Shown here one piece after another: positions 1-64,000 of a DNA stretch of 64,000 nucleotides. Under the pieces are notes generated by a model. That model worked only from the letters and a program-made list of their open reading frames with translations. It had not been told where the DNA came from and made no database searches. Source of the stretch: Spirochaetia bacterium (GTDB lineage Bacteria > Spirochaetota > Spirochaetia > DSM-16054 > Sediminispirochaetaceae); contig JAXHMY010000001.1 in assembly GCA_034520965.1 (NCBI GenBank), positions 1,050,233-1,114,232 on the forward strand. The letters run 5' to 3'. Within the stretch, counting starts at the first letter, position 1. Each line of letters opens with the position of its first letter. Both the position numbers and the translations under genes were made by a program.

Positions 1-351
1 AACGACATCAGCTCTCAGGTGGCCAAGGCGGTACGCGACAGCGGAGTTCAAGAGGGCCGCTGCAGCGTGTACATACCGCACACCACCTGTGGGGTAACCA
101 TCAATGAAAACGCCGACCCCTCGGTAAAAAAGGACATTCTAAAAGAGCTGAATAAGGTTATCCCTCTGGATGACGGGTATTCCCACATGGAGGGCAATTC
201 CGCCGCTCACATCAAATCTTCGCTAATGGGCTTTAGTGTCACTATTCCGGTCAGTGGTGGACGGATGATGCTGGGCACCTGGCAGGGGGTCTACCTCTGC
301 GAGTTCGACGGCCCCCGCAGCCGCAAGGCCATTGTTTCGGTTGGCGATTAG
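1..351 (+). CDS. yjbQ: YjbQ/UPF0047 family protein (5' end probably outside window)
   Basis: Motifs HTTCGVTINENADP, HMEGNSAAHIKSSL and LGTWQGVYLCEFDGPR; the frame is open back to base 1. Confidence 0.92.
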   Translation, partial: NDISSQVAKAVRDSGVQEGRCSVYIPHTTCGVTINENADPSVKKDILKELNKVIPLDDGYSHMEGNSAAHIKSSLMGFSVTIPVSGGRMMLGTWQGVYLCEFDGPRSRKAIVSVGD

Positions 352-359
352 GCATAAAG

Positions 360-1253
360 GTGCGCCGTTATCTGCTGCCCCCGGAAGCTGCCGTTGACGA
401 CCCGCCTTCCAGGCTTGTTCTGGAGGGGGAGGAGTTCCACTACCTTGCCCATGTGCTGCGCTATGGAACCGGCAGCCGTTTTGAGGCAATCGACCGCAGG
501 GGACGTCGATATCAGGCAGAAATAACCGCATGCATGCCCCGCTCGCTGGAACTTGAACTGGAACTCCAGCCAGGGCTCACATCGGAGCCGGAAGTGGAAC
601 CCGAACCGGCTGCAACCCCGGCCCCGGGGCCGGGAGTGGGGCTCACATCGGAGCCGGGTGGAGTGAGGCTGCAGCCGGGGTTCCAGCCCACCTACTATCT
701 GTACCAGGCACTGCTGAAGGGTAAAAAGATGGATGCTGTTATTCGGCAGGCGGCGGCGGCCGGAGTTGAACACATTATCCCCTTGGAAACAGAGCGGACC
801 GTGGCCAAGCTGGAGCAGGGGCGGGAACAGAAAAAATATGCCCGCTGGGAGGCTCTGGTGAAAGAGGCGGTACAGCAGAGCGGCAGCAAGGTCATTCCCC
901 AAATTCATCCAACCGCGCCGCTGCGGGATGTGAAAAAAAAGTGCCCAGCTACAACTTTAAGACTCATTTTTCATGAGGTACCCCTTGAAAAGGCTTCACT
1001 TCACAGGTATCTTTCCAGTTGCCCGCAACAGGTAGCACTTTTTATAGGTCCGGAGGGGGGCTTTTCGCCGGATGAGCTTGCGCTGCTGCACAGTTACGAC
1101 TGCCGACCGGTGCATCTGCCCACCAATGTACTCCGGGCTGAGACTGCCGCCATTTATGCGATCGGGGCTATTCAAACAATTGTAGGGGAGAGGGAGCAGT
1201 GGAAACACGTACCCCAATTTCCGGAAACGACGGACACAGCCGCATCTCAGTAA
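360..1253 (+). CDS. rsmE: 16S rRNA m3U1498 methyltransferase RsmE, with a Pro/Glu-rich insertion
   Basis: HYLAHVLR N-terminus, EAVQQS, FIGPEGGFS and VLRAETAAI SPOUT motifs. Confidence 0.95.
   Translation: MRRYLLPPEAAVDDPPSRLVLEGEEFHYLAHVLRYGTGSRFEAIDRRGRRYQAEITACMPRSLELELELQPGLTSEPEVEPEPAATPAPGPGVGLTSEPGGVRLQPGFQPTYYLYQALLKGKKMDAVIRQAAAAGVEHIIPLETERTVAKLEQGREQKKYARWEALVKEAVQQSGSKVIPQIHPTAPLRDVKKKCPATTLRLIFHEVPLEKASLHRYLSSCPQQVALFIGPEGGFSPDELALLHSYDCRPVHLPTNVLRAETAAIYAIGAIQTIVGEREQWKHVPQFPETTDTAASQ
573..657 (+). repeat. 19-bp direct repeat GGGCTCACATCGGAGCCGG (573-591, 639-657) inside the rsmE insertion
   Basis: Two exact copies 66 bp apart, each encoding GLTSEP. Confidence 0.85.
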
Positions 1254-1966
1254 TCGGTGTACCCGTCGATGTACTTCCGGAAAAGGATATTGAAGAGACA
1301 GTACGAAACTATCTCGATGAGCAGGGAAAGCATCAAATTGTGTTCCTGACTCTATGGGATTTACTCCGAGCCCGCGGGAACAGCGACTTTGCCAGCACGG
1401 TGCGTGAGGCCGGATTAGTTATTCCAACTTCAAAAAGCATTCAAAAGGCAGCCCGTTTTCTGAAAACAAGGGAGCCGGTTCGTTATATGCCTTTTGCATT
1501 TGTAATCCGCCTGCTGGGGGTACTGGAAAAGCACGGAAAAAGTGTGTATCTGGTTGGGCTTCGACCCGAGGCCCTGCACATCGCATCGGGGAACCTGCGG
1601 GACAGCTTTCCCGGCCTGCAGATAGTAGGGCGCTATGCCGGTTATTTCTCGGATGAGCGGGAGGAGGATGTAGTGACGGCCATCAAAAAGGCCGGTCCTT
1701 CCCTGGTGCTGGCCGGCCCCGGTGTGAAAAATGGAAGGTTATGGTTCCGTAAGCACCGAAAAGAGATGCCGGTTGGCCTGTCTCTATGGTGCGGTGAGTG
1801 TTTTGACATTTTCAGCGGCAAACGGGAAAAACCGGCGGAAAAGAGCTGGAACCGCGGAACCTATTGGGTGCGGGATCTCATCCGACGGCCATGGACTATT
1901 TTACGGGTATTCTATTACAGTTATTTCCTACTGCTGCTGTTGTTTTATCGGATAAAAAGCTCCTGA
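1199..1966 (+). CDS. WecB/TagA/CpsF family glycosyltransferase
   Basis: IGVPVDV start, SVYLVG, FPGLQIVGRYAGYF, FDIFSGK..P motifs. Confidence 0.85.
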   Translation: METRTPISGNDGHSRISVIGVPVDVLPEKDIEETVRNYLDEQGKHQIVFLTLWDLLRARGNSDFASTVREAGLVIPTSKSIQKAARFLKTREPVRYMPFAFVIRLLGVLEKHGKSVYLVGLRPEALHIASGNLRDSFPGLQIVGRYAGYFSDEREEDVVTAIKKAGPSLVLAGPGVKNGRLWFRKHRKEMPVGLSLWCGECFDIFSGKREKPAEKSWNRGTYWVRDLIRRPWTILRVFYYSYFLLLLLFYRIKSS

Positions 1967-1982
1967 GGGGCCCCTTCAGCAT

Positions 1983-2026
1983 TGAGAGCCTGAGAGCCTG
2001 AGAGCCTGCGGGCCTGAGGGCTGAGG
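1983..2026. repeat. 8-bp tandem repeat (TGAGAGCC x3 plus degenerate copies) between convergent genes
   Basis: tgagagcc tgagagcc tgagagcc tgcgggcc tgagggc. Confidence 0.85.
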
Positions 2027-2040
2027 CTCTACGGCGGGGA

Positions 2041-2490
2041 TTACAGTTCGTACAATTTTAAATATTCATACAGTTCTTTGAAGCGGTCTTCCATCGACCC
2101 GGCCACCGCACGCCCAATTGCCCGGCGCAGGCCCGGCAGCAGCAGAAACAGTCCCAGCACATCGCCGACAAAGCCGGGAGTAATTAGCAGGACCGCAGCT
2201 ACCAGCAATCCGGCCATTTCAAAAAACTCGATCCCCGGATAGTAGCCGTCTTTGATCCGTCCGTGCATAGTATCAAGCACAGCCCGGATTATCCAAAAAG
2301 TGAATAACAGCCCAAGAAGGCCGGTTGCAGTAACCAGCACCAACAGCACATACTTTGGCACAAGCTCCACCAACTGCAGCAGCACATACATATCCGCTAT
2401 CGGTATGAGTGAGAGCAGCAGGATTATATAGAGCAGCCGTAAAATAAAGCCACTGTCTAAAAAGCGCATTAATGAACGAATTTCTAACAT
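2041..2490 (-). CDS. fxsa: FxsA family membrane protein
   Basis: Hydrophobic protein with LLITPGFVGDVLGLFLLLP FxsA signature; start placed at ATG 2490 after a promoter-like motif. Confidence 0.85.
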   Translation of the reverse strand: MLEIRSLMRFLDSGFILRLLYIILLLSLIPIADMYVLLQLVELVPKYVLLVLVTATGLLGLLFTFWIIRAVLDTMHGRIKDGYYPGIEFFEMAGLLVAAVLLITPGFVGDVLGLFLLLPGLRRAIGRAVAGSMEDRFKELYEYLKLYEL

Positions 2491-2685
2491 ACCTATAAAA
2501 ATATCACAGAGATTACGCAGACACAAGTATGCCTCCCGGATAGTGCAATGCACTATTCAAACTGAGGAGTGCTGTCCCGGGTATTACTACCGGCGAGAAT
2601 TTTCGCCGACAAACTCTCCAAATGAATATTCACCTTGCAGATTATATCTCCTACTATAGGAATATATAAAAAAAAGGGAAAGCGA

Positions 2686-3834
2686 GTGTCCAAAATTTTG
2701 TATGTTGATGCTCATGCCCCGAGCCATGAGTTGCTGCGAAATACCTTTCCATACCTCACTATTTATTCTGCCTATTCAATTAGTGAGGGTCTTACTACAA
2801 TCGGCAGCATAAAACCCGACCTTATTCTTACCGAAATCGATTTTCCCGGCGAGAAGGGGTTCTCACTGTTAGAGCAGCTGGTCCAGCACTCCCCGCGGCG
2901 GCCGGTGGTGGTTTTAAGTACGCTGGACTCCACCCCAAATGTGGTGCGGGCCCTGCATATTGGAGCAGAACACTTTTTCTCCAAACCCTTCGTTCCTGGA
3001 CAGCTGTGCCGGCATGTTCACGAGCTGCTGGCTCTGATGTATCCTCTGCAGCAGCAGATACCGAAGGAGGAAAACGGGAACGATATCTCCAGCCCTCTGG
3101 ATGCGCTTACGGGCTGTTCCGAGGCCCTGTTTCAGCTTAAACACTCGCTGCGTCTGTTTGCTGCGGCGGATGCGCCGGTTTTGATCACCGGTGAAAGCGG
3201 GAGCGGGAAAGAGCTGGTTGCCCAGACCCTGCATAAACTCTCTCCCCGCTGTAATGGCCCTTATAAAACGGTGCATTGCGGGGCAATTCCTATGAGCCTG
3301 CTGGAAGCAGAGCTCTACGGTTGCGAGCCGGGTGCCTTCACCGGGTCGATCCGGCGGCCGGGCCATTTCGAGCAGGCCCATCAGGGAAGTCTGTTTCTCG
3401 ATGAAATTGCCGAGATGTCCCCCGCCGGACAGATGAAACTGCTGCGTATTATTGAAGCGCAGCAGGTGACCAGAATCGGAGGAAGGCGCCCCATTCCTAT
3501 CAGTGTAAGGATTATATGTGCAACGAATCGGGATATAACCGAGCTTGTATCGCAGGGGAGCTTCCGGGCCGATCTTTATTTCAGGATTCACACGCTGCCG
3601 ATCAACCTGCCGCCGCTAAGAGCCAGAAAAGAGGATATTGCCCCCCTGTCGCTGCAATTTTTACGACAGCAGCAGAGCTGCCTGGAAAACCCTATTTCCT
3701 ACTCCGCCTTGATAAAACTCACCCAATACGACTGGCCGGGAAATGTAAGGGAGTTGCGGAACACCCTGCAGTTAGCCATGGTCCTGTCCCGGGGAGAAGT
3801 AATTCAGGCAGAACACATTCGAGTGGCTTATTAA
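2686..3834 (+). CDS. Sigma54-dependent activator (receiver-like + AAA+), no C-terminal HTH
   Basis: ITGESGSGKE Walker A, GAFTGS loop, LFLDEI Walker B, FRADLYFRI, WPGNVREL; GTG start after AAGGGA. Confidence 0.92.
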   Translation: MSKILYVDAHAPSHELLRNTFPYLTIYSAYSISEGLTTIGSIKPDLILTEIDFPGEKGFSLLEQLVQHSPRRPVVVLSTLDSTPNVVRALHIGAEHFFSKPFVPGQLCRHVHELLALMYPLQQQIPKEENGNDISSPLDALTGCSEALFQLKHSLRLFAAADAPVLITGESGSGKELVAQTLHKLSPRCNGPYKTVHCGAIPMSLLEAELYGCEPGAFTGSIRRPGHFEQAHQGSLFLDEIAEMSPAGQMKLLRIIEAQQVTRIGGRRPIPISVRIICATNRDITELVSQGSFRADLYFRIHTLPINLPPLRARKEDIAPLSLQFLRQQQSCLENPISYSALIKLTQYDWPGNVRELRNTLQLAMVLSRGEVIQAEHIRVAY

Positions 3835-3865
3835 GCTTATTATTAAGCTTATTATTAAGCTTATT
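3826..3865. repeat. 12-bp tandem repeat (TAAGCTTATTAT, ~3 copies, palindromic TAAGCTTA core) filling the convergent intergenic gap
   Basis: gcttattaagcttattattaagcttattattaagcttatt. Confidence 0.9.
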
Positions 3866-4391
3866 GAATAACCCTTACTTCAACTGCCTGGAGGACAGGA
3901 AAACGGTTGCCCTGCTGGTCCTGGCCATAGCCAAGGTAGCGGCCTATCAGCAGCACATGGGAGTGCAGGGGGATCTCGTTGGCTGAGGTCTCACGGCTGC
4001 GGGGTTTGGGTACTGTTCCATAAAACTTCGGCCCCCGCAGCTGGGCATAGCAGCGGTACAGCTGCAGCTCTTCGCCATCTACCCACTCTCCGGAAGATAG
4101 TTCCAGAATGCCCAGATAATCCTGTTCATCCTCATTCACCAGCTGGCGGGAGGAGACAATTCCATTGATCATAAGGTACCGGTCTTTGGGGATTGCCTCT
4201 GTATCACCGGCCACCACTTGTGCTGCCAGGCGATCCAAGGTTAAATCGAAGGCCACTACCTCTTCAAACATGGGCAGCACCGGCGGCGCCTGTTCAGACT
4301 GCTCCTGTGCCGTCAAGACCGCCGGCACACACGAGAGAAAAACCGTCAACATAATACCCATAAAACTTGAAAATACGATATCGGACCGCAT
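3861..4391 (-). CDS. Exported hypothetical protein
   Basis: N-terminal hydrophobic signal, AGAGG RBS, globular acidic mature part. Confidence 0.7.
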   Translation of the reverse strand: MRSDIVFSSFMGIMLTVFLSCVPAVLTAQEQSEQAPPVLPMFEEVVAFDLTLDRLAAQVVAGDTEAIPKDRYLMINGIVSSRQLVNEDEQDYLGILELSSGEWVDGEELQLYRCYAQLRGPKFYGTVPKPRSRETSANEIPLHSHVLLIGRYLGYGQDQQGNRFPVLQAVEVRVIQ

Positions 4392-4612
4392 AAAGTACCT
4401 CTTTTCACATCAGCAATCATACTGATTGTATGGCTTTATCATGGAGCGGTCAAGTTTAGGAGAAATCTATTTGATTTTTTACGAATTAATGTCGATATCT
4501 CTAGAGTAAATGTAGTGGAAAAGTGGAACACTGCAGCGGGTAATCAGACTAACTTATTTATACGGAGTAAAAATAAAGAGCGGAGAACTGACCACTTTTT
4601 CAGGAGAAAGGT

Positions 4613-4641
4613 TTGACAAAATATGATTACCTGAATAAGAT
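4613..4641 (+). promoter_or_regulatory. Sigma70-type promoter of the STAS-CesT-pspA operon
   Basis: TTGACA-17 bp-TAAGAT, 41 bp upstream of ATG 4683. Confidence 0.7.
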
Positions 4642-4682
4642 TGTAGTGACCGTGAGAAAGTATCGTACGATAGAGAGGTTTC

Positions 4683-5234
4683 ATGAATAACAACGATATA
4701 GTAGAAGGCTTTGACGATGAAAAAGACGATAGCCTTAAAATACGTCTTGAAAAAATCGATAAAGTTGAAGGCTGCCTCGTATTGTATCTGACCGGATACA
4801 TCGATACCTATAACTCAAATTTCTTTCAGAAGAGAGTCAGTAAAGCTGTCGAGAACGGATTCTCCCGGCTTATCTTTAACTGTGCGGGGCTCAACTACGT
4901 GTCCAGTACAGGAATCGGCTCGTTTACGGCATTCCTGAAGGCTGTAAAACCGCGGGGCGGAGACATCGTTCTTCTGGACATTCAGCCAAAAGTGTACGAA
5001 GTATTCCAGCTGCTGGGGTTCTCTCAATTCTTTAACATAAAAGATAACCTGCAAGAAGCTATAGAGTTCTTCAACTCCGCCGGAAAAACCGGTTCGACAG
5101 ATGTCTTTCCTAAAATATTCAAATGCCCTATCTGTTCAAAAAAGCTGAAGGCTACGAAACCCGGGCGTTTCCGCTGCAGCGAATGCAAAACCATTTTAGC
5201 GATCGACAATTCCGGACAGGTCTTTCTAGGTTAG
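4683..5234 (+). CDS. STAS-domain anti-sigma factor antagonist with C-terminal zinc ribbon
   Basis: LTGYIDTYNS, LNYVSSTGIG (phosphorylatable Ser motif), VFQLLGF; C-terminal CPIC...CSEC. Confidence 0.9.
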   Translation: MNNNDIVEGFDDEKDDSLKIRLEKIDKVEGCLVLYLTGYIDTYNSNFFQKRVSKAVENGFSRLIFNCAGLNYVSSTGIGSFTAFLKAVKPRGGDIVLLDIQPKVYEVFQLLGFSQFFNIKDNLQEAIEFFNSAGKTGSTDVFPKIFKCPICSKKLKATKPGRFRCSECKTILAIDNSGQVFLG

Positions 5235-5270
5235 CATTCGTACCCATTTCAGTAAGGGGAGAGTGCATTT

Positions 5271-5648
5271 ATGAACAAAATTGAAGGCTACCTCATCAAT
5301 CTCGGTTTGACCTACGCAGAAATTAGTGAAAATACCTGGATGCTCAACGATCCGCAAAGCGGGCTTGAACAAGTGGTGATAGCGGTAAATGAACCACTGG
5401 TCATTGTGCGGGTGAAGGTAATGAACGTTCCCCAGACTAATCGTGAAGCGTTTTTCCTTAAACTCCTGCAGCTAAACGGTTCAGATCTCATCCATGGGGC
5501 CTATGCAGTAGTTGAAAACGACGTTATTTTAATAGATACATTAAACTACGAAACTATGGATTTAGAAGACTTCCAGGCTACTCTTGATGCAATGAGTCTT
5601 GCTCTCACCGAGCATTACTCGCTGCTCTCCAGCTTCCGAACACCATAG
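5271..5648 (+). CDS. CesT/YbjN-like (type III secretion chaperone fold) protein
   Basis: 125 aa acidic protein with LLQLNG..IHGAYAV motif typical of the fold; upstream of pspA. Confidence 0.75.
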   Translation: MNKIEGYLINLGLTYAEISENTWMLNDPQSGLEQVVIAVNEPLVIVRVKVMNVPQTNREAFFLKLLQLNGSDLIHGAYAVVENDVILIDTLNYETMDLEDFQATLDAMSLALTEHYSLLSSFRTP

Positions 5649-5668
5649 TAGTATACAGAGGAATAAGC

Positions 5669-6361
5669 ATGGGATTTTTTGAAAGATTCAGGCGCATGAT
5701 AAAAAGCAACCTCAACCAGATGATCAGTCGGGCGGAGGATCCGGAAAAAATGCTGAATCAGCTGATCATCGATATGAACCAGCAGCTGATTGAGTCGAAA
5801 AAGAGTGTGGCCTCGGCCATCGCCGACGAAAAGAAGCTTGAGCGGCTAATGAACAACGCCCTTGCCCAGTCCCGCGAATGGGAGGAGAAGGCCCGTACCG
5901 CCGTAAAAGCCGGCAAGGACGATCTGGCAAAACAGGCCCTGGTTCGCAAGCAGGAATTTGACTCACAGGCCCAGCAGTACCGCGAGCAGTACGATTCACA
6001 GCATGAGTCGGTTGAAAAACTAAAACAAGCCCTGCGGCAGCTGCAGCAGAAGATAGAAGAGGCCCAGCGAAAGAAGAACTTGCTGATTGCCCGCTCGAAG
6101 CGGGCCGATACACAGCGACAAATTCAAGATACCATTGGAAACCTCGGCAATAACTCAGCCTTCGAAGCCTTCGACCGCCTGACCCAGGACATCGAAGATA
6201 AGGAGGCACGAAACGCCGCCATCGAAGAGATGGAATCTACCAGTTCAACCGACGAGCTGGAAGAGGAGTTTGCCAAGCTTGAAAACTCCGATTCATCCGC
6301 CGATTTGATGCTGGAAGACCTTAAACAGCGCATCCAGGATGAAGAGGGCAAAAAAAGCTAG
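5669..6361 (+). CDS. pspA: PspA/IM30 family protein
   Basis: MGFFERF..MIKSNLN..AEDPEKMLNQ N-terminus, KDDLAKQAL, long coiled coil. Confidence 0.95.
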   Translation: MGFFERFRRMIKSNLNQMISRAEDPEKMLNQLIIDMNQQLIESKKSVASAIADEKKLERLMNNALAQSREWEEKARTAVKAGKDDLAKQALVRKQEFDSQAQQYREQYDSQHESVEKLKQALRQLQQKIEEAQRKKNLLIARSKRADTQRQIQDTIGNLGNNSAFEAFDRLTQDIEDKEARNAAIEEMESTSSTDELEEEFAKLENSDSSADLMLEDLKQRIQDEEGKKS

Positions 6362-7123
6362 GTGAGCGGTGCATGCAGCCCCTTTCACAGTGTTATCAAC
6401 ATTGTATACGATAACGCATTACGGGGTGCCGAAGCTTTACCCATTCCCACAGATACCTTTCCCGCTTTTCTACACCCCAAGGTAGAAATTTGCTTTTCCC
6501 GGAATCCGCTTAGCACCGAGCATATCGACTTGTACCTTGTGCCGGCGGTTACCCTGCCCATCCACCGGAAATTTCAAAGCCCCCAGCCTTGCAGCGCAGC
6601 GCCGGTGATAGCCTACGGGCCGGAGAAGCTGCTGCCCCTGGCCTTTGACTGCGGCTGCTGTGACTATCTGCGCAGTCCCTGGGCCTTGAACGAACTGAGG
6701 GCCCGTGCGCTGCGTGCCCTTCCTCCGCGGCAGCTTGAGTTTGAGTGGGGAACCATTTCTCTGGAGAGGGAGCTGCAGGGAGAGGTTCTCCGTCTGCGTG
6801 AGCCCGCGGCAGCCCGCCCGGCCCAGCTTACACTCAGTGCACCGGAGGCGGCGATCCTGCGACTGCTGATATTGCAGTCCGGAAACCCCGTCTCCAGGCA
6901 ATGCCTTCAAGCCGGGCTGCAGAGGCTACAGAGGCAGCCTGAAAAAAATTCGCCCCCTGCCGGTCACACATCCAGCCGTACCACCATTCGTACCGCCAGT
7001 CGGGCTGTGGATGTGCATATTTCCACTTTACGAAAAAAGTTTAACCTGTTGTCGGGGAAGGCATTGCAGCCCCATCCAATTCGAAGCATATACGGCTATG
7101 GCTACGTGCTTATTCACAAGTAA
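6362..7123 (+). CDS. OmpR-type winged-helix regulator with degenerate receiver domain
   Basis: GCCDYLRSPW..ELRARA linker; RAVDVHISTLRKK..IRSIYGYGY wHTH; no acidic phospho-pocket. Confidence 0.8.
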   Translation: MSGACSPFHSVINIVYDNALRGAEALPIPTDTFPAFLHPKVEICFSRNPLSTEHIDLYLVPAVTLPIHRKFQSPQPCSAAPVIAYGPEKLLPLAFDCGCCDYLRSPWALNELRARALRALPPRQLEFEWGTISLERELQGEVLRLREPAAARPAQLTLSAPEAAILRLLILQSGNPVSRQCLQAGLQRLQRQPEKNSPPAGHTSSRTTIRTASRAVDVHISTLRKKFNLLSGKALQPHPIRSIYGYGYVLIHK

Positions 7124-7430
7124 TACACAGCATCTTCTAGTTGTGGATAACTTGTGAGAAAAATTTGATAAGATTTTTGTGTCACTGTTATTATATCACT
7201 GTTTTATATTACAAAATAGTCAGGAATTAAAGGCGTTGTTTCGAAGGAGGTTATCTCTATTTTACAGAATGAATTAACAACTTATTGTCTAGCAGTGAGG
7301 GTAAATAATGACCCACTCTGCATTTTTATTTACTCACAAGACTCAAAAAACTCTAAGGGTTGACACCCAACAGCCTGTGGATAACTTGTGCAGTACATTG
7401 TAAAATCCCTTTAAACAGTTTCACTGTTTA
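7110..7430. promoter_or_regulatory. DnaA-box cluster with AT-rich core (candidate oriC or DnaA-regulatory locus)
   Basis: Perfect TGTGGATAA at 7142-7150 and 7376-7384; TTATTCACA 7110-7118; one-mismatch boxes at 7121, 7153 and 7330; AT-rich repeats TCACTGTT(A)TTATA at 7182 and 7196. Confidence 0.7.
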
Positions 7431-7433
7431 GAG

Positions 7434-7462
7434 TTGCGAGGTATCTAGGTTCGTGTTACTAT
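7434..7462 (+). promoter_or_regulatory. Sigma70-type promoter for the 7488 operon
   Basis: TTGCGA-17 bp-TACTAT with TG upstream of -10. Confidence 0.5.
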
Positions 7463-7487
7463 AAGGCACCTAAAAAAGGATAAATCT

Positions 7488-8441
7488 GTGAAAAAAGCTG
7501 TAGTGCTTTCTGCGGCATACGTCGGTATTTATATCATCAGCCTCCTCCTCATATCCGGGGTGATCCTTATTTTTATTTGGATAAGTAATTACTCACCGGA
7601 ATACCAGTCAATGCACTTTTTTGAGCCGGCTTCGCAGGCCCTGCTTGCTGCAATTGCACCGGCGGTTGCACTTTCGTTGATGTTGGTATTGCTGCTGCGC
7701 ACTCGAACACCCGCCCGCTCCCGCGATCCCCTAGGGGGTCTTATTGTGACTCTAGTGGCGATAGCACTGTATATGGGCACCGCCCTGCTGGTACTGCAGT
7801 TTTTCCAACCCGGCGCATCGACTGAGGTCCGGCACACTCCTTTTTTCCAGCAGCGACTGGTGCACATTGAACAGGATCTACTGTATACCGGTCAGATTCA
7901 GGTGTCCGAGGGCGACGAAGTGTCCATTGCTCCTCTGCTTAAAATAGATATGGATAAAACCCAGGCTCCCCGGATTACCTATTTCCAAAAAGCCCAGGCT
8001 GATCCTACCCGGCGGCGTATTACAGCCCCCGACGGAGAGACGATTCTCGAATACAGCCCAAGAACCACTCCCTTCTACGCCTTTGTAGAGCCGCCGGCAT
8101 CCTTGCAGCGGATCTCTCGGGAAGTCGAGGGCATCGCCCAGGTAATTCGACGGAGCACTGCAAAGGGATGGATATTTTTGCTGCTGATAACCGCCGGCCA
8201 TGTGCTGTTTTTAACCGGCAGCTGGTCCATTATACGCAGCAGCCGCTGGCCCCTGTTAAACGCGCTGATTGCCCTGATTGTATTCAGAGGGTTTTTCTTC
8301 CTTGATACGGCCTTTCATAGCGGAGTGTTCGCTGAAGCCCTGCAGGTACTCTCGCTTGGGGAGTACAGTTTTTTGGCGGCCCCCGCCGCCTTCCTTCTGT
8401 TAGGCCTGCTGGGTATCTTATGGGGAGTAGTCCATGAATAA
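7488..8441 (+). CDS. Integral membrane protein (3TM-periplasmic-3TM)
   Basis: Six hydrophobic segments in two groups; AAGGA RBS. Confidence 0.75.
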   Translation: MKKAVVLSAAYVGIYIISLLLISGVILIFIWISNYSPEYQSMHFFEPASQALLAAIAPAVALSLMLVLLLRTRTPARSRDPLGGLIVTLVAIALYMGTALLVLQFFQPGASTEVRHTPFFQQRLVHIEQDLLYTGQIQVSEGDEVSIAPLLKIDMDKTQAPRITYFQKAQADPTRRRITAPDGETILEYSPRTTPFYAFVEPPASLQRISREVEGIAQVIRRSTAKGWIFLLLITAGHVLFLTGSWSIIRSSRWPLLNALIALIVFRGFFFLDTAFHSGVFAEALQVLSLGEYSFLAAPAAFLLLGLLGILWGVVHE

Positions 8442-10149
8442 ATTTGCCCGTCGCAGTTTTGTCTTTTTTATGGGAGCATTCCTGCTGGGCTACCTGTTTT
8501 TCTTTCTCCTTCAGCTGCAGCAGTATCCCGAAGAGTCGCTGCTGTACTTTTACAAGGTGCCCTGGATTTTCGAAGAAGCCCTGCGAATGCTGATTGAATA
8601 CTTTCCGGTCCTGGCCATCAGCGCCGTCCTGCTGGCCTTTGCTACTATTCCCGGCACACATGCCGAACTTATAGGCGGCACCGGAGTTATATCAAGCTCA
8701 GTAAGCCGGACAATTATTCTGTTTCTTATTTTTACCCTTTTGTATTCAATCCTCAGCGTCGGTCTCCTGCCGGTGCTCTACGAACACCGTCACAACCGTC
8801 TCTACCAAAGCAGGCTGGCCCGCAGTTATCTTCAACAAGCTGAAGCTGCCGAACAGCAGGATGAACTGGAGGCCGCCTATCTCCTCTACCGGGACTATCT
8901 GGAGATCGATGAGGATAATCGGGCAATAAAGGATAAGGTAAATTATTTAGAAGGACAGGTGAGCCTTCAGGAGGCCGCAGAGCGGCAGCAGGTAAGGGAG
9001 GAGGAGCCCCGCCGGAGCCTGCGCCATGACAACTACCGGGATATGAGTGCCAACGAGCTTGTGACTCAGGCGCGGCAGGCTTTAGAACAGGATGATCCGT
9101 TTACCGCCCACTATATGGCCCTGCTTGCCCAGCGGGTGGCGGAACGTGAAAACAAAACCCGGGAGGACGCCAAACGTTTAGCTGCAAAGGCATGGGAGCA
9201 GATAGCCTCGCTGGAACCAAGCCGTGAAGAGCAGACGGCCCACCGCCTCTACAGCCGCAAACTCAGCGGCTACCAGGCCTTTACCCGTGAGCAGCCCATT
9301 AAGGCCTATTACATTTTTACTAGCCTGATTGAGGAGAACCCCGGGGACCCGGATGTGAAAGAATATTACCAGAGAAGCCGGCAGCAGGCAGAGCAGGTCT
9401 CCTATTTTATAGACGAAGCGGAGATGTTGAAGTCTAATCCCGGTACCCGGAAAATTGTGTACCTGGATGATGAGAGAGAACTGCTGTTTTTTGAAAAACT
9501 TGTTATTGAAAGCGGCCGGATATGGGCATATGGTATTGAACTGCTGAAGTTCTCTCCCGCGGGCATGCAGGAGCATATCAGTGCCCCCTACGGAAAGTTT
9601 TCTGGGGACACCATAATACTGCAGGGCATTGACCGGCAGAAAGAGGGCCGGAGTATCCAGCCTACGGTACACAGCTCTTCGGAAGAGGAATACCTTCGCA
9701 CCAGCATACGCATTACCCCCTCTATTCCGCAGCTGCTGCGTTTAAGCCGGGAACAGGCCTTCCTCAACCGCCTGACCCTCCCGGACCTGTTGGTGCTGCA
9801 GCCGGTGATAAGCGAGTACGGATACCCCTCGTACCAGTTTGGGGTGCTGACCCTGATGCGGATACTCGAACCCTTTCTGTTTTTAATATTTGCGATATTC
9901 GCGGTCGCCTTCGGCTGGCACACCCGGGTCCATGCCCGCGGTTTTCCTTGGATGATACTGGTGCTGGCGCCGCTGCTGCCCTTTGTGATTGATCAGCTTG
10001 TCATTCTGTATGAGTACCTCCACCGACTGCTGTTGACCGCGGTGGTGCTGGAGTACGGCTTTGTTACCGGGATGGTGGGACTACTGCTGCTGGAAGGGGT
10101 ACTTTTATTTATGGCACTGTTTTCGGTGGCTATTCAAAAGGAACTATGA
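8434..10149 (+). CDS. Membrane protein with TPR-like periplasmic domain (LptF/LptG-like topology)
   Basis: 3 N-terminal TMs, helical TPR-like repeats (AYLLYRDYLEID, AYYIFTSLIEENP), C-terminal TMs; overlaps both neighbours. Confidence 0.75.
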   Translation: MNKFARRSFVFFMGAFLLGYLFFFLLQLQQYPEESLLYFYKVPWIFEEALRMLIEYFPVLAISAVLLAFATIPGTHAELIGGTGVISSSVSRTIILFLIFTLLYSILSVGLLPVLYEHRHNRLYQSRLARSYLQQAEAAEQQDELEAAYLLYRDYLEIDEDNRAIKDKVNYLEGQVSLQEAAERQQVREEEPRRSLRHDNYRDMSANELVTQARQALEQDDPFTAHYMALLAQRVAERENKTREDAKRLAAKAWEQIASLEPSREEQTAHRLYSRKLSGYQAFTREQPIKAYYIFTSLIEENPGDPDVKEYYQRSRQQAEQVSYFIDEAEMLKSNPGTRKIVYLDDERELLFFEKLVIESGRIWAYGIELLKFSPAGMQEHISAPYGKFSGDTIILQGIDRQKEGRSIQPTVHSSSEEEYLRTSIRITPSIPQLLRLSREQAFLNRLTLPDLLVLQPVISEYGYPSYQFGVLTLMRILEPFLFLIFAIFAVAFGWHTRVHARGFPWMILVLAPLLPFVIDQLVILYEYLHRLLLTAVVLEYGFVTGMVGLLLLEGVLLFMALFSVAIQKEL

Positions 10150-11084
10150 AATTCCGCTTTTCTGAAGTGCGTTCACAACTTCAATTGTATATTCAATTGT
10201 ATATTCGCCCCCACGCCGGCAAGCTGATAGGCGGGGCTATAGGCCTTGCCCTTGGGCTCAGGCTGTTCGGACTTATCTTCGGGCTGCTGCTGGGTGCTTT
10301 GGCGGATATTCTGCTGCAGGAGCTGCGTCTGCGGCGGCGGCTGGGCCAAAACCCGGAGGCCGAGTTTAGGGATGCCCAGGGGGCGGATGAGTTTCCTCCG
10401 GAACTTGGCTTTCTCATCAGCTTTACCCAAAAAGTCCTGGCCGCCGCCGGCCTGGATGAACCCCCGTCCAGCCACGACATTAGCTACCTTGAGCAGCAGC
10501 TGCTGCATCATTTTTCGCTTACCCCCCGGGGGGAGGCGGTGGTGCACCGGCTTTGCCGGACGTACTATGAGCCGCGACACCCAAAGGCCGAGGCCCACGA
10601 AGCCTCCGATTCGCCCGAGGCCCCCGGGGCGCCTGAAACTCCCGAGTCGCACCGCGGCCTGAATACTCCGGTGGAGCTGTCCCCGAAAGAACAGCTGGCA
10701 GCCGCACGGCTGCTGTTTGAGGCGGCCACCCTCTCCAGCCCGGAAAAACGAATCAGTCACAGGGGAAAGCGCTTTGTACAGGAGAGCTGCCGCGCCTTGG
10801 GCATCCGGCCCGAATACACGGAGATCGCCGCCGGGATAGTTATCCGGGAGGATACCACCGACTACGAGGTGCTGGGGCTGGACCCGGATGTACCTGTGAA
10901 GGAGATTAAACGGGTATACCGCAGTCTGGCCGCCGAGTTTCATCCGGACAGCCTCCACGGGCTAAGCCCGGAACAGAAAACCGCGGCCACCGAGGCCTTT
11001 ATGCGAATTAGAACCGCCTATGAGAACATTATGAGGGCCCGGGAGGGCCGGGGGGAGGGCCTGGGGGCCGACCGGCCGGATTAA
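10146..11084 (+). CDS. DjlA-like co-chaperone (N-terminal TM, C-terminal J-domain)
   Basis: GKLIGGAIG..FGLLLG anchor; YEVLGL..EIKRVYRSLAAEFHPD J-domain. Confidence 0.85.
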   Translation: MKFRFSEVRSQLQLYIQLYIRPHAGKLIGGAIGLALGLRLFGLIFGLLLGALADILLQELRLRRRLGQNPEAEFRDAQGADEFPPELGFLISFTQKVLAAAGLDEPPSSHDISYLEQQLLHHFSLTPRGEAVVHRLCRTYYEPRHPKAEAHEASDSPEAPGAPETPESHRGLNTPVELSPKEQLAAARLLFEAATLSSPEKRISHRGKRFVQESCRALGIRPEYTEIAAGIVIREDTTDYEVLGLDPDVPVKEIKRVYRSLAAEFHPDSLHGLSPEQKTAATEAFMRIRTAYENIMRAREGRGEGLGADRPD

Positions 11085-11162
11085 AGGCCGGCCCAGCCCC
11101 CTTGCCGGCTTGCCCCAGCCCGCCTCGGTCAGCTTGGGCCCCGCCCGGCCCTCCCGGCGGGG

Positions 11163-12461
11163 CTAGGGGCCTTCTTCGCAGGTGTCTTTGGAGTACTCGA
11201 TGCGGGCCCCCAGGGACTGCAGGCGGCCGATCAGGTCCTCGTAGCCCCGCTCTATCTGGTACACGTTCTGGATGAGGCTGCTGCCTTCGGCGCACAGGGC
11301 GGCGATTACCATGGCCATACCGGCGCGCACGTCGGGGGAGACCAGCTCGCCGCCGCGCAGGCGCGAGGGGCCGCTGACCACGGCCCGGTGGGGGTCGCAG
11401 AGGATAATGCGGGCGCCCATGCCTATCAGCTTGTCGACAAAGAACATCCGCGATTCAAACATCTTTTCATGCACCAGCACCGTGCCCTCGACCTGGGTGG
11501 CGACCACCGTGGTGATGCTGGTGAGGTCGGCGGGAAAACCGGGCCAGGGGGCATCGTCGATTTTGGGAATCATGCCGCCCATCTCCGGGACCACCCGCAG
11601 CTCCTGTCCGGAGGGGACAAGGATATCCGCGCCGTCCCGCTCCCAGTGAATGCCCAGTTTGTTAAAGGCGATGCGCGTGGCCCGGAGGTGCTCCGGCCCC
11701 GCATCCTGTATCTCCAGCTCGCCCCGGGTAACCGCCGCTAGGCCGATATACGAGCCTACCTCCATGAAGTCCGCCCCAATGGTAAACTCGGCCCCGTGGA
11801 GGCGCTTGACGCCCTCGATGGTCAGGATGTTCGAGCCCACCCCGCTAATCTTGGCCCCCATCGCATTGAGCATATTACACAGGTCCTGTACGTGGGGCTC
11901 GCTGGCGGCATTCCGCAGAATGGTGGTGCCGGAGGCGGTTACCGCGGCCATCACCGCATTTTCGGTGGCCGTAACCGAGGCCTCGTCCAGAAAAATGTCC
12001 TCGCCCACCAGCTTGTTCGAGCTGAGCTTGAACATACCGTCTACCTCGACCCGGGCTCCCAGAGCGCTGAAGGCCAGAAAGTGGGTATCCAGCCGGCGGC
12101 GTCCGATAACATCGCCGCCGGGGGGCGGCATCAGCACCTTTCCCGTGCGCGCCAGCAGGGGGCCGGCAAACAGTATCGAGGCGCGAATATTTTTCGCCTG
12201 TTTGGCGGGTATCTCGTGGGTGGTGATATCCGAGGCGTGAATCCGCACCTCATTGGGCCCGAGCCGTTCAATCGAGGCTCCGAGGGTGGCGAGGATCTGC
12301 AGCATTACATGTACATCTTCTATATCCGGCAGGCGTTTTAAGACTACCGGCTCATCCGTTAAAAGGGTGGCGGCAATACAGGGCAGGGCGGAGTTTTTAT
12401 TACCGCCGGCTCTGATTTTTCCTTTTATCGGGAAACTACCATCAACAACATAGGCACTCAT
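11163..12461 (-). CDS. murA: UDP-N-acetylglucosamine 1-carboxyvinyltransferase
   Basis: [27 protein letters not shown] (Asp at the fosfomycin-target Cys position), SVTATEN, PDVRAG, IERGYE. Confidence 0.97.
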
Positions 12462-12467
12462 AGGCTA

Positions 12468-12496
12468 AATCTATCTTACACAAAAGCTCTTTGCAA
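12468..12496 (-). promoter_or_regulatory. Promoter of murA, leaderless configuration
   Basis: TTGCAA-17 bp-TAGATT, 6 nt before the ATG, no SD. Confidence 0.55.
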
Positions 12497-12539
12497 GTGG
12501 GTGGACACCCAGGGGGTTCCACTCAGCCCGGAACCTCTC

Positions 12540-13991
12540 TTATTGAGACTTGAGCTGAAGGTAGTACTGCTGGGGGGCAAAGGGGTTTTCGTTCATCATT
12601 ACGCGGCACTCGCGGACGCTGCTGCGCCCGTCACGCAGGATAAAGCGAATGGAGAAGCGGGTGTGCCGGGCCGGCTTTACCAGCTGGGACTCTCCGGCAA
12701 AGGGGTTCTCCAGGACTCGCGGGACAATCACCGAGCTAAAGGGCCGCTCGCCGCGGTCGATCTGGGCCGCCAGGGCCGCATCGTCTACCTCGGGCCCACT
12801 GTCTTTTTCAGGCAGAGGGGTAAACAATCTCAGAAACAAACTCCCCATAGACATATCCGCATCCTCCACGGGCAGCATAAGCGAAAAGGCTTGCTCCCAC
12901 TTTCCCATGGACATCAGGGTGCCGGCGGAGTGCAGAAACTGGTTGAGGTTGCGAACGATGTTGGTGGAGTCGTGCTGGGCATACTTCGTACCGTCCCACT
13001 TGTACCAGGTAAGGAAGGTCTCGTAGCCGGTGCCCTCCTCAAAGACCCGGCGCCACTCGAGAATATCGAGGATGCCGTTATTGTTAATGTCGCGGGTTTC
13101 GGAGGTCACGGAAAGGTTGTTTTTGAGAGTGAAAAAGGAAAACTCATTGTAGCCGGAAAAGCTGACCCACTGGCTTTTTTTGCCCTCGTGGGTTTGGAAA
13201 GAGATGCTCACCGCATAGGGCATGGGCCGGGAGTCGTCGAGCTTAAAGCCGCGAAAATCTTCGAAGACAAACCAGCTGCTGAGGGGAATTCGGTACATGG
13301 ACACCACCCCGCCGGGGCTGCGCAAAAACAGGGCCAGGTAGAACTTGAGTGGGCGTACCTCCTCTGAGAAAAGGCGGGACATGTCGCCCAGGTCGGAGGC
13401 TGCGATCCGGCGGTCGTGCACCAGCGCACTTTGGTCCTGCTCGCCGGCCTGCTTGCTAGCCTGCTTTTTCGCCTGGCCGGCGGCCTTGCCGGCTGCTTGG
13501 TCATCTGTTTGGGGCGGGGCGTTTATTTGGCTGTCGCTCTGGTCTTGCGGAGCCGGCTGGGCCTCTTCAGGATTCTCAACCAGTAAAAAGAAGATGTCGT
13601 CAAAGCCGTTTTGATCTAAATCATGGAAGATGCGCAAAGGCTGCCCGGTATCATCACTGAGAAAGATAAACCGCTCCGGGACATTCGGGTTTACAAGGTC
13701 CATTAGTTGATCGATCGGAATTTCTTGGGTGGGGGGAAGAAGTATCTGCCGGGAGGCATCTTTACCGCCGGAGGCTTGGGCATTGGCGGCGGCCTCAGAG
13801 TCCTCGGCCTCAGAATCCCCTTCGCCGGCCTGTGACGTGCCCTCGGCCTCAGCCGACTGCTCTCCGTGCTCTCCGGAGGCGGACTGAGCCCCGCTCCCCG
13901 AACCAACCGGAGTAGTACAACTCGTCCAGAAAAGCAGCACTATAGCAGCCGGCAAGCAGAAAAATGCTGCGGCACCGCGAAAAAGTATCAC
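12540..13991 (-). CDS. Hypothetical lipoprotein
   Basis: Signal peptide ending LLFWTSC, Ser/Ala/Glu-rich linker, DLDQNGFDD and DINNNGILD Ca-binding-like motifs. Confidence 0.75.
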   Translation of the reverse strand: MILFRGAAAFFCLPAAIVLLFWTSCTTPVGSGSGAQSASGEHGEQSAEAEGTSQAGEGDSEAEDSEAAANAQASGGKDASRQILLPPTQEIPIDQLMDLVNPNVPERFIFLSDDTGQPLRIFHDLDQNGFDDIFFLLVENPEEAQPAPQDQSDSQINAPPQTDDQAAGKAAGQAKKQASKQAGEQDQSALVHDRRIAASDLGDMSRLFSEEVRPLKFYLALFLRSPGGVVSMYRIPLSSWFVFEDFRGFKLDDSRPMPYAVSISFQTHEGKKSQWVSFSGYNEFSFFTLKNNLSVTSETRDINNNGILDILEWRRVFEEGTGYETFLTWYKWDGTKYAQHDSTNIVRNLNQFLHSAGTLMSMGKWEQAFSLMLPVEDADMSMGSLFLRLFTPLPEKDSGPEVDDAALAAQIDRGERPFSSVIVPRVLENPFAGESQLVKPARHTRFSIRFILRDGRSSVRECRVMMNENPFAPQQYYLQLKSQ

Positions 13992-14053
13992 CTAAACCCC
14001 CTGAGTTTACTATACTACCAGTGCTCAGCTAAATTATCCATTACTTTTATTCT

Positions 14054-15235
14054 CTATTCCACCAGGAGGCGCAGGCGCTTTTTGCCGTCGGAGCTGCGAA
14101 AGGGGTTACGCTGGTGCTTTAGGAAGCTGCGGTAGGTTTTACAGGCCCGGTAATAGCCGTCGGGGCCGCGAAATGTCGCCGACACATCGCAGCGGTACAG
14201 CTCCAGGAGCTCCGGGAACAGGGGCGAGGCCATAACCTCTTGGGTGCGGAAGGTCGGCAGGCTCGGAATCGCCGAGGGCATCATATGGTGCTTCACCAGA
14301 TACTCCGCCGATGCGATCACCCGCTGGGGAAACTGGAGGTCCTCCAGAAACCGCCGGGTCTTCTGCGCGCCGATTTGTGAGTGCTGATCGAAGCGGTTGC
14401 CCCCCTGGGCCCGAGCGTAGGGCTTGCCGCAGTCGTGCAACAGAAGCCCGAGGCCAAGCTCGAGCTCGTATACCTTGCGATGGGTAAAGGTCTCTAGGGT
14501 GTGCTTCCAGACATTGCCCTCGGGGTGATCCTCCTTGGAGTGATGCACCCCATCCATATGCTCCAGCAGGGGCCAATAGGCGGAAATAAAACCACTGTCC
14601 ATCAGAAACTGCAGGGCCGCAGCGCTATGCCCACCCGTGAGCACGCCGGTAAGCAGGAAACGCTGCTCAATAGACGATAGGTGCCCGGGCTGCTCGACCT
14701 CGGCCGTCCCGCCGGGGACATCCGGCGGTTTGTACCCAAACCGTGCAATCAACAGGGCCGCCTCGAGTATTGTAAGCACGGCCCCGGCCCCTTTCTCTGC
14801 CCCTGTCTCGGCCCCAGCATTTTCTGTGAGCAGCTGCAGGTTGGCACTCCGCAGATGCGGATACGCGGTACAGGGGTCCTGAAACACCCCCCGCCCTATC
14901 TCAAAGCGAAAACTGCCCTGCAGAGTGCCCCGGCTCTGCGCCTCGCCCGCTGCCTCCCCGGGCTCGACACAACGGAACAGAACCAAAGTCCTGCCGTCCC
15001 GGTGGGCACTATCGAGGGCACTATCGAGGGCCGCATCGAAGAACTCCGCCCCGGGGAAGGTAATTCCGTCGAACAGACGGGTCAAATCGACTAACGAGGC
15101 CTCGGTCTCCACCCAAAGTATATCGGCCCCTCCGTTCGCCCCTCGTCTGCGCCGTCCAAAGTAGATATCCAGGGCTGAGGGACCGATCAAATATGTTGGA
15201 AAGCCGGCTTCCACCAGCGGTGCTAACAACTGCAT
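14054..15235 (-). CDS. CCA/poly(A)-polymerase-related HD-domain protein
   Basis: HPEGNVWKHT, LLHDCGKP, HSQIGA, KHHM and RCD resemble the HD domain of CCA-adding enzymes; degenerate N-terminal NTase-like head. Confidence 0.8.
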   Translation of the reverse strand: MQLLAPLVEAGFPTYLIGPSALDIYFGRRRRGANGGADILWVETEASLVDLTRLFDGITFPGAEFFDAALDSALDSAHRDGRTLVLFRCVEPGEAAGEAQSRGTLQGSFRFEIGRGVFQDPCTAYPHLRSANLQLLTENAGAETGAEKGAGAVLTILEAALLIARFGYKPPDVPGGTAEVEQPGHLSSIEQRFLLTGVLTGGHSAAALQFLMDSGFISAYWPLLEHMDGVHHSKEDHPEGNVWKHTLETFTHRKVYELELGLGLLLHDCGKPYARAQGGNRFDQHSQIGAQKTRRFLEDLQFPQRVIASAEYLVKHHMMPSAIPSLPTFRTQEVMASPLFPELLELYRCDVSATFRGPDGYYRACKTYRSFLKHQRNPFRSSDGKKRLRLLVE

Positions 15236-15289
15236 CTGTACAAGATACCGCTTTCATGCCACGGGTTTCAAGGGAAAAGTGCTCAGAAC

Positions 15290-15631
15290 CACTGTAGCTC
15301 GATGCCGTTAGTCTACAAAAATTTGGTGGAAAAAGGATGACTATCGTATTCGAGCCACAGCGCTTTGGATTGGCCTCCCATCACCGCACGCTGCAGTGTC
15401 GACGGTTCGAATAGCCTCTTTCATCTTGTTACAGACTTCCCAGAAACTATATAGCCCCTGCCTGTGGCCAGCAGTGGTGGGCAGCATCAGTGGCAGGCCG
15501 GATCAAGGCCAGAGCCCCCCCCCCACCACCACTGTCCCAAAACACTGTACCTCGATGCCGTTAGTCTACCAAAATTTGGTGGAAAAAGGCTGACTATTGG
15601 AATCGAGCCACAGCGTTATGGGGTGGCCACC
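15290..15631. repeat. Two copies of an 89-bp hairpin-forming element (15290-15378, 15543-15631)
   Basis: Ungapped alignment 78/89 identical; each copy has the internal inverted repeat CACTGTA.CTCGA...TCGAGCCACAGCG. Confidence 0.9.
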
Positions 15632-15738
15632 GTGGACGGCTCGGGGGCGGTCGCCGGGGCTGGGGCTGGGCCCCGAGTCATCCATTGTCACAGCGGGCTT
15701 TTCGCTTTACACTTTAAGGCAGTAATTACTATTGGGGG

Positions 15739-16269
15739 GTGGCAAGCATGATACTATCAGGACGAGAGATCAAAAAGCGGCTTGGGAAGGATATACGCAT
15801 CGACCCGTTTCACGAGGAACAGCTCAATCCCAACAGCTACAACCTGCGGCTGCACAACCAACTGCTCTCGTACACCGGCGCGGAGCTGGACATGCGAATA
15901 GACAATCCTACCCGGAAAATCACCATCCCCGATAATGGTCTGATGCTCTACCCCGGACGCCTCTACCTGGGCCGGACGGTGGAATACACCGAAACCCACG
16001 GGGCGGTTCCGATGCTGGAGGGCCGCTCATCGATAGGCCGGCTGGGCCTGTTTATCCATGTCACCGCCGGTTTCGGAGATGTGGGGTTTAAGGGCTACTG
16101 GACCCTGGAGATATTCTGCGTCCAGCCGATTATCATTTATCCGGATGTGGAAATCTGCCAGCTCTACTTCCACGAAGTATCCCCGGACCACTCGGAGTAC
16201 ACCAAAGGCAAATACCAGGAGAACCACGAAATTCAGGCCAGCATGCTGTACAAGGATTTTGAGGAATAG
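15739..16269 (+). CDS. dcd: dCTP deaminase
   Basis: QLNPNSYNLRL, EGRSSIGRLGL, TAGFGDVGFKG..TLE, ICQLYF, GKYQ. Confidence 0.95.
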   Translation: MASMILSGREIKKRLGKDIRIDPFHEEQLNPNSYNLRLHNQLLSYTGAELDMRIDNPTRKITIPDNGLMLYPGRLYLGRTVEYTETHGAVPMLEGRSSIGRLGLFIHVTAGFGDVGFKGYWTLEIFCVQPIIIYPDVEICQLYFHEVSPDHSEYTKGKYQENHEIQASMLYKDFEE

Positions 16270-16317
16270 CTGCGCCCCGCCGCCTGGCTGGGCTGGGCGG
16301 GGGCGCGCTCCGCGGGT

Positions 16318-17088
16318 TTAGCCGATTGACTCGGCGATCATCTCTTCCATGTGGTAGTAGCCGGGCTGTTTGCCGGCGATGTAAGCGGCGGCCTTCAGCG
16401 CCCCAACGGTAAACAGCGCCTTTGAGTAGGCGGCGTGGCTGATGGTCAGCCGTTCATCCTGGCCGGCAAAAATCACGTCGTGCTCGCCGACAATATTGCC
16501 GCCCCGCAGCGCATGAATACCTATCTCGCCCTTCTCCCGCAGCCTGTTTTTGTCATCCCGGCCGTTCACATACTCCATAGAGCCGCCGCGGGCCTCGTTC
16601 AGGGCATCCGCCAGGGTTAGAGCCGTACCGCTGGGGGCATCGCGCTTGGTGTTGTGGTGCTTCTCGACAACCTCAATGTCAAAGGCATCGCCCAGCAGCG
16701 AGGCAGCCTGCTTCACCAGTTCCTTGAGCAAGTTCACCCCCAGGGACATGTTGGCCGCCTGGAAAATAGGAACGCGGGCCGCCGCCTCGCGCAGATGCGC
16801 ATACTGGGCCTCGCTCAAACCGGTGGTCGCCACCACCACCGCCAGCCCCTTCTCGACGGCCGCATCAATCATTGCATCCAGCCCCTCGGCCCGGGAAAAA
16901 TCTATCACCACATCCGCCGCTTCCTGCACCTCCGCCAAGGAGCCGTAGACGGGAAAATTCCAATCGTCCTTTGCATCGACCACCGCATCCACCCCGGCGG
17001 CTACCACAAACTCATCGTTCGCCTCGATGGTCGCGGCCAAGGTCCTTCCCATTTTTCCGTTGCAGCCGTGTATAATTGTTTTAATCAT
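16318..17088 (-). CDS. dapB: 4-hydroxy-tetrahydrodipicolinate reductase
   Basis: GCNGKMG, DVVIDFS, ATTG, NMSLGV, EKHHNTKRDAPSGTA, RGGNIVGEH; GGAGG RBS. Confidence 0.97.
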   Translation of the reverse strand: MIKTIIHGCNGKMGRTLAATIEANDEFVVAAGVDAVVDAKDDWNFPVYGSLAEVQEAADVVIDFSRAEGLDAMIDAAVEKGLAVVVATTGLSEAQYAHLREAAARVPIFQAANMSLGVNLLKELVKQAASLLGDAFDIEVVEKHHNTKRDAPSGTALTLADALNEARGGSMEYVNGRDDKNRLREKGEIGIHALRGGNIVGEHDVIFAGQDERLTISHAAYSKALFTVGALKAAAYIAGKQPGYYHMEEMIAESIG

Positions 17089-17204
17089 TGTTCGCCTCCC
17101 TTTATCTCCCTTATCTACATTTATAGTAATTAAAGGGAGGCACAATTACAAGTTGAGGCCGGCGGGCCCGCTTGCAACCCCCTGTGGCCCTCATCAGGGC
17201 CGGC

Positions 17205-17474
17205 TTAGGCGCAGTCGTCGTTGCCGGGGGCTGAGCCCTGCCTGGGCCACCGCAGCCCCCCCGGCAAAGGTCCCCCCGGCCAAGAGCCCTCCGGGGCGGA
17301 CCATGGGCGCGAGCCGCCGATGCAGCCGTTGCGCTGCACCTGCCGGACTATGCAAATCCGGTCTTCCTCGAAATCCAGCAGCAGCTGCCGCCCCCCGGTA
17401 CCCTCCGCGGCACACTCCACGCAGGCCTGCCCCCGGGAACCCTCCGTTCCCCGCCGATAAAACCTGAGAATCAT
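17205..17474 (-). CDS. Small hypothetical protein (89 aa)
   Basis: Strong AGGAGG/GGGAG RBS before the ATG; no recognisable family. Confidence 0.4.
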   Translation of the reverse strand: MILRFYRRGTEGSRGQACVECAAEGTGGRQLLLDFEEDRICIVRQVQRNGCIGGSRPWSAPEGSWPGGPLPGGLRWPRQGSAPGNDDCA

Positions 17475-17559
17475 ACTCCCCTCCTCCTGTGGGCTATCAC
17501 TATAAATAACAGGCGGAGGTGCTGCTCTGCTTCAGCCCGCGGGGAATTTATTCATAAAT

Positions 17560-17834
17560 TCATGCACTTTCTTTTAATTTTCCATTCACATATTTATGCA
17601 ATATCATTGAGACCAATGTTTGATAGGGTATCCCTTCTTCTAATGCTTTAACCTTTAAATTCTTAAGTCTCTTTCAGATATTCTAATATTCATCCTTTTA
17701 TCTTTTCTAAGGGTTCTGTTTGCGTTTTCTATAGCCTCTTCTATCTCTTTTTTTTTATTTTCAGCTACAGGCATCCATTCTTCATTTTCAATTGATTCAA
17801 TTAATTCTTTCTCTTCTTCATCATAATATTTCAT
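17560..17834 (-). CDS. CopG/RHH-type antitoxin (BrnA-like), split by a 1-nt frameshift; absent from the ORF track
   Basis: Manual translation MKYYDEEEKELIESIENEEW...RMNIRISERDL/KNLKVKALEEGIPYQTLVSMILHKYVNGKL; ATGA overlap with the toxin. Confidence 0.85.
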
Positions 17835-18121
17835 CTTTTCTCCTCCTGATTCTGAAGGTATTTTCTCGTGTATTTCCTGCTTGGGAATATTGTTTTCAGA
17901 AAAATAATATCACTATCTTCATCTTTTATGAATGGAACAGCATAGATATAGTTTTCTCTTTCTACTAAATAGACCTTTTGCTTTGGATACTTTTCTTTGT
18001 TGGGATGCTCTATAATATCTACAATGCTTCCTTCACTAATACAGAGGACTATTTCTTCAAAAGATACGTTTCTTTGCTTCTGCAAAAAATCATTTTTCTC
18101 ATTTTCCCAATCAAAGACCAT
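17831..18121 (-). CDS. BrnT/DUF497-like toxin
   Basis: FDWENEKND.L..QRNVSFEEI, HPNKEKYPKQ, FLKTIFPSRK. Confidence 0.85.
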   Translation of the reverse strand: MVFDWENEKNDFLQKQRNVSFEEIVLCISEGSIVDIIEHPNKEKYPKQKVYLVERENYIYAVPFIKDEDSDIIFLKTIFPSRKYTRKYLQNQEEKR

Positions 18122-18127
18122 ATTCTT

Positions 18128-18157
18128 ATTGTAGAAAAAACGTGTGCCTATTGTCAA
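18128..18157 (-). promoter_or_regulatory. TA operon promoter, leaderless configuration
   Basis: TTGACA-18 bp-TACAAT, 6 nt before ATG 18121. Confidence 0.65.
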
Positions 18158-18217
18158 TACAAGATAAAAAAAGCACTCTCATGAAGGAACGACAGAGGCC
18201 CGGCGGGCTTGTCGATG

Positions 18218-19294
18218 TCATAAAGGTTTTTTATTAAATAGCTCGTTAAAACGTTCGGAGTTCTCTGCAAAGGCCGAGAGCACATCGGGGTCGAAGTGCT
18301 GCGGTAATGTTCTTCCGTCTCCCCGGGTAATTATATCTACAACCTGCCGGTGGTCCAGGGCAGGTTTATAAGGCCGGGCGGATCTGAGCGCATCGTACTG
18401 GTCAACTATATTTACTATCCGTCCTTCAACCGGGATTTCCTCGCCCCGCAAACCTGCGGGATATCCACCCCCGTCCCAGCGCTCATGGTGGGAGGCTGTG
18501 ATTTTTGCAGCGGTAATCAGGTAAGGGCCGGTCGAATCTTGCAACATCATCTCCCCGATTGTAGTATGACCTTTCATAACCTCCCACTCATCCAAAGACA
18601 GGCCCGACTGCTTAAGAAGAATAGAGTCGGGAACTCCTATTTTTCCAATATCGTGCATAGGGGCGGCGTAGAATATTTGTTCCACAAAAGTCTTATCGAA
18701 GCCCATTTTTGTGGCCAGCTCTTTTGCGTAGCAGCCAATTCTCATAATGTGAGCGCCCGTGCCCTCATCCCTGTATTCGGCCACCAGGGTTAGCCGATGG
18801 ATGGTTTCCCGGTAGCTCTGCCCTAAATCCGTATTCGCCTTCTCCAGCTCCAGGGTCCGCTCCCTCACTTGTTCCGCTAAATCGGTGTTGTAGTGTTCCA
18901 GTAAATCGTAGTAGTCCTTGACCCTGAGGTTATTGCGTATGCGAAGGAGCAATTCCCGATTCTCTATCGGTTTTGACAGAAAGTCGTCTGCCCCAGCTTC
19001 TATGCCCTCAAACATGTTCTCTTTCGACTTGAGTTCCCCGGTAAGCATGATTATCGGGATATGCTTTACCGGCTCCCTCGAGCGAATCGCCCTAATCGCT
19101 TCAAAACCGTTTAGCTTCGGCATGCTCGCATCCATAAGGATAAGGTCGGGTTTGTGCTTCTCCGCAGCCTCCACCCCCTCCTGTCCGTCTGCAGCGCCCA
19201 GGGAAGCGTAGTCATTATCGGCGCAGAGGGCTTGAAGAAAAGTGCGCACTCCCTCATTGTCATCTACAATTAGTATTGTGTGTGTGTCGTTCAT
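18218..19294 (-). CDS. Response regulator with HD-GYP c-di-GMP phosphodiesterase domain (RpfG-like)
   Basis: Receiver (IVDD, DLILMD, FLSKP); MHDIGK, HHERWDGGGYP, YDALRSARPYK. Confidence 0.95.
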   Translation of the reverse strand: MNDTHTILIVDDNEGVRTFLQALCADNDYASLGAADGQEGVEAAEKHKPDLILMDASMPKLNGFEAIRAIRSREPVKHIPIIMLTGELKSKENMFEGIEAGADDFLSKPIENRELLLRIRNNLRVKDYYDLLEHYNTDLAEQVRERTLELEKANTDLGQSYRETIHRLTLVAEYRDEGTGAHIMRIGCYAKELATKMGFDKTFVEQIFYAAPMHDIGKIGVPDSILLKQSGLSLDEWEVMKGHTTIGEMMLQDSTGPYLITAAKITASHHERWDGGGYPAGLRGEEIPVEGRIVNIVDQYDALRSARPYKPALDHRQVVDIITRGDGRTLPQHFDPDVLSAFAENSERFNELFNKKPL

Positions 19295-19313
19295 CCATAA
19301 ACCTTCCAATTAG

Positions 19314-21734
19314 CTAAGAGTCCAAGAATTTTCTCAGTTCATAGACAAGCTCATCCGGCTCTATGGGTTTTTCAAAACGCTTCCAGCCTTCCAAAAGCCC
19401 CTCCCACTTATCCATGTTCCCTTCACTATAACCGGTCATAAAAACTATTTTCATTTCCGGTGAAACCGCTTGTATTCTAGCGGCCAGCTCAAGACCGCTT
19501 TCTCCGGGCATCACAATATCGGTAATGAGCAGATCGATCTCACTGGACCGCCGTTGGAACAGTTCCCATCCAGTCTCCGCATCTTCAGCCTCCAGCACCG
19601 AGTAGCCCCACTCCCGCAGGGTGAGTCCCAAGGAACTTCGCACCATATCTTCATCTTCGACCAGCAGAATAACTTCCTCTCCTGTAAGTTTTTCAGGAGC
19701 CTCTTCCATTTCAACAGCACTTATCTCCCCTTCGACCGCAGGAAAGTACAAGGAAAACTCGGACCCCTTTCCCACTTCACTATCGCAGAATATATAACCC
19801 TTCAGCTGCTTTACCGTCCCATACACGGTTGCAAGCCCCAAGCCCGTACCTTTACCGCTTTTCTTGGTTGTGTAAAAGGGTTCAAATAAATGGGCTACCG
19901 TGTCGGCAGTCATTCCCTCTCCATTGTCGGTAACCCTTAGCACGACGTACTTTCCGGGATAAATGATTCTGCTGTGCTCCTTGGTAGTTTTAAAGAATTC
20001 CGCCTCCTCCACCCTATACACCAAATTACCTCCTGAAGGCATGGCATCACGGGCGTTGGTCGCAAGATTCATAATTATCTGATGCAGCTGGTTCATATCG
20101 GCATGGATAAGAGGCACCTTCGGGTCGGATATAATGTCCAGGTTGATATCCGCGGCAATGAGTCGGTCCAGCATTTTTTTTGAATCCTCGAGTACGGAAT
20201 TAATATCTACATTTTCAAACACAAGTTCCTGCTTCCTGCTAAAGGCAAGCAGTTGGTGGGTAAGATCAGCCGCACGTTTGACCGCTTTTTCAATCTCCAT
20301 AAGATGTCCATACTCGACAGCTTCGGGATCGGTCTTTTTTCGTATTATCTGGGCAAAACCCTTTATTACCATAAGCATATTGTTAAAATCATGGGCAATA
20401 CCTCCGGCAAGCCTGCCCACTGCATCAAGTTTTTGAGATAGAAACAACTGCGTCTCAAGTTCCTTCTTTTCGGTTACATCTCGAATAAGGCCGATAAATC
20501 CGGTTATTTCGCCATACTCGTTCTTAATATAATACACCCTTGCTTCTCCGGGAAAAACCTGGCCGTTCTTCTTCCGGTAGTTAACGGAATAGAGAAAGTT
20601 TTTCTTTTCGTCGTTGTTTTTTTTAATAGCCTCTCCCATCTCTGCAAACTGTTCTTTATTCTCGTAGACATACTCGGTGGGCTTACCTCGAATTTCCTCA
20701 AGGGTATACCCAAAAATCGAAGTAAAGGCGGCATTACAATCGGTAATTATTCTGTCGGTATTTGCTACCAGGATTGCGTCGCGGATAGAATCGAAGAGGT
20801 CCCTGTACCGGCTCTCACTTTTTCTTAGAGCCTTCTCTGCTTTTTTGCGGTCACCGGTATTCCTTACTACCGAAAGCACCACTTTTCTTCCTTCGAAACG
20901 AATAACCTGTGCATGTACTTCCACGGGAATAGCTCTTCCGCTTCGGCCTATATGTACGGTTTCAAAGAGAGCATCCCCTGTCTTTTGAAGGTCCGCAACC
21001 CGGGCAGAAAAAAGACTTTTGAATTGGGGACTATCAATCTCGGATATATTCTTTTTAAGAAACTCTTCCCTGGGGTATTCAAGGCGGGTACATGCTGCCT
21101 CATTCACCTCCAGTATCTGCCCCTCCAAGCTGTGTATAAAAACTGCATCGGCAATGTGGTTAAAAAGAGTTTCGAACTTCTCCTTCTCGCTTACCAGCTG
21201 TTTTTCCCGCCGACGCTCTTCGCTTAAATCGTAAAGAGTTATGCAGAGGTGAAGCAGACCCTCAAAGACCAAGGGAATAATCGATACACTCGCCGGTACC
21301 TCCTTCTCTTCCTTGCCTACAATTTGTACTTCTTGACATTTTTTCTTACTGCCGCCGGAAACTTCTATTAAACCGGTGGTAACCAGGACCTTCGAATTCG
21401 CAGCAAAATAGCTTGTGAGTTTCGAACCGATTATCTCGTCCTTTCCGTACCCAAGAAGCTTGCAAAAACTTTCGTTACAATAGGCTATCACCCCGCTTTT
21501 ATCGGTCACCAGGGCTCCATCAACCATCTCGTCGATAAAGGCCTGAGCAATATGGGTCATTTCCGAGGGAGAATCGATATGTGCATTCTGGGCAGTTCCC
21601 GGGACAACCGCACCAAGCTCCTTTCCCATACCCGCGGCTTGCAGGGCAGCCTCTGCCTGCCGTACCCGCAGTCGCAGTCTTTCGTTTTCTTTAAGGAGCT
21701 CCTCTCTATCCAACCCACCCCCCTTTTCTCTCAT
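19314..21734 (-). CDS. Cytoplasmic PAS-PAS-PAS hybrid histidine kinase
   Basis: Three PAS domains, LAGGIAHDFNN H-box, NARDAM, DNGEGM, GTGLGL, C-terminal receiver. Confidence 0.95.
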   Translation of the reverse strand: MREKGGGLDREELLKENERLRLRVRQAEAALQAAGMGKELGAVVPGTAQNAHIDSPSEMTHIAQAFIDEMVDGALVTDKSGVIAYCNESFCKLLGYGKDEIIGSKLTSYFAANSKVLVTTGLIEVSGGSKKKCQEVQIVGKEEKEVPASVSIIPLVFEGLLHLCITLYDLSEERRREKQLVSEKEKFETLFNHIADAVFIHSLEGQILEVNEAACTRLEYPREEFLKKNISEIDSPQFKSLFSARVADLQKTGDALFETVHIGRSGRAIPVEVHAQVIRFEGRKVVLSVVRNTGDRKKAEKALRKSESRYRDLFDSIRDAILVANTDRIITDCNAAFTSIFGYTLEEIRGKPTEYVYENKEQFAEMGEAIKKNNDEKKNFLYSVNYRKKNGQVFPGEARVYYIKNEYGEITGFIGLIRDVTEKKELETQLFLSQKLDAVGRLAGGIAHDFNNMLMVIKGFAQIIRKKTDPEAVEYGHLMEIEKAVKRAADLTHQLLAFSRKQELVFENVDINSVLEDSKKMLDRLIAADINLDIISDPKVPLIHADMNQLHQIIMNLATNARDAMPSGGNLVYRVEEAEFFKTTKEHSRIIYPGKYVVLRVTDNGEGMTADTVAHLFEPFYTTKKSGKGTGLGLATVYGTVKQLKGYIFCDSEVGKGSEFSLYFPAVEGEISAVEMEEAPEKLTGEEVILLVEDEDMVRSSLGLTLREWGYSVLEAEDAETGWELFQRRSSEIDLLITDIVMPGESGLELAARIQAVSPEMKIVFMTGYSEGNMDKWEGLLEGWKRFEKPIEPDELVYELRKFLDS

Positions 21735-21820
21735 TATCCAACTAATAGTCCAACTTTTCAAGTTAATATTTTGTATCAACATTTCATTCTAGTATGATAT
21801 ACTTCAAAGAGGGGTTAGAT

Positions 21821-22168
21821 ATGGGAAAAAAGATACTGGTTATCGACGACGAAGAATCTATTATATATATCATGAAAGAGCTTTTCGGAGACCTGGGCCA
21901 CAGGGTAACGGGAAAAACTGATCCCAAAGAGGGAAAGCAGGAAGCACTAGAGGGGGAGTACGACCTTATTATCGTGGACCTGCGAATGCCGGGGATGGAC
22001 GGGGCCGAAGTAACCGAGGCGATTATGGAGAAAAAGCCGGAAGCAAGAATCCTCATCAATACCGGCTTTCCCGGCGATCCCCTGGCACGAAGAGCTCTGG
22101 ATGCGGGGGCTCTTTCCCTTATAAGAAAACCCTTTGAGATAGAGAAAGTCTACGACTTCCTGAAATAA
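21821..22168 (+). CDS. Single-domain response regulator
   Basis: ILVIDDE, DLIIVDLRMPGMDG, IRKPF; GAGGGG RBS. Confidence 0.92.
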   Translation: MGKKILVIDDEESIIYIMKELFGDLGHRVTGKTDPKEGKQEALEGEYDLIIVDLRMPGMDGAEVTEAIMEKKPEARILINTGFPGDPLARRALDAGALSLIRKPFEIEKVYDFLK

Positions 22169-22182
22169 GGACAGTTAATTGT

Positions 22183-23717
22183 ATGGGAAAAGAAAAACCG
22201 GAGGACTTAAATAATCTTCTGCACGAAGTAGATTCATTCCTGGAAGAGGTCGATGAGGAGCAGCCTTCTCTCGAAGGCGGGGAAACGACTATCGGGAACC
22301 TCGCCGGGCGGGAGAAACTCATTCGGGAGTTGTTTCAAGAAACCGAACCCAGTTTAAACGGAGCCGTCGAGCTGCATGTATCCGAGGATGAGATGCAAGT
22401 GAGCCTCGACTGCTATCCTCCCCAAGGGCAGGGCGAGCTGATAAGCCCCAAGGTGGTGGAAAGCCAGCTGGTGGATAAAGAAATAAGCTACGGTATCGAT
22501 TGGGATACCATCCAAAAGACCCTTTTCACCTGTAATACCGAACGAAGACAGATAAGCGGGGTTATCATAGCCCGGGGTAAGACAGCATCGCCTGAAATTC
22601 CCGAGCATCTGCTGCTCAGGAAAGACCTTATCAAACCCACGGAGGAAAAACCACCAAAGGAAGAGCCGCAAGATAAGCGCGCGCAGATAGATTATCGCAA
22701 ACGCAGCCCCTTCACCATTGTGGAAAAGGAAGAAGTACTTGCAAAACTCAAACGGAAAAAGAGGGGAGCTTCGGGTACACCGTAAAGGGAACGGCGAGTC
22801 CCTATCGCTCGACAAAAACAAACCTGCTTACCCCAGGAGAGAACACCAAATGGAGAGGGGACACTGTGATAGCCGGCTGTTACGGCAGGTTTATTCATGA
22901 GGAGGGCAGCTTCGGGGTAAAAGAGGTGCTGGAGATTTCCAACAATGTCGACTACCACACCGGTAATATCGATTTTCCCGGGGACGTAATTATCTATGGC
23001 GAGGTGAAGGACAGATTTACCGTGCAATCGGGGGGTTCCATATTCTGCAGTTCTACTCTTGATGCCCACGATGTAAGCTGCAAGGGTGATCTTGTGGTTA
23101 CTGGAGGGATTATTGGAAGAAAAGATGGAGTAGTAAAGGTAGGCGGCAAAATTAGAACCAATTTTATTGAAAATTGTTATGTTGAGGCGGAAGGACCTAT
23201 TTTTGTAAAAACCAGTGTGATGAATTCGATAGTCAATACCAAGGGAAAGCTTACTATGGGTAAGCGGGGTACCATAATCGGTGGAAAGATTTTCGCACAA
23301 AACGGAGTAGAGTCTGCCCAGATAGGTACCCATAACCAGACCCGGACAGAAATAAACTGCGGAGTAGACTTTTCAATTCAACAGAAGCTGTTTTGGATAA
23401 AGGACAATCAAATCAAGCTGCTTCAGAAAAAACGCAAAGTAGAGACGATGCTCTCAATGCATACCGATGACCTCGAAAAACTCACGCAGTTAAAAGATGA
23501 GATTTCGGGGAAGATTCGTAAGTTGAGTGAAGTATCCATAATTTTATTAGAACGCCTCGACAAAAACGACGCCGCTTATGTAGCAGTTAGCGACACCGTC
23601 CATTCCGGGGTGTATCTCGAAATATGCCACACCTCCTTCGTGGTAAAAAATCCGATGACAAAAGTTCGGTTTACCCTCAATAAGAAAATGGGCAAAATAG
23701 ACTTTAAGGCGCTATAA
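22183..23717 (+). CDS. fapA: FapA/DUF342 family protein, frameshifted near 22785-22865
   Basis: VSEDEM..PP.G, ISYGID, IIARG, IDYR in the first ORF; NVDYHTGNIDFPGDV..G.V, GGIIG and IIGGKI in the second. Confidence 0.85.
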
Positions 23718-23742
23718 ATCCGGTTTTTAAAAAAATGCACTC

Positions 23743-24654
23743 TTACAGAGAGCCGCCGGATTCGTCAGCGGTGAGGGCCGAGAAAGCCTTCCAGACGACA
23801 CGCGCGGTCAGTGTCTTGGGCAGCAGCCTAACCAGGTTAACCATGGCGCGGTTGCGCAGCCCCGGTACTATCACCGGGCGGCCGGCAAACAGGCCCCGCA
23901 GCCCAATCTCCGCCACCCGGCGGGCCGTCATCGAATTGCTCACCGAAAATTTCATGTAGCGACGGTTTTCAATGCCCGCATTCTCATCGAAGCCGGTGTT
24001 CACATAGCCCGGCTCCAAAACCGAGACCTTGGGAGCCTTGGCCGGCTTGCCCGGCCGCTCAGTTTCGTCCGGCCGCTCGGCTTTCGCGGCTTTCGCGGCT
24101 TTGGCGGCTTTGGCGGCTTTCGCGGCGCCCAGGAGCTCCTGGCGCAGGGCCAAAGTAAACTCGCGGACAAAGCTCTTGCTCGCCCCGTAGGCGGCGTAGC
24201 GGGGCATGGGCAGGCGGCCGGCCACCGAGCCGATATTCAGAATATAGTCGGCGGTTCCGGCAAAGCTGCGGCTCAGCAGCATCAGCGCTTCGATGTTCAG
24301 GCGCAGCATCTGCTGCAGCTGGTCCGGGTCCTGCTGCTGCAGGGGGCCGTACAGGCCGCGGCCGGCGTTGTTAATAAGCATCTTGACCGGAAGCTTCCGC
24401 CGCCGGCACTCCTCGACCACCCGCTCCGGCTCGCCGGGAACCGACAGGTCGCTGCTGAGGGTCTGCACTTCGATCGAGGGATACTCCTTGCCCAGGGAGG
24501 CGGCGGCGGTCTGCAGTTTCTGCAGGCTGCGGCCAACCAGCAGCAGGTTCCAGCCGCGGAGGGCCAGCAGGTGGGCAAACTCGAAGCCGATGCCCGAGCC
24601 TCCCCCGGTTACCAGGGCATAACCGTCGTATTTATAGCCTGTTTTGCTTTTCAT
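23743..24654 (-). CDS. SDR family oxidoreductase (DltE-like) with an AAK-repeat insertion
   Basis: ALVTGGGSGIG, LINNAG, YGASK. Confidence 0.93.
   Translation of the reverse strand: MKSKTGYKYDGYALVTGGGSGIGFEFAHLLALRGWNLLLVGRSLQKLQTAAASLGKEYPSIEVQTLSSDLSVPGEPERVVEECRRRKLPVKMLINNAGRGLYGPLQQQDPDQLQQMLRLNIEALMLLSRSFAGTADYILNIGSVAGRLPMPRYAAYGASKSFVREFTLALRQELLGAAKAAKAAKAAKAAKAERPDETERPGKPAKAPKVSVLEPGYVNTGFDENAGIENRRYMKFSVSNSMTARRVAEIGLRGLFAGRPVIVPGLRNRAMVNLVRLLPKTLTARVVWKAFSALTADESGGSL
24078..24126. repeat. 9-bp tandem repeat x5 (CGGCTTTc/gG) encoding (AAK)n
   Basis: Directly visible in the sequence. Confidence 0.9.
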
Positions 24655-24661
24655 GCTTTAA

Positions 24662-24690
24662 AGTATAGTGGATTCCCGGGGAATAGTAAA
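24662..24690 (-). promoter_or_regulatory. SDR promoter, leaderless configuration
   Basis: TTTACT-17 bp-TATACT, 7 nt before the ATG. Confidence 0.6.
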
Positions 24691-24758
24691 ATTTGGAGAG
24701 AAAGGCGGGGGGAAATGCGGGCTTTGCGTAAACGCCGCTAAACTCCTATCATGGAGGT

Positions 24759-26110
24759 ATGCAGAGTAAAAAAGGGGCATCTAAAATTGTAGTGGCGGGG
24801 CTGCTGCTGTGCGGGCTTGTGTTGCAGACGGCCGCCGCCGGCGAGCTGCTGCTGGGGGCTCCGGCGAGCGGGGCGGTGCTTCCGGGGCCGGCTTCCTCGG
24901 AGCACAACCCGGCCTTTGCCTTTTTACCACCAATCTCCGACATACCCCTGGGCGTCGGCTGCCGCTAGGCCCGGCGGGGCTGCTGCTGCCCCGGCGCAAC
25001 CCCCTGCTGTACTGGAGCGATCCGGAGACCTTTAGGCGAAAGTTCGACTTTTTAAGCTTCTACGACCAGCTGTACTCGCCGCTGGAGTTTCTGGTACGCC
25101 CCTCCCGCAGCCCGGAGGAGGTGCGCTTTGTAATTGACGGCGAGCAGCTGCGGCTGGAGACCGAGGGGGGAGAGAGCCTGCGCTATGGCTCGACCCCGGG
25201 AACCGCCGGCATTGCCCTGCCGCGGTCGGCCCTAATCCCCCCGCCCCTGCTCTCCTACTCCCTGCACCGGGGGCGCTGGTACAGCCGGACGGGGCTGTTT
25301 CTGGCCTCCTCGGGCTACCGGATTGCCCCGGATGAAAGCCTGCGGGCGGTGCTGCAGGGCGAGCCCCTGGAGCCGGACAGCCGGTACGAGGCGGAGGCCC
25401 AGGTAGCCCTGGGCAGCGGCCTCTCCAGCTCGCTCAGCTACTCTTTTGAGCTGCCCACGGCGTTGCCCCGCTACAGCTTTTATGTGGTGCCGCGGCTAAC
25501 CGGCTACTACCGCCTGGCCTACGCCGAGCTGGACTACCGGCTGTCGACCTTAACCGGCCAGAACGCCCTGCCGGGCAGCTTTAGGTCCGAGGCCTCGGCC
25601 TTTTACCTGTACCCCGGCGAGGGCTGGGGCGGCGGCGGCCGGCTGGACCTGGGCACGGCGGTGACCGCCCCGCCGTGGCGATTCGGGCTGAGCCTGCTGA
25701 ACCTCTACGGTCTGGACCTGCTGGAGGGCCGCCGCCTGGATGTTCAAAACCTGGAGCCCGAGGCCGGCGCAGCGGCGCAGCGCCTGGTGAATGCCGGCAG
25801 CGACCCGCTGCTGTTTGCCTCGGCGGCGCTTGAGGGTCGCGCGGGCCGGCTGAAAGTGGTGGCGGGGGTAAACGGGGGCGTGCACCGGGAGTTTCTGCTG
25901 GCCAACGCCCTGCTGCGGCTGCGCTGGGGCCGCTGGGTGGGCGAGCTAAAGGGCGGCCGTCAGGGAGTGTGGACCCTCGGCGGTTCGCTGGGGCGGATCT
26001 TCGGCTTTGGGACGGCGGCGGTAAGCATGCACCTGCACAGCTCGCCCCTGACCGAGCAGGCCTCCTGGGGCATCGGACTGCGCTTCGGCAGCCGAGGGGG
26101 CCGGCCATGA
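24759..26110 (+). CDS. Putative outer-membrane beta-barrel protein, frameshifted near 24960
   Basis: GGAGG RBS, signal peptide and ASSEHNPA motif in the 69-aa ORF; the continuation has alternating amphipathic strands ending WGIGLRF. Confidence 0.6.
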
Positions 26111-26802
26111 GGTCCAGCAGCACCACCACCATTTTTCGTACAAGCCTGCCTCTAGGAAGATTGGTGCTGCCGGCCGTCCTGGCCGCCGGGCTGGTCATGA
26201 GCGTGGTGTTGATAACTGCCGGCTGCAGCGCCCGCACCCGCTACACGCTTGAGTACTACGGGCTGGCCCACATCCCCCCGGAGTACGCCGCACAGCGCTT
26301 TGACTTGACGACGAATACGGACAAGTACTTGTATTTATTGCCCCATGCTGATTTAGTGGAGTCTGCCGAGCCGGTAGATATAACCCTGCGGCGGGGCATT
26401 GAGCTGGAGTACCCGGTGCCGCCGGTGCCCGAGGGGGGCAACCTGCAGCTGTCGCTGGAGGTGGGGATGGCCATCCGCAACCGCAGCGCCACCGGCGTGC
26501 TGCCCTCGGTGGAGTGCGGCCTGTATATAGACGAGCCGGAGAGCGAGGACATCTACGCCGGGAACAGTCCGGTGTTTACCTTCAGCAGCGGCACTATAGG
26601 GCCTGGAGAGGGCGGCCGGATAGAGGGGCGCAAGTATGTGGAGGAAGGCAGCGCGGCCTGGGCTCTGCTGACCAGCGGAGCCCTGAGGGCCGGGGTGGAG
26701 GTTGTGTTTACCGCCGACTCCGACAATAATCTGAACCTGGAGTACGAGATAGACCGGCTGCGGCTGCGCATCAGTGTCTTGCCCTTTGGCTATATCCCTT
26801 GA
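26107..26802 (+). CDS. Hypothetical lipoprotein
   Basis: ATGA overlap with the upstream gene; signal ending LITAGC. Confidence 0.7.
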   Translation: MRSSSTTTIFRTSLPLGRLVLPAVLAAGLVMSVVLITAGCSARTRYTLEYYGLAHIPPEYAAQRFDLTTNTDKYLYLLPHADLVESAEPVDITLRRGIELEYPVPPVPEGGNLQLSLEVGMAIRNRSATGVLPSVECGLYIDEPESEDIYAGNSPVFTFSSGTIGPGEGGRIEGRKYVEEGSAAWALLTSGALRAGVEVVFTADSDNNLNLEYEIDRLRLRISVLPFGYIP

Positions 26803-26863
26803 GCTGGTGGCCATGGGGCTCAGCAAGAGCATCTTTTATAAAAAAAATACCTGGGAGTGTGGC

Positions 26864-28204
26864 TTGACGATTGGAATTGTGTTTGAGATTTTTTTGCCGG
26901 TGGTAAACGGGGTGGTGACCACCACCATAAATCTGGCGGAGAATCTGGCGGCGAGGGGGCATCGGGTGCTGTTTATTGCGCCGGCGTGGAAGGATTTTCA
27001 GGCGGCGGAGGTGAGCGGGATTGAGGTGCATTATGTGCCCAGCGCGGCGACCCATGTGTATCCGGGTATCCGGCTGGTGTCGCCGTGGAATCGGAAGGTG
27101 GACCGGGTGCTGCGGCAGGAGGGGGTGGAGCTGCTGCACGTGACCGGGCCGGGACTGCTGTCGTGGTCGGCGATGAAGGCGGCCCGGCGCCATGGGATTC
27201 CGGTGCTGCATACCTTCCATACCCTGATTTACGAGGACACCTACCTGTACTACGCCCTGCGCTCGCAGCATCTGCTGCCGCTGCTGAGGCGGGCGGTGTG
27301 GGTGTATTTGAAGTGGTTTTTCGACCTGAGCGACGCAATTACCGCCCCCAGCCTGCACGCCTGCCGCACCCTGCAGGAGCATTTTCCCCAGGCCCAAATT
27401 GAACACATTCACAACGGCATCGATTTTACGGACTTCCCAGACTTTGCGGAGACCGGCTCTAAGACAAACACTGCCTCTGTCGGCGGGGCGGACGGGGTTC
27501 ATGGAAGGGGCGGTTTTGATGCGCTGCGCCGGGACTACCCCGGGTTTAACCACAAAACTTTTCTGTTTGTGGGTCGGCTGGGGGAAGAGAAGTCGGTGAG
27601 TGTGCTGCTGGAGGCTTTCCGGCGCGCCTGGGCGCTGGACCCGGAGCTGAGGCTGTTTTTAGTGGGTGACGGGCCCGGCCGGCGGGTGTACGAGCAAATT
27701 ACGGCCGAGGCGGGAATGGAGGGGGCGGTGACCTTTGTGGGGCGGATTGACCACGGGCAGCTGCTGGCCAGCGGCTTGTATCAGCACGCCCGGGCAATGG
27801 TAACGGCCAGCACCACTGAAAACCAGCCGATTACGGTGATAGAGGCGATGGCCTGCGGCACCCCCATTATAATTCCGGAGGTAGACGGGATAATGGAGCT
27901 GCTGCAGGGCAACGGGCGCTGCTTTGCCCCTGGGGATGCCCGAGCGCTGGCCCGGCAGCTGCTGCAGATGGCCAATGACAACCTGTTGTACCGCACCTGC
28001 GTTGCCGCAGCCAAGCTGCGCCGGGAGAACTTTGAGGGCGGCCGGGTGGCCGAGCAGTTCGAGCGAGTGTACCGAAAACTCACCGGTACCGGGGAGGATG
28101 CCTGGCCTGAAGATGGAGAGCCTGCAGATAGCGCGGCTGCCAGTAACGGGCCTGCAGATGTTGACAAAGTGCCGGTCATGAAACAGGATATAGGTATTCG
28201 TTAG
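26864..28204 (+). CDS. GT4 glycosyltransferase (diacylglycerol glycosyltransferase-like)
   Basis: FLPVVNGV, RGHRV, HTFHT, ITAPS, HNGID, FVGRLGEEK, TENQPITVIEAMACG. Confidence 0.88.
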   Translation: MTIGIVFEIFLPVVNGVVTTTINLAENLAARGHRVLFIAPAWKDFQAAEVSGIEVHYVPSAATHVYPGIRLVSPWNRKVDRVLRQEGVELLHVTGPGLLSWSAMKAARRHGIPVLHTFHTLIYEDTYLYYALRSQHLLPLLRRAVWVYLKWFFDLSDAITAPSLHACRTLQEHFPQAQIEHIHNGIDFTDFPDFAETGSKTNTASVGGADGVHGRGGFDALRRDYPGFNHKTFLFVGRLGEEKSVSVLLEAFRRAWALDPELRLFLVGDGPGRRVYEQITAEAGMEGAVTFVGRIDHGQLLASGLYQHARAMVTASTTENQPITVIEAMACGTPIIIPEVDGIMELLQGNGRCFAPGDARALARQLLQMANDNLLYRTCVAAAKLRRENFEGGRVAEQFERVYRKLTGTGEDAWPEDGEPADSAAASNGPADVDKVPVMKQDIGIR

Positions 28205-28208
28205 CATC

Positions 28209-29006
28209 ATGCAAGGCAACACCTTTTTGAACAGATTATACAGAATATATAGATACACCGGAAAAATACTCATCCCTCCTGCCGCGCTGGGGCTTGTGCT
28301 GTTTTTCAGCCTGACCGCCTTTGCAGCAGCCAATCCTTCGGCAAACCCCTCGGCCGACTCCGGGGTGGAATGGAAGGGGCGGCATCTTGAGCCTCCGGAG
28401 CATTTTAAGCTGCGCAACAGCGTGGCTGCAGAGCAGCTGCAAGAGCTGGGCAGTACTCCACAGGAACACAGCAAAGACTTTATTCAGTGGGAGCACCAGG
28501 ACGGGCAGCGCGCCTGGTTTTACACCGACTACCATGCCGCCTACCCCCTGCCGGTGGAGAGCTTCATTCAGGTGCTGAAGGACGCGGAAAACGAGGACAA
28601 GGTGTTTCCGAACATGACCTACACCAGCGATATAAGCCCCGACCCGGACCCCGATGAACCTGCCTACCAGGAGGTGAAGATCAGCTTTAAAATATTCGGG
28701 ATTGGGGCGGACTACCACTACCTGGTATATCGAATTCCCACCTGGTACCCTGACGGCAGTTTTAGCGTGCATTGGGCCTTGGTGGATTCAGTGGATAATA
28801 AGTATGCCGACCTGTACGGCTCGTGGTACGTGAAGGAGTTTGAAAAAGAGGGCCAAAAGCACACCTATGTCCGCAACTATGTGGAGACTGAGATGATAGG
28901 CCCGCCCCCTTTGCTGAAAACTATTCGAAATCTGTTTGCCGAGCGAACCGTAAGAAAGTTTTTTGAGTCACTTTACGAGGCGGCGGAGGAACAACAGCGG
29001 TCTTAG
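28209..29006 (+). CDS. Exported START/SRPBCC-like protein
   Basis: Signal peptide; beta-rich core with YGSWY and a C-terminal helix (ERTVRKFFESLY) typical of START folds. Confidence 0.55.
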   Translation: MQGNTFLNRLYRIYRYTGKILIPPAALGLVLFFSLTAFAAANPSANPSADSGVEWKGRHLEPPEHFKLRNSVAAEQLQELGSTPQEHSKDFIQWEHQDGQRAWFYTDYHAAYPLPVESFIQVLKDAENEDKVFPNMTYTSDISPDPDPDEPAYQEVKISFKIFGIGADYHYLVYRIPTWYPDGSFSVHWALVDSVDNKYADLYGSWYVKEFEKEGQKHTYVRNYVETEMIGPPPLLKTIRNLFAERTVRKFFESLYEAAEEQQRS

Positions 29007-29140
29007 CACGGCAAAGCAGATTGCACCACCACCCCTCCCTGCTATAACTTGGTCGGGTCCACCCCGCAGCACTGTTTTATACCGGTGTGTCCATAGGACT
29101 ATATAGCTTTCTGATAGTAGCACTATGCTATTTAATAAGT

Positions 29141-29175
29141 AAAAAAATACCCGCCCAGCTGCGCGCCAAGCGGGT
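29141..29175 (-). terminator. Intrinsic terminator of the glycan/OMP operon
   Basis: Minus-strand stem ACCCGCTTGGC/GCTGGGCGGGT followed by ATTTTTTT. Confidence 0.75.
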
Positions 29176-29225
29176 CGTGTGAATATAGTTAAAGTCAGGC
29201 CACGATGGGCCCGACTAATTGTGAC

Positions 29226-30737
29226 TTAGTAGTGGTGCCCGAGGCCGATGTAGAGTTCGAGCCTGGAACTACCGTCCCGGGAGGCCTCATCAAGCAGGCC
29301 GCCCCCTTCCAGCATGGCCTGCATATCAACACCGAGGGATACTCGTAGATACACGCTCCGCGACCTTTTTAGATACGCAAAACCCTCGATCCCGGCTCCA
29401 TACCAAAGTGGATTCCAGTCTTCATCCTCCCCCCTGTAGAGAAAATAGCCGGCATCAAAGAAGGGCGAGATCTGCGCTTCGAACCAGCGGCTCATGAACC
29501 ATATCCACATGGGAAAGGGAACGTCCACATTCAGGGTTGCCCCCGCTTCTACATCATCGATGCGATGGTCCAGAACCCCGCGAATAGGACCTCCCACATT
29601 ACTGTTGGTATGATCGATTAAATAGAAACCTTTCAAGCGGCTGCTCAAGCCCATCCACTTGCCGGCCAGATGGCCCTGCAGCTCACTATTAATGCTAAAA
29701 TCCCAATCATCTTCGTAGAAATTATAGGCATTCGAGTTAGAAATTGAGAATTTGTAGCCCCGGCGGTAGTTGCGTATCCAGTCGACCCGGCCGAAACTCA
29801 GCCCGTGTTTGAAGGTACTGTCCGGTCCGCGCCGGCCGGCACTCACCAGTTCATTCAGCTTGTACGCTATGGAGGAAGATATCGAGGGGCTGTATTTCAT
29901 CTCATGACCGTCAATAGAGATTCCGGTGGGAATACTGCCGCCGAAACTCAATCCGCTTTTGAGGTAGTAGCCGTCTGCATCATCAGCGCCGTCATCATTC
30001 AAGTAAAAGTCCTGGTTGTATTTAAGCTTCCAGCGGATATCCCAGAAGGGCAGGTACACGCTCAGATCAGTGCCGAGATTAAGATCTAAGGGTTCATCCG
30101 GGGTGTACACCACATCTTCGGATACATCGAAAACCCAATCATGGCCCCACTTTCTGAAGGGCATGCTGAAGTGAGAGTTCAAACTTAGCTCATGCTCACG
30201 ATCTTCGGTGTACCAATAGTCAAGATTGGCCGCTAAGGGCTGCATCGAGCCGAGAAAGTTGTAGTGCCGCCCGCGCAGGCTCAACAACAGTCCGTCGTTG
30301 GAGTCGTATTTGAAATAGGGCAGCACCACCATGTTCATGGTATCCTGCACATACACATCCAGCACCACCGCATCGGGCTCTCCGCTACGGGGCTTGATTT
30401 CGTACTCGATCCGCCCGCTGTGAAATATCCTCTGGTTCAGAATTTCCTGCTCTTTTTCCTGCAGATACAATTCGAGCTCCACTCGGTTTGCGAAAATGCG
30501 CTTTTCATCGAATTCAAGGTAGTTGTCCAGAATGTACTTCTGTGTTACCCCGTCGATGTGGTATTCCCGCTCGGAGGAAATTCGGTAGCCTTCGCCCTCC
30601 ATCACCAGATCCAGCTCTTGGGGCGCTTCAGCAACTTCTTCAGCAGCTCCGTTCTCCGCAAATGCAAGCACCGTCAACAAAACCCCGCACACTACCGCCA
30701 AGGATGCTATCCGTCTCAGTTTTGTAGAAAAAATCAT
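29226..30737 (-). CDS. Omp85/TamA-like outer-membrane protein (single POTRA-like domain + barrel)
   Basis: Signal peptide; QEILNQRIF..VVLDVYVQD, PYFKYDSN.G, NFLG, IRG; C-terminal LYIGLGHHY. Confidence 0.7.
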   Translation of the reverse strand: MIFSTKLRRIASLAVVCGVLLTVLAFAENGAAEEVAEAPQELDLVMEGEGYRISSEREYHIDGVTQKYILDNYLEFDEKRIFANRVELELYLQEKEQEILNQRIFHSGRIEYEIKPRSGEPDAVVLDVYVQDTMNMVVLPYFKYDSNDGLLLSLRGRHYNFLGSMQPLAANLDYWYTEDREHELSLNSHFSMPFRKWGHDWVFDVSEDVVYTPDEPLDLNLGTDLSVYLPFWDIRWKLKYNQDFYLNDDGADDADGYYLKSGLSFGGSIPTGISIDGHEMKYSPSISSSIAYKLNELVSAGRRGPDSTFKHGLSFGRVDWIRNYRRGYKFSISNSNAYNFYEDDWDFSINSELQGHLAGKWMGLSSRLKGFYLIDHTNSNVGGPIRGVLDHRIDDVEAGATLNVDVPFPMWIWFMSRWFEAQISPFFDAGYFLYRGEDEDWNPLWYGAGIEGFAYLKRSRSVYLRVSLGVDMQAMLEGGGLLDEASRDGSSRLELYIGLGHHY

Positions 30738-30746
30738 GTATACTCC

Positions 30747-32276
30747 TTAGAAATCCCAGGTATAGGTGCCGCCGATGCGCAGCTCGGCGATCGGCTCGTT
30801 TTTGCCGGCTTGGGGATAAAAAATGTATGCCTCATTCTCAACCGGCTGGTCGAGGGTCATGGCGTTAAAGCGGCCGCCCAGAATAAGGTCTATATTAAAA
30901 TTAAAGCCGCCCAGGGGTTTGGAAAAACGAGTTGTATTTACTACCACCTGTTCAATAGTGCCGTCCAGTAACAGCACATTCATATCCGACACTGAGGTAT
31001 TGTGGCCCTCGTGCCAGGGGTTATTCGGGGCCTTGGAACCGTTTAGAATCCATTCCAGACTGGAGTAGAGACTGAAGGGTCCGATCAGGGACTTTGTAAA
31101 GCTGTTTTCATAATCTACCATAAAGGCAATATTATTCTCGCCATACTTATAGCCAATATAATTTTCGGTGTAATGCAGGGGCATGGAATCCCCATTTTCA
31201 AGTTTATACACACTTACAGGATAGTAGGTGTATTCATAGGGATAGTAGTTGTAATGAATATCCACTGCGTCTCCAGGTACAGCATCATCATAACTCTCCT
31301 CGGCATAGGTGGCCTGGAAGGTGTATTTGGTAGCGCCGGCATGGTAGGCACCTACTGTTCCGAAGGGAAAGTCTTTCCGTCCGCCAATTGACCAGGCCAT
31401 TTTTGTCAGGTTCTGCTGGTTTTCAACCGTGGGCAGAAAATTACCGTTCAGATCATCGATCATAATCTGGGCCGATCCGTAGTCCCCTTCCCGAGTTCGT
31501 TCAGCAAAGAAACCCATCTGGCTTTTTACATTACCGTATTCTCCCCAGGGACGGCCTTCATTGGAATTGATAATCTGTATGAGATACATAGGAATGGGGT
31601 TAAGGAAGTATTCGGGGTCGAACTCTTGGTCAAGATACACCACTGAATCCTGAAAGCCGAACCGCCAGTCGCCCACATTCACCCCGTAGACCTTGTAATT
31701 CATGCCCCGGTCTTCCCAATGTACTTCGTCTTGATACCCAGTATAATATTGGTTGCTGTCGCTGTTCAGGCTCACCCAGCGGGTCCGGTAGAAAAACATG
31801 TTGCCTTCATAGCTCACATCCGCCTGCATTTTGGGTATGTCTTCCGAATTGATATAGATGCTGTAGGGATTGTCAACAGCATCGCTTTGATTAGAACGAC
31901 CGAGACGAATATTGAAGGGGCCCAGCTTTAGGTCGGTATAGCCGGCTTCCATCAAGAAGTAGCGGCCAAACAGGTACTGCTGCTCATCCCCGCCGTCATA
32001 GCGGTCGTCGTTGTTCATGGTTCCTTCAATTACCACATCGAACAGGTTGGTGTTGTACTCCGCCCGGATCATACTTGTCTCGTAGAGGCTCTTGGTCTGC
32101 CCTTGATTGGCAAGCATGTCGTAGTTGTACATGTAATTGGCAAAAGTTCCGACCGTAAGTCTCAAGTTTTCATCAAGATCAGTTTCCCCGGATTCAGTTT
32201 GCGCCCAGATTGTGCTTGTAAGCGAGACGAAGAAAAGGCTGATAAAAATTGCTGTGAATAATTGTTTTACCTTCAT
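30747..32276 (-). CDS. Outer-membrane protein, capsule assembly Wzi-like
   Basis: Signal peptide; FGFQDSVVY, EYFLNPIP, QIMIDD motifs; C-terminal YTWDF. Confidence 0.6.
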   Translation of the reverse strand: MKVKQLFTAIFISLFFVSLTSTIWAQTESGETDLDENLRLTVGTFANYMYNYDMLANQGQTKSLYETSMIRAEYNTNLFDVVIEGTMNNDDRYDGGDEQQYLFGRYFLMEAGYTDLKLGPFNIRLGRSNQSDAVDNPYSIYINSEDIPKMQADVSYEGNMFFYRTRWVSLNSDSNQYYTGYQDEVHWEDRGMNYKVYGVNVGDWRFGFQDSVVYLDQEFDPEYFLNPIPMYLIQIINSNEGRPWGEYGNVKSQMGFFAERTREGDYGSAQIMIDDLNGNFLPTVENQQNLTKMAWSIGGRKDFPFGTVGAYHAGATKYTFQATYAEESYDDAVPGDAVDIHYNYYPYEYTYYPVSVYKLENGDSMPLHYTENYIGYKYGENNIAFMVDYENSFTKSLIGPFSLYSSLEWILNGSKAPNNPWHEGHNTSVSDMNVLLLDGTIEQVVVNTTRFSKPLGGFNFNIDLILGGRFNAMTLDQPVENEAYIFYPQAGKNEPIAELRIGGTYTWDF

Positions 32277-32302
32277 AATTATCCAATCCTTATTTTATAA
32301 AT

Positions 32303-33980
32303 CTATTTTTCCAGTATACCACGGTGCAGTAATTCCAACTTTCCGCCTAGAGTAAGTTCCATCCACCCTCCGCCATTTCGCAGGCTGTAAGCAGGTTCTA
32401 TATAGACACTGTACATGTGGGCAGCATTAAAATCATCGGCAAATTGCAGGTGCAAACCAAGCCTGCCCCACAATTCACGTTCAGCCTCAGATACGGTCTC
32501 AGAAGCTTCGTAGGAGGTTCTGACAAGGTCGGCAGCACTATTATGGGAAACCAGCTCGAAGTTCAGCCGGGTTAAAAACCCGGTATTCCCCCAGGCATAT
32601 TCCCCGGAGCCCTTCACCCAGCGGCTGCCCGGCCCATAGGGCGAGGTAAGCGGCAATAGAACCGTCTCCTCGTCGCGCAGGTAGCGATAGATAGCCCGGG
32701 ACAGGTAATTGCCTTTATCAGGATCGAATTCATGGAAGTTGCCCCATAAATAGTGGGTCACCCCCCCTTCGAGAATGAGCCTGAGTACATCCCTGGAAAG
32801 CATCTTTTCATAATTACCTCCGAAAATGTAGGCATAAATGGTCGGAATATCCGTATCACCTACCCCGGAGATATCCGCTGCATTAATATCATCGTACCCT
32901 GCCTGGCCGAATAGCACAAGACCGGGCAGGAGGGCATACTCCATCTCTGCAACCAACGACATATTGTGCACACCACGTCTGCGTTGTGCCAACTGAAGAC
33001 CGGAAAAATATCGCCTATATGCAGGGCATTGTTCTCTCGGCATATCAGGTTATGCGCCGTTATGCCTAATCGCAATTTAGGAAAGGCCCATTCAAAGCGG
33101 TGCATACTGTTGAGAATAATGGTTTTGCCGAAAGCCACTTGGTGCGAATCGCCATTACCCTTATATTCAATTATCCCATCATCTTCCGGCGTTTTAATAT
33201 TCGGTAAGCCCGCCATATCAGCAATCTCACTGCCCCCGGCCTGGTTATACAGCGTGCCGAAGTAGGAGGTCATTTTTAAGGGGCCGAACTGCCAGGTATA
33301 ATAGAAGGCATCCAGATAGGGCAGACGCTCAGACGGCAGAGCGGATGAAAACCCGGGGGCTCCAAAATGTACCGGAGTGCGTCCGAGCTGCAGCAGCAGG
33401 TCGCCGTAGCGTCCGGCAAAATACCCCTCGCTTATTAAGTAATTTTCCAGAGCCAGGGGATTGTCTTTTTCGCTGCGAAACAAGTTGTTATCCGGGTACT
33501 CAAGACTGTGCTGTGCCCTAAAATCCGCCGCAATATACACACCCAGTCCGCCGTCTTCTCCGGCACTCAGGGCCCACCTGCCCATCGGCGGAGCCTCTAT
33601 GTACATTCGCCGGTAGTCGTAATCAAAGTCCCATTCGGCATTTCCCCGAAAAAAATTCTCATAGTTCAGAGTCAGTTCTGAGACAACCTCTGCTGTCTCC
33701 GGGGTATAATTCAAGCGCTCGAAGTATTCATCGACTTTGGCGCGGATCTGAACCGACTCTCAGTTTCACGGTGCAGCTCCCGGGCATACTCATACAGCTC
33801 TTGAATATCCACAGGAAAGCTGCCGGTAGGAAAAGCCATACCGTTGAGGGTATACAACTGTTTCAGCCGGGAGACCTGCCAGGAGCTGCTGGAATAGGTT
33901 TCAAACCCGTACATAGCAGTTACTGAAAAAATACAGAACAGGGCTGTAAAGGCCGCCCTTTTCAATGCTTTTTTATTCAT
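32303..33980 (-). CDS. Second Wzi-like outer-membrane protein, two frameshifts (~33715, ~33000)
   Basis: Three abutting ORFs join as signal peptide...LQLGRTPVHFG...MHRFEW...HN MSLVAE..GQAGYDD..YGPGS. Confidence 0.65.
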
Positions 33981-35269
33981 TTCTCAAGATTTCCTATTTT
34001 TTTCTTCGATGCAAGCAGCACTTTGCTTGCCCCTATACCAAAGGCAAGAGCAATATAAGGTTCGAGGGGCACCCGAAAACGGGCATAAGACTCCCACCCT
34101 GCAGACACTGCGATAATAAGAAAAGTTAACACTGCAACCGGCAGGAGCTGTGGGCGACGATACACTCCGTAAAAAGCAAATACCCAAACCGCCAGCATTA
34201 AAGAGCTGTAGAGCATAGAAGCATACGGGGCCGCTTTTTCCCCGATAAAATAGGAAATATACGTCTCATGATCGCCGAACATCAGCCGCATGGCACCCCA
34301 GAACGCAACCTTTATATAGGTTATGGGATTGCTTTTAATTATTTCGACGGCTTCAACCTTGAGCTCCTTCCCCCGCTGCAGCCCTTCCGCACTGTAGTCC
34401 CGTTTTCGCTCTAGATTGTATCTGTCTAGATACTCTTCGACTATCTCATCTACTTCCGAATTGCTTTGTACCGCCTCGACTGCAGCGGCCCTGTAGAACA
34501 GCAGATTGACATAGTCGATAGCCGAAATGCTCCAGTAGTTACTCACCAAGCCGTTTCTGACAATCCAGCCGCCGCTTATGGTCAGGAAGATTAAGAATGG
34601 AATGATGATTTTATAATGAGCTTTGGTTGTGTTCTTATTAACCACCTGCCACAGAAGGAACAAAATCAAAACGGCTATTAATGGATAAAAGGCCACAGGT
34701 CGGACCAGGGTTCCATATCCCCAAAACAGCCCGGCCATAATACCGTAAGCACCCCTTCGCTTGTCACTTGTTATTATTTTATATGTAAAATAGACCCCAA
34801 GAAACAGAAAGAAGGTAAACACAGTTTCGGTCATAAAAGAGGCTACCGAAAAAAAAGCGGTAGGATTCAAGGCATAATACGCACCGCCGAGTAGTGCAGC
34901 CGTATGTTCCCCAAGGGAATACAGCATTTTCACAATTAGATATGCAACTGTTCCATCAAGGGCAATCTGGAAGAAAAGTAGCCACCACTCCCAATTGCTT
35001 GAAGAGAGCGACTTAAAAAGGGCGATAATTAAGGGGTAGCCGGGAGTACGGCTTACCTCAGGATAATATTCTCCGCTTGGAAGTTGAGAAGTGTATCCCC
35101 GACCTTCACGCAGATTCTCCGCTACGCTGGTGTAGGACTTTGTATCTGTTTCAAAAAAACCCTCCATACCGAGGGTCTGGTAGCTGATAAATACCCACAG
35201 TACACGAACGATAAGTGCAGCGAGCAGAATGTAGTACGGCCATTTTTTCATTTTTTCACTCGACTGCAT
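33977..35269 (-). CDS. GT-C fold (ArnT/PMT-like) lipid-carrier-dependent glycosyltransferase
   Basis: Multi-TM; DTKSY, RTPGYP, MTETVF, LVRP, ARFRVP motifs. Confidence 0.85.
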   Translation of the reverse strand: MQSSEKMKKWPYYILLAALIVRVLWVFISYQTLGMEGFFETDTKSYTSVAENLREGRGYTSQLPSGEYYPEVSRTPGYPLIIALFKSLSSSNWEWWLLFFQIALDGTVAYLIVKMLYSLGEHTAALLGGAYYALNPTAFFSVASFMTETVFTFFLFLGVYFTYKIITSDKRRGAYGIMAGLFWGYGTLVRPVAFYPLIAVLILFLLWQVVNKNTTKAHYKIIIPFLIFLTISGGWIVRNGLVSNYWSISAIDYVNLLFYRAAAVEAVQSNSEVDEIVEEYLDRYNLERKRDYSAEGLQRGKELKVEAVEIIKSNPITYIKVAFWGAMRLMFGDHETYISYFIGEKAAPYASMLYSSLMLAVWVFAFYGVYRRPQLLPVAVLTFLIIAVSAGWESYARFRVPLEPYIALAFGIGASKVLLASKKKIGNLEK

Positions 35270-35273
35270 TGCC

Positions 35274-35663
35274 CTATGCCTTGAATATAAACAGTTTTCT
35301 GGAGCTAAAGTTCCAAATCAATACAATTCCGGTGGCAATTACTTTCGCGGCCATTGCATGGATATCCAAAAGACCATGCATAGTCCACATAAACAGCATA
35401 TTCAAAACCAGCCCTACCCCGCTTACCAGGTACACCAGAAAGGCTTCCAGCCGCACCGAATGCCGCCCCCGTTGAAACACAAACAGGATGCTCAGAATAT
35501 AGTTGGCCCCGGTAGCAAGAGTAAACGCAACGACCACGGCCAACAGATAATGAAACTGCAGCTGGTAATTACACAAATAAAAACTGCCCCATTCTATGAG
35601 CGCTGCCGTACCTCCAACCCCTATATAACGAATAAACTGCCGGGTAAGTGCCTTTAGATTCAT
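35274..35663 (-). CDS. gtrA: GtrA family flippase
   Basis: [10 protein letters not shown], 4 TMs, AKVIA..WNF. Confidence 0.9.
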
Positions 35664-36373
35664 TTTTTTCCAAACAAATTATATTTTAAAATGCAGAAAA
35701 TAGCATGTACACCGTCTCTCCAACCTATTTTCTTCCCCTCTTCGTAGGTTCTCCCGTAATAAGAGATACCAACTTCATAGATAGAACAGTGGCGTTTTGC
35801 AATTTTGGCCGTAATCTCCGGCTCGAAGCCAAAGCGCTTTTCCTTAATATCTATGGACTGAATAATATCCCGCTTAAACGCTTTGTAACAGGTTTCCATG
35901 TCGGTTAGGTTTATATTGGTACACATATTTGAAAGAGTCGTAAGGAATGAATTACCAAGCCGATGCCAGTAATATACAACCCGATGAGCGTGTCCGCCCA
36001 TAAACCGCGATCCATACACCACATCCGCCTTCTCCTGTAAAAATGGCTGCAGGATGAGGGGGTACTCATTCGGATCGTACTCCAGGTCGGCATCTTGAAT
36101 TATTACAATATCTCCGGTGGCTGCCTGAATCCCGGTTTTTAAGGCCGCCCCTTTTCCTTTGTTTTTCTCGTGGTACAAGACCTGCTGCACCTTTGGTCGG
36201 ATTTCCTGCTCAAGGAGTTCGCGGGTTCCATCATTGGAAAAGTCGTCGATGACTATGATCTCTTTATGAGGAACCGGGGCTGCGTTCACCGCATCAATAA
36301 TGGTATGCAGAGTTTCTTTTTCATTATAACAGGGAATAATTATGGACAGCTTAATGTCTTCTATGGATTTCAT
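35660..36373 (-). CDS. GT2 polyprenol-phosphate glycosyltransferase (GtrB/Dpm1-like)
   Basis: [49 protein letters not shown]. Confidence 0.93.
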
Positions 36374-37326
36374 TATCCTTCCTCACTCAATAGGTCTTCA
36401 AAATAAGATATTGTTTTGATAAGCCCTTCTTTCAAAGATACGGTGGGGCTCCAATCCAGTTTTTCTCTTGCAAGACCAATATCCGGTTTTCGTCTCTGGG
36501 GATCATCCTGGGGCAGCTCTTTATGAATCAGGGACGACGAGCTGCCGGTTAAATTAATAATGGTCTCCGCCAATTCCAGTATCGTATTTTCCTGCGGGTT
36601 ACCCAGGTTTACCGGACCGGTAAACCCTTTAGGAGAGGCCATCATCTTGATCATCCCGTCTACCAGATCATCCACGTAACAGAAAGAGCGGGTATGGTTT
36701 CCTTCTCCAAAAATAGTGATATCCTCGTTACGCAGCGCCTGGACGATGAAATTACTCACCACCCGCCCGTCGTGGGGATGCATATGAGGTCCATAGGTGT
36801 TGAAGATACGAACCACCTTTATATCAACATTGTCCTCGCGGTGGTAGTCGAAGAAAACCGTTTCCGCACAGCGTTTGCCTTCATCATAACAGGCCCGCGG
36901 CCCGATGGTATTTACCGCGCCACGGTAAGATTCCACCTGCGGATGAACTTCCGGATCGCCATACACTTCACTGGTAGAGGCTTGTAGGACCCTGGCCTTG
37001 ATTTGATCGGCCAGCCCCAGCACGTTGATTGCTCCCATAACGTTTGTTTTTACCGTCTTTACGGGGTTAAACTGGTAATGGATCGGGGAGGCTGGGCAAG
37101 CGAGATTATATATCTCATCAGCCTCCAGAAGAATCGGTTCAATGATATCGTGCCGTATCAGTTCAAAGTTTTTGTAGTCGAGCAAATGCTCTATATTGCG
37201 ACGGGAGCCTGTAAAAAAGTTATCCAGGCAGATCACATCTACACCCTGCTTCACAAGTTTTTCCGACAAATGTGAGCCGATAAAACCAGCACCGCCGGTT
37301 ATTAACACTTGTGTACGTAAATCCAT
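36373..37326 (-). CDS. uxs: UDP-glucuronate decarboxylase (UDP-xylose synthase)
   Basis: [54 protein letters not shown]. Confidence 0.92.
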
Positions 37327-37339
37327 TTTTATATCCTTG

Positions 37340-37990
37340 CTAATTCTTTTTTACAGCCCAGAAGGTTTCCTTCTTCGGTTTGAAGAAGTTCTTCAGGTGA
37401 ATCGCCACATGGCGGGGTTCATAAAGTTTAATATGAGAAACAGCAAACGTAAAAAACATTCTTTTGGCATGCATTCCGAAGGCATCCCGGAAATAGTTCA
37501 ATTCTATTTTCTCAAACCCAAAATGAGTGTCCTCATGCAGGTCTCCGAACCCATAGAAATCGGCCGAATACTTCTCTTCGATAAACGCATCCAGTGGATT
37601 ATCCTTTTTGTTCAGCCGCGCGCCCAGCTCAAGCCGTTCCATAATTTCAAAGGGAAACACAATGTGCATTTTACTGCCGCCGAGATTGTATTTCTCTTCA
37701 ATAGCGGCCAGAACCGTTTTAGAAAAGGCGAGCCTCTTGTTCATCTTTTCCAGTTCGAGATACGAGAGGTTGAGCAGCTCAAACAGGTTATAATCGCGGC
37801 GTACCGCATACTCGAGTATAGGATAAAAATCCTCCGGCTGCACTCTATACATCTCCTGCTCTTTCACCGGCAGTTCCCGTAATAGATTCTTTAACTCTGC
37901 ATCAGCGGGTGCATCAAGTGCTTCAGAAAATGAGGACATCAGAGTGCCGAGCAGAAACACAAACAATAGAAGAATTCTAAACCGCTTCAT
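37340..37990 (-). CDS. Exported hypothetical protein within the sugar operon
   Basis: [15 protein letters not shown] signal peptide; GGAGAG RBS. Confidence 0.7.
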
Positions 37991-37995
37991 ATTAA

Positions 37996-39057
37996 TCACT
38001 CTCCATCGATGTTGTGAGAACTCCGGTACCACTGCACAAAGCGGGCTATACCGGTTTTCACCTGAGTAGAGGGCTGATAGCCGGTGTCCCGCTCCAGATC
38101 GCTGCAGTCGGCCCAGGTAGCCGGTACATCGCCCGGCTGCATCGGCAGATACTCGATTTCGGCCTCAAGGGACAACTGCCGCTGCAGCTCGGCAATAAAA
38201 TCCATCAGATCCACCGGCTGCCCGTTGCCGATATTGTAAATTTTAAAAGGGGCCGGAGAGCTTGCAGGGTCGGGGTTTTTCGGGGACCAATTAGGATTTC
38301 CCTTCGGGGGTCTATCGAGGGTGCGGACAATTCCTTCGACAATATCGTCGATATAGGTAAAATCGCGCCGCATTTTTCCGTTATTGAAAACCTTAATCGG
38401 CCGGCCCTTAATAATTGCGTCGGTAAACAGGAACAGCGCCATATCAGGCCGACCCCACGGACCGTACACTGTGAAAAAACGCAGCCCCGTTGCGGGCAGA
38501 TTATACAGATGACTGTAGGTATGGGCCATCAGCTCATTGCTCTTCTTGGATGCCGCGTACAGACTAATCGGATGGTCGACATTGTCGGAGGTGGAAAAGG
38601 GCATTTTTTCATTGATGCCGTACACGCTGCTTGAAGAGGCGAATACCAGGTGATCCACCTTGTTCTCGCGGCAGCCCTCAAGCACATTGATAAAACCGAC
38701 TATGTTGCTATCAATATAAGCATAAGGGTTTTCCAGGCTGTAGCGCACCCCCGCCTGGGCTGCCAGATTTACCACCGCATCAAACTGCAGTTCCCGCATC
38801 AGCCCATGCAAACCGTCACGGTCCTCAAGCTGCAGCTGCACAAAGGTAAACTTTGGATATTCCGTGCTGGAAACCATAATTCCTTCGCACAGCTTCATTT
38901 CATCGATCCCTAAACCTGCGAGCCTACCGTACTTTATTTTTACATCGTAATAGGAGTTTAACGAATCCAGCCCAACGACCTCATCGCCGCGCTCGAGCAG
39001 ATATTTTGAAACGTGAAATCCAATAAAACCGGCCGCGCCGGTTACCAACACACGCAT
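37996..39057 (-). CDS. UDP-glucuronate 4-epimerase
   Basis: TGAAGFIG, LAAQAGVRYSLENP, YAASKK, RFFTVYGPWGRPDMA, MQPGDV. Confidence 0.93.
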   Translation of the reverse strand: MRVLVTGAAGFIGFHVSKYLLERGDEVVGLDSLNSYYDVKIKYGRLAGLGIDEMKLCEGIMVSSTEYPKFTFVQLQLEDRDGLHGLMRELQFDAVVNLAAQAGVRYSLENPYAYIDSNIVGFINVLEGCRENKVDHLVFASSSSVYGINEKMPFSTSDNVDHPISLYAASKKSNELMAHTYSHLYNLPATGLRFFTVYGPWGRPDMALFLFTDAIIKGRPIKVFNNGKMRRDFTYIDDIVEGIVRTLDRPPKGNPNWSPKNPDPASSPAPFKIYNIGNGQPVDLMDFIAELQRQLSLEAEIEYLPMQPGDVPATWADCSDLERDTGYQPSTQVKTGIARFVQWYRSSHNIDGE

Positions 39058-39101
39058 ATATAATCCTTTTCTCTCTCTATTTATATCGATATTATATCGA
39101 T

Positions 39102-41129
39102 TTAGAAGATATCAGTCATCCCGTCCATTTTCAAGTTATTGTGCCACGCCTGAAACATCAGGACAGGCCACAAGCGGCTGTCATGGTTCCTTTTCTCCGA
39201 AAGGTGTTCCTGCCACAGTGACTGGACGACGCTGCTGTCAAACAGCCCCTGCCGGTCCAGGCTCTCTGCATTCAAAAGGTCTTCGGCCCACTCGCGCAGG
39301 GGCCCCCGCAGCCATAATCCCACCGGAACGGTAAAGCCCTGCTTTGGCCGTTCTATAAGCTTGGGGGGAACATACTTGTAGAGCACCTTGCGCAGTACCT
39401 GTTTTCCAGTTCTCCCGGATATTTTTAGGTGCTGCGGCAGTTTCCAGGCCAACTCTACCACTCGATGGTCGAGTATCGGCACCCGCGATTCCAAGCTGAC
39501 GGCCATACTTGCACGGTCTACTTTGGTAAGAATATCATCCGGAAGATAAGTAACTAAATCCAGGTACATAATGGCCGCAGTGATGTCGTCCATCTGCTCC
39601 CACATACGATCCTTCACTAGCTGCGATTCTACCACATCCTGCGATATAAGCGCATCCAGGGGACGCTTCCACTCGGAAACCAGCCCATGATACAGTTCGA
39701 GGGGGCTTCCGGCGGCAAGAACCCCCGCCAGCTTGTGCAGTTTGTAGCCCGGGTCCACCAAGGCCAGGGATTTCGGCAGCAGCGGTGAGGCGGCACTGTA
39801 GAGGCGGTCCCATCCATCAGGAGAGACGCCGAAAATGGCCCCGGCGGCCGCCCGCTTGGCAAAACCCGGTACCCGGGAAAATTTACGCCACAGGGAGTTC
39901 ATCCATATATGGCGGTTATATCCCCCGAAAAGCTCGTCTCCTCCGTCGCCGGACAGGCTCACCGTCACATGCTCACGAGCCAACCGGCTTACCAGAAAGG
40001 TGGGAATATTGGAATAGTCGGAATAGGGCTCGTCATACATCTGCGGCAGCAGAGGAATTACCTTTAGCGCATCCTCGGGAGTGAGGGTGAGTTCGGTATG
40101 GTTGGTACCCAAGTGCTGCGCCACATCCCGGGCATAGTCAGCCTCGTTGAACTGCCTTTCACGAAAGCCTATGGAAAAGGTCTTTACCGGACGATCGGAT
40201 TCCTGCTGCATCAGGGCTACCACCGTAGATGAGTCGACCCCGCCGGAGAGAAATGCTCCCAGGGGAACATCCGCCACCATGCGGTCTTTTACCGCCCGAC
40301 GCAGCTCGCCCTCCAACAGGTCCGCCGCCTCCTCAGCATTTACTTTGAGGGGGTTTCGAAATCCCTTAAGGGCCGTTTCACCGGCAGACCAGTAGGAATG
40401 CACGGAGATCCAATCCCGGCTTGTTTCACTTTCTGTCGGGCTCCAGCTCTCCCGTCCGTTCCAACGCCGGGCATCAATACGAAGGTAGGTGCCGGGCTGC
40501 AGCTTGAAGATGTCCTGCCAAATGGTGAAGGGGGCGGGAATATAGTTGTAGCGCAAATAGAGGGGCATTACATCGGCGCGCATCTGCGGGGTAAACTGAG
40601 GATGGGCCTGAATGCTTTTGAGTTCCGATCCGAACAACAGGCCATCGCCCTGAAAGCCGTAATATAGTGGTTTGATCCCGATGCGGTCCCGGGCCAGAAC
40701 CAGCGTACGATTTTCACGGTCCCACAGGGCAAAGGCAAACATACCCACGCTTCGCTCCAGGGTGCGGTCCAATCCCCACTGCTCGATCCCGGCCAGCAGT
40801 ACCTCGGTGTCGCTGTGGCCGCGGAAGGCCACCCCTGATTTTTTCGAGCTCCAGCCGCATTTCTGTAAAGCTGTACACCTCTCCGTTGTAGGCCAGCACA
40901 TACCTGCCGGAGGCACTGACCATCGGCTGCCGTCCTTCGACAGAAAGATCAATAATGGAAAGGCGCTGATGTCCCAGGGCAATTCCCACCGCGGGGTCGC
41001 TCCAAAAATTCCGGTCGTCGGGACCCCGATGGGTAAGGGAGGAAGTCGTTTTTTCAAGTGCCTGCGTATGTCCCGAGCCCATATTCTCGCTGTTGGGCCG
41101 GGAAACAGGAACCCTGTTAATCCGCACAT
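39102..41129 (-). CDS. asnB: Asparagine synthase-like glutamine amidotransferase (glycan amidation); two compensating frameshifts near the 5' end
   Basis: MCG start (TAATG overlap); HRGPDD/GHQRLSIID in the alternative frame; FLSGGVDSS, LSGDGGDELFGGY, KVDRASM. Confidence 0.92.
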   Translation of the reverse strand: MCGLTGFLFPGPTARIWARDIRRHLKKRLPPLPIGVPTTGIFGATPRWELPWDISAFPLLIFLSKDGSRWSVPPAGMCWPTTERCTALQKCGWSSKKSGVAFRGHSDTEVLLAGIEQWGLDRTLERSVGMFAFALWDRENRTLVLARDRIGIKPLYYGFQGDGLLFGSELKSIQAHPQFTPQMRADVMPLYLRYNYIPAPFTIWQDIFKLQPGTYLRIDARRWNGRESWSPTESETSRDWISVHSYWSAGETALKGFRNPLKVNAEEAADLLEGELRRAVKDRMVADVPLGAFLSGGVDSSTVVALMQQESDRPVKTFSIGFRERQFNEADYARDVAQHLGTNHTELTLTPEDALKVIPLLPQMYDEPYSDYSNIPTFLVSRLAREHVTVSLSGDGGDELFGGYNRHIWMNSLWRKFSRVPGFAKRAAAGAIFGVSPDGWDRLYSAASPLLPKSLALVDPGYKLHKLAGVLAAGSPLELYHGLVSEWKRPLDALISQDVVESQLVKDRMWEQMDDITAAIMYLDLVTYLPDDILTKVDRASMAVSLESRVPILDHRVVELAWKLPQHLKISGRTGKQVLRKVLYKYVPPKLIERPKQGFTVPVGLWLRGPLREWAEDLLNAESLDRQGLFDSSVVQSLWQEHLSEKRNHDSRLWPVLMFQAWHNNLKMDGMTDIF

Positions 41130-42299
41130 TACGAATACCTTCTCTCGTATATCTGTGTATAGAGATCGTGATACTTCTGTACGGCAGTATCGATATGCAG
41201 TTCCGTTTCGATCCGCCGCCGGGCCATCTCTCCGTAGCCTTTCAGCTGCCGACGACCCATTTCCGCACAAACCTCCCAGCGGGCTGCCAGCGCCGCCGGA
41301 TCCGCCGGCGGTACCACCCAGCCGGTCTCCCCAACCACATAGGCCGAATCGCCCACATCGGTGACCACACATGGAACCCCCCGGGCCATCGCCTCGCCCA
41401 CGACCAGGGGAAGCCCCTCGCCGACAGAGGAGGTGCTCAGCAGGTCCATCGCCGCATACACCCGGTCCATATCGCTGCGGCGCCCCAGCAGATGCAGGGA
41501 TTTTCCAAAATTGCTGTGTTGGCCCTCCGGAATAAGCGCCGCAAACTCCGGATTCTGCCATTCCACATGTAAACCGCACAAAACAAACCGAATGTCTCGT
41601 TCCTGGTGCGTCCGATGTAGACGGCGGGCAGCTTCCAAAAAGGCAGCGTGATCCTTCTGGGGGTTGAACCGGGCTACCAAGCCGATCACAAACTCCTCAT
41701 GGCCAATCCCCAATTCCTCCCGCAGGGTTTCGCCGGCAACATTCATACTGTTCAGGGACACGGCCGGGGTCTCAAAGCCGTTATGTATAACCTGCATCTT
41801 TGCAGAATCATATCCGAACGCGGTGTGAGTGCGTTCCGAGGCAAAGGAGCAGCAGACAATCTTTTCCGGGAGTTTTGAAGAGAGCAGGCGACCGAGTTTT
41901 GCACTGACCATAGTATTGCGGGTGTTGACGGCCGGGTCGAGGTTGCTCTGGTGAATTCCCCACACCACCGGTACCCCAGCCAGTCGGGCAGCCACTCCGC
42001 CGATTACATCGGCATGGTACATCCAGGTTTGCACTACCGCCGGTTTTCTCCGACGAATCCACTGATACACCGCCCAAAAGCTCCGGGGCGTGGGCACGCT
42101 GCTGTTCATTTCCGCGCTTGCTACCGGCACGCCCGTCTGCTGAATGGCTTTACCGACTAACTGCACCGGCAGCAGCGAGAGCACCTCCGGTTCGTACTTC
42201 TCTCTGTCGGTATGACGTATGAAGAGACTCCAACATTTTTTCTGCTCCACCCACATCGCTTGCGGTGATGATATGCAGGACCCGTATTTTCTTACTCAT
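41129..42299 (-). CDS. GT4 glycosyltransferase, frameshift near the 5' end
   Basis: MSKKIRVLHII..GGAE start; QTWMYHAD, ARFNPQKDH, EGLPLVVGEAMA. Confidence 0.88.
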
Positions 42300-43424
42300 T
42301 TTTGCTTGTGCAGTTCCTTTATAGTAGAGTGGTACTTTTCGATTACCCGCTGGACGGAAAAGTGCTCCTCAACCATCCTGCGCGAGGCGCTTCCCATTCG
42401 GCTCAATTTTTCATCGCTCATATGGTACATAAGGTCCATTGATTTCGTCAAAGAGGACACATCCCGAGGGCTGCAGAGCACACCGTTCTGCCCGTCCAGC
42501 ACTACCTCCCGGCATCCCGGCACATCGGTAGCCACCAGGGGACGGCCCATAGAGGCGGCCTCGAGCAGGCTGCGGGGAGTCCCTTCACGATAAGAAGGCA
42601 GCACGACGCAATGGGCCCTCTCAATAACCTCCCGAACATCTTCAAGGCGGCCTAAAAACTCAACCGCCCCTTGGGCTTCGGCAGCCGCTACCTCATCATT
42701 GGAAAGGGAGGTGCGGTTCTCGCTGTCGGTACTGCCGGCAAGTCAGGCATTGGACCTGCCGGCCGTAACGCCCATGCAGAGCCTTCGCAGCCTGGATAAA
42801 CTCTCCGGCCCCTTTATCCCTGAGCAGCCGCGCGATCATCAGAAATACAAAGCCCCCCTTCTGCCTGTCGGGAAGAGGCTGGGGAGAGAATTTCTGAAGA
42901 TCGATACCCGAACCGGGCAGCAGCCCCGTCTGGTGCTCCTCCACCAAGCCGTGGTAGATAAACTCCCTCCGATCGTCGTTGTTTTGAAAAAACACATGTG
43001 CAGCCCGGCGCTGGCTATACCGGTAGAGCAGCAGGACCAGACGGGTCAAGGGAGAGCGGCTGATAAATACCGTACCGAGACCGGATATATTGTTGACCGC
43101 GGGAATACCCAAGGAAGAGGCCGCCAGGGTTCCGTAAATATTCGGCTTGATGGTGAACTGACAGACCACCTCCGGCTGCAGGCAGCGGTACGCGTGGCGC
43201 AGTTGCCGCAACGTGCACAGATCCGCCAGAGGATTCGTCCCACTGCGGGAAATATTGACCGGGACAAAACCTATATCCCTATTCTGCAGAAATTTTTCAT
43301 AGCCGTCGGCCGGCGCAACCCCTGTTACCTCCCAACCGGCCTGTACAAACGACTCCATAAGGGAGAGACGAAAATTGTAGAGGTTCCAGGCGGTATTTGC
43401 GCAAAAGACAATGTGTTTTTTCAT
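42296..43424 (-). CDS. GT4 glycosyltransferase (PglA/WcoA-like), frameshift near 42700-42740
   Basis: NTAWNLYNFR, FTIKPNIYG, PGSGID, ARLLRDKG; continuation LPSYREGTPRSLLEA. Confidence 0.9.
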
Positions 43425-44509
43425 TTTATCTCGCTGAAAAGCTGTTTGTAGTGGGCCACTATGTGCTCAGTGCCAAACCTCTGCCGCACACTCTCCTGCA
43501 GGGATGAGGGATCCCATCGTGTATCCAAGGCAGCTGCGATTGCCCCTCCCAGTGACCCCTTATGGCCCGGCTCAGCCAAAAAGCCGTCGACCCCATCGCG
43601 AATTATCTCATCTGCAGAAGTATCCCCGCCGTAGGAGGCCACCGGGGTCCCGCAGCTGAGTGACTCGAGCACCACATTCGGAAAGCCCTCGTAGCGGCTT
43701 GACAACACAAACAGATCCGCCGCCGCCATCCAGCGATACGGATTGTGCTCAAATCCCTGCAGCAGCACCCGTTCGCCCAGCCCGAGCTCCCGGACCTGCT
43801 GCTCCAGGGCGCCTCGCTCAGCCCCCTCACCGAGGATGACCAAAGACCAGGGCCGGTTTAAGCCCGCCAGTTCCTGCAGCAGCAAGTCAAAGCCCTTTTG
43901 ACGGGTGAGCCGTCCGACGGCCAAGAGACGCGCGCCCTCCGAGGGCCATTCGGGACGTGGCTGCCCATGAGCCTGGCTGCGAATACCCTCGGTATCTACC
44001 GGGTTATGAATTACCCTGATTTTAGAGGCGGCCGCCAGGTTCTGCTGCTGCATATCCTGGGCCATACGCCGAGATTGAGCTACCACCACATCAAAGTTGC
44101 AGTATAGAAGCCGATAGGCCCTCCGGTAAAGGGCGGGGCGGGATTCAGACTGTAAGGATCGACTCGGCAGATTTCCCTCGCGGGCGATCAGTCTGACCGA
44201 GGGAGGCAGCAAGGGCCTCAGCAGGCTTACCGCAAGGTTCAGGTGGGTGAGAGTGGAAAATATGATCCCGGGCTTAAGCTTCCATGCAAGCTTAAGGAGC
44301 GCCGGTAAGGCGGATCGTACCCGGCTGCTGCCCAGGTCGTATACACATATATTTGTGCGGATAAACTCGCGAAGCTCCCCCTGGCTCGTTCCCGCTGCCA
44401 AAACCGGTTCCCATACCCCTGGATCGAGCCGGTTCAGCAGTGTAATCACCACCCGTTCTGCACCTCCTCCGTGGAGGTTCGGCAGTACGAACAACACCTT
44501 CTGTGCCAC
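43421..44509 (-). CDS. GT4 glycosyltransferase (PglJ-like)
   Basis: GGAERV, VGRLTRQKGFD, SSRYEGFPNVVLE. Confidence 0.92.
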   Translation of the reverse strand: MAQKVLFVLPNLHGGGAERVVITLLNRLDPGVWEPVLAAGTSQGELREFIRTNICVYDLGSSRVRSALPALLKLAWKLKPGIIFSTLTHLNLAVSLLRPLLPPSVRLIAREGNLPSRSLQSESRPALYRRAYRLLYCNFDVVVAQSRRMAQDMQQQNLAAASKIRVIHNPVDTEGIRSQAHGQPRPEWPSEGARLLAVGRLTRQKGFDLLLQELAGLNRPWSLVILGEGAERGALEQQVRELGLGERVLLQGFEHNPYRWMAAADLFVLSSRYEGFPNVVLESLSCGTPVASYGGDTSADEIIRDGVDGFLAEPGHKGSLGGAIAAALDTRWDPSSLQESVRQRFGTEHIVAHYKQLFSEIK

Positions 44510-45443
44510 TACCGAAGTACCCGTCTATCTCGAGTATACACGAGCCTTCCGGGCAGCAGCCCGGCGAAGGTGAGCACCGGCCGCGGGGTGCTGCGGAGCA
44601 TACTCAAGGTCGAGCAGCCGCCGTGCAGGGAAAAACGCACGTAATGTACCGCCGCCTTTAGGCTTACTGGAACTTTAATCGGGTATTTTAGTACCTCGGC
44701 ATAAAAATCACGGCTGCCGAGGGGGCTTCGGGCCCGCAAGCTGATCAGCGTCCGGGTTATGCTCTCGTCTGTAGTAAAGTAAATGCGCAGCGCCTCGTTG
44801 ACATACCGTGTAAGATAGCTGTGGCCGAGGCGCAGCCATACATAGCCCGGGGGGACATGGCGCTCACCGGGGTGTTCCGGATACAGATGCTGCCGCAGCA
44901 GTTCGGTACGGACAAAGCCCCACTTCTCCCCGCTTATTCCTAGGCGATAATGCAGCGCAAAGGTGGTAGAATCGTAGACATCCTCAGGAAACTCATCGCC
45001 CACCACCCGGCCGAGCTCATCGCGGCAGAGCACCGTCACCCCGGCGTAGCGATCCCGTGTTTCGGTGGGGATTTCCATCCACCGGACGGCAAAACGCTCG
45101 AGCGCCTCGGGAACACAGGCATCGTCGGAGTCGAGGGTCAGAAACAACTCCCCGCCGACTCGCGAACCCCGCGGTTAAAGGCGGTGTGTTTTCCGCCGTT
45201 GGTCTTTTTTACATACCGTAGGGGAAATGAAGCCTCCGCCTGCCACCCCCTCACCAGCTCTTCGGTCGCATCCTGCGAACCGTCGTCGACTATCAGCCAT
45301 TCAAAATCGCCGAAGCTCTGCTGCTGCAGGCTCTCATATACCCGGTGCAGGGTAGCGGCCCGGTTGTAGGTTGGAGTAAAAACAGTAAACAGGGGCGCGG
45401 CCTTTTCAGACTTCTCAATGTTCAAAATACCAGTTTCTCCCAT
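44509..45443 (-). CDS. GT2 glycosyltransferase, frameshift near 45150
   Basis: TPTYNRA, VDDGS, NGGKH in the first ORF; LDSDD in the second. Confidence 0.88.
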
Positions 45444-46507
45444 AGTGCAATTATGTTCTCCGGCCGATAAAATTCAGCTGTCTCACGAGCAGCCCCGGCA
45501 AGCCGTTGCCGCGTACCGCTGTCTAAAGCAAGCGACCGGATTGCCTCTGCCATTTTATCTGTGTGCTCCGCCGGCACCAACAGGCCGTTTTGCTGATGCT
45601 GCAGCAGCTCACCCGGTCCGGTGGGGCAGTCGTAGGCGATACAGGCCAAACCGGAGGCCATGGCCTCTAAAAGCACGTTCGGAAAACCCTCGAAGCGCGA
45701 GGACAGCACAAAAACATCGGCTCTGCCATACTCATCGGCAATTCGGCTGGTAGCCCCGGGCATTTGAACTAGGCCGGAAAGACCCAGCTGACGGGAGAGT
45801 GCTTCGAGGGCTTCCCGCTCTTTACCCTCGCCGAGAATACGCAGCACCCAGCCCTCATCAAGACGGGCTGCCGCAAAGGCACGCAGCAGGAGGTCGAAGC
45901 CCTTCTGCCGGTTCAGTCTGCCGGCCGCCAGAAGGGTACGCGGTCCTGCCGAGGGCTGCCTCTCTCCCCTAAAAAATTCCGGATTTACCGGATTTGGAAT
46001 AACCGCCGCAACCGGAATTTTGTGCTTCCGATAATAATCTGCAATTCCTTCGGTCTGCACCACCAGGCGTCCACCCCGCCGATACACACGGTTACGCAGA
46101 CGCTTCCACAGCCTGGAAACCTCGTAGTGTTCGGGATGGTTTCGTTCGGCCGCATATACCGTCACATCCAAGCCCCTGGCCGCCAGGATAGTTACAATAT
46201 TGGTCATGGTCATGAAACTGATAACCCCATCCGGTTCGACCTCCCGGATAACGCTGCGTACCGCCGCAACCCGTCGACGATTGGACAGAAGCGCATGCAG
46301 GGGGGTCGTTGAAGCGCCCGTCAAGCCAAGCTTCCGCACCTCGATGCCCTGGGAAAGCGGAAAATAGAGCTCGGCATCCTTGAGGGTAACCACTGTTACC
46401 CACACCCCGCGACGGTGCCACTCGTTGGCCAGAACGGTCAATACCCGTTCGGCACCTCCAGGGGCAAACTTTGAAATTACAAACAGAACCGAAGCCATGC
46501 TGCTCAC
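45422..46507 (-). CDS. GT4 glycosyltransferase (PglH/AmsD-like)
   Basis: GGAERV, AGRLNRQKGFD, SRFEGFPNVLLEAM, DCPTGP. Confidence 0.92.
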   Translation of the reverse strand: MSSMASVLFVISKFAPGGAERVLTVLANEWHRRGVWVTVVTLKDAELYFPLSQGIEVRKLGLTGASTTPLHALLSNRRRVAAVRSVIREVEPDGVISFMTMTNIVTILAARGLDVTVYAAERNHPEHYEVSRLWKRLRNRVYRRGGRLVVQTEGIADYYRKHKIPVAAVIPNPVNPEFFRGERQPSAGPRTLLAAGRLNRQKGFDLLLRAFAAARLDEGWVLRILGEGKEREALEALSRQLGLSGLVQMPGATSRIADEYGRADVFVLSSRFEGFPNVLLEAMASGLACIAYDCPTGPGELLQHQQNGLLVPAEHTDKMAEAIRSLALDSGTRQRLAGAARETAEFYRPENIIALWEKLVF

Positions 46508-47634
46508 GGTGCCGCCCCCTCCAGGCCGTAGGCCGCCATAATACCCATCATACGCTTGTGATACGTCGCGGGGCTGTGCTCGGTGGTGGCCAGTTCGTAA
46601 CTGCGGCGCCCCATGCGCTGGAGCCGCCGGCTATCGGCAACACAGTATTCTATCGCCTCAATCAAACTCGGAAGGTTGTCACTCTTGAATATACGGCCGT
46701 TGCCGTCCTGCTCTACGTACCACTGCACCCCGGCCGTATCGCTGCATATAACCGGGAGCCCCCCAGCCATCGCCTCCAGCAGGGATACTCCGGCCTCTTC
46801 ATCCCGACTCGGCAGAACAAACAGGTCGTTGCGCGCATATTCTTCCAACAGCGTTTCAAAGGCAACCGAATCGTTCAGTGTAACGTGGGCTTCCAAACCG
46901 TGGGACTGCACATATTCCTTTACCCGCTCGTACTGTTTTTTATACGCTTCGGTGTCGTAGCCTCCGTAAACCGTTAGATGCAGCTTATACCTGCCTAGGA
47001 GCGACTCCACCGCCTGAATTAGCAGCAGGTGGTTCTTACGTTCCATGTACTTGCCTACCATAAGAAGGCGAACCGTATCATCAGCCTTCGCCGGCTCGGG
47101 CTCTGCAGGCCTATGGCGGGGCTCCACTACAAAGGGCAGATAATATACATTTGGAGCTGCCGCCGGATACTTCCGGGCATCACCCTTCACCGGTGAAATC
47201 CAGGGGGCGCGAAAAATTTTCATCAGCCCCCGGAAGGCAACCCGTTTGAGCCAAGAGAGGGGTCGGTAGACCTCGCCCTGGGTGTAAAACACCACCTGCC
47301 GCCCCTGCAGAAATGCCGTCAGAGCACAGCGACGCGAGTGGCGCCGTTTCGGGTCGCGGATTATCACCACATCGGGGTCGTAGCTGCGATAAAACCGGGC
47401 CAAACTGCGAAATGAGTAGTAGGCTAGGGTCCTGTCGGGAGCCTGCGGCTGCAGGCGTTTTCGCAGACGGTAGAGTGGAGCATACTCGAGCAGGCGCGGC
47501 TTTAGCAGCGAGTGGTCTTCGGAAGAGCGGGTGGTGACTACCAAAAACTCGACCTGATGGCCATGATCGATCAGAGCCTTTACTACAAAGAACTGGTTGG
47601 TATGAAAGCGCGGGGCTGCAAATAAAAATTTCAT
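46504..47634 (-). CDS. GT4 glycosyltransferase
   Basis: VGKYMERKN, LPSRDEEAGVSLLEAMA. Confidence 0.88.
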   Translation of the reverse strand: MKFLFAAPRFHTNQFFVVKALIDHGHQVEFLVVTTRSSEDHSLLKPRLLEYAPLYRLRKRLQPQAPDRTLAYYSFRSLARFYRSYDPDVVIIRDPKRRHSRRCALTAFLQGRQVVFYTQGEVYRPLSWLKRVAFRGLMKIFRAPWISPVKGDARKYPAAAPNVYYLPFVVEPRHRPAEPEPAKADDTVRLLMVGKYMERKNHLLLIQAVESLLGRYKLHLTVYGGYDTEAYKKQYERVKEYVQSHGLEAHVTLNDSVAFETLLEEYARNDLFVLPSRDEEAGVSLLEAMAGGLPVICSDTAGVQWYVEQDGNGRIFKSDNLPSLIEAIEYCVADSRRLQRMGRRSYELATTEHSPATYHKRMMGIMAAYGLEGAAP

Positions 47635-47643
47635 AATTCGGTG

Positions 47644-48603
47644 TTATTGCCAGGGCAACTTTACCATTTCTCCAAAAATAAAATCGTACTCTTTGGGTAC
47701 AAAGGCCGCTTTTCCGCTGGCCGGGTAAAAGGTTATCTCACCAAACCGCGGCCGCCCCTTATACTCGTACAAATCGACCCGGCACAGAGGAAAGGGCTCG
47801 GCCAGCTTTTTGGCAACCTCCAGCATCTCCTCGGCACAGGCCGGCTTTTCTACAGTATATGAGTCGGGTCGGGGATACTCGTAGACCACATCAATTGACT
47901 TCCATTCAGAATCGAGCAGCATACGCCGATGTGCATAAAATCGGCCTATATCGAGCTGAGTAAACAGGACTCTGCCGTTTGAAACAAAAAACTTATAGTC
48001 GATGGGGGGCTTCCCATCTTCTGAACTAAGATCTTCCTCAATAATAATTGCGGGCTCAATACCGCTGTAAGCCCATTCGCCTTTGTTCTGCCCATATGCC
48101 GAAATACCCAACCAGGAATCACATAAGGTTTTAATCTCGCTGATATTTGATGTACCTCGCTGGTAGAACAGAACCTTTCCAGAGACATGGTTCGGCTTGA
48201 TTACCGCCCTATCTGGTAATTCATCAAAATCTATTTCCTCAGGCCGTGTTCCTGAATAATACTGCTTAACCAGATATTCCTTGCCCACCGTCTGGCTCAC
48301 ATAGTCGCGAACGGCAATTTTATCGGCACACTGCACCATTAAATCGGTTTTCAGGTTCTGCTTCATCCAGAGCACATGCTCATTTAGACTGCGCGGCTTT
48401 TTTATTTTCGGCAGATAACCGGTAACTGAGAAGAAAGAGAGGGAATCATAGATATGAGTAAAAAAAGGTATAGACCTCAGCAGATCCTTTGCAGAATATA
48501 AAAGTATATAGAGTAACGGATGGGCGGTTATCTTTTTTCCATCTATCGACGCATATTTGTAGCGACCGTCGGTTTTATTGGTTATTTTCACGTGTATACT
48601 CAC
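47644..48603 (-). CDS. TupA-like ATP-grasp protein
   Basis: ADKIAVRDYV, VIKPNHVSG, IIIEE, DYKFFV, RVDLY, FGEITFYP. Confidence 0.88.
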   Translation of the reverse strand: MSIHVKITNKTDGRYKYASIDGKKITAHPLLYILLYSAKDLLRSIPFFTHIYDSLSFFSVTGYLPKIKKPRSLNEHVLWMKQNLKTDLMVQCADKIAVRDYVSQTVGKEYLVKQYYSGTRPEEIDFDELPDRAVIKPNHVSGKVLFYQRGTSNISEIKTLCDSWLGISAYGQNKGEWAYSGIEPAIIIEEDLSSEDGKPPIDYKFFVSNGRVLFTQLDIGRFYAHRRMLLDSEWKSIDVVYEYPRPDSYTVEKPACAEEMLEVAKKLAEPFPLCRVDLYEYKGRPRFGEITFYPASGKAAFVPKEYDFIFGEMVKLPWQ

Positions 48604-49854
48604 TTACCAGTTTCTGCACAATATCGTTATACCTAACGGCAAGTCTGGTCCATTCATACTCATACGCCGGAGTATTGCGTTCAATACCATTCTCGATTAC
48701 AGATCTAAGATATTCAGCCATTTCTTCTACTTGGTCACCCGAAAAGCGAACGCCCTTATTATCCATAATTTTCTCAGGATCACTCCCAGGAGGTGCAATT
48801 AATAGTATTGGTGTACCGGCGCCTAAGGCATCGAAGATCTTCCCGGTGACCATTATTTTATTCTCATTATTTGTATCTGGAGATACTGAGGAAATTACAA
48901 CAAATAAATCTGCACTCTTGGTAACCTCAAGAGCTTTATCCTTAGTCACCATACCATGATCTACAATTCTTGAAGTTATATTGAATTTCTCTCCCATCTC
49001 AATAATGTGGTGACTGTGCTTTCCATAATAGTGAAATTTCCACTCTAACTTATCGTAATCTTTAACTAAACTGAGTGCTTTAAAAAAGGGCTCTATAGTA
49101 CGAATAGGGAAATAAAATGAACCAGTATATACAATAGAAATCTCACCAAATTTTTCTACAGAAAACTTATCTAGTCTATCCTTTTCAAAACCATTAGTAA
49201 CTACAAAAAATTTAACGTTTTGCGACATCATTGAATTTCATCATTAATAATATCGTTCATTCCACCGGTTACCGAAACGACTCCAATCGCACCATTCAAT
49301 ATCCTCTGTTCGCGTTTTTGTATTTTCTTAGGTCTTACCGGTTTCGTTGGATTCAAATTCCACAAATCACGATAATCGAGCACATATGGAACGTTGTACT
49401 TTTTATTTAGATAATACGCAATCTCAAAGTCGACAAAAGGGCCTCCAGATCCAATAATAAGATCGTATGGAAATTTCTGCTTAGACGCAAAATGCTTTTT
49501 AACAGAATAAAGCCAGAATCTCTTACTCTCTTCTTGCAGAATAGATGATACAAATCTACCAATCTTTCCAATTAAATTTTTAACACCTCCACATAAACCA
49601 CTATTGTTTATGATGAAATATCCTTTTTCAATATTGTGAAGGGGAAAACGGATTTCTATTGATTCAATTTTATGTTTCTTAATCTCATTATTCCAAATCT
49701 CATTATTTTCTTGATTCTTTACGAATTTGCTATCAACAGTAAGGACAGAAACATTATTTCCATTGTTTGCTAAACCTTTAATAATATTCCAAATGCGCAC
49801 TAAACCTATTTCATTGCGAGGAGGGAAAGAAAAAGTAACAAATAAAATATTCAT
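48575..49854 (-). CDS. GT4 glycosyltransferase, frameshift near 49230
   Basis: FPP..G..R, DYRDLW in the first ORF; TNGF, YTGSFY, GKIFD in the second. Confidence 0.85.
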
Positions 49855-49867
49855 ATAATCAGCACAC

Positions 49868-50925
49868 TCAACTATCAGATAGAAGTGTATTAACTACTTT
49901 TAAAGAACTATTACCGTCACCATAAAGATCTTTCCAAACTTCTGGAAACGGTGGGTTATTCAAAGCAGAATGTAATTTTCCGCTTATTAAATCCCACTAG
50001 AGTATTTGCTCCCGCATATAGCGTTTCTATCCACTCTGTTTCTTCTCTTAAAGTAATACAGGGTTTATTGAAAAAATAGGCTTCTTTTTGAACGCCACCA
50101 GAGTCTGTCACAATGAAACGGCAATTATTTTCAAGATATATCATATCGAGATAGCCAACCGGATCAACAAGTTTAATATGTTCATCAAATTTCAAACCAT
50201 ATTTATCAAGCATTTTTTTTGTTCGTGGATGCAATGGTAATATTCCTTTCAAATTAGTAAAACTATTCAATGCCTCCACTATTGATTCAAGTCTTTTTCT
50301 GTTGTCAGTGTTTTCCGCACGGTGGATGGTGATCAAATAATAGTCTTCGGGGATTTCTATCGAAGGTTTATGGGGTAACTCTCTGTAATAAAGCGATGCG
50401 TCATACATTATGTCTCCTGTGCGATACACACCGGAATTAATGCCTTCATTCTCTAAATTTTTTACTGCTACATCGGTAGGACAAAAAATATTTTGCAAGG
50501 TGGTCTGTGAGAACCCTGTTTTGTTCTTCCGGCATACTCTTATTGAAAGATCTCAAGCCTGCTTCTATATGCGCAATTGGAATGTTTAATTTACTAGCAG
50601 CTAAAGCACCCGCTAAGGTTGTATTTGTATCACCATAGACTAATACACAATCCGGCTGTTTGCTTTGCAAAAGACTTTCAATTTTCTCTAACATCATTCC
50701 AGTTGTTTTACCATGGGAACCGCTACCAACTGAAAGATTCACATCCGGAAAGGGAATGTTCAATTCCCGGAAAAAAACATCTGACATATTATCATCATAA
50801 TGTTGTCCCGAATGAACAAGACACTCATCAATACTATTACTATAATCGCTTTTTATTAATCTGCTTATAACTGCTGCTTTTATAAATTGGGGCCTTGCTC
50901 CAACAATTGATACTAGTTTGTACAT
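49868..50925 (-). CDS. wbpI: UDP-GlcNAc(3NAcA) 2-epimerase (WbpI/WecB-like), two frameshifts
   Basis: [59 protein letters not shown] tail. Confidence 0.85.
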
Positions 50926-50926
50926 C

Positions 50927-51493
50927 CTATGCCTTCTGTATTCCGTGTTCTACTTTTTTATATTGTGCACCACACTCATTACAACGCAAATCATTATTTA
51001 GCTTTACCCCACATTCACATACCCAGGCTCTCTGCTTTGCAGGGCTTCCGTATACCATTGCGTAATCAGGAACATCCCTCGTCACCACACTACCTGCACC
51101 AACAAAGCTAAACTTCCCTAATGTTACCCCGCAGACTATTGTGGCATTTGCACCAATAGAAGCACCATATTTAACTAATGTCTGCTTATATTCACTCTTT
51201 CGTTCAATAAATGCCCTTGGATTTATCACATTAGTAAACACGCAGGAAGGGCCGCAGAACACATCGTCCTCTATTATAACATCATCGTATACAGACACAT
51301 TATTCTGTATTTTTACTCCATTACCAACTACAGCTTTCCCACCTATATTTACATTTTGTCCAATTGAGCAACGAAAGCCAATTTGAGCTCCCGGCAACAC
51401 ATGAGAAAAATGCCAGATTTTGGTCTTTTCACCTATTGTGGCACCTTCATCAACATAGCTCGATTCATGCACAAAATAATCATCATTTTGCAT
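50927..51493 (-). CDS. wbpD: UDP-GlcNAc3NA acetyltransferase (hexapeptide repeat)
   Basis: [30 protein letters not shown]. Confidence 0.88.
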
Positions 51494-52590
51494 CGATCTC
51501 TCCTAATACGGTTTCTATTCCTTTCACTACTTTTCCAATATCTTCACTCTTTAGAAACGGGTGTATAGGTAGGCTCATTACCGTTCTAGATAGTTTTTCT
51601 GTTACAGGAGTATTCACGCCAGTATTGTTCAATTGCGCAAATGCTTCTTGCCTGTGTAACGGTATTGGGTAATGTATTGCAGTAGGTATACCCTTTTCAC
51701 CTAGCTTTTCTTTGATGAGGTCTCTCTTTTCATGACGTATTGTATATTGCGCCCATACGGAGGTATTTTTTCCTACTACCTGAGGAATATCTACGATTCC
51801 ATTCAGGAAGCGAGAATATTCTTCCGCAGCTTTCCTGCGTGATTTCAATTCTTCATCAAAATGCTTTAGTTTTACTGATAGTACCGCAGCTTGCATCGAA
51901 TCCATCCTGCCATTTAAACCGATAACCTTGTGGTGATACCGTTGTGACTGACCATGATTGAGAATCATTCTGATATTTGAAGCAAGCTCATCATTATCTG
52001 TAAAGATTGCCCCGCCATCTCCATAAGCACCTAAGGGTTTCGCTGGAAAGAAACTTGTTGTAGCAATGTCAGTCATGGTACACGATTTTTTACCATTATA
52101 CTCGGCTCCAAAGGATTGAGCTCCGTCCTCCATTACCCACAGACCGCGTTTTTTAGCTATGGCATTGATAGCATCCAAATCAGCACACTGTCCGAATATA
52201 CTAACCGGGATGATTCCTACAGTATTCTCTGTTATTGAATTTTCTATCAACTCAGGGTTTAAGTTAAATGTAACAGGATCTACATCACAAAAAACGGGAA
52301 CTGCACTTAGTAATGAAATCACCTCTCCAGTTGAGATGAATGTAAAATCGGGTATAATTATTTCATCGCCTGGCTGCACATTTAATGCTAATAATCCAAT
52401 ATACAAAGCGTCAGTACCACTTGCACAGCCTATTGAATGAATTCCACCGAGGTAGTCGCTCATCTCTTGTTTCGAATTTTTTTAATGCCGGTCCTTTTAT
52501 GAAAGCGGCACTTTCCATTACTGATTTTAACTCATTTAGTATCTCCGCTTCATACAATTTATATTGTTGTTTTAGATCACAAAATTCCAT
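51483..52590 (-). CDS. wbpE: DegT/DnrJ aminotransferase (WbpE-like), frameshift near 52475
   Basis: MEFCDLKQQY start at 52590; ASGTDAL, EDGAQSFGA, SFFPAKPLGAYGDGG. Confidence 0.88.
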
Positions 52591-52607
52591 GTTAAACCTC
52601 TTTGTAA

Positions 52608-53564
52608 TTAATAACTTAATCTTTCCATCATTCTAATACCTGATAAAACATCTTCCTTACTCGGAAACATGTCCCAACGTTCGTCTGCAATATATTGATA
52701 AAGTGTGTTATGTCCTTTACCGTACACGTGATCTATTTGGAAATCCATATCCGGTTTTTCCATTCCCTCAACATCCCAGAAATCGATTGTATTAAGATTT
52801 GTTCCGGATAATCTAATTGTGCCCTTCTCCCCTATCAATACAAATTCAGTTAAATAATTCGTTCGATAGGTGCTTACAGTGGCATTTATGGTACCTATTG
52901 TTCCATTTCTAAACTCACACACCGCAGACACTGAGTCATACACCTCCAAGTTTCTCAGCTTACCTCCAATTCCCTTACTCTCTTTAAGTTCACCGAAAAA
53001 ATAATGAATCATATCGACATAGTGACTTGCCTGAGTATATAATACCCCGCCATCTAGTTCTCTGGTACCGTGCCAGTCTATCGCAAAATACTCATCGTTC
53101 CGGTTCCACAACACATTACATGTAAACTGATGTATTTTTCCAAGCTTACCACTATCAATTAATTCTTTCATAAATGTAACGAGTGGATTATACCTATTCT
53201 GATAAACCGGAATAATGCTCTTACCAGCTTTCTCAACCCGGTTGTATAGTTCATAAGCTTCTCTGACTGTGAGAGATATTGGTTTTTCAAGAAGTATATG
53301 CGGTATATCTGTATTTTCAGCAATTTCAGCTGCGTGCCGCGGATGCAGTCCACTTGGTGTCAACACTGCCGCCACATCTACATTCTTAATCTGCTTGTAA
53401 TCGGTAGTCCACTTTACATCACTATTTAATGATTCGGCTGTCCTTTTGGCACGTTCAGAATCTATATCACAAACAGATGTTACCCTAATATTTTTGTGCT
53501 CTTCTATAGCCTCGATATGTCTTTTAGATATTCTTCCACAACCTATAAGTGCTATTCTTTCCAA
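52608..53564 (-). CDS. wbpB: Gfo/Idh/MocA oxidoreductase (WbpB/WlbA-like 3-dehydrogenase)
   Basis: IGCGRIS, TPSGLH, EKP, QNRYN, DGG..TQASHYVD; adjacent to wbpE/D/I. Confidence 0.82.
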   Translation of the reverse strand: MERIALIGCGRISKRHIEAIEEHKNIRVTSVCDIDSERAKRTAESLNSDVKWTTDYKQIKNVDVAAVLTPSGLHPRHAAEIAENTDIPHILLEKPISLTVREAYELYNRVEKAGKSIIPVYQNRYNPLVTFMKELIDSGKLGKIHQFTCNVLWNRNDEYFAIDWHGTRELDGGVLYTQASHYVDMIHYFFGELKESKGIGGKLRNLEVYDSVSAVCEFRNGTIGTINATVSTYRTNYLTEFVLIGEKGTIRLSGTNLNTIDFWDVEGMEKPDMDFQIDHVYGKGHNTLYQYIADERWDMFPSKEDVLSGIRMMERLSY

Positions 53565-53573
53565 AATCCCCTC

Positions 53574-54767
53574 CTATTCCTTCTTTGTTAGATTATTTAC
53601 GGTATTTACTAAATACGCTTTCGTCCTTTCAGCATTTAGCTCTTTAGCAGCCAAATGAGAATTCTTTTTCATATAATCAATCTTGTCTTTGCTCATTCTA
53701 TTAAGCACAAAGCTCATTTTTTCAATATTAAAATCTTCTGAATAAACACCATTCTCATATTTGTCTATTATTTTTTTCATTTCCGGAGAAGGCCAAATTG
53801 CTATTCCAAGTCTACCCTGAATAAACTCGAAAATCTTATTCGGAAGAGCCATTTCTTGGTTAAAAGAATCGGGTGTTAATAAATATAATCCAATATCAAA
53901 TTGATTAAGTGTTCCGGATAAAGTTTTCATATCAACAGGATTATGAAAAAATATTCTTTCATTTTCATTTGCTATTTTCTTTAATTCTTTTCCATAACTA
54001 GTATGCATATTTATAAGAAAAAAATGCAGTTCAAATCTTTTATCGAGTTGATCCATTAAATAAATCATGTTTTCTAAAACACGTCTTCTGCTCGCAGCCC
54101 CATGATGAACAAGTTTTATGGTGTTATTCTTAGTTTTATTCGGTTGTAGATCAGCATAGAAAGGAGTATTCATTAATACATCACATTTTACTCTGAATTC
54201 TTCTGAATACTTGTTTGCTATTCCATCACAGACGGTTGTCATATGCTCAGCATGAGGAAGATATTTGCCACAAAAATATGTCCAATAACCTTCATAATAT
54301 TTAATAAAATGCTTTGTATTAAAATGAAGCGGTTCATACTCATGGGCATCTATATACAAATTACAGTTAAACCATTTTTTTAACTTAACTGAAAGTGGAA
54401 GAGCAGGAATATCATTTGCAATAATTAAATCAACATTGTCAACTTTATCTCTAATGCTACTTAGTGTTTTTCTAACATAATCCTGGTTCCAGTAGTGTTT
54501 TTCATATTGTTTCGTATATAAATAGATTTTTTCTATTGTCAGTCTAATTTTTTCTACAATTTTTTTAATTACATTTTCAATTGAAAATTTTTTCCAGATA
54601 GAGAAACTCTTTCTTTTTTCCAACTTAATAAACTGATCTTCAATATTAGAAGGTTTCAAACCGCAAGTAGTAATGTAGTATCCAGCCTCTTTTAGAAATA
54701 AAATTTGTTTGTATACTCGCGGATCGATATCTAAATTGGATTTTGATATTATCAATATCTTTTTCAA
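53574..54767 (-). CDS. GT-B glycosyltransferase
   Basis: DPRV, IIAND, DAHEY, HHGAA..R, ALPNKIFEFIQ. Confidence 0.82.
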   Translation of the reverse strand: MKKILIISKSNLDIDPRVYKQILFLKEAGYYITTCGLKPSNIEDQFIKLEKRKSFSIWKKFSIENVIKKIVEKIRLTIEKIYLYTKQYEKHYWNQDYVRKTLSSIRDKVDNVDLIIANDIPALPLSVKLKKWFNCNLYIDAHEYEPLHFNTKHFIKYYEGYWTYFCGKYLPHAEHMTTVCDGIANKYSEEFRVKCDVLMNTPFYADLQPNKTKNNTIKLVHHGAASRRRVLENMIYLMDQLDKRFELHFFLINMHTSYGKELKKIANENERIFFHNPVDMKTLSGTLNQFDIGLYLLTPDSFNQEMALPNKIFEFIQGRLGIAIWPSPEMKKIIDKYENGVYSEDFNIEKMSFVLNRMSKDKIDYMKKNSHLAAKELNAERTKAYLVNTVNNLTKKE

Positions 54768-57073
54768 TTTTTTCTTTCCTTTTCTAGCATAGTACTCCAT
54801 TTATAAAGATTATAGTTATCAATACTTTTTATATGGTTGAACTCTTTATTCTCTATTATAAAATCTTTAGCGGAATATTGTTTATTTTTAGCAACAAAAA
54901 AGCCTCGCTCATACTCTAATGCTTCATCTAACTGATTCACAGATGCTGCATCACTAATAAAAAATATATTATTGCCTATATCGTATAAAGTATCATTATA
55001 TATCGGAATATTATAGGTTCTATTCACAGTCTGAGAAAACAACCAAGTTAAAGTTTCCGGTCTTTGAACATCCGCAAGAATTATTGATTTGTTGGTAGCA
55101 CCATTTTTCCTTAATATTTTTTCAATTTCATAATAGATGTCCTTCTGTGCTAATTTTGTAATTTTTCTGTTATCTTTCTGATTTGGTAAATCATGCTTTA
55201 CAGCATGAATTGTGTTATAAGGGTATATAAAAGCAACTAAAAAGAAAACTAAAGCAAGTTTACTCATATACATAAGTCTGTATTTACTACTATTAAAAAA
55301 TACCATGCGAAACTTTCCAATAAAAGAGTCAATGCCATCAGCTATAATAAAAATGTAAAAAGGTAACAAATGGAATAAAAATCTACTGCCAAATCTGCTC
55401 GTTTTTATACCAAACAGTAATACGGTTGCAATGAAGGTAGCATAAATACTGATTCTAAGAATATTCCACTTTTTATTTTTATCTAATAACGGAAGTGACA
55501 TAAATAGCAACGGAGTAAATATGGTGAATCTTTGGTGGGAAAACCACTGGACTGGTGTATCAATCATTGGGTCAATGAACATACCAAAGTATTCAACTAT
55601 AAAACCAAAATCTTTTGTGAAAGGGGGGAACCTATGCACAAGCAGGAGAAAGGTAAGCACTAATAAACCAAATATTGAAGCTATAAAAAATCGATTGTGA
55701 CGACTGTGTTTTTTCCAAAGAAAAATAAAAAAAAGGAATGCAGAAAAAAATAGATTGACCTGCACAACGCCTAGAACAGTTTGATGGGAAAATAGTGTTG
55801 AAAAATAATATAGAAAGATAGTTGTGAATATTATCCATATACCAATACTTACACCTAACACTAAACTTGAACTATTTCTATACTTTTGAAATACTTTATA
55901 AGTGAGATAATAAACGATAGCCCCTATGAACAAGTTTACCGTATAGTCCCTGATCTGTGTGCTTTTCTCTATTGCCCATGGTGATAACGTTAGTAAAAGT
56001 ACTCCTATAAATGCAATTTTTATTGACAATTGTTTAAACAGTTTGTACACAGGATATACAGTTAAAGCTCCCATCAAAGAAAAGGGTAATCTAGCGATGA
56101 ATAAACTCTTTCCAAATACACTAAATAGCCAAGAAATCAATAAAGTAAAATGAATATTACGCGGGTAATGAAACTCCCCTGTATCATTTAGTGCAAGGGC
56201 AGAGATTAAATTAAAAATATCTCCACCCTGCAAATAATTATAGTTAATCATACGAAGAAAAAAAGCACATAGAAATAATACTGTAAGAAAAATATATTCT
56301 TTTCTATTACTAAAAATGATGGGGTATTCATTTTGTTGGATCGACTTCTTATGAGTAAGAATTAGCAGAAGTGTTCCACACAGAAAAGTAGATATTATCC
56401 TAGGATATAGTACAAATATAAAATCACTGACAAAGGTGTTTGCATTTCTGTATAGTTCTTGGAGATCTATGAAACTGATTAGCCCAACAATTACTACAGA
56501 AGTTAAGAATACCCACTTAAAAACGGGCTGCCTATATACTTTGATAAAATTGAGCAGTGTAATCATAGAAAATATAGTTAAAGCGCGAATTAGATGTATT
56601 ATAATAACAGCTAAATCACCTCTATAATTTACCACATTCTTCAGATAAGGAAATATACTATTATAACTAAAGATCGTACTTAGCTTAATAGTATTTACTT
56701 TGCTATTTTTATAATTTACTACTTTATTACCAATTACTATTTTTAGTGCTTTACTTTTTGCTAAGTTGTTATCACTAAATTCAATGAATACATCTTCACA
56801 ATACTTATCCTTAATAATCCAACTTACACTTCCGTCATTTTTATAAATCGGATCTATTTTTTCTATGTTGTTTCTTAAGGAGAGGCGATATACAGCTATT
56901 TTGTTTGCACTAAAAACTTCAGTTCTATTGACCATAATTTCAATATTATTAATTACTGGATTATATGGTCTATTGAAGTAAGATCCAACAATACCTGAAT
57001 AAAAAGAGACAAAAGTGTCAGCAGCTAAAAATATTATAAATAGTAAAATTACTTTTCTTTTTGATAACAACAT
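54764..57073 (-). CDS. Large GT-C fold (ArnT/PMT-like) membrane glycosyltransferase, 769 aa
   Basis: Many TMs; GKSLFIARLP, LSPW.I..S..IRDY, SRFLFHLLP; N- and C-terminal soluble domains. Confidence 0.72.
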   Translation of the reverse strand: MLLSKRKVILLFIIFLAADTFVSFYSGIVGSYFNRPYNPVINNIEIMVNRTEVFSANKIAVYRLSLRNNIEKIDPIYKNDGSVSWIIKDKYCEDVFIEFSDNNLAKSKALKIVIGNKVVNYKNSKVNTIKLSTIFSYNSIFPYLKNVVNYRGDLAVIIIHLIRALTIFSMITLLNFIKVYRQPVFKWVFLTSVVIVGLISFIDLQELYRNANTFVSDFIFVLYPRIISTFLCGTLLLILTHKKSIQQNEYPIIFSNRKEYIFLTVLFLCAFFLRMINYNYLQGGDIFNLISALALNDTGEFHYPRNIHFTLLISWLFSVFGKSLFIARLPFSLMGALTVYPVYKLFKQLSIKIAFIGVLLLTLSPWAIEKSTQIRDYTVNLFIGAIVYYLTYKVFQKYRNSSSLVLGVSIGIWIIFTTIFLYYFSTLFSHQTVLGVVQVNLFFSAFLFFIFLWKKHSRHNRFFIASIFGLLVLTFLLLVHRFPPFTKDFGFIVEYFGMFIDPMIDTPVQWFSHQRFTIFTPLLFMSLPLLDKNKKWNILRISIYATFIATVLLFGIKTSRFGSRFLFHLLPFYIFIIADGIDSFIGKFRMVFFNSSKYRLMYMSKLALVFFLVAFIYPYNTIHAVKHDLPNQKDNRKITKLAQKDIYYEIEKILRKNGATNKSIILADVQRPETLTWLFSQTVNRTYNIPIYNDTLYDIGNNIFFISDAASVNQLDEALEYERGFFVAKNKQYSAKDFIIENKEFNHIKSIDNYNLYKWSTMLEKERKN

Positions 57074-57085
57074 GTTGCCAACTTT

Positions 57086-58875
57086 TTAATTTTTTTTACC
57101 TTGGGCCAGCTGTCTGAATGATTGATTACTTTCAAACAGCTCCTCATATGTACCTTTATCAACAATTTTTCCTTTATCAAGCATAAAGATTTGATCACAT
57201 TCTCTGAGGGTAGTAAGCCTATGAGCAATCATTAAAATAGTTTTTTGTCCGCTCAGGGCCTTAATTGCATCCATTATTGCATCTTCAGTAAAACCATCAA
57301 GAGCACTAGTTGCCTCGTCGAGGATGAGTACAGAAGGATTTTTGTAAACCGCTCTTGCAATACCTAAACGTTGCCTCTGACCTCCAGACAATCTTATTCC
57401 TCTTTCCCCTATAACGGTTTCATAACCATAGGGCAACTCGCTCTCAATGAAATTGTCGATGTTCGCAACAGAGGCGGCTCTTTTCACCTCTGTTGTATAG
57501 ATACTTTCTTTTTTTTCACCAAATGCGATATTTTGTGCAACGGTATCATCACTGAGATAAATATTTTGTTGTACATACCCTAATGTGTTTTGCCAGCGAA
57601 AAATATCTTTACCTTCTATCTTCTTACCATCAATCCGCAATTCCCCTGATTGGGGTTCCAATAGTCCTAAAATAATATCTATTATTGTAGTTTTCCCACA
57701 TCCGGTTGGGCCCACGAACCCGACAGTCGTATTGGCCTTTATTGTCAGAGTTTGATCCTTAATTACTGGCACTTTACTGTTAGGATATGAAAAAGTAATA
57801 TTGTTCAAAGTAATATCTTCATTTATAGACAATGCATCGCCATCGTAAACTTTAATAGCCCTTCCAGAATACATATGATTGTAAAGCAAATCTACTGCTG
57901 GCAGATTATAGCGCATGCTTGTAACACCTCGAAAAACTGCCTGGAGTGAGGGCATCAATCTATATCCTGCTAAAGCATACAGACCAATCATTGGAATAGC
58001 ATTATCAAGCTGTCCTTCAGTATAGAGAATAAAAAGTAGTAGAACTACAATACCGCCAAAAGCAACTGTTTCCAATAAATATCTAGGAATTTCGCTGATC
58101 ACTGCATTTTTTATCCCATTCCTAGCAAGTTTCAATGACGGTCTGGCAAATTGATCAATAAAGTTTTCTTCCTTGTGCAGTATCTTTACATCTTTTATTC
58201 CGCCCAGAACTTCTGCAACGCCCTTATACTGCCCTCGACTTGTTCTACTCTTTCTTTACCAATTCTATGAAGGATTTTTCTGGAAACAGATAAATACCAG
58301 TGTAAGAAAAGCCTAATACCCCTGCTACTATCAGTGCGATCATAGGATTGATACTTAGTAACAATCCTATGATGAAAAGTACAACAATAGCCTGTGCAAG
58401 CATCTTAAGGCCAGGATACATCGCTTTCTGAATAACTATGTTAACTTCACTAATTATATTCTTTTGAAGCTCAGCGCTATTATGATCTAAGAAAAAAGTA
58501 TATGGCTGATATACATAATGTTTAAGCAACCTTCTAGATAATGCATATTTCCTCATTGCCGAATATCTTTTTGTAATATAGGTAATCATTGCTCTTGATG
58601 CATTACTGATAAGCAAGAATACTACGAATAGCACTCCTAAAGTAGTAATGAATTGTGTGTACGAACTAAAGTTAAAATAGTTATACGCCCAATTCAAATA
58701 TTTATTAGTTTCTATACTTTCTGGATTGGTGGCTACCGACAGAAAAGGCATAATTGAGCCAATCCCTGCCAATTCAAGAAAGCCCATCAATAGTATAAGT
58801 ATAAAAACCAGAACTAACTTTCCGCCGCTCATCCTTAATAAGGAGAGCCGGCAGTTTTTTCACATATATAAACAT
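57086..58875 (-). CDS. PglK/MsbA-like ABC flippase (TMD+NBD), frameshifts near 58820 and 58280
   Basis: ELAGIGSIMPF TMD; GPTGCGKTT, LSGGQRQR, LDEATSALD, IAHRL. Confidence 0.9.
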
Positions 58876-58879
58876 AGCG

Positions 58880-59668
58880 TTACACGTCCCGTTTTAGTTT
58901 CTGATAATAGTAATACAATCTGGCCGGCAGTAACTCCACAATTTTACGTTTCAATTTTCCAGCCTTACCAAACAGCTGCTGATAATCCTGATATGATAAA
59001 ACAGGTCTGTCAGGATGTAAGGGCCGATCATACCTTTCCTGCTTAAGGTATTCCGGTAGCCAGTAGGTGTATTTTCCAGCCTCAACGCAGTGGCGGTTTG
59101 GCAGCAGTTGTTCAAAGGCACTGAGAAACAGCAGCTTCCGGTGTTCCTTTTTTGCTCCCACAGACAGTTCGAAAGTCCAGGGGTCAAGCTTCATGGAAAG
59201 CATATCCAATAGAAACCGAGTATTCCACACAGCGGCCTTGAGACTTGCGCGGTAGCGGTCGAAATAGCGCAGTTCACCAAACACCGGGTCCTGCTTCCAC
59301 TGCGTTCGCGGCCTGGGTTCAGGATTAAGCCGCACGTATACCGCCTGTTCGGCAGCATATTCAACTGCATTGGCAATCTCGCTTGTGCGCGGCTTACCCG
59401 TTAAAATATAATCATCTAGCATGAGCAGGACTGTATCAGTTGGAATTTCCTGCATATACTCGAGCATGCTCTCGCTCCAACTGTTATCAGGGCCCTTGTG
59501 AATATCTTCCAGTTTTCCCGGCACCGCCTCGGGATACGCCTTTCCATTGGCCCCGAGATAAATCTGATAGGGGCAATCGGGCCAGTATTTTTGAAAGAAA
59601 AAATCGAACAAGGGCCATAAATCCCGGTTTTTGTCGAAGCTGGCTATGAGAATTGATGTAGTACTCAA
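58880..59668 (-). CDS. Putative GT-A fold glycan-related protein
   Basis: KYWPDCPY, LLMLDDY (DxD-like), PWTFE; operon context. Confidence 0.6.
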   Translation of the reverse strand: MSTTSILIASFDKNRDLWPLFDFFFQKYWPDCPYQIYLGANGKAYPEAVPGKLEDIHKGPDNSWSESMLEYMQEIPTDTVLLMLDDYILTGKPRTSEIANAVEYAAEQAVYVRLNPEPRPRTQWKQDPVFGELRYFDRYRASLKAAVWNTRFLLDMLSMKLDPWTFELSVGAKKEHRKLLFLSAFEQLLPNRHCVEAGKYTYWLPEYLKQERYDRPLHPDRPVLSYQDYQQLFGKAGKLKRKIVELLPARLYYYYQKLKRDV

Positions 59669-60630
59669 TTGTTCACCTGTTCATAACGCTGCAGGAAGTC
59701 CTGATAGGCCGACTCTATTCCATTGCGCAAGGAGGTCTTCGCCTGCCAGCCCAGGCTATGCAGCCGGGACACATCTAATAGTTTACGTGGTGTACCGTTT
59801 GGTTTGGTGGTATCCCATTCAATTTCACCCACATACCCAACAATTTCACTAATCCGCTGGGCAAGTTCTTTAATAGAAAGATCTTTTCCGAGCTCCGACG
59901 TTCGCGATACTCGCCAATATCCTTCCAGGTGTAGTTTCTCGGCCAGAATGTACGGCAGCATCGGCAAGATGGTCCGAATAAAGAAGAAACTCCCGCAAGG
60001 GGTGCCCATCGCCCCCATAGTTGTACCGGCCCGCCATTCAGCTTGGCCGCATGGAACTTCCGGATCAGCGCCGGCAGTACATGCGAGTTCTCCAGGTCAT
60101 AGGAGTCGCCGGGGCCATACAGGTTCGTCGGCATTAACGAGATAAAATCGGTACCATACTGCTGGTTATAGTAGGAACACATTTTAATAGCACCGATTTT
60201 TGCCACTGCATAGGCCTCATTGGTCGGTTCAAGGTAACCACTCAGCAGGTACTCCTCCTTCAGCGGCTGTGGGGCGTGCTTTGGGTCAGATGCCAGGAGG
60301 AGCCGAGATTGACCAGTTTTTGCACACCGCTTTTATAGGCGGCATGAATAACGTTGCGAGGCGATCATTTGTGTTTTCATAGGTAAAAGCATCCGGGGCC
60401 GGGTAGGTAGAATTAGCTCCAATCCCTCCTACCTTAGCGGCAGCTAAGAACACCGCAGCGGGTTTTTCCGACTGGAAAAACTCGAAAGTTTGCTTTTGAT
60501 CAGTCAAATCGAGCTGCGTATGAGTTCGGGTTATCAAGTTGTTGTAGCCGCCGGCATTCAGCCTGCGCATAACTGCTAATCCGACTAAGCCTCGATGTCC
60601 GGTTACGTATATTTTTGCATTCTTGTTCAT
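59665..60630 (-). CDS. fcl: GDP-L-fucose synthase, heavily frameshifted
   Basis: [34 protein letters not shown] and [11 protein letters not shown] scattered over three or more frames. Confidence 0.9.
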
Positions 60631-60640
60631 ATATCGACCT

Positions 60641-61736
<1,096 letters not shown>

Positions 61737-61853
61737 CTATTCATAGATATTGTAGAGACGAAGTCCATACTGCCCTTGTATACAAAATAACACATCGACT
61801 ACATCTACTCTACAGATCTATTCGGCTCAAATATCATCATCTCGATGTAATCG

Positions 61854-61877
61854 AGTAAACTAATAAACCTCCGACCC
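61854..61877. repeat. Direct repeat, left copy (AGTAAACTAATAAACCTCCGACCC)
   Basis: 23/24 identical to 63701-63724; abuts the TGA of the NTase gene. Confidence 0.9.
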
Positions 61878-62512
61878 TCACGCGTGAGATTCAAAGAACT
61901 CGCGGATCTTCTGTTTGCTGACTTGTTCTTTCGGCTCGAGGTGCCGAATATCATCATCTTCAATGTCGTCAATATAGAGCAGGGCGACAATAAACAGCTT
62001 GTAGGTCACTCCCTCCACAATATTTTCACTCATTCTAAAAATATCCTTGAGGCTGAAAACTTCTTTTGCCAGGATATACAGATCGTAGTAATCACGATAT
62101 TTCGCCCTCAGAAAAAGGAACTGCACCTTCATAGCGGCCAGCTGATCGAGGGTTGCAAGATTCAGTCTGCCCGGTGTCGGCGGGCTTTGCGGTTTCAGAA
62201 AACTCCATTTCGCATTGAAAAAAGTAACCTTAACTCCATCGAGAAGCACATCTATCTGCTCATCCGTTTGGTTGAGGATTTCCTTGTTTTGGAAGTGTGT
62301 GAAAAAATCGAGGAGCTACTTTCTTTTGAAAAACTGTCGTCATAAGTGAAAAAATCCAGATCTTCACTCTTGCGATGACAGAGATGCAGCGATAGGGCGC
62401 TGCCGCCGGCAAGAACATACTTGTGCAGAAACTTCACAGTTGTCCCGCAGTTTCAGTAATAGCTTCCTCGTCTCAGGAAGCACGCGTTATCTAAGTTGTT
62501 CAAGTCGTCCAT
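61878..62512 (-). CDS. AbiEii/AbiGii-type nucleotidyltransferase, several frameshifts
   Basis: LAGGSALSLHLCHRKSEDLDFF, VKVTFF, AAMK..RAKYRDYYDLY; probable ATG 62512 overlapping the upstream gene end. Confidence 0.85.
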
Positions 62513-63668
62513 TTTCTTTTGCCGCTTCCTTGAAGTACGTGCTCTCTACATCCATCCCGAAGAAAAGGCGCGCCAGCATCAGATTCGTTTTGATAAATCT
62601 TCTGTCGCTTTTCATCCTCCGTTCCCATACTTTTTTTACCGACCTTTTTCCAAAAAGCTCGAAACAGAGTTTTATATCGTCGAAATCGGCATACTTCAGG
62701 CTATGCTCTATAAGAAGGTTCCCGCCAGCCTCCTCATAGCTCAGGTCTTTCCGGTAGCTCCGAATAGTCCTTTGTCCCGGAGCTTCAAATAGCTTCTCTT
62801 TGCGCGCGTAGTTCCTGCTCCGCTTCGAGATTGCCGCTTTCGAAAGGCCCAAATAATGGCCCACTTCAACCGCACGGTGCCCGTCCCGCACCGCCCGTAC
62901 GATGGCGGCTTCAGTTGCTTCGGAACAGAGGGCTTTTGCGTCGTTTCCTTGGGTGTCGGATCCTTGAGTGCCGGCTCTTTGAGTGCCGGCTCCCCCCACA
63001 ACGCCTTCTCGCGGGATGGACGGTTCCTGGCCGGTTCCAAAATAAGAACCCAGAGGGGGAAGGTCCCGTGCGTGGTCCCGGGGCGGAGGTGTACCCTGTT
63101 GAGCATTCTCCTGGGTACCCTGCTTCGATTTGTACAGTTCTTCGATTTGCGCCAGTTCCTCCTTGCTCAAATCCGTATCGAGGCTGACTGCATTGAGCAA
63201 TTCGTAATTAAGCGTCGAAAGATTGCCAATAATCGCGGGCAAGGCGGAAGACATAGCCCATGGGTAACTGCCGATCTGCCGAGTAATTCCTGCTTTTATT
63301 AGGTTGAACTCAATATAACGCACTAAAGTGTACAGTTTTCTCTCGGTGTAAATAAAATAAGCCTTGAACCTGTCCTGCCAGAGAGGTCCCACTCTGTCGT
63401 ACTTCCTGTTAAAGTATACCGTGTATCTCGATGCGATCTTCTGCATGAAGCGCGAAAGGTTCTCTTCCTTTGTCTCAATAAGAAGATGGTAATGGTTAGG
63501 CATCAGACAGAAAGAATAGAGCTCGAATCCATATTCAGTACCCGCTTCCTCAACTATTGCCAGAAACTTCCGGTAATCCCCCTCATCGAGATATATCCTG
63601 TTTTTTGCGACCCCCCGATTGAGCACATGATAAAACCCAACCCTGGACAGTCTTCTTTTGCGCGCCAT
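62487..63668 (-). CDS. REP-associated-type Y1 HUH transposase (RAYT) fused to an HTH and a DUF6922-like antitoxin domain
   Basis: YHVLNRG, FCLMPNHYHL (HUH), GPLWQDRF, RYIEFN..KAG, YPW; EVGHYLGLSKAAISK HTH; C-terminal SY...LLIEHSLKYADFDDI..LFG..VKKVW. Confidence 0.85.
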   Translation of the reverse strand: MARKRRLSRVGFYHVLNRGVAKNRIYLDEGDYRKFLAIVEEAGTEYGFELYSFCLMPNHYHLLIETKEENLSRFMQKIASRYTVYFNRKYDRVGPLWQDRFKAYFIYTERKLYTLVRYIEFNLIKAGITRQIGSYPWAMSSALPAIIGNLSTLNYELLNAVSLDTDLSKEELAQIEELYKSKQGTQENAQQGTPPPRDHARDLPPLGSYFGTGQEPSIPREGVVGGAGTQRAGTQGSDTQGNDAKALCSEATEAAIVRAVRDGHRAVEVGHYLGLSKAAISKRSRNYARKEKLFEAPGQRTIRSYRKDLSYEEAGGNLLIEHSLKYADFDDIKLCFELFGKRSVKKVWERRMKSDRRFIKTNLMLARLFFGMDVESTYFKEAAKENGRLEQLR

Positions 63669-63700
63669 TATGCTTTAAAGGTAATGCGGTTTTATAAAAA

Positions 63701-63724
63701 AGTAAACTAGTAAACCTCCGACCC
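63701..63724. repeat. Direct repeat, right copy (AGTAAACTAGTAAACCTCCGACCC)
   Basis: 23/24 identical to 61854-61877; 32 bp upstream of the transposase ATG. Confidence 0.9.
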
Positions 63725-63737
63725 CTATCCTACTATA

Positions 63738-64000
63738 CTAAAGTGGAGGGAGTTGGGAGAGCCGAACCCTGGAATAAGCCTGTCTTTTTGCATCTTCCGG
63801 ATGTGGTTCCAGGCCAATAATGGTTAGTTCGTTTTTACCGGGTCCATACACCCAGAAAATTCGACCTGCAGCGGGGGTATTGTTTTCAAGGTACGATTGC
63901 CACAACTTCTCTCCGTATCGCCTGCTAAGTTCAGATATTTCGTGGGTCTGCAGGCTGTTGTGCCTTGGATCAACAGCTAACAAACGGAAGGTTTTTATCC
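63738..64000 (-). CDS. RelE/ParE-superfamily-like toxin (5' truncated by window end)
   Basis: Frame open to the window edge; DPRHNSLQTHE, WQSYLENNTP.AGRIFWVYGP..LTIIGLEPHP. Confidence 0.6.
   Translation of the reverse strand, partial: IKTFRLLAVDPRHNSLQTHEISELSRRYGEKLWQSYLENNTPAAGRIFWVYGPGKNELTIIGLEPHPEDAKRQAYSRVRLSQLPPL

Follow-up and report, generated by a model that had tools for sequence, protein, structure and literature searches.

The window, the whole 64,000-nt stretch of DNA analysed here, ends where contig C1 of its source assembly ends, and the locus of interest lies at that end on the minus strand. In the direction of transcription it begins with a gene for a putative RelE-like toxin, of which the contig end leaves only the 3' part (63738..64000). 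An 8-nt spacer (63725..63732), with a candidate nick position at its outer edge, leads to the first copy of a 24-bp motif (63701..63724), a TIRtron-type left end whose last six bases, TTTACT, form a −35-like hexamer. Together with a 17-nt spacer and a −10-like TACCTT, this hexamer makes up the predicted promoter (63678..63706) of tnpA (62487..63668), which encodes a TIRYT-type Y1 HUH transposase fused to an HTH and to a putative antitoxin domain resembling DUF6922. The 3' end of tnpA is overlapped by a gene for an AbiEii-like nucleotidyltransferase (NTase, a putative toxin; 61878..62512) that is frameshifted in the assembly, and behind it follow the second motif copy (61854..61877) and gmd (GDP-mannose dehydratase, 60641..61727), the first host gene behind copy 2 and the start of the visible glycan cluster. 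The two motif copies are in direct orientation and identical at 23 of 24 bases. Copy 2 directly abuts the NTase stop codon (TGA, 61878-61880) and 13 nt separate copy 1 from the TAG (63738-63740) of the partial ORF, which bears out the one-mismatch repeat and the gene-repeat-genes-repeat spacing reported in a preliminary description of this DNA.

Both strands of the 3.35-Mb assembly (nine contigs, 86% complete) were scanned for the motif with up to six mismatches. The two copies at this locus were the only matches, a result that excludes a chance match, and the further copies that the preliminary description had proposed to search for throughout the genome did not turn up. Copy 1 lies 276 nt from the contig end, and no continuation of C1 was found on the other contigs. 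The assembly (G000) is indel-noisy: gmd, fcl and the NTase gene are each split by frameshifts, and the extra bases at 62318, 62324 and 62433 are missing from the contigs of other runs where these cover the positions. The frameshifts in gmd and fcl are likewise missing from run X1, and all of these are likely long-read errors. Short-read contigs of X1, which may be the source sample, span both repeat junctions (61219-62000 and 63386-63997). The host genome holds three FlaA genes, which identifies the host of the window copy as a spirochaete. Further into the glycan cluster, the genes at 53570-58830 lie in a low-GC block (32% versus 50% window-wide), pointing to recent acquisition of that block; the GC content of the tnpA unit is 48% versus 50% for the window.

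The tnpA ORF of 393 aa matches Pfam Y1_Tnp at residues 13-120 (54 bits), and its predicted structure is closest to the TnpA-REP structure 4er8 and also matches IS200/IS605 transposases. In an alignment of full-length homologues, H59, Y60, H61, Y118 and N122 are invariant and P123 is nearly so. The window copy has the HUH core expected of a TIRYT protein (HuH and Y-x3-N-P), with leucine at position 123; proline stands there in runs X2, X4 and X5, and the leucine is either an error or a damaging change. A C-terminal HTH is supported by HTH_23 matches in three of five aligned members, not including the window copy itself, and by three helices at 242-295 in the model of the window protein. Between core and HTH the window copy carries a low-complexity insertion of ~45 aa (62890-63110) that most relatives do not have. 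The DUF6922-like domain behind the HTH is matched in 8 of 34 fused members and appears as an Atlas lead (0.83). Members of the fused family are ~347 aa long and, among the best 120 of 269 matches, align end to end with the window protein, so the transposase fusion is real; a frameshift artefact was considered as its source and is ruled out by these full-length homologues. Tested as a possible REPtron-type (RAYT groups 2-3) protein, the window protein scores 73 bits against NF047646, below the cut-off of 80. Searches among viral contigs gave neither relatives of the fused protein nor an exact motif match, a search of plasmids at 1e-30 gave no match, and a PDB sequence search with the NTase and the tnpA C-terminal domain returned nothing.

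AbiEii Pfam matches above cut-off fall on two fragments of the NTase gene, which is split over three frames in the assembly. In 34 of 35 relatives the NTase start overlaps the tnpA fusion by 38 nt, and the C-terminal domain of the fusion also occurs as a separate gene ahead of the NTase (stand-alone pairs at L172, L173 and L175); the partner upstream of the NTase is DUF6922-like in 8 of 34 cases, not AbiEi. The 38-nt overlap and the stand-alone pairs suggest the layout of a toxin-antitoxin (TA) pair, and the DUF6922-like domain and the overlapping NTase are, judged from their sequences, likely an antitoxin-toxin pair. Such a pair would penalise loss of the transposase segment. DUF6922 had no mention among the papers listed by a literature search. 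For the partial ORF at the window end, the name "RelE-like" from the preliminary description found no Pfam match to back it and keeps a single Atlas feature match to a RelE/YafQ cluster (0.90, rank 21). Homologues of this ORF form a two-gene operon without the motif in G004 and G007, and the gene is probably a preceding passenger.

The nearest known elements are the TIRtrons with their TIRYT transposases (Di Nocera 2013, PMC3733652), which correspond to TnpA-Y1 subclass 2.1.2 (Quentin 2018, PMC6006769) and to RAYT group 1, described as the most IS-like RAYT group (Bertels 2017, PMC5581495). Subclass 2.1 enzymes have a C-terminal HTH and flanking terminal inverted repeats, GGGG[AT][CG]A[CG], according to the accessible parts of these accounts (PMC6006769, PMC3733652). 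Copy 1 with its preceding G matches this end at seven of eight positions, so that what the preliminary description had taken for a recombination site is no new site and corresponds to the known TIRtron end. Across 41 dereplicated fused relatives the end consensus is GGGTCAGAG. Of 49 fused loci that extend far enough, 44 have the motif ahead of the gene, in keeping with the earlier expectation that homologues carry a GGGTC-type repeat. A motif of this kind also precedes the gene in 70 of 77 solo relatives, drawn from GTDB genomes among the best 80 of 597 in a scan that covered part of the collection. The geometry is promoter-like: the −10 ends 9 nt before the ATG, with the same layout in G015, and in 35 of 41 fused relatives a −10 hexamer lies 16-17 nt past the −35-like hexamer (offset 32-33). 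The predicted tnpA promoter scores below the threshold of a generic promoter scan. Folding prediction gave no hairpin in the motif and no stable fold over copy 1. REP and attC readings are rejected on the unstructured motif, the former also on its mere two genomic copies, and the differing sequences upstream of the paired copies dispose of a target-site duplication; the preliminary description had likewise denied that the repeat is a REP or a target-site duplication.

Where the window departs from TIRtrons is at the other end. An inverted copy lies 500-1400 nt downstream in 40 of the 59 solo relatives with room, whereas both copies in the window are direct and the genome holds no inverted one; the element is for this reason a TIRtron derivative, not a member. 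Of 41 fused units, 35 are without a motif in the 100 nt that follow the NTase stop, five have a direct one and one an inverted one, and this sole inverted-end fused unit (L148) falls outside the 36-row subclade that holds the window. A two-gene unit bounded by a second copy, as the preliminary description had it, thus applies to 5 of 41 relatives only. The 24-bp repeat forms the left end of an element derived from TIRtrons, in a clade without the usual inverted right end, and copy 2 is best taken to open the following segment, not to be a right end in its own right. A quick tree of 115 rows, built from proteins of at least 120 aa after removal of near-duplicates, places the fused proteins in a single clade (support 82) nested among Campylobacterota TIRYTs. 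The copies of the window and of G015 sit inside this clade, suggesting that the fused element was transferred into spirochaetes.

Two further observations concern solo TIRYTs. Sulfurimonas and relatives (L039, L044, L045, L046) carry a second solo lineage with the end GTCAGGCAC / GTGTCAGGCAC, in which 12 of 13 neighbour pairs are co-oriented around small genes and TA-like pairs; this lineage may represent another, separate loss of the inverted end. Ordinary inverted-end TIRtrons adjoin the gene for gyrase/topoisomerase IV subunit A at L027, L030, L032 and L036, and this neighbourhood is a conserved TIRtron site in several Campylobacterota.

The orientation of neighbouring motifs separates the fused clade from its relatives. 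At 27 genome loci, retrieved through the motif or the gene and with kin among them that are not independent, 27 motif pairs 0.3-5 kb apart have the same orientation and one the opposite, whereas ordinary solo TIRYT loci have 15 same and 57 opposite pairs. Of 37 extra motif copies near fused genes, 31 are on the strand of the gene. As in integrons, co-oriented sites (27 of 28 pairs) separate accessory cassettes. Long operons may favour an inward −35, and such selection could account for part of the co-orientation.

Motif copies accumulate in several genomes. G226 has three arrays of seven, four and three copies, G397 one of five, and L122 one of six. In G226 the order is gmd-fcl, seven co-oriented motifs enclosing ATPase, PIN and MNT-type genes, a truncated tnpA and a polysaccharide export gene, and in G397 five motifs lie around ParE, YoeB, PIN and HigB-like pairs behind manC. 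Array cargo overall comprises ParE, YoeB, PIN, HipA, YafQ, MNT-HEPN-type, AbiEi/ii and AAA-PD-(D/E)XK genes. Within the window's family, 6 of 17 genomes have the motif, and direct motif pairs enclose PIN/AbrB, BrnT and AbiEii modules; in G003, G004 and G006 (80-96% complete) motif-bounded cassettes are present and no Y1 gene was found. Among 401 sampled Campylobacterota genomes, 31 contain the motif pattern, many as single loose matches, and four the full tnpA fusion. Arrays with TA/Abi cargo, as the preliminary description had proposed, therefore exist in relatives, mostly at glycan loci, whereas the window genome has two copies only. Many TA genes within arrays are without a motif of their own, host genes also lie between motifs (a cysQ-like gene in G226 C44, TauE in G003), and solo motifs occur at unrelated host genes as well. 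Sulfate-activation genes (cysN/cysC/cysQ-like, TauE) are a repeated location of motif copies, seen at L218 (G003), L229 (G015) and L265 (G226) and so in spirochaetes and Campylobacterota alike.

The preliminary description had also proposed to test whether each copy follows a stop codon. In the window's family copies often do: 15 of 26 have a stop on the same strand no more than 10 nt away (mirror control 4 of 26, random 3%). In Campylobacterota the tendency is weak (14 of 79 versus 7 of 86 in the mirror control), and a stop triplet within the spacer accounts for part of it. A glycan gene is among the nearest long ORFs at 16 of 25 fused loci versus 1 of 24 solo Campylobacterota loci, a count over the loci given to Pfam (118 of 146 picked ORFs scanned) in which related loci are not independent.

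Several comparisons show exchanged neighbours at the motif. G015, from another genus, has the same tnpA-NTase unit between the same direct repeats, with a glycosyltransferase on one side and an oxidoreductase on the other. Runs X2, X5 and X6 of a second study contain a tnpA-NTase copy ~98% identical to that of the window. Its agreement with the window breaks off 3 nt above copy 1 on one side and at the lower margin of copy 2 on the other, the two points lying on separate contigs. The 30 loose bases behind copy 2 in X5 equal a segment of G004 (30/30), where the same motif and downstream segment come after an AbiEi/AbiEii-type pair; different cassettes ahead of the same motif, as predicted earlier, are thereby documented. 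In G004 and X2/X3, the motif that adjoins an ABC-transporter end is preceded by the same 8 nt that stand above copy 1.

Near-identical elements have a sharp 5' breakpoint and variable 3' breakpoints, some of which truncate genes, and these edges together with the swapped neighbours uphold the earlier view that the motif marks junctions. Eight pairs with the same downstream sequence share 6, 7, 8, 9, 9, 9, 15 and 0 upstream nucleotides, the 15-nt pair being an internal deletion; four of the eight come from a single locus each and may be duplications made in assembly. At least six upstream bases are shared by 40 of 4935 unrelated pairs. The breakpoints fall into two classes, one 6-9 nt upstream (6 of 8 pairs) and one at 3 nt (X2) or 0 nt (X5/G004/window, L148/L149). 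The circles and empty one-repeat sites anticipated in the preliminary description were not seen in the contigs of six shallow runs. A search for an empty site with gmd DNA in the window's family matched a single distant gmd, and in 40 relatives of G226 fcl matches were ~70% identical, none of them across the junction. Short tandem duplications start 5-10 nt upstream of the motif and end variably, some including part of tnpA (L120, L131, L139, L145, L146, L170, L183, L185); they are abortive events or assembly artefacts. At L147, a GGGGTC end of another sequence family lies ~10 nt downstream of the point where the NTase gene is cut, a hint that TIRYT ends of other kinds may break into the tnpA-NTase unit at a similar distance.

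The reading we favour, and hold to be somewhat better than evenly probable, is a one-ended TIRtron: segments start at the motif, end at the next motif or randomly, and join behind gene ends or before a motif, giving direct stacks. The fused Y1 HUH transposase likely binds the left end, presumably through its HTH, and would nick one strand at the motif or up to about nine bases upstream. A single-stranded segment, perhaps circular, would run from the motif to the next co-oriented motif or to a variable point, and its insertion just behind a gene end or just before an existing motif would yield head-to-tail stacks. In the window, copy 1 would start the tnpA-NTase segment and copy 2 the segment leading into gmd. 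TnpA would act in trans on motif-bounded cassettes, and the tnpA unit itself would be a passenger that comes and goes. By analogy with integrons, the fused enzyme likely stacks and swaps TA genes; that the window's TnpA performs the catalysis is what we infer. A broader generalisation is offered tentatively, its chance of holding in full being well short of even: Y1-HUH cassette stacking by a transposase-antitoxin fusion would use a 24-bp promoter-bearing end as origin and preferred target, piling TA and defence genes head-to-tail in surface-glycan clusters of Campylobacterota and spirochaetes, integron-like in outcome with unrelated chemistry, and would have originated on two or more occasions as TIRtrons lost their inverted end.

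The strongest alternative, which we nevertheless consider unlikely, is a strict integron analogue in which every motif is an attachment site, cassettes leave as precise one-repeat circles and insertion occurs only at motifs. The X5/G004/window triad would fit, as it puts the exchange at the 5' edge of the motif or inside its invariant part, and so would the co-oriented neighbour pairs and the clean TA pairs between direct copies; HUH relaxases are described as recombining 24-bp shared oriT cores (PMC5714925). However, the closing motif is absent from 35 of 41 units, variable 3' breakpoints truncate genes, breakpoints fall at two positions, motifs stand alone at unrelated host genes or enclose host genes, and the contigs of the six runs showed neither circles nor empty sites.

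Somewhat less likely again are passive scars: the enzyme would only drop or leave behind single ends where they are tolerated after stop codons, host recombination between 24-bp copies would do the occasional swapping, and TA genes would gather in glycan islands by other means. Such scars leave unexplained the 27:1 co-orientation against 15:57 in ordinary relatives, the sharp 5' breakpoints and the unit with both motifs in three different contexts, although they agree with the three genomes that hold motif copies without any Y1 gene, with host genes between motifs and with TA genes without motifs. An ordinary composite element with two dedicated direct-repeat ends, moving as one 1.87-kb block, is very improbable: motif-tnpA-NTase-motif does occur in the window, G015 and the X2/X5 copy, but the closing copy is present in only 5 of 41 units, and that of X5 goes with the G004-type downstream segment, with two differing bases that presumably lie within the motif. 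The chance of an assembly artefact at a noisy long-read contig end, a concern already voiced in the preliminary description, is negligible despite the many nearby indel errors and the contig end close above copy 1, since short-read contigs bridge both junctions and G015 has the same layout.

Among known systems, the locus shares with TIRtrons the Y1 HUH core with C-terminal HTH, the GGGG[AT][CG]A[CG]-type end just upstream, dispersed end copies without a REP hairpin, and a protein that nests among TIRYTs. It differs in that the window's clade is without the inverted right end and has its ends in direct head-to-tail arrays, and in its DUF6922-like fusion, coupled NTase, TA cargo and glycan-locus bias. 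The GTAG-tagged palindromic high-copy REPs of REPtrons (RAYT groups 2-3) are absent from the locus, as are the subterminal hairpins and IS200-type TnpA of IS200/IS605 (NF033573, 18 bits with a cut-off of 55) and the Y2 rolling-circle transposase of IS91/ISCR, Y1_Tnp being the only such domain found. IS91 and ISCR use Y2 transposases, and recombination at oriT uses relaxases. HUH enzymes cut a single strand and stay bound to its 5' end; elements of the IS91 and ISCR type begin at one end and can fail to terminate, and short direct sites are recombined by relaxases (PMC5714925). The likeness lies in HUH chemistry, one fixed end, neighbouring DNA carried along by missed termination and, for oriT, recombination between short direct sites, whereas the window enzyme has a small IS200-fold Y1 domain. 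IS26 translocatable units and pseudo-compound transposons also build direct arrays, as a unit with adjacent DNA joins beside an existing copy. IS26, however, has a DDE enzyme and whole-IS repeats, whereas the window system has 24-bp ends and an HUH enzyme.

A subclass 2.1 tnpA beside prochlorosin arrays was proposed to diversify the gene array, and the same study later states that there is no strong evidence for or against causation (bioRxiv 10.1101/2020.03.09.984088); the accessible part of that study, in contrast to the present analysis, contains no end-motif or orientation analysis. Direct-repeat TIRtron arrays, the antitoxin fusion and the glycan bias were not found in the literature covered, mostly main texts outside subscription. 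The enzyme class and the end motif are thus already known, and the one-ended direct-repeat arrangement appears to be new. Subclass 2.1 is the second largest TnpA-Y1 group, found in 14.9% of strains (Quentin 2018, PMC6006769), and the accessible parts of the literature searched describe no substrate, role or biochemistry for it (PMC6006769, PMC3733652, PMC5581495). The fused clade makes the role of subclass 2.1 enzymes directly testable: its 24-bp site is defined, positions for a nick can be proposed, swap alleles occur naturally, and motif orientation contrasts clearly with that in ordinary relatives. If the stacking is enzyme-driven, turnover of phage receptors (surface glycans) would be linked to the accumulation of TA and defence genes, and there would be a second, chemically unrelated route to integron-like arrays.

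As in integrons, small accessory and TA genes are separated by short sites of one orientation, and different cassettes precede the same site. In contrast to integrons, the window system has an HUH enzyme instead of a tyrosine recombinase, its site has a −35-like hexamer and not the fold of an attC-type site, and many fused units have one site only. A search with TIGR02249 found no IntI near the locus and none over cut-off in G004, G015 and G226, and the IntI-like gene of G397 lies on a contig other than that of the array. The source assembly itself contains a probable integron integrase at G000:C3:80037-80989, split by a frameshift (185 + 174 bits, TIGR02249) and unrelated to the motif.
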